Positions 1 through 23,414 of a stretch of DNA of 23,414 nt are shown piece by piece. Source of the DNA: Promethearchaeota archaeon (GTDB taxonomy: Archaea > Asgardarchaeota > Lokiarchaeia > Sigyniarchaeales > SOKP01); NCBI GenBank assembly GCA_048939995.1, contig JBHLOY010000023.1:1-23414 (forward strand), given 5' to 3'. The translations under genes were made by a program, and so were the position numbers. The notes below the pieces were generated by a model. It did not search any database, was not told the DNA's origin, and saw only the letters and a list, made by a program, of their open reading frames with translations. The first letter of the stretch is position 1; each line of letters begins with the position of its first letter.

Positions 1-797
<797 letters not shown>

Positions 798-878
798 AAA
801 GAGGATTCAAGGATTCAGGCTTAGAGCGCTAAAGGTTTGTGTAAGTGAGATGATAAAAGAGAGTATGTTCCTAGATAA

Positions 879-890
879 TTCTTTTTTTTT
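879..890 (+). terminator. Putative archaeal oligo-T terminator of the rRNA transcript
   Basis: TTCTTTTTTTTT about 80 nt after the 23S 3' end. Confidence 0.45.
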
Positions 891-930
891 AAATCATTAG
901 AAGTAAGAAAAAGTTGAAACTGAAGTTTGG

Positions 931-1059
931 ATGAAAGATAATTGTCTAACAGGCCCAAAATATTGTCCGGAATGCGGGAAAGAATTAGAATCATACACTA
1001 CTAAATGTAAATTTTGTGGAAAATTATTAAAACAAGAAAAAGAAAAAAATAAAAAGTAA
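931..1059 (+). CDS. Small zinc-ribbon protein, 42 aa (not in the ORF track)
   Basis: Manual translation MKDNCLTGPKYCPECGKELESYTTKCKFCGKLLKQEKEKNKK*; CPECG-x9-CKFCG zinc-ribbon pattern; stop lies 4 nt from the stop of the convergent gene. Confidence 0.75.
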   Translation: MKDNCLTGPKYCPECGKELESYTTKCKFCGKLLKQEKEKNKK

Positions 1060-1063
1060 GCAA

Positions 1064-1327
1064 TCAAAAAATTTTACCCTTATTCTTTAAGAATATGTCC
1101 TTTTCTGCTATTAACCAGCAAAGTACATCGTAATCTGGCTTAGCAAAAAATATTTTTGCCGCTTTCTTCCTGATGAAATCCTCTTTCGGCTTTTTAAAGT
1201 TATATTGAATGTATAACTCTCTTTCAGCCAGCATCCAACATAGAGTATCATAAGGATGATTTTCATGAGACAAGAAGTAAGCGGCAATGTTGATTTGTTG
1301 TTTTAAATAATCATCTAATTTTCCCAT
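1064..1327 (-). CDS. Small protein with two tandem DUF2934-like repeats
   Basis: INIAAYFLSHENHPYDTLCWMLAERELY vs IRKKAAKIFFAKPDYDVLCWLIAEKDIF; resembles the I-x-x-AAY...W-L-x-AE-R-E pattern of DUF2934. Confidence 0.6.
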   Translation of the reverse strand: MGKLDDYLKQQINIAAYFLSHENHPYDTLCWMLAERELYIQYNFKKPKEDFIRKKAAKIFFAKPDYDVLCWLIAEKDIFLKNKGKIF

Positions 1328-1431
1328 TCTTTTTCAATAAGATAAATAAAATTTTAGCCTAAAAAGTCTATTTAAAAAAAAAAGAAATTAATAGTAGTTG
1401 ATATTTAATCATTTAAAATGAGTGTATTAAT

Positions 1432-1866
1432 ATGCCGAAATTAGAGAGGAGTATACAGTTAAAAGCTCCTATTAAAAAAGTATATGAAATCTTAAATGAT
1501 TATATGAGTTTACCCGTTTGGAATATAGTAGTAAATGAAATAACGCAGCTTGAGCCAAAAAAATACTTTCTGAAAACAAATGTTGGAGATATAATTAATA
1601 TTGAGGTAGAAAACATTCCAGAAAAGAAGATGACTTCTATTCAAGAAGGAAGTCCTATGGAAAAAATTGGATATATATTTGAAAGTAAAGGATCTGAAAC
1701 AATGGTTATACTTTGGTCTGAATTTGAGCTCGAGGATCAGAAAAGCATACTTGAGATGGCTGCAGATTTATTTCTAAAAAGTCTAAAAGTTTATGTTGAC
1801 TTCATTGTAGCAGGAGGAAATTCAAAGGAATATAAAAAGGCATTTGAAAAAATTAAGAGTGCCTAA
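1432..1866 (+). CDS. SRPBCC (START/polyketide cyclase-like) ligand-binding protein
   Basis: N-terminal ERSIQLKAPIKKVYEILNDY..LPVW signature; C-terminal helix LKSLKVYV; 144 aa. Confidence 0.8.
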   Translation: MPKLERSIQLKAPIKKVYEILNDYMSLPVWNIVVNEITQLEPKKYFLKTNVGDIINIEVENIPEKKMTSIQEGSPMEKIGYIFESKGSETMVILWSEFELEDQKSILEMAADLFLKSLKVYVDFIVAGGNSKEYKKAFEKIKSA

Positions 1867-1958
1867 GATATATTATAAACACCCCATTTCTAAATATTTA
1901 AAAATTTTAAATTTACTATTAAGTCAGTTCTATCTTAATAAAATTATCGGGTTAAGGA

Positions 1959-3338
1959 ATGCCATATTTTATTTTAAACGGAATAGGATTTCACTGTAGT
2001 CATAATAAACAAGATTGTCCTAGAAAGCTTAACTCATGCCATCAATGTATAAGAAATAGATTAAGTGAAATGGGATTTGAAATTGATTCAGAATTTAGGA
2101 TTTTTGAAATTGAATCTGATGAAAAACATTTAAAAATAGAAAGAGAACAGATATGGCAGAAATTTTTGGATGTCCTAAATATAAAACATATTTTAATTAT
2201 GGATAAGGATTCAGGATTGCCTATCTTGAATTATGCTGTTTCTGGAGTAGATCTAGATGTAGGATTACTAAGTGGATTCATTCAAGCAAACATTACTTTT
2301 TCTGAATCAGAGGAGGTATCTTCTAATAAATTTAATTCAGCTATAGAACATTCTTTTTATGAATTTCAGTATAAGGATTTTAATATCTTACTAAGAAATG
2401 GAGAGTATATTAGGATCTGCTTAATCCTTGATACTAAAGCCTCAGATAATATGAGATATCAAATTATTCAATTTTTATATGAATTTGAGAATACTTTTGA
2501 AGATGGTTTAATTGCTTTTAAAGATACCGGAGCTATAGAATTTGATGAAATGATTGATTTTATCATCAAAATGTTTAACGTAAATCTTGTTTTTCCAATG
2601 AATTTAACTAAATCAATTCCCCCTTATGAGATTGAAAATATTAATAAAAATTCTATTCAAAAAGCTGTTTATAATTTAGCTAATGAGCTACTTCTCTCGA
2701 AACAATTCTTCTTTATTAATAAATTACTAGATAAGGTAAAAAAAATAGTAAATATTGATGCAGATATAATCCTTTATGAAATAAATAAACTTTTAGAACG
2801 AAATATTATAATATCCACCAAACCTGAAGTTGTTATCAATAGAATTGAAACAGATTTGCAAGTAAATGACAAAAAGATCAATGCAATTAAATTTATATCT
2901 TCACTAATCAATATAGATAGTGATTTTAAGCAGCTAAAAGAAGAAATTGATTTAAAAAACGAATTTTCTGCGAAAAAACTCCTTAAAGGATTTATCAAAA
3001 AGGCAAAAATTGCTGAAAAAGATCTGGCTTTCCAAATAGCTCATAAAGAATATACTAAGGCTCTTTTTATTGCTAAAGAGCTAGAATTAAAGGATGAAGT
3101 CAATAGAATTTCTAATCTATTGTTTCAACTTGATTACAATAGTAAAAAAGTTGAATTAGATTTTGTATTAGAAATGGCTGAAAATTATGAGAAAAATAAG
3201 GATTACATTAATAGTATTCACTATTATCAAAAAGTAATAAAGATTCTTGAAAGTTTTCTTATTTATAATATTGCAGATGCAGATTCTCAACTAAAGAAGC
3301 TAAGGAAAAAAATTATCAAGTTGAGAGAGGAATTATAA
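1959..3338 (+). CDS. Multidomain protein: Cys/His-rich N-terminus, longin-like domain, helical (winged-helix-like) middle, TPR/MIT-like helical C-terminus
   Basis: HILIMDKDSGLPIL...LLSGFIQANITF...FYEFQYKDFNILLRNGEYIRICLIL...FLYEFENTF follows the Asgard longin-like pattern; C-terminal AENYEKNKDYINSIHYYQKVIKIL looks TPR-like. Confidence 0.6.
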   Translation: MPYFILNGIGFHCSHNKQDCPRKLNSCHQCIRNRLSEMGFEIDSEFRIFEIESDEKHLKIEREQIWQKFLDVLNIKHILIMDKDSGLPILNYAVSGVDLDVGLLSGFIQANITFSESEEVSSNKFNSAIEHSFYEFQYKDFNILLRNGEYIRICLILDTKASDNMRYQIIQFLYEFENTFEDGLIAFKDTGAIEFDEMIDFIIKMFNVNLVFPMNLTKSIPPYEIENINKNSIQKAVYNLANELLLSKQFFFINKLLDKVKKIVNIDADIILYEINKLLERNIIISTKPEVVINRIETDLQVNDKKINAIKFISSLINIDSDFKQLKEEIDLKNEFSAKKLLKGFIKKAKIAEKDLAFQIAHKEYTKALFIAKELELKDEVNRISNLLFQLDYNSKKVELDFVLEMAENYEKNKDYINSIHYYQKVIKILESFLIYNIADADSQLKKLRKKIIKLREEL

Positions 3339-4124
3339 TCCTAAATGATAAAATGAGGTCCTTCTATCTTCAAATAAATCATTATAGATATTGATCTTTT
3401 TATTTCTAGAATTTTTCAAGTCAATTTCTACGAAATCAACAGAAGTAGTATCATGTGGAGCAGTTGAAAGAATCTCTCCATCAAAGGAAGTAATTTGACT
3501 CGCTCCTGTAAATATAAAATCATCCGTACCTCTCATTTCTTGACCAATTCGATTCGATGTAATTGCATAAACCCTATTCTCTAAACATCGGATGACCATT
3601 GCTTTTTGGCAATAAGGGAGCACTAAATTTGCAGGATGAGCAATAATGTCTGCTCCTAGAAGAGAAAGCGTCCTCATAGTCTCAGGGAAAAACCAATCAA
3701 AACAAATCATCATTCCAATTCTTACACCTTTGACTTCATAAATACGCAATGGTAAATTTCCGGGAGAAAACCATAATTTCTCTTTATAATAAAGGTGTAA
3801 TTTCCGATAAATTCCAATTATATCTGCCCCTGATACCATTATCGCAGAGTTATAAATCTTATCCTCGAAATTTTCAATAAAACCACCAATAATTATGGCA
3901 CCAGTTTTTTTTGAAAGTTTTTTTAAGAAATTTACCGTTTTTCCATTTCTGTCTTCTCCTAATTCGTAAGCTTCTTTTTTAGAAATAAAGGTATAACCGG
4001 TAGCGAAAAGTTCTGGTAAAACTATTAGACTTGCCTTTACTTGCTCTAATAAATCCGCAACTTGTTTAAAATTATTTTCCTTTTCTCCAAAAATGGGGGA
4101 GATTTGAACATAACCCACTTTCAT
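3333..4124 (-). CDS. Carbon-nitrogen hydrolase (nitrilase/amidase superfamily)
   Basis: Glu-Lys-Cys catalytic triad motifs VLPELF, YRKLHL, MICFDWFFPE. Confidence 0.93.
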   Translation of the reverse strand: MKVGYVQISPIFGEKENNFKQVADLLEQVKASLIVLPELFATGYTFISKKEAYELGEDRNGKTVNFLKKLSKKTGAIIIGGFIENFEDKIYNSAIMVSGADIIGIYRKLHLYYKEKLWFSPGNLPLRIYEVKGVRIGMMICFDWFFPETMRTLSLLGADIIAHPANLVLPYCQKAMVIRCLENRVYAITSNRIGQEMRGTDDFIFTGASQITSFDGEILSTAPHDTTSVDFVEIDLKNSRNKKINIYNDLFEDRRTSFYHLGL

Positions 4125-4275
4125 AAACTAATTTTATTTAACTTTTAAGATTAATTTTATCATTCTTGAATAATCGCTATATTTTGAGGGAAGTTGAATT
4201 TTTAAAATAAAAATTAAATATAATTTGTAAGGTTCCTTATTTTAAAATCGAGATTATCTTAGAAGGTTTATAAAA

Positions 4276-4755
4276 TTGATAAAATGTTATTTTTGTAAGG
4301 CTATTATTCAAAACATCCCTTATAGATGTAAATACTGTGGTCTTTTGTTTTGTAATAAACACAGAATTCCAGAAAATCACTCTTGTCTGTTTGATCTAAA
4401 AATAAAATTTGAAAAATTGATTTATGAAGATGCACTAGATTTTGTGGAACAAAAATTAACTGTAGCTAAAATTTATGAGTATGTAACGAAAAAAGAGTTG
4501 AGTAAAGAGGAAGCATTAAAATTACTTAACTTTTTTATTGAATCTAGCTCAAATATAGATAATCGCATAAATAGTTTAACTGCTTTTGGCCTACTGAACC
4601 TGAACTCTGAGGAATCATTTAAAGTTCTCGAAAATTGTTTAATTTCAGATGAAAATCATGAGGTAAGAAGAACAGCAGCGAAAGTTTTATTAAAACTTTT
4701 TGCAAAAAAAAGTGAAGCATTAATAAACTATGCTCTAAATCAAAAATTAATTTAA
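4276..4755 (+). CDS. AN1-type zinc finger protein with C-terminal HEAT-like repeats (TTG start)
   Basis: CYFC-x10-CKYCGLLFCNKHRIPENHSC matches the AN1 pattern; LENCLISDENHEVRRTAAKVL is HEAT-like. Confidence 0.8.
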   Translation: MIKCYFCKAIIQNIPYRCKYCGLLFCNKHRIPENHSCLFDLKIKFEKLIYEDALDFVEQKLTVAKIYEYVTKKELSKEEALKLLNFFIESSSNIDNRINSLTAFGLLNLNSEESFKVLENCLISDENHEVRRTAAKVLLKLFAKKSEALINYALNQKLI

Positions 4756-4823
4756 AATTTAAGATTAAAGATTTTGATCTTTAAAAAGTTAAAGCAAAAG
4801 ATACTTTTCTAATTTATAAAACC

Positions 4824-5255
4824 TCATTGCTCTAAGTCTCTTGATATCTCCACTGCTGTCCTAAGGAATTCACCATAAGCCATCGCATCTTGAAGACTTC
4901 CTTCTATCGTAAGGTCTCCAGCCATATAAGCACTTGTCGAATCGATATCTCCCTGCATCATTCCCCCCATGATTTCTTGCTTACAAGATAAAGTATATGA
5001 AGGGTTATCTACTTCACCTTTTCCATATTCAAAGTTTCCTCCACCTAACTTAACCCAACATTTAAAGTCAGGATCACTAATCACAATTTGAGCAGAAAAT
5101 TCATTTATATCTTCTAGTTCTTCTCTTAATTCATCATTCTCAGATGACAATTGTTTTACAAATTCATAAATCTTTATTATATTATCTGGTTTTTCACTTA
5201 CCTTCTTATTATCATACATTTCTTTTATTTCTTTTGCTAAATGCAAATCAACCAT
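4824..5255 (-). CDS. SCP2 sterol/lipid-binding domain protein
   Basis: GKGEVDNPSYTL...MMQGDIDSTSAYMAGDLTIEGSLQDAM is the typical SCP2 C-terminal motif. Confidence 0.88.
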   Translation of the reverse strand: MVDLHLAKEIKEMYDNKKVSEKPDNIIKIYEFVKQLSSENDELREELEDINEFSAQIVISDPDFKCWVKLGGGNFEYGKGEVDNPSYTLSCKQEIMGGMMQGDIDSTSAYMAGDLTIEGSLQDAMAYGEFLRTAVEISRDLEQ

Positions 5256-5424
5256 ATACTGAACACTTCTTGATAATTTTTTTAATTTTATTAATATTTA
5301 TTTCTCTTTCTTTTATAAAAAACTATACTTATTTCGTACCATATAAATCATAAATATTGTACTCTCCTAATTTTATAATTTTATAAAAATATGGTAAATA
5401 CAAAATTATCAATCCACCAAAAAA

Positions 5425-5856
5425 ATGACAATTGAAGTATTAAAGCTTAATAACCAAAAAAGTAGCTTTCTGCAAAACTTATGGATAATTGAAAAAGGGT
5501 CAGGTATTTGTATTTTTGAGAAGAATTTTGAAAAACATAAAAAAATTAAATTCTCAAATAACTTGATATGTGGTTTCTTTTCTGCAATTTCTATGCTTGC
5601 GTTAGAGGTGTTTGCAGAAAGAATTTCTCACATTAAATTTTCAAACTGTAAATTAACCTTTAAGCATACGAAGAATTTTCTATTCATTTTCAGAATACAA
5701 AATCAACCTTCTCCAAGCACTTACAAAATAAATGATTTAATAAATGAAATCTCAAAGATGTTTGTTGATTTATATGATAACTCATTTCAAAATTGGAATA
5801 GGGATATTCGTCAATTTAAATCATTCTCTCATGATTTAGAAAATAAATTGTATTGA
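5425..5856 (+). CDS. Stand-alone longin-like (profilin/roadblock-like fold) protein
   Basis: LWIIEKGSGICIFEK...LICGFFSAISMLALEVF..ISHIKF...FLFIF...EISKMFVDLY...W; same pattern as the domain in 1959..3338. Confidence 0.65.
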   Translation: MTIEVLKLNNQKSSFLQNLWIIEKGSGICIFEKNFEKHKKIKFSNNLICGFFSAISMLALEVFAERISHIKFSNCKLTFKHTKNFLFIFRIQNQPSPSTYKINDLINEISKMFVDLYDNSFQNWNRDIRQFKSFSHDLENKLY

Positions 5857-5977
5857 TTTCAATATCTAAGCGAGAAGCTCTAAAATTCAATAAAAAAAGT
5901 AATATTTTATAGTATCATTATACCATACATCTTTAAGTCGAACTTTTTATATCTAAAATTACATAGATTACATTAAG

Positions 5978-6487
5978 ATGAAAAAAACCGTAAAAATTGT
6001 TGTTTCTGGAGATGGAGGTGTTGGAAAGACATCATTCTTAAATCGATTAGTATATGATTTCTTTAATGAAAGTAATGAGTTGACTAAGGGTGTTGATTTT
6101 TATTCCAAGATAATACAGGTTAATGGAACAGAATTTAATTTTGTATTATGGGATCTTGCAGGTCAATCACAATTTAAAGAAATATTGGATGATTTTGTAG
6201 AAGGTTCCATCGCTGCATTTGTCCTTTTTGATCTCTCTAGAATTAGTACAATTGATAGCGTTTATAAGTGGATAAATAAACTAGGAGAATGGGGAAACAT
6301 TCCAATCATAATTTTAGGTACGAAATATGATTTAGTTGATCTAAAAACTTGCACTTTGTTAGATGAGTATATCTCAAATCTTTTAAGCTCTAATCAGAAC
6401 ATAATTGAATATCTAAAGATTTCATCTAAAAAAGGTCTTAATATAAATCTAGCCTTTAATTTGCTGCTTATGAAGCTAAGCCAATAA
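5978..6487 (+). CDS. Ras-superfamily (Rab-like) small GTPase
   Basis: G1 GDGGVGKT, G2 TKGVDF, G3 WDLAGQ, G4 variant TKYD, G5 SSK; no C-terminal Cys prenylation motif. Confidence 0.92.
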   Translation: MKKTVKIVVSGDGGVGKTSFLNRLVYDFFNESNELTKGVDFYSKIIQVNGTEFNFVLWDLAGQSQFKEILDDFVEGSIAAFVLFDLSRISTIDSVYKWINKLGEWGNIPIIILGTKYDLVDLKTCTLLDEYISNLLSSNQNIIEYLKISSKKGLNINLAFNLLLMKLSQ

Positions 6488-6544
6488 AATATATTTTAGT
6501 AAAGATTAATTAAAAAAAGCTAGATTAAGATTAGAAAAGAATTG

Positions 6545-7594
6545 CTAAACTTTGACAACCCATCCATATTCATCTTCAATATCTAATCTCTGTATCCCAG
6601 TTAATAATTCATAAAGTTTTCTTGTTATTTCCCCAGGTTTACCTTCACTAAAAATTCTTTTTTTATCTTCTATTACTACAGACTTTATTGGAGTAATAAC
6701 TGCAGCAGTACCTGTGCAAAAAGTCTCAGAGCAAGAGTCTTCGAATAGTTCTTTGTATGAAATTTCCCTTTCTTCAACTTTCATTCCTAACTTCCTTGTA
6801 GCTAGCTCTAATATCGATTTTCGTGTTATTCCCGGTAATATCGTTCCGCTTAAATTAGGAGTAAGTAATCTTCCGTCGATTACAGCAAAAAAATTTGCAG
6901 TACCTACTTCGTCAATAAACTCCATATGGACAGCATCAAGAAAAATTACCTGTGCATACCCCCTCTCTTTAGTCTCTTTTGCTGGCAACATAGATCCAGC
7001 ATAGTTACAGCATGTTTTAGCAGCTCCAGTTCCTCCAGGAGCAGCTCTAGTATACTTTTTGGTGATCTCTAAATCAATCCCTTGAAAACCTTCTGGAAAA
7101 TATGGTCCAACAGGTGTTACAAAGATAATTAGCTTATATTCTTTAGCCGGTTTCACTCCGACTATTGGACCATTACCAATCATTAAAGGACGAATATATA
7201 ACGAGCCTCCACTATCATAAGGGGGAATATACTCTTCATTTGCCTTTACTACATCCTTAACGTTATTAACAAACTCATCTACATTATAATTTGGCATTAA
7301 CATTCGATCAGCGCTTTTGTTGAACCTTTGTGCATTTAATTCAGGTCTGAATAGAGTAATTTGTTCATTTTTAGTTCTTAAAGCCTTCATCCCTTCAAAA
7401 ATTCCTTGGCCATAATTTAATACACAAGCAGCGGGTGAGATTTCAAAATTGCCGAAAGGAACTAGCTTTCCCTTATCCCATTTATTATCCTTGTAATCAG
7501 ATACAAACATCGTTTTAGTTGGAATAAAGTCGAAACCTAATGAATTATAATCAATATAGTTAGGGTCCATAAGCATCATTAATGAATTGTGCAT
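6545..7594 (-). CDS. ilvE: Branched-chain amino acid aminotransferase (PLP fold type IV)
   Basis: LNYGQGIFEGMKA, YIRP, AAK(T)CCNYA catalytic Lys, EVGTANFF, ILPGITRKS, GTAAVITP. Confidence 0.95.
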   Translation of the reverse strand: MHNSLMMLMDPNYIDYNSLGFDFIPTKTMFVSDYKDNKWDKGKLVPFGNFEISPAACVLNYGQGIFEGMKALRTKNEQITLFRPELNAQRFNKSADRMLMPNYNVDEFVNNVKDVVKANEEYIPPYDSGGSLYIRPLMIGNGPIVGVKPAKEYKLIIFVTPVGPYFPEGFQGIDLEITKKYTRAAPGGTGAAKTCCNYAGSMLPAKETKERGYAQVIFLDAVHMEFIDEVGTANFFAVIDGRLLTPNLSGTILPGITRKSILELATRKLGMKVEEREISYKELFEDSCSETFCTGTAAVITPIKSVVIEDKKRIFSEGKPGEITRKLYELLTGIQRLDIEDEYGWVVKV

Positions 7595-7669
7595 TAAAAA
7601 ATGTTATTGATATTCTATGAATTCAAAAAAGAATTAATTCATAAAGTTAAAATTTTCTCTCCATCTTAA

Positions 7670-7677
7670 TTTATTAA
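7670..7677 (+). promoter_or_regulatory. Candidate TATA box of tRNA-Cys
   Basis: TTTATTAA about 30 nt upstream of the mature tRNA 5' end; AT-rich background lowers confidence. Confidence 0.35.
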
Positions 7678-7707
7678 AATTGAAATCTTGATAACTTGAA
7701 TTTTTTT

Positions 7708-7780
7708 GCCAGAGTCGCTTAGATTGGTCGAGCGACAGCCTGCAGAGTTGTTAACGGGAGTTCAAATCTCCCCTCTGGCT
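7708..7780 (+). tRNA. tRNA-Cys (anticodon GCA), intronless, CCA not encoded
   Basis: Acceptor GCCAGAG/CTCTGGC; D arm GCTT/GAGC; anticodon stem ACAGC/GTTGT with loop CT-GCA-GA (7742-7744); T arm GGGAG-TTCAAAT-CTCCC; discriminator U73 (Cys identity element). Confidence 0.95.
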
Positions 7781-7858
7781 CTTAAGCACCATAATTATCT
7801 CTAGATAGGTTTTGGTTTTTTCAAAAGATTTATCAAAAGGTCTTAGTTATTTGAACTT

Positions 7859-8755
7859 ATGTCATTACAGAAAATTACTGCAAAAAAATTAATAGACAAG
7901 AAGAAGAAAGGGGAAAAAATTGTTACAATTACTTCTTACGATTATTCTTTCGCAAAAATAGCAGACGAGTCTGGCATGGATTTAATACTGGTGGGGGATT
8001 CATTAGCAATGGTAGTGTTAGGTTATAAAAATACTCTGTCAGTTACCATGGATGAAATGATTCACCATACAAAAGCAGTGAGTAAAGCAGTTAAAAATGC
8101 TCTGATTGTTGGAGACATGCCTTTTCTCTCATATAAAGTAAATAAAACTGAAGCAGTTAAGAATGCGGGAAGATTTATTCAAGAGGGAGGAGCGGAGGCT
8201 GTTAAAATAGAAGGAGGTACAGAAATGTGTTCAACAATTAATAGCATAATTAATGCTGACATTCAGGTTATGGGACATATTGGTTTAACCCCCCAAGCAA
8301 TTTATCAATTCGGAGGATTCTTAGTTCAAGGAAAAACTATTGATACCGCAAAAAAGCTTATCCTAGATGCTATAAATTTGGAAAAAGCAGGTGTTTTTTC
8401 TATTGTTCTAGAGAGTATACCGTGGCAAATTGCGAAATTAATAACAAGCATCTTAAAAATCCCTACTATTGGTATTGGGGCGGGAAATTATTGTGATGGT
8501 CAGATACTAGTAATTCACGACATGTTAGGAATATTTACAGAAATTAAGCCAAAATTCCTTAAAAAATTTGGAAATATTGGAAAATCTATTAGGGATGCTT
8601 TAGAGAAATATAAAAATGAAGTAACTCAAGATATTTATCCTGATCTTGTCCACTCTTATGAGTTTCCAAGTGAGGATCTAAACGAAATTAACCAATGGTT
8701 CAATAATGTCAACTTTGATCAAGAATCACAAAAGTTAATGAATTCCTTAAAATAA
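7859..8755 (+). CDS. panB: 3-methyl-2-oxobutanoate hydroxymethyltransferase
   Basis: ITSYD, LILVGDSL, VGDMPF, AVKIEGG, MGHIGLTPQ, IGIGAG..CDGQILV.HDMLG. Confidence 0.97.
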   Translation: MSLQKITAKKLIDKKKKGEKIVTITSYDYSFAKIADESGMDLILVGDSLAMVVLGYKNTLSVTMDEMIHHTKAVSKAVKNALIVGDMPFLSYKVNKTEAVKNAGRFIQEGGAEAVKIEGGTEMCSTINSIINADIQVMGHIGLTPQAIYQFGGFLVQGKTIDTAKKLILDAINLEKAGVFSIVLESIPWQIAKLITSILKIPTIGIGAGNYCDGQILVIHDMLGIFTEIKPKFLKKFGNIGKSIRDALEKYKNEVTQDIYPDLVHSYEFPSEDLNEINQWFNNVNFDQESQKLMNSLK

Positions 8756-8998
8756 ATCATAAAAATAGAAATTTAATTTGGAAATTAGGTTATTTAAACA
8801 TTTTAAAAATCCTTTCACTTCGAAATCAATTTTCTATTTTCTATGTTTTAAAATGGTTGAGTTTAACTAAAAATTTGACGTTTAGAAAATTAAGCAAAAA
8901 TATAATTAAGAAAATTTATATTAATTAATATAATAGTAAGGAATTTGAATACTTAATAAAATTAAAATTCATATAAACTATAGATATGGTTGACTTGA

Positions 8999-10624
8999 AT
9001 GGCAGAAGAGTATGATTATCTTTTTAAATCGATTGTTGTAGGGGATGGTGGTGTAGGTAAGACAGCATTAACACTTAGATTTTCGAAAGGATTTTTTACT
9101 GAAGATTATAAAATGACAATTGGTGTAGATTTTCATGTTAAGACAATTTCAATAGAAACAGCCGAGGGTTCAATTAAATGCAAATTACAATTATGGGATA
9201 CCGGAGGACAAGAAAGATTTAGTTCAATCAGACCTATGTATTATCGAGGTTCTTTAGGAGCTGTTTTAGTTTTTGATCTTACAAATTCCTCAAGTTTTGA
9301 ACATCTTCCTCAATGGATAGAAGAAGTGCGGGCTAATATAAAAGCTGAAATACCTCTATTACTTGTAGGGAATAAAAGCGATTTAATAGATCAAAGATCA
9401 ATTTCTATTAAAGAAATCAATAATTTCACAAGGGATTTCAACCTTTATTATATGGAAACTTCAGCTAAGACTGGTGATGGAGTTGGAGATTGTTTTTATA
9501 TTTTGGCATGTCTTATGATTGGTTCTGGAGTACCTGAAAAACTAATAGCAAATGAAACTATTTTTAGTCCTGGAAGGATAACTTTAGAAGAAACTGGTGC
9601 AATAACCACTCCCCAACCTGAAATTGATTATACAGCGCCACCAGTACCAGAAACTCTCTCAATAAAGCCAAGTGATGCCCCAGATATGTTTGAAAGCCAA
9701 CCAGAAATGGATTATGCAGCACCTCCAGTTCCAGAACCTACCACAATCAAGTCACCAAAACCTCCCGAGATATTTGAAAACCAATCAGAAATGGATTATG
9801 CAGCACCTCCAGTTCCAGAACCTCCTACTAGTTTTTCTGAAATAAATTTACCTAAACAGAGTGAAATTGAATTCAAAACTCCTGAAGAAATTTTATCCAA
9901 ACAGTTAGTTGAACCACAACAAGAGTTACAGTTTAATAATTTTGAGACTATAGAGACTGAAACATATAAACCCAAAAATATCCCTTTTTCCCCTTTCACA
10001 GCTCAACTAACTAAAGCACCTGAAGGTTTCTCATCTACAGAAAGAACAGAGAAAGAACTCCCCTCTAAAGCACCTTTCCAAGTAGTTAAAAGAGAAGAGC
10101 CTACTAAACCCAAACCTGCTTCAATGACATTCGAATCTCCAGCAAATGAGCTTCAGGGGACACAAACTTTACCCTCAACACCACAAGAATCAAAGAGTCA
10201 ATCTCTCGTTGACTATATGCCTCAAACAATTTTATCAAAAAAAGAAAAAAAAAAGAAAGAAAAGAAAAAGAAAGAAAAAAAGAAAAAAGAAAAGAAAGAA
10301 TCATTTCTAGAAATAACGGGATCAACCTCATTATTTCAAACCTTAACTCAACGAACCGGAGAAATAACCGAAGAAAAAACAATCACCTCCCCTCCTTTTG
10401 TTGCAACTAAGAAACTTGAATCAGAAGAAACATCAAAATTAAGGATTATACCAAATATTGCCGAAACCGAAACTCAACCAATTGGATTTATGCCAATAAC
10501 ACCTTCCTTTAGTGAAAAACAAAATGAGCCTTCAAAATCACAAGAATTATTAGTATGTAAACAATGCGGAGCTGTATTATCATCTGATTATGCATTTTGT
10601 AATAAGTGCGGAAGTAAGCTTTAA
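8999..10624 (+). CDS. Rab-like small GTPase with a long low-complexity C-terminal extension and terminal zinc ribbon
   Basis: YDYLFK, GDGGVGKT, TIGVDF, KLQLWDTGGQERF, YYRG, LVFDLT, GNKSD, ETSAK; then Pro-rich repeats, poly-Lys, and CKQC-x10-CNKC. Confidence 0.92.
   Translation: MAEEYDYLFKSIVVGDGGVGKTALTLRFSKGFFTEDYKMTIGVDFHVKTISIETAEGSIKCKLQLWDTGGQERFSSIRPMYYRGSLGAVLVFDLTNSSSFEHLPQWIEEVRANIKAEIPLLLVGNKSDLIDQRSISIKEINNFTRDFNLYYMETSAKTGDGVGDCFYILACLMIGSGVPEKLIANETIFSPGRITLEETGAITTPQPEIDYTAPPVPETLSIKPSDAPDMFESQPEMDYAAPPVPEPTTIKSPKPPEIFENQSEMDYAAPPVPEPPTSFSEINLPKQSEIEFKTPEEILSKQLVEPQQELQFNNFETIETETYKPKNIPFSPFTAQLTKAPEGFSSTERTEKELPSKAPFQVVKREEPTKPKPASMTFESPANELQGTQTLPSTPQESKSQSLVDYMPQTILSKKEKKKKEKKKKEKKKKEKKESFLEITGSTSLFQTLTQRTGEITEEKTITSPPFVATKKLESEETSKLRIIPNIAETETQPIGFMPITPSFSEKQNEPSKSQELLVCKQCGAVLSSDYAFCNKCGSKL
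9611..9823 (+). repeat. Intragenic tandem repeat, 84-nt (28-aa) unit, about 2.5 copies (three copies of the core motif)
   Basis: CAGAAATGGATTATGCAGCACCTCCAGTTCCAGAACCT identical at 9702-9739 and 9786-9823; diverged copy from 9618; core E[IM]DY[TA]APPVPE. Confidence 0.92.
10238..10300 (+). repeat. Pure-purine tract encoding KKE(KKKKE)3KKE
   Basis: 63 nt of only A/G; 16 Lys and 5 Glu with a 5-residue period. Confidence 0.9.
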
Positions 10625-10659
10625 CTTTACTTTTTAATTTTTTGGTTATATCAAAAAAT

Positions 10660-11493
10660 TCAAATAGATTTTCCACAAATTGGACAAGTACTCCACATCT
10701 TTTTTATTTTCGAATTACAATGAGGGCATATTCTTAAATCGGGATCGATTTGAGTCTGTGGTGTTCCGAAGATAGTCAAATTTTTTTCAACTTTATAATC
10801 TATAGGCTTTATAGGTGGTCGAATAAATGAATCCCTTGAAATCTTTTTCTCCTTATCTAAATTCGCAATAGGGCTAATAACTTTCAAATTATCGGCTTTA
10901 TGAGGAGTTATAGAATCGTTTAAACCAATTGATTCTTTTATTAAGGGTGGATGGGCTTCAACTCTCATCTCGTCAGAGGAGTCATATTCTTTAGCTTCCT
11001 TCCCAGACTCAAGTCTTTCCTCTTTAAATGTGCTTGTTCTTTGTAGCATTTTTTCAGTCATTCCGACATTATAAAGATAATAGTTGCCATCATTATTCTC
11101 AATTACTTTCTCTCCATTAATTAAACTTACTTCAATATAATAAATTACTAAAGAACCAATTGGTACTTCTGCTATTTCAGCAATAAAGTAATCTAATTGG
11201 TTCTCCATTTTCATTTGGTACCATGACTTACCATGATCTGCACTAAAAACTAACTTTACTTGTTCTAGTTTATTATCAAAATCTTCTTCTGTAATTTTTA
11301 CAACTATCTTTATTGTTTTCTTTTTTAGTTCCCCGGATTCCTCTATTTCTTCTGCTTCTGACTCATCCCATGCAGCTCCACATTTTGGACAATTTGTAAA
11401 CCAATTAGGATATTCAAGTTTACAATTAGAACATGTTTTCGTGAAGTATCGTGTTGTTTTTATTCCCAGTGTTTTTTTTTTATTCTTAGCCAT
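10660..11493 (-). CDS. Protein with N- and C-terminal zinc ribbons flanking an Ig-like/beta-sandwich domain and a low-complexity linker
   Basis: CSNC-x10-CPKCG and CPHC-x10-CPICG; central VKLVFSADHGKSW..M...FIAEI..P.G..VIYYIEV...ENNDGNYY beta-rich pattern. Confidence 0.7.
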   Translation of the reverse strand: MAKNKKKTLGIKTTRYFTKTCSNCKLEYPNWFTNCPKCGAAWDESEAEEIEESGELKKKTIKIVVKITEEDFDNKLEQVKLVFSADHGKSWYQMKMENQLDYFIAEIAEVPIGSLVIYYIEVSLINGEKVIENNDGNYYLYNVGMTEKMLQRTSTFKEERLESGKEAKEYDSSDEMRVEAHPPLIKESIGLNDSITPHKADNLKVISPIANLDKEKKISRDSFIRPPIKPIDYKVEKNLTIFGTPQTQIDPDLRICPHCNSKIKKMWSTCPICGKSI

Positions 11494-11662
11494 TCTCTAT
11501 TTCAATTTTAATGAGATTTTAACCCTAATAATTAAAGTAATTACTTATTAGTTTATAAATATATTTCAGTGCAATAGTATTAAAATTCTTATTTTATAAT
11601 AATTATTATAATAATAATTAAAATACAAAGAGAATGTGAGATAAGAAATAAATTCTGAAGAA

Positions 11663-12217
11663 GTGAAAGCTCTAATAACTGCCATTGATAATTTAATTGA
11701 AATTAAAGTTTTAATTAGAGAAATTACGCCAAACTACGACTTAGATAACAAACTTAATAAGAAATATTTATTTTTATTAAAAAGACTTAATTCAACCCTT
11801 CAACCAATTTTTGATAAATATTTACAAGAATCTTCTGAAATTAAAAACAGTTTAAATGATATTCTTGATTTAATTAAAAGAGACTACCTTTTAATAGTTT
11901 CTGCAAATTATATTAAAAGAAAACTAAAGAATCTTGGAGTAGATCCCCGGAACTTAATTGTAACTGGTGGACCTTTATTTATTGAAAATTATAAAAAGGT
12001 AAATCCCACTATATCTAATAAAACATTGTTTCATATTAAAGAAAAATGTGAACTTTTAGTTGAAAAATTGTCAAAGTCTGGAAAAGAATTAGCTTTTCTT
12101 TATAATAAAGATAATTTAACTGACCAAATTATCTTAAAAGAATTGGAAGTATTAGAAAATATAATAAATAAAAAAATTATAACTAAACAGATCATAGATG
12201 ATCAGATAGAAAGCTAA
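11663..12217 (+). CDS. DUF2100-like conserved archaeal protein (GTG start)
   Basis: KRKLKNLGVDPRNLIVTGGPLFIENYKKVNPTI resembles the DUF2100 core as recalled; not searched. Confidence 0.6.
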   Translation: MKALITAIDNLIEIKVLIREITPNYDLDNKLNKKYLFLLKRLNSTLQPIFDKYLQESSEIKNSLNDILDLIKRDYLLIVSANYIKRKLKNLGVDPRNLIVTGGPLFIENYKKVNPTISNKTLFHIKEKCELLVEKLSKSGKELAFLYNKDNLTDQIILKELEVLENIINKKIITKQIIDDQIES

Positions 12218-13386
12218 ATTAATTTTTTTACAATTACCTCCAAATCTTCTAAAAAATTTATTAAATGTTCTTTTTCCACGTGGGGCATTACGACAATTCT
12301 GATAAGATTAAAATCTTCAAACTTACCCAACATCCAATTTTTCTTACGTAATTCAGTGTCTATTTCACAAATACTTTTGTCATTTTCAGTTGTGATTCCT
12401 ACTACATTCATAACGGTTTCTGCTGCCAACTTTAAACCTTTAATCTCAGTAATTCTTTTAGATAAAAATTCAGTATTTTCCATGCATTTTTTGATGATTT
12501 TTGTAAAACCTTTTAAACCTAGAAGTCTCATAATTCCCCAAAATGCTATAATTGGACCTCCTGCTCTAGTACCTACAATATGAAAATGTTTAAAGTTACC
12601 CCCAGCTAAATATGGAATTTGAAATCCGGTTTCTTCTAATATTGAACGATCTCTTATAAAGAAACCTCCTGAAGGAATTACACCTAATCCCATTTTGTGA
12701 GGATCAGCTGTAATAGAATCAACAGATTCAACTGAAAAATCCCATAGAGGGATTTGATAACCTAATCTTTTAAGGAAAGGTAGCACAAATCCTCCAAAAG
12801 CAGCATCAACATGAAAAAAAATACCCCTATTTTTAATATATTCACCTATCTCTTTAATAGGATCAATCAAGCCTAGGGAAGTTGTGCCAGCAACCCCAAC
12901 AACCCCACACGTTTTTTTATTAATTAAAGATTTATAATGATCTAAGTCAAGACTATAATTCTTGCAGAGTCTAGCTTTTCTAAGTTTGATACCCAATAAA
13001 TCTGCTGCTTTGTCAAATGAAATATGAGCCGAAAAGGGAACTACTACTTCTGGATGTTTAATATCAGGTCTTAATTTTTTAGCAATTCTCATCGCAATTA
13101 AATTAGCTTCGGATCCTCCAGTTGTAAAAGTACCAATGATATTTTCTCCCCCATATAGTTCTCCAATTTCTTCCACTATTTCTTCTTCTAACTTAGCTGT
13201 TCCTAAAAATAATCCAGGGTCTCCTAAATTTTTTGAAACAAACGTATTATAAAGTTCCTTGCCAAAGTCTAAAGGTTCTGTATTCATTGATCCTAAAATC
13301 GATCCTGATTGATATGTATAATCTTTTTCTAATTTTTTGTCAAGCAATTTCATAATTTCTTGTTTCTCAAGTCCATCTTCATGCAT
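12214..13386 (-). CDS. mfnA: Archaeal L-tyrosine/L-aspartate decarboxylase (group II PLP decarboxylase)
   Basis: ILGSMNTEP, NLGDPGLF.GT, TTGGSEAN, AHISFDKAA, HVDAAFGGF, SITADPHKMG. Confidence 0.88.
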   Translation of the reverse strand: MHEDGLEKQEIMKLLDKKLEKDYTYQSGSILGSMNTEPLDFGKELYNTFVSKNLGDPGLFLGTAKLEEEIVEEIGELYGGENIIGTFTTGGSEANLIAMRIAKKLRPDIKHPEVVVPFSAHISFDKAADLLGIKLRKARLCKNYSLDLDHYKSLINKKTCGVVGVAGTTSLGLIDPIKEIGEYIKNRGIFFHVDAAFGGFVLPFLKRLGYQIPLWDFSVESVDSITADPHKMGLGVIPSGGFFIRDRSILEETGFQIPYLAGGNFKHFHIVGTRAGGPIIAFWGIMRLLGLKGFTKIIKKCMENTEFLSKRITEIKGLKLAAETVMNVVGITTENDKSICEIDTELRKKNWMLGKFEDFNLIRIVVMPHVEKEHLINFLEDLEVIVKKLI

Positions 13387-13477
13387 TTTCTTTTACATAA
13401 TAAAAAAAGTTTTGAATACTTATCAAAAGAAAATACTTAATCAATTATAAACTTACAAAAAATGCCCATATAAACTA

Positions 13478-13792
13478 CTAAAACCGAGTTGAATTTCTCT
13501 CAATATATTTTTTTATGACTTTATTACACTCGATATTGAGATCAATTTTATAATAATTGGCGATGCAAATTAAAGAAAAAAGAAGGTCACCAAGCTCCTC
13601 ACCGAGGTTCGAATCTTTTTCTTTCATTTTTTTTGGTTTAAAGCCTTCACAGGAATTAATCTCTCTGGCTAACTCACCTAACTCTTCTATAATTGCAGTC
13701 AACATTGCTAATGGTGGCCAATACCCACCATGATTAATAATCCAATCATTCACTTTATGTTGAATCTCCTTCAGAGAATTATTTGATTGCAT
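13478..13792 (-). CDS. MazG-like (YpjD-type) nucleotide pyrophosphohydrolase
   Basis: GYWPPLAML..IIEELGELAREIN and EELGDLLFSLICIAN metal-binding motifs. Confidence 0.9.
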   Translation of the reverse strand: MQSNNSLKEIQHKVNDWIINHGGYWPPLAMLTAIIEELGELAREINSCEGFKPKKMKEKDSNLGEELGDLLFSLICIANYYKIDLNIECNKVIKKYIERNSTRF

Positions 13793-13883
13793 AAATAGAA
13801 TAATATTCTAATCACATATAAAAGTAGGAGAAAATCATGATATAGACATCTATTTCAGACAAAACACCTTCAAATTAAAAAGT

Positions 13884-16019
13884 TCAATTAAAAGAATTAT
13901 ATCTTTTTCTTGTTTCCCATTCAGCTCTTTTTCCTGGATTATACCTATTAACATCACTATAATACCCAGTAATTCTTGAATAAACTTTCACATCTGGAGA
14001 ATTACATCTCGGGCACACAAATTTTCCCCCTCGATGCATCTTTTTGCAATGGGGGCAAAATGTAAAATCAATCGTATAAGCAAAATATGCTGTATTAGTG
14101 TTTAAACAAATATTTTTTGTCAATTCCCATAATCCTTGAGCATTTGGCTTTTGTTCTCCGAGCCAAATATGTGTAATTACACCCCCATTCACAATAGGGT
14201 GATAATCTCCTTGTAATTTAATCCGCTTGGACAATGGAATATCAGCATCATACCGGATATGGCTTGAATTAGTATAATAAGCAGAATTACCTGAAGATTG
14301 GACTATAGCCTTTTTGGGAAAATGTTTTAGATCTAGTATAGCTAATCGTCTAGCAGTATGCTCACTAGGTTGTTCCCATAATGAATATGAATATCCATCT
14401 CGTTCTGTCATTGTATTAGATTTTGCTACCATATAATTCAGGATCTTTTTTCCTAAATTATAAGCGTTCTCACTTTCATGTAATTCCTCATTAGTTAAAC
14501 TCTTAATTGCCTCGTTTAAACCAGTAAATCCTATAGATAGATTTTGATCCTGTAAATTAAAAATCGCACTTCCTTTTATTTTCCCACTACACAGAGGTAA
14601 ATGCCCTGATCTCAATCTTCTCTCCATTAAATGCCACTTCTTGATTAGAATTCTAGCACTCAATTCCAGTTTATCATCTAATATCCTAAAATATTCATCT
14701 TCATCATTGGACATATAAGCATATCGAGGTAAATTAAGACTCACACTCTGTAATGAACCAATGGTAACATAATTTTCCCATACATTAAAATTATCTCTTT
14801 CATCGGGATTTAGTATACATTTACTCATTATTTCATTGCCGCTTAAAAACTTTCTACAACATTGACTATGAATTTCATCAGGCATCCAATTCGGACACAT
14901 ATTTAAGAAATAAGGGGTTCCCATTTTAGCTGCTTCTTCTATCACCTTTAGATAAGAAGGTTCAAATTCTTCAATCCACTCTTTTTTTATTTTTACTTCA
15001 TGTTTTGGAAATGCAAAAAGTTTTCCATTATAATCTCCTTGAGTATATACATCTGTTAGGGTATCAAATAGTTTTAAGCACTCTTCCTTGAAATCTCCAT
15101 ACTTACCTGTAATTTTACCATGTGGACCTATTGCAGGAATATTCAGTAATCCTTTAGGGATGGTTGGCGTACACGATATTGAAGTAAATGGAACTTGGCC
15201 ACCTCTAGCAGCAAATATCTGATTTGTTTCAAAAATTAAACATTGCATTGATTGTTTAATTTCTCTATCAGAAAGACCTCGTGTAAAAGGTGCTAAGAAG
15301 GTAGTTATATAATCGTAACCTTGACCTCCACTAAATTCACCTTGTATAATACCTAACCATTTTGCTAAATGAGTAACCGCTACTCTTAAAGTTCCAGCAG
15401 GTCCCGATCTGCTACAATGTGACCAACTTTCTACAGGGGGTAACCCATGTTCGAGAATCATCCGAGGGTCCCATTCTTGACAAAACGGTCTTAAATCGAA
15501 ATATCTCAGCATATGAACATGAATATCACCATATAAATGGGCATGAGCTTCTTCAGAATCTAAAATCCTTAATAAAGCATACTCATCAGAAATTTTATTT
15601 GCTGCCCAATGATGAATACTTTCTGGATTCATGTCCTGATTAGCATTTTCATTAATCCCGTTTTCCAAAATACCCTCATAATCCATTAAAGGCATACCAA
15701 TTCTGGTATACAATTTGCGTTCTTCTTCATAATGTTGTTCTGATAAGATTGAACACACAATCTCACGAATATGTGGTCCAGAAAGAAATTTAATTCCTGA
15801 AGAGATAATTCTTCTCACAGCTAATTCAGTTATCTTATCAGCGAAATTCTTATTCAAGCCAGTTTCTTTTATCAAACTTTGCTCAATTTTGACTGGATCA
15901 AAAGGAACTACATCTCCTTCTGTTCTGAACACTCTCGGTAATAAATTTTTTAATATTCCACTATACAATTTCCGATTATTTTTATTTTCAATAGTTTGAG
16001 AATTTGGTACTAGAGCCAT
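13884..16019 (-). CDS. nrdD: Anaerobic (class III) ribonucleoside-triphosphate reductase with N-terminal ATP cone
   Basis: ATP cone (VFRTEGDVVPFDPVKI), ENAN, H..GDIHVH, SGGQG, RGGQVPFTS, QCCR finger loop, CPHC/CPRC zinc site, glycyl-radical motif SRITGYY. Confidence 0.96.
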   Translation of the reverse strand: MALVPNSQTIENKNNRKLYSGILKNLLPRVFRTEGDVVPFDPVKIEQSLIKETGLNKNFADKITELAVRRIISSGIKFLSGPHIREIVCSILSEQHYEEERKLYTRIGMPLMDYEGILENGINENANQDMNPESIHHWAANKISDEYALLRILDSEEAHAHLYGDIHVHMLRYFDLRPFCQEWDPRMILEHGLPPVESWSHCSRSGPAGTLRVAVTHLAKWLGIIQGEFSGGQGYDYITTFLAPFTRGLSDREIKQSMQCLIFETNQIFAARGGQVPFTSISCTPTIPKGLLNIPAIGPHGKITGKYGDFKEECLKLFDTLTDVYTQGDYNGKLFAFPKHEVKIKKEWIEEFEPSYLKVIEEAAKMGTPYFLNMCPNWMPDEIHSQCCRKFLSGNEIMSKCILNPDERDNFNVWENYVTIGSLQSVSLNLPRYAYMSNDEDEYFRILDDKLELSARILIKKWHLMERRLRSGHLPLCSGKIKGSAIFNLQDQNLSIGFTGLNEAIKSLTNEELHESENAYNLGKKILNYMVAKSNTMTERDGYSYSLWEQPSEHTARRLAILDLKHFPKKAIVQSSGNSAYYTNSSHIRYDADIPLSKRIKLQGDYHPIVNGGVITHIWLGEQKPNAQGLWELTKNICLNTNTAYFAYTIDFTFCPHCKKMHRGGKFVCPRCNSPDVKVYSRITGYYSDVNRYNPGKRAEWETRKRYNSFN

Positions 16020-16087
16020 AGCATTCTAACTCATTTTTTAATATTCTTATATCTTAGGCAAGGAAATTAAGCTAATAATAATCAACC

Positions 16088-16120
16088 TTTTTTGTCGGTA
16101 AACAGACCTGAGACAAAAAA
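16088..16120. promoter_or_regulatory. Inverted repeat / hairpin upstream of nrdD
   Basis: TTTTTTGTC-GGT-AAACAG-ACC-TGA-GACAAAAAA: 9-bp outer arms plus a 3-bp inner stem with a 3-nt bulge. Confidence 0.5.
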
Positions 16121-16419
16121 TCTATTAAAAAATTATTAACGTTAATATTTTACCTCTTCTGATATAAAAATTTATTTATCTTTTAAATTTAAACTTAATT
16201 TATTAATCAGATGTTTCAAATTTAATGTTCAATGCATCTTAATTATACGATATTATTTTCCCTTTCTATCTAAACCATTCAAAACATCTTCGTTTTCACT
16301 AATTACAAAAACCTTAAAAAAATGTCGTCTTCATTGATTTTTTAATTTTTAATAGAATTTAAAAAGTAAATAATTATGATAATATTTAAAAGAATAATTA
16401 AATCAAATGGTCAAATAAC

Positions 16420-16740
16420 ATGAAAATAAGCGGCGAAAGTGTTGAATTTATAAAAGCTTTAGATGGAATCTTTAGAAAAACCCTTGCATACAATGATCAC
16501 TTAATGTTGTGCTATTTTACACTTCATAAAGGCTCAGAGGTCCCTATCCACTCCCATAAAGAACATCAAGTAGGATATGTTTTAAGAGGAAAATTGAAGT
16601 TCATGACTGAAAATGGAAACTTCATCGCAAAAGAGGGTGATAGTTATATATTCAACTCTTATGAGAAGCATGGAGCCATTATTTTAGAAGACTCAAATGT
16701 CATTGATGTTTTTAATCCACCAAGAGAAGATTATAAATAA
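16420..16740 (+). CDS. Cupin domain protein
   Basis: PIHSH.EHQVGYVLRG and GDSYIFNSYEKHG metal-binding cupin motifs; DVFNPPREDY. Confidence 0.92.
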   Translation: MKISGESVEFIKALDGIFRKTLAYNDHLMLCYFTLHKGSEVPIHSHKEHQVGYVLRGKLKFMTENGNFIAKEGDSYIFNSYEKHGAIILEDSNVIDVFNPPREDYK

Positions 16741-16778
16741 GTTTACCTAACTGAAAATTTAATGAGAAATTACTTAAT

Positions 16779-17132
16779 CTACCATTGATATACTGAAACC
16801 GCAAAGATTGCAATCATGCTAAATAAAAATTCAGCTATCAACCAATCAAGATATATTTTTTTTTTTTGATCTCTATTATCTCTAAGTTTTGAAGCAAGGC
16901 CAAAACTAAAAGCTGAATTAATTCCCAAGAAAATAGTAAGGGCAATTGTTGGAGCTCCTAATGATAATACATCCAGATTTAATATAGAATCCAAGAAAAA
17001 CCATCCTCCTAAAAAGATTATCAAAGCAAATAAAAAAATCCATCCAGATATTTGAATGATTTTTTCAAATATAATATCTTGTTTAAGTGAACTATCAATA
17101 GGTTCTTTTGCTTTCTTCTTAATTTTTGACAT
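16779..17132 (-). CDS. Small membrane protein, about 3 TM helices, unknown function
   Basis: Three hydrophobic stretches (ISGWIFLFALIIFLGGWFFL; TIALTIFLGINSAFSFGLA; WLIAEFLFSMIAIFAVSVY). Confidence 0.7.
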   Translation of the reverse strand: MSKIKKKAKEPIDSSLKQDIIFEKIIQISGWIFLFALIIFLGGWFFLDSILNLDVLSLGAPTIALTIFLGINSAFSFGLASKLRDNRDQKKKIYLDWLIAEFLFSMIAIFAVSVYQW

Positions 17133-17193
17133 GATTTTATACCATTTTCAGTATATATAACTTAAATTATGGATAATTCTTAATTTTTTTTTT

Positions 17194-17670
17194 TTAAGAA
17201 AGTTGTCTATTTTTAAGTTGTAAGATCGCTTTAGCAATATCTCCTTCACATTCAACTAAAACGGCTTTAGCTTCTTCTTTATCTACATTTCCTTGGGCAG
17301 CAACCAGCATAATATCATTTTCAGTTATTGTTGGCTTAACTTCAATTTCCTCTGAAGTTTCAACAATCTCTTCTTCTTTAACCGATAATTCTTCAGGGAA
17401 ATATTCTCTAGCTTCACCAATTACTTGATATATTTGCTGACCCATCTGTTTCATAAGAATTACCTCAGGTTGTTCTATTACAAGGGTTTTTTCTGGACCT
17501 TCGATTATCACTTTTGTAGCTTCAATCTGATCCATATCAATACCTTGTTGTTGCATTCTTCGACGCATTTGTCTTGAACCCAATTGAGCTCCATCTCTTT
17601 TTTTAACTGGTTGTGGTCTCTTTGGTTTACCTTTTTCTTTTTTTTGCATTTCTTTTGGTAATTTAACCAT
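17194..17670 (-). CDS. nac: Nascent polypeptide-associated complex protein (NAC + UBA), with basic N-terminal extension
   Basis: RQMRRRMQQQGIDM..I.ATKVII...LVIEQPEV..M..MGQ.IYQVIG; UBA-like ITENDIMLVA.Q.NV.KEEAKA.L...GDIAKAIL.L. Confidence 0.92.
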   Translation of the reverse strand: MVKLPKEMQKKEKGKPKRPQPVKKRDGAQLGSRQMRRRMQQQGIDMDQIEATKVIIEGPEKTLVIEQPEVILMKQMGQQIYQVIGEAREYFPEELSVKEEEIVETSEEIEVKPTITENDIMLVAAQGNVDKEEAKAVLVECEGDIAKAILQLKNRQLS

Positions 17671-17721
17671 TTATAACACTGTTAGTACCTTGTATTTATT
17701 TTATATGTAATATATGACTTT

Positions 17722-18213
17722 TTAAATTTTAGATTTATTTATTCCTTTTCTTACATTAACAGCAATACCTCTTTTAAAACTTTTCACATAAGGGACGGGA
17801 AACATTAATTTCCCGATTGCTAATAAATCATCATCCTGATTAACAACAATAACCTCATCTAAAGCTCTTAGATCTGGATCAATGTCAATAACATGTTTAC
17901 AAAAAACATTTCTCCCTTCTTTAACAAATTCTGATATTTCATTTAGTACTATTACTCGTAATTTTGGTTTTGGAGTATTAGAAATAATCTTATGAGCTGC
18001 AAATAAAGTTAAAGTGTATAATCCATTTGTGGGACGAAAATTTAACATTAAATTCTTATCATAATAAATATGTCTAATCGTACCCGTATTTCTGGAAAAA
18101 ATGATATTTACTTTATTATTATTTTCGAATAATATATCAGTTATATTTGTGCCAAATTGGTAATCACAAATTGCTTTAACTTTTCTTAGTGTCAACAGAA
18201 AATCTTGTTCCAT
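17722..18213 (-). CDS. PUA-domain protein (stand-alone C-terminal module resembling archaeosine tRNA-guanine transglycosylase C2+PUA)
   Basis: AICDYQFG, SRNTGTIRHIY, FVKEGRNVFCKHV..IDPDLR..DEVIVV...D.LLAIG, G.AVNVRKG. Confidence 0.85.
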   Translation of the reverse strand: MEQDFLLTLRKVKAICDYQFGTNITDILFENNNKVNIIFSRNTGTIRHIYYDKNLMLNFRPTNGLYTLTLFAAHKIISNTPKPKLRVIVLNEISEFVKEGRNVFCKHVIDIDPDLRALDEVIVVNQDDDLLAIGKLMFPVPYVKSFKRGIAVNVRKGINKSKI

Positions 18214-18305
18214 AATATTTTACTAGAATGATTTAATTTAAAACTAATTTGATGAAGAATTTCTAAACATAGTTTTAAAATTAATTTTAGAATTAGAATT
18301 TTAGG

Positions 18306-19514
18306 TTAAGAATAAAGTCTTGACTCAATTGCTTTTTCTTTAACTTTATGCATTACTTTTTCAATTGCTTTTACAAAATCATCTTGAATGATAATTTCTG
18401 CATTTTTTCTAATTGCAAACATTCCTGCTTCGGTACAAATCGCTTTTATATCTGCTCCCGTAGCACCCTCTGTTAATTCTACAAGTTTCTTTGCATTAAT
18501 GGCCCCTTCAATATTTAAAGTTCTCATATGAATTTGAAAAATAGCTCTCCTTGCTTCCTCGTCAGGCATGGGAAATTCAATCATTCTATCAAACCTCCCC
18601 GGTCTTAATAGTGCTGGATCTAATATATCCACTCTATTTGTGGCTCCAATTATTTTGACATCTCCTCTTTGTTCAAAGCCATCTAATTCGCTTAATAGTT
18701 GCATTAATGTTCTTTGGACTTCTCTATCACCAGATGTCGCTATTTTAAGTCTCTGTGATCCTATTGCATCTAATTCATCAATGAATAATATCGTAGGGGA
18801 TTTGTCTTTTGCTAAATTAAATATTTCTCTAACTAATCTAGCACCTTCTCCAATGAATTTCTGAACTAGCTCAGATCCAATTATTCTAATAAAAGTAGCT
18901 TCCGTTTCATGAGCAACTGCTTTAGCAACTAAGGTTTTCCCGGTTCCAGGGGGACCATATAATAAAACACCTTTAGGTGGTTCTATCCCTACTTTTTTAA
19001 ATAAATCAGGCTTTAATAGTGGTAATTCAACTGTTTCTCTTACTTCTTCTAGTTGTTGGTTTAATCCTCCTACATCTTGATATGAGACATCAGGGATTGA
19101 ATCAATAACTTCCATCCCCTTAACAAAGGGATCTAATTTTGTTGGTAAAACCTCCATAATAGCAAATGTTCTTTGATTTAGGGCGACTCTCATTCCAGAA
19201 ACTAATTTCTCATTTTTTACCTTCCTACTCATATTGACAACAAAACTAGGTCCTGTAGAACTTTTTACTATTGCTCGTCCTTTTTCATCTAAAATATCAA
19301 TAATCGTTGCTGAAACTAAAGGAGGTTCTCTTAATCTGTCAATTTCATTTCTCAAACTATGTAATTCTTGTTCTAATCGTATTCTTTCAGCATCTAATAA
19401 TTGTTTTTCAGTCTCTAAATTTCGAAGCCTTTTTTCTAAATGCCTAGTATAGGTAATTAGATATTCTCCATCCTTAGTTTCTTCTTTCTTTCGTTTTTCC
19501 TTGGTTGTGGTCAA
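18306..19514 (-). CDS. pan: Proteasome-activating nucleotidase (AAA+ ATPase), TTG start
   Basis: N-terminal coiled coil ending in PPL; OB domain (VKSSTGP); Walker A GPPGTGKT; pore loop KFIGEG; Walker B LFIDE; [11 protein letters not shown]; C-terminal HbYX motif LYS. Confidence 0.97.
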
Positions 19515-19747
19515 AAAGCAAAATACCCCTTAATAACTATTTTAAATTTAAAGATTATTGCTTAATTTTATAATAACTATTTGTTCATTTAAATTTAAGG
19601 TAATACTGATATATCATAAAAGAGTTGATTTCTAAAAAATTTATAGGTTATATTTTATAATGAATTAAACCTTAAAACCAAAAATTATAAGAATTCCCAA
19701 ACCACTTTTATTCTTATAAACACCTCCTTAATTATTTATAAGAAAAT

Positions 19748-20275
19748 ATGGCTAAAAAAAGAATTAATGATTTAAAAAGAGAATGCCCTATTTGTGGTAG
19801 TATAATATGGGGTAAAGGAATTAATGTTTTGATTGAAGGGGCTAATATTGTTGTGTGTAATGTCTGTGCTGAGCATGGGAAAAAAGTTCACAGCCCTGAA
19901 AGAAGAATGTCAAGAATAATAAAAAATCCCCCACCAAAGAAAAATTTCAAAAAGGCTGAATTCGAGGCTAATTTTGAAATTGTAGATGATTTTGATCATA
20001 GAATAAGGAGAGTAAGGCAGTCTTTGAAGCTCAATCAAGATCAATTTGCACAGAAACTCAATGAAAAACCTTCTTTAATAAGAAGAATTGAAACGCATAA
20101 AGTTGAACCAACATTAAATCTTGCAAAAAAAATTGAGAATATCTATAATATAAAATTACTAAAAAAAATTGATGAAGTTGAAGCAAGCGTGCAGACTGAT
20201 AAATTCTTAAAAAAGTCATCTAGCACTTCTTTAGGGGATATAGCTTTCATAAAAAAACGAGACAAAAAGAAATAA
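19748..20275 (+). CDS. mbf1: Archaeal multiprotein bridging factor 1 (zinc ribbon + HTH)
   Basis: CPICG...IEGA.I.VCNVC..HG zinc ribbon; EIVDDF..RIRR.R..L.L.QDQFAQKLNEK.S.IRRIE HTH; SLGD C-terminal motif. Confidence 0.9.
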   Translation: MAKKRINDLKRECPICGSIIWGKGINVLIEGANIVVCNVCAEHGKKVHSPERRMSRIIKNPPPKKNFKKAEFEANFEIVDDFDHRIRRVRQSLKLNQDQFAQKLNEKPSLIRRIETHKVEPTLNLAKKIENIYNIKLLKKIDEVEASVQTDKFLKKSSSTSLGDIAFIKKRDKKK

Positions 20276-20283
20276 TTCCCCTT

Positions 20284-22320
20284 TTAAAATCCTTTTTTGT
20301 CAATAATTAAAACTTTTGCGGAATTATAAGCCCCAGAAAGACCCAATTCTTCTGGTTGGTTAGAGGTAAATCTATTAACATTATGGTCTAAATTTAACAG
20401 TGAACCTGAATATATCATAGCTATACCATGATTTAATGAATTATCTTCTGCTATTATATATTCAAATGATCCATACTTATTCGAAACTACAATCTGTTCC
20501 CCTATAGAATAACCCAACCTTTTAATGTCATCTAAGCATAAAAAAACCTTTTGAAAATCCTCTAAATATTCTGGATGAATTTGAGCAAATTGAGAATGGA
20601 TAAAAGATTTATGAGAAGGAGTAAGCAGAAAAAACTCATTATTATTAAGTTTGAAATGTCCTTCTGCTCTGAAATTAAATTTTACTCCTTGAAGATGGAT
20701 TTTACCGTTAGAAGTAAGGAATTTAAGATTCTTAAAAGGGACATTATCATTATCAAATAACGAGTAATATCCTTCCTTTTCAATACTTTCTTGTATTTCT
20801 AAAGGCAAAAATTTTATACACTTCTTATAGAGCGATTTTTGCCCTTCATTGAATATTGGGTCATCATGAAAACCAATCTTTTCAGCAAGGTGGCGGAAGA
20901 AATCATAGTTGGAAAAGCACTCTGGGTAAGGACAAGGTCCTCCTTGATTAATCGATATCCCTGGAATATAATATGGTGCAATGAGATCATAAGTCTCCAG
21001 ATCGAATTTTGAAGGTATAACAATATTAGCAAATTTGGTTGTTTCATTTAAAAAATTCTCAAGGACAATTATAAATAGATCATCTCTCATTAAGGATTCA
21101 ATAATTTGATTATGATTAGGAAGTGAACTTGCAGGATTAAAGTTGTATATAAAAACCATCTTATATTTTCCAGACGCTAGATTTTCTCCTAGTCTGATTA
21201 AATCAGTCTCATATACGTCTGAATTCGGAGTAATTTTAGTGATATAATTTATTATATTTGATAATAAGTGTCTATTGAAATCACTCTGTGAATAAATCAG
21301 ACCCGTACCAGACTTTCCGAAATTACCAAGTAATATTTGTATCAAGGCAATTGTTTGAACAATTTTACCACCAAAAAAATCTTTTTGAACACCGTAACCT
21401 ATATTAAAAAGGGTATGATGTTTGAATTCTATTAATAAATCAACTAACTGTTTTAATTTCTTAATATTTCCTCCTAAAAAAGAAAACTGTTTTTCGGAAT
21501 CTAATTTAGATAATTCCATTATAGTTTCTTCATAATTGTCTACATAACTTTTTAAAAAATCTTGATCTACACATTTATTCATTATTAAATTTTTCATAAT
21601 TGCTTGAGCTAATATATGATCTGTACCTGGTTTAGTATATATAAAAATGTCGGCTTCATGTCCAATCTTTGTCTTCCGAGAGTCTATGACAATCAGTCTT
21701 ACTCCTATCTTTTGCGCTTTTTTTATTAAGTGATAAGCATGCACGTTTCTATTCGAAACATCACTTCCCCAAACTACAATAAGCTTAGTGGATGGATTAA
21801 TAATTTGAAATGGATTTGTTGTGGAATAGGTGCCAAATAATTGTGTAAGTCCGGCACATCCTCCTTCATTACAAATTCCTCCAGTAGTAATTGAGGATCC
21901 TAATTTCCCGAAGAATCTTAGTGGTCCATATCTAGATATTAACCCATAATTTCCAGCATTAAAAGCTGCTAATACAGCTCTTGGACCAAAATTCTGCTTA
22001 ATTTGAATTAATTTTCTAGCAACGATTTCTAACGTTAGTTTAAAATCAATAGGTTTAAAATGATTACTCCCTTTATTACCTTCGCGAATTAAGGGCTTTT
22101 TAATTCGTTGAGGGTGATAAATTAAATCTTCTCTATGATTATATTTATTACAAAAAAAGCCATTTGTAAAAGGATGTTGCTTAAGAGGTTTAGCTGATAT
22201 AAATTTAATTTCTGGAGCATTATCATCCCATTCACCTATAAAAACGCAAGAACCATAACAATCTTTTGAACAAGTTCCGAATCTCCTTTTTTTTGACAAA
22301 GTTTTACTTAACCCAATCAA
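20284..22320 (-). CDS. Molybdopterin-dependent oxidoreductase, DMSO-reductase family catalytic subunit (cytoplasmic; start uncertain)
   Basis: CSKDCYGSC...HPFTNGFFC [4Fe-4S] motif, RIKKPLIR, ICNEGG, IVVWGSD, VIDSRKT, PGTD, NPASS.P, ETT.FANIVIP; no Tat signal seen. Confidence 0.9.
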   Translation of the reverse strand: MIGLSKTLSKKRRFGTCSKDCYGSCVFIGEWDDNAPEIKFISAKPLKQHPFTNGFFCNKYNHREDLIYHPQRIKKPLIREGNKGSNHFKPIDFKLTLEIVARKLIQIKQNFGPRAVLAAFNAGNYGLISRYGPLRFFGKLGSSITTGGICNEGGCAGLTQLFGTYSTTNPFQIINPSTKLIVVWGSDVSNRNVHAYHLIKKAQKIGVRLIVIDSRKTKIGHEADIFIYTKPGTDHILAQAIMKNLIMNKCVDQDFLKSYVDNYEETIMELSKLDSEKQFSFLGGNIKKLKQLVDLLIEFKHHTLFNIGYGVQKDFFGGKIVQTIALIQILLGNFGKSGTGLIYSQSDFNRHLLSNIINYITKITPNSDVYETDLIRLGENLASGKYKMVFIYNFNPASSLPNHNQIIESLMRDDLFIIVLENFLNETTKFANIVIPSKFDLETYDLIAPYYIPGISINQGGPCPYPECFSNYDFFRHLAEKIGFHDDPIFNEGQKSLYKKCIKFLPLEIQESIEKEGYYSLFDNDNVPFKNLKFLTSNGKIHLQGVKFNFRAEGHFKLNNNEFFLLTPSHKSFIHSQFAQIHPEYLEDFQKVFLCLDDIKRLGYSIGEQIVVSNKYGSFEYIIAEDNSLNHGIAMIYSGSLLNLDHNVNRFTSNQPEELGLSGAYNSAKVLIIDKKGF

Positions 22321-22368
22321 TTATTTCGGTTTATTAAAAAAAAATATTAATCTTTAAGAAATCAATTT

Positions 22369-22962
22369 TTATGTTTTCTTATCTGCTGATGCAAATTGAG
22401 CTTTTTCGATAAGAACTATCTTTTCTTTCAAGAATTGAATTAATTTTTCATTATCTTGAGCATCTAAAGGTCCACCACATTCGGGACATTTAAAATTAAG
22501 CTCAAAAGCTTCTTCAAAATTATATTTAGTACGAGAAATTTGACAATTATTGCATATGAAAAAGTAATTATTTTCTTCAAATTGTAGTCTTTCTCTCAGT
22601 TTTTGCTCTAAAACTTTTTTTTTTTCCATCAAAATCTCTTCAAGTAGATCAAACTCATGCCACCAATAGTATATAAACCAACCCGTTGACTTGTCTCTAA
22701 TTCTTCTGAATTGAGCTAACTTTTCGCTATATAATTTGTATAAGGTCTTACGTACTGTATTTAACTTTAAAATTTCACTGTCGTCAGGTTCGAAATCGAT
22801 CTCTCTTCCTTCTTTTTCTATTCTTTCTTTAATATTTTCTGTAATATCTTCATCTGTGATGTCTTTATTTTCAGAATTTATTAACTCAATTCCAACTTCA
22901 ATAGCGATCTCACCACCGATGATATATAAAAAAGACCTTAATAAAGAGCTTAATTCTTTCAA
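22369..22962 (-). CDS. tfe: Transcription factor E (TFIIE-alpha homologue), TTG start
   Basis: ITDEDI, KLNTVRKTLYKLY, RRIRDKSTGWFIYYW, zinc ribbon C..C / FEEAFELNFKCPECGGPL...DN. Confidence 0.93.
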   Translation of the reverse strand: MKELSSLLRSFLYIIGGEIAIEVGIELINSENKDITDEDITENIKERIEKEGREIDFEPDDSEILKLNTVRKTLYKLYSEKLAQFRRIRDKSTGWFIYYWWHEFDLLEEILMEKKKVLEQKLRERLQFEENNYFFICNNCQISRTKYNFEEAFELNFKCPECGGPLDAQDNEKLIQFLKEKIVLIEKAQFASADKKT

Positions 22963-23048
22963 AATTTTTCCTTTTCAATCTCTTGTTAATAGCAATAAAT
23001 TTTAAGTAAAAATTAAATTTTTTTAAAAATGAATATATTTAAATTATT

Positions 23049-23414
23049 TCAAACAACAATATTATATTGCTTTTCTATTAAATCGCCATCTATTTCTATA
23101 GAACGCATAAGAATTCCCTTTCTAATTGCTATTATTCTTAAAATCCTTGAATCTTTGACATCTTTTGGTAAGATAATATCATTAATTTTATAATTATTCA
23201 AAATTAAAATTACTTTCCATTTATCGGGAATTTCAGATATAAAATCTGAAAGAGCAGAATCTAAAATATAATTTACATTTTTGTTTGTATTATTTAAATA
23301 CCCTGTACAAAATTGAATTCTTTGATTAACATCATCTTCCTCTATTTTCTTTTTGGAAGGTTGAGGAATATTTTTCTTGGTGGTAATTTTACAATTAGGG
23401 TTGATATTAAAAGA
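23049..23414 (-). CDS. Partial hypothetical protein (C-terminal 121 aa; start lies beyond the window)
   Basis: Open frame from the window edge to TGA at 23051-23049: ...SFNINPNCKITT...RILRIIAIRKGILMRSIEIDGDLIEKQYNIVV*; co-directional with tfe. Confidence 0.75.
   Translation of the reverse strand, partial: SFNINPNCKITTKKNIPQPSKKKIEEDDVNQRIQFCTGYLNNTNKNVNYILDSALSDFISEIPDKWKVILILNNYKINDIILPKDVKDSRILRIIAIRKGILMRSIEIDGDLIEKQYNIVV

Follow-up and report, generated by a model that had tools for sequence, protein, structure and literature searches.

The published exemplar of the archaeal Rab-like GTPases is KKK40223.1 (Lokiarch_53190, Lokiarchaeum GC14_75), a lokiarchaeal protein in which all five RabF motifs are present (Surkont and Pereira-Leal, 2016, PMC4915359) and which is classed as RasL in the supplement of the ArfR paper (bioRxiv 10.1101/2024.02.28.582541). 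In the former study only the G domain was modelled, and the group was said to have no C-terminal extension, polybasic region or other membrane signal. A slow intrinsic GTPase activity was measured for a Rab of Thorarchaeota (PDB 7EZB), and that report concludes that the Thor and MK-D1 Rabs are without a C-terminal extension (Tran et al., 2024, PMC10933270). To the question of how Asgard Rab-like GTPases localise without prenylation, both papers thus answer that there is no C-terminal extension.

The window analysed here, a stretch of 23,414 nucleotides, carries at 8999..10624 (+) a 541-aa Rab-like (RasL) GTPase gene whose product has a disordered tail and a terminal zinc ribbon, as delineated by the open reading frame, Pfam and AlphaFold2. 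The gene is genuine and its architecture is the one described by a previous sequence-only reading; a frameshift or fusion artefact is excluded, since 120 homologues are full-length. The host is an Asgard archaeon of the Lokiarchaeia: orthologues lie mostly in Promethearchaeota records, and the window also contains archaeal 23S rRNA (the 3' part of the gene, 1-795 (+)). The G domain (residues 1-176; 8999..9526), defined by motif match, Pfam and fold, has a Pfam Ras match on residues 10-170 (E 1.7e-52). Near matches to all five RabF motifs, a Rab-family feature, and the YDYLFK N-terminus are all located at the expected positions, as the earlier reading had it: YDYLFK at 5-10, IGVDF at 41-45, KLQLW at 62-66, RFSSIR at 73-78, YYRGS at 81-85 and LVFDLT at 90-95. 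G1, G3, G4 and G5 are intact in the window GTPase, and G1-G5 are intact in 94-95 of the 95 orthologues. Among the 78 Ras-family matches of its own genome the protein is the top scorer, and all five RabF patterns occur in only one other of them, a 240-aa paralogue (L130:5095-5814; C31:66094-66813) whose tail is short and Pro-rich and whose C-terminus is basic.

No orthologue (0/95) ends in a CC, CxC or CaaX prenylation motif. Together with the intact G motifs, this supports the notion of a prenylation-independent Rab-like switch. Helix 5 is followed by a conserved folded extension (residues 173-192; 9515..9574 (+); pLDDT 75-91), in which M173, P179 and G192 are invariant in the alignment and which is also retained by several tail-less paralogues. 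In the AlphaFold2 model (pTM 0.41), residues ~50-195 (pLDDT mostly 70-94) and 515-541 (~88) are folded; the tail is mostly below pLDDT 50, the G domain with its extension to residue 192 and the ribbon are the only folded parts, and there is no compact arrangement. Repeats, Lys block and ribbon were all located in this long, probably disordered tail.

As far as its sequence could be compared, KKK40223.1 is an orthologue with a near-identical N-terminus and G domain, and continues into two APPVPEP repeats, FKTPEEIL, KPK..PF and the start of the Lys-rich block, the sequence compared stopping before the ribbon. The published generalisation of a short C-terminus with no polybasic region does not describe the window protein, which has a 365-aa tail with a Lys block, and KKK40223.1 breaks it as well. 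Among Lokiarchaeia, it is the most Rab-like GTPase that bears this tail of conserved motifs, so the no-extension generalisation is wrong for its own exemplar. The Thorarchaeota structure 7EZB shares with the window protein an Asgard RasL G domain, RabF motifs and the lack of a prenylated Cys (E 1.5e-40) but, unlike it, is a tail-less protein of 182 aa. A literature search covering few subscription journals found no paper describing the tail. The architecture is thus real, conserved and apparently undescribed, and it is built on a known protein: the novelty proposed earlier holds for the tail, but not for the G domain, which is that of the published exemplar.

With respect to eukaryotic Rabs, the best sequence matches among solved structures are Rab30, Rab8A and Rab1 (E ~1e-44), and Rab1, Rab8, Rab30 and Rab43 share all five RabF-like motifs and are also the best solved matches by fold (Z 13-14, tied with Ras). 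Two careful trees, however, place the eukaryotic Rabs in a clade of their own (96/49 and 94/87) and the window protein among Asgard RasL. In the tree sets the Rabs are Cys-terminated sequences from metagenome contigs and Rho/Ran are giant-virus stand-ins, with no true Ras; long-branch ciliate-like Rabs, redundant orthologues and most genome paralogues were left out. Tail-less RasL proteins of other classes are nearer the Rabs than the window protein is (mean identity up to 43% vs 39%). Forcing the window group and the Rabs together costs 14.6 lnL and is not rejected (p-AU 0.229). The closeness to Rabs put forward by the sequence-only reading holds for the RabF-like motifs but is not supported by the position of the G domain, a grouping which that reading had itself named as counting against it, although the AU test still allows Rab sisterhood. 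The trees agree with the published finding that Rabs have no specific sister among Asgard sequences (bioRxiv 10.1101/2024.02.28.582541). As judged from its Ras-type G1-G5, its orthology to a RasL sequence and its branching among Asgard proteins, the window protein is an Asgard RasL, or archaeal Rab-like, GTPase. The missing prenylation feature keeps it outside the Rab family; for REP/GDI, only a 41-position match to PF00996, under the cut-off, was obtained in this 98% complete genome.

The tail contains three Y-x-APPVPE repeats, with APPVPE starting at residues 213, 241 and 269, a period of 28 aa or 84 nt. Repeat 1 (9620..9652), E-x-D-Y-x-APPVPE, and repeat 2 (9704..9736), 28 aa after it, are defined by conservation and shuffle enrichment, and repeat 3 (9788..9820) is the best conserved copy in the alignment. 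They are followed by a conserved EFKTPEEIL motif (9863..9895) with a short predicted helix at 295-300 in the AlphaFold2 model, a conserved KPK-x-IPF motif (9965..9988; 73/95 orthologues, shuffle mean 0.4) and, at the family level, a SLVDYMP motif before the charged block (10202..10222). Behind the block comes a triad: SLFQTL (10328..10351), a short hydrophobic helix-type motif identified by enrichment and profile; PF (10391..10399), F-x-PF in most orthologues, with P466 and F467 nearly invariant; and KLRIIPN (10436..10456), supported by alignment, enrichment and profile. All these elements lie on the + strand.

These elements are conserved in orthologues. The 95 orthologue tails contain 205 copies of the pattern [YF]xAP[PD][VI]P, vs 0-1 in shuffles, and the EFKTP, KPK-x-IPF, LFQTL and LRIIP types are also enriched in these tails, which come from distinct but related genomes, so that the counts express enrichment over composition and not independent events. 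Repeat copy number ranges from 0 to 5 with the core retained, 28 residues being the most frequent spacing. Among the 120 homologues (541-665 aa), motif cores are 80-90% or more conserved and spacers mostly 10-30%. In 40 diverse full-length forms, [FNIV]PF was counted 86 times (15 in shuffles), phi-P-x-[VI]-P 49 times (8) and LxxTL-type motifs 27 times (6). The most constant parts of the tail are the ribbon, the PF motifs and, outside one lineage, the ordered triad LxxTL / F-x-PF / LxIIP; five of seven sister-order-type tails score above all 50 of their shuffles on the pre-ribbon profile. The lineage with the cultured species has diverged, with NPF, WFAP and WGFM motifs, and on the triad profile its tails score no better than shuffles. 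A search with Atlas features of residues 400-541 returned only generic zinc-ribbon clusters (<0.8). The conservation of these elements makes docking sites in the tail likely, in line with the earlier proposal, the partners being candidates only.

The repeats might also link the switch to ESCRT, if their phi-P-x-V-P pattern were MIM2-like and recruited Vps4 or other MIT-domain proteins. MIM2-like motifs have been reported in Asgard ESCRT-III (PMC7240154). The genome's own Vps20/32-type ESCRT-III has MPEVP near its C-terminus, a Vps4 with MIT domain is encoded, and the pattern, with the variants PDVP, IPPVP and IPEVP, is found in 92 of the 95 orthologues (232 vs 14 in shuffles). However, only 24 of the 40 diverse forms have it, and no ESCRT gene was recognised near the locus in the neighbourhood survey. 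The MIM2 consensus has a large aliphatic residue first and no preceding aromatic one, whereas here the first position is usually Ala and a conserved aromatic precedes it. We therefore consider this route improbable. A complex prediction with the Vps4 MIT domain and tail residues 259-303 scored 0.01, which gives no verdict and counts neither way. As a separate observation, vps4 (L161:1972-2223, - strand; C13 near 103096) apparently starts at ATC behind a GAGGT ribosome-binding site, and in seven genomes of the genus this ATC lines up with the ATG, TTG or GTG at which other orthologues start; automatic calls would thus lose half of the MIT domain. Among other possible motif receptors, no EH, SH3, WW or adaptin-ear domain was found in the genome with Pfam models, control genomes being mostly silent too, and there is a weak profilin match.

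The Lys/Glu block (residues 414-434; 10238..10300 (+)) has 16 K and 5 E, net +11 in 21 residues, and is a shortened, not universal form of a longer K/E-rich segment, which between its flanking motifs measures 37 aa here vs a median of 66 in 23 orthologues. It was proposed previously that the protein carries its own membrane anchor, and by analogy with K-Ras4B or Rit/Rin the tail could act as a direct, lipid-free anchor, with the block and the nearby hydrophobic motif binding anionic archaeal lipids. In line with this notion, the best 20-residue window has a median of +8 in 95 mostly same-family orthologues, relocated blocks sit just before the ribbon, one block-less lineage has net-basic tails (+11 to +28), and the basic end of the 240-aa paralogue would fit as well. 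Nevertheless, the block, scored as a window of +7 or more, is present in 19 and absent in 21 of the 40 diverse forms, and its position shifts between mid-tail and just before the ribbon. Tail charge runs from -67 to +23 in these forms, six of which are acidic without a block or basic tail; among the 95 orthologues the median is -11, and the tail of the window GTPase is itself net -10. The cluster is net-positive but, mixed with Glu and 107 residues before the C-terminus, it has neither a C-terminal position nor conservation among orthologues, and the helical moment of the hydrophobic motif is modest (0.36-0.38). Missing in about half of the diverse forms and variable in charge, the block cannot be a universal anchor; we regard direct anchoring as unlikely, and the proposed anchor of its own is not supported as stated. 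Where present, the block may add electrostatic affinity.

Basic patches and zinc ribbons are often nucleic-acid binders, and the basic segment and ribbon could conceivably bind nucleic acid or ribosomes, or the tail could be largely neutral low-complexity sequence grown by slippage: the block is encoded by polypurine runs, and ~20 proteins of the genome end in similar ribbons. Neutrality is excluded by the conservation of fixed-order motifs over two orders, and nucleic-acid binding is hard to reconcile with the absence of the block from half of the diverse forms and with the net acidic tails of the window GTPase's family. These explanations have, in our judgement, hardly any chance of being right.

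The protein ends in a C4 zinc ribbon (10556..10621 (+)), recognised by Pfam, AlphaFold2 and comparison, with CxxC-x10-CxxC spacing from C520 to C537 and a conserved FCNKCG face. The Pfam model Zn_Ribbon_1 matches residues 520-541 with E 3e-5, slightly short of the curated threshold. All 120 homologues end in the ribbon, and the spacing is kept in 40/40 diverse forms, which were preselected for a terminal ribbon of 8-14 spacing. Its surface residues N (35/40), K (31/40) and F (37/40) are conserved far above the generic ribbons of the genome. RanBP2-type fingers bind Ran-GDP, and by analogy with them, or with the Ran C-terminal switch, the tail might be autoregulatory, the ribbon or a triad motif folding back on its own G domain in one nucleotide state. 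The spacing, which equals that of RanBP2/NZF fingers, the conserved surface and the co-occurrence of ribbon and G domain across two orders would be consistent with such a latch. However, the RanBP2/NZF consensus has a Trp two before the first Cys and an Asn four after the second, whereas these positions are mostly I, V or L in the 40 forms, and Pfam calls Zn_Ribbon_1/DZR. In addition, the linker, which spans 150-440 residues and varies freely, is long for a latch serving only intramolecular contacts, and the model lacks any compact arrangement. Autoregulation thus appears quite unlikely.

The protein has a match in 101 of the 121 genomes of the order, with top matches in long frames in three families, and tailed forms of ~360-665 aa occur throughout the order and in its sister order, where forms of 396-515 aa carry the ribbon. 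In the genomes searched, the tail is confined to Lokiarchaeia. Best matches from the remaining classes sampled mostly measure 175-210 aa, and some of them adjoin a ~580-aa gene that resembles the glutamyl-tRNA synthetase standing beside sister-order tailed forms, which suggests that the tail was gained in early Lokiarchaeia. Its single origin would follow from motif order and not from the G-domain tree, since a 55-row tree leaves the tailed groups in an open polytomy. Tailed orthologues of 517 and 588 aa lie on single-contig genomes (4,324,194 and 6,035,313 bp), presumably those of the two cultured lokiarchaea, the 517-aa one probably from MK-D1. If so, this orthologue is at odds with the statement on MK-D1 in the text of PMC10933270, whose Fig. 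1f lists MK-D1 domain architectures.

The tail has been lost in short duplicates of the window's genus, as these nest within the tailed clade; apart from the 240-aa paralogue, they measure 182-264 aa. Other arrangements were also observed. A second sister-order architecture of ~300 aa (L120:4620-5582, L513:4167-5081, L500:1483-2388), with several paralogues per genome, joins a RasL G domain to a helical hairpin, which by eye looks MIT/TPR-like, and to a zinc ribbon of another kind. In P0121, P0125 and P0136 a close G-domain copy stands behind a second GTPase or other N-terminal domains, with only the tail start kept. RasL fusions of 766 aa, with the G domain C-terminal (L143:3648-5945), and 690 aa, with a long helical C-terminal part (L144:1863-3932), also exist. 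NPF is an EH-domain ligand of eukaryotic endocytic proteins, and five or six NPF tripeptides occur in orthologue tails of one lineage (L117:6022-7836, L119:1360-3216, L469:3392-5191), motifs that the window's genome lacks. Assembly gaps inside the tail repeats split or truncate the gene in several genomes (L476, L487, L488, L469), which may help explain why the tail was overlooked.

As to the neighbourhood, a convergent gene for a 277-aa protein with a zinc ribbon, an Ig/FN3/CBM21-like sandwich, a linker and a second zinc ribbon (10660..11493 (-)) adjoins the GTPase gene in 86 family loci overall. These include 75 of the 78 GTDB loci, and the three exceptions end at contig edges. Nine loci of another family have a homologue of this gene immediately upstream of the GTPase gene and co-oriented with it; adjacency in both arrangements indicates that the pair survived rearrangement (inversion or translocation). 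The gene is not adjacent in two other lineages of the order, nor in sister-order loci. Metabolic genes are equally syntenic with the GTPase, so that linkage is a lead and not proof; by gene linkage alone, the most promising partner candidate within the order is the Ig-like/zinc-ribbon protein. Its middle domain has a confident Ig/FN3-like sandwich fold (pLDDT 88) with CBM21 as top Foldseek match (E 9e-4), generic Ig/FN3 sandwiches scoring equally, and no adaptin-ear structure is among the listed fold matches. Glycogen binding is not established, as generic folds tie and the profile also matches repeats in large Asgard proteins; the Trp that precedes DNN in starch-binding modules is replaced.

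The earlier idea that the GTPase is the core of a module within the window is not supported as stated: the longin-like genes of the window lie within 5 kb in only 3 and 13 loci, too rarely for dedicated partners, and the conserved neighbours are the candidate partner gene, a small GTPase within about 5 kb in 58 loci, and metabolic genes. This small GTPase (5978-6487 (+)) is long-branched, with TKYD at G4. The longin-like genes, recognised by eye, lie at 1959-3338 (+), with weak MIT/TPR matches at its end, and 5425-5856 (+); an AN1-type zinc finger fused to HEAT repeats (4276-4755 (+)) and a tRNA-Cys gene (7708-7781 (+)) complete the observations.

Taken together, these findings lead us to favour, by a modest degree, a GTP switch on a tail that docks proteins multivalently and tethers it to a protein assembly. 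A vertically inherited Lokiarchaeia RasL GTPase, with one tailed copy per genome, would act as a tethered switch or scaffold: its RabF/switch surface would engage regulators and effectors in a GTP-dependent manner, as Rabs do, and its tail would dock other proteins multivalently through the variable-number repeats, the ribbon and, between them, the LxxTL / F-x-PF / LxIIP triad. Such docking could keep the switch, without lipid, in a protein assembly, probably one at the cell cortex, with the K/E block as an optional charged spacer or electrostatic helper and not an essential anchor. In this regard, the nucleotide-binding and catalytic motifs are all kept, and short hydrophobic or proline motifs persist in fixed order within fast-changing spacers; the change of motif vocabulary between families and the persistence of tail-less duplicates in the genus count against this reading, as do the lineages in which the candidate partner gene is not adjacent and the equal synteny of unrelated metabolic genes. 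A broader proposal, which we hold as doubtful, is that Lokiarchaeia run a eukaryote-style short-linear-motif network, in which an endocytic-accessory-like tail (PF/NPF, MIM2-like repeats, basic segment) would couple GTP state to membrane ESCRT or coat-like machinery, as a lipid-free equivalent of the Rab hypervariable region in both cultured lokiarchaea.

The switch with its docking tail would offer a case of short-linear-motif signalling in archaea, and its apparent presence in both cultured lokiarchaea makes localisation and pull-down tests feasible. Confined to Lokiarchaeia in the genomes searched, the tail is probably a parallel solution to the Rab hypervariable region and not its ancestor, so that its weight for eukaryogenesis is limited. 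Extensions of the G domain by basic, proline-rich or regulatory segments are familiar from the polybasic ends of Rit/Rin and K-Ras4B, the Ran C-terminal switch and the large Rabs (Rab44, RASEF, CRACR2A). These are analogies only: the basic block of the window protein is internal and optional, the large Rabs are prenylated with their extra domains N-terminal, and none of these proteins is known to end in a C4 ribbon. Eukaryotic Rabs, for their part, have the prenylated Cys and fall in a separate clade, and the tail of the window protein is about ten times longer than theirs and ribbon-ended. The protein would thus be Rab-like in action without being a member of the Rab family, its targeting tail replaced by a scaffold.
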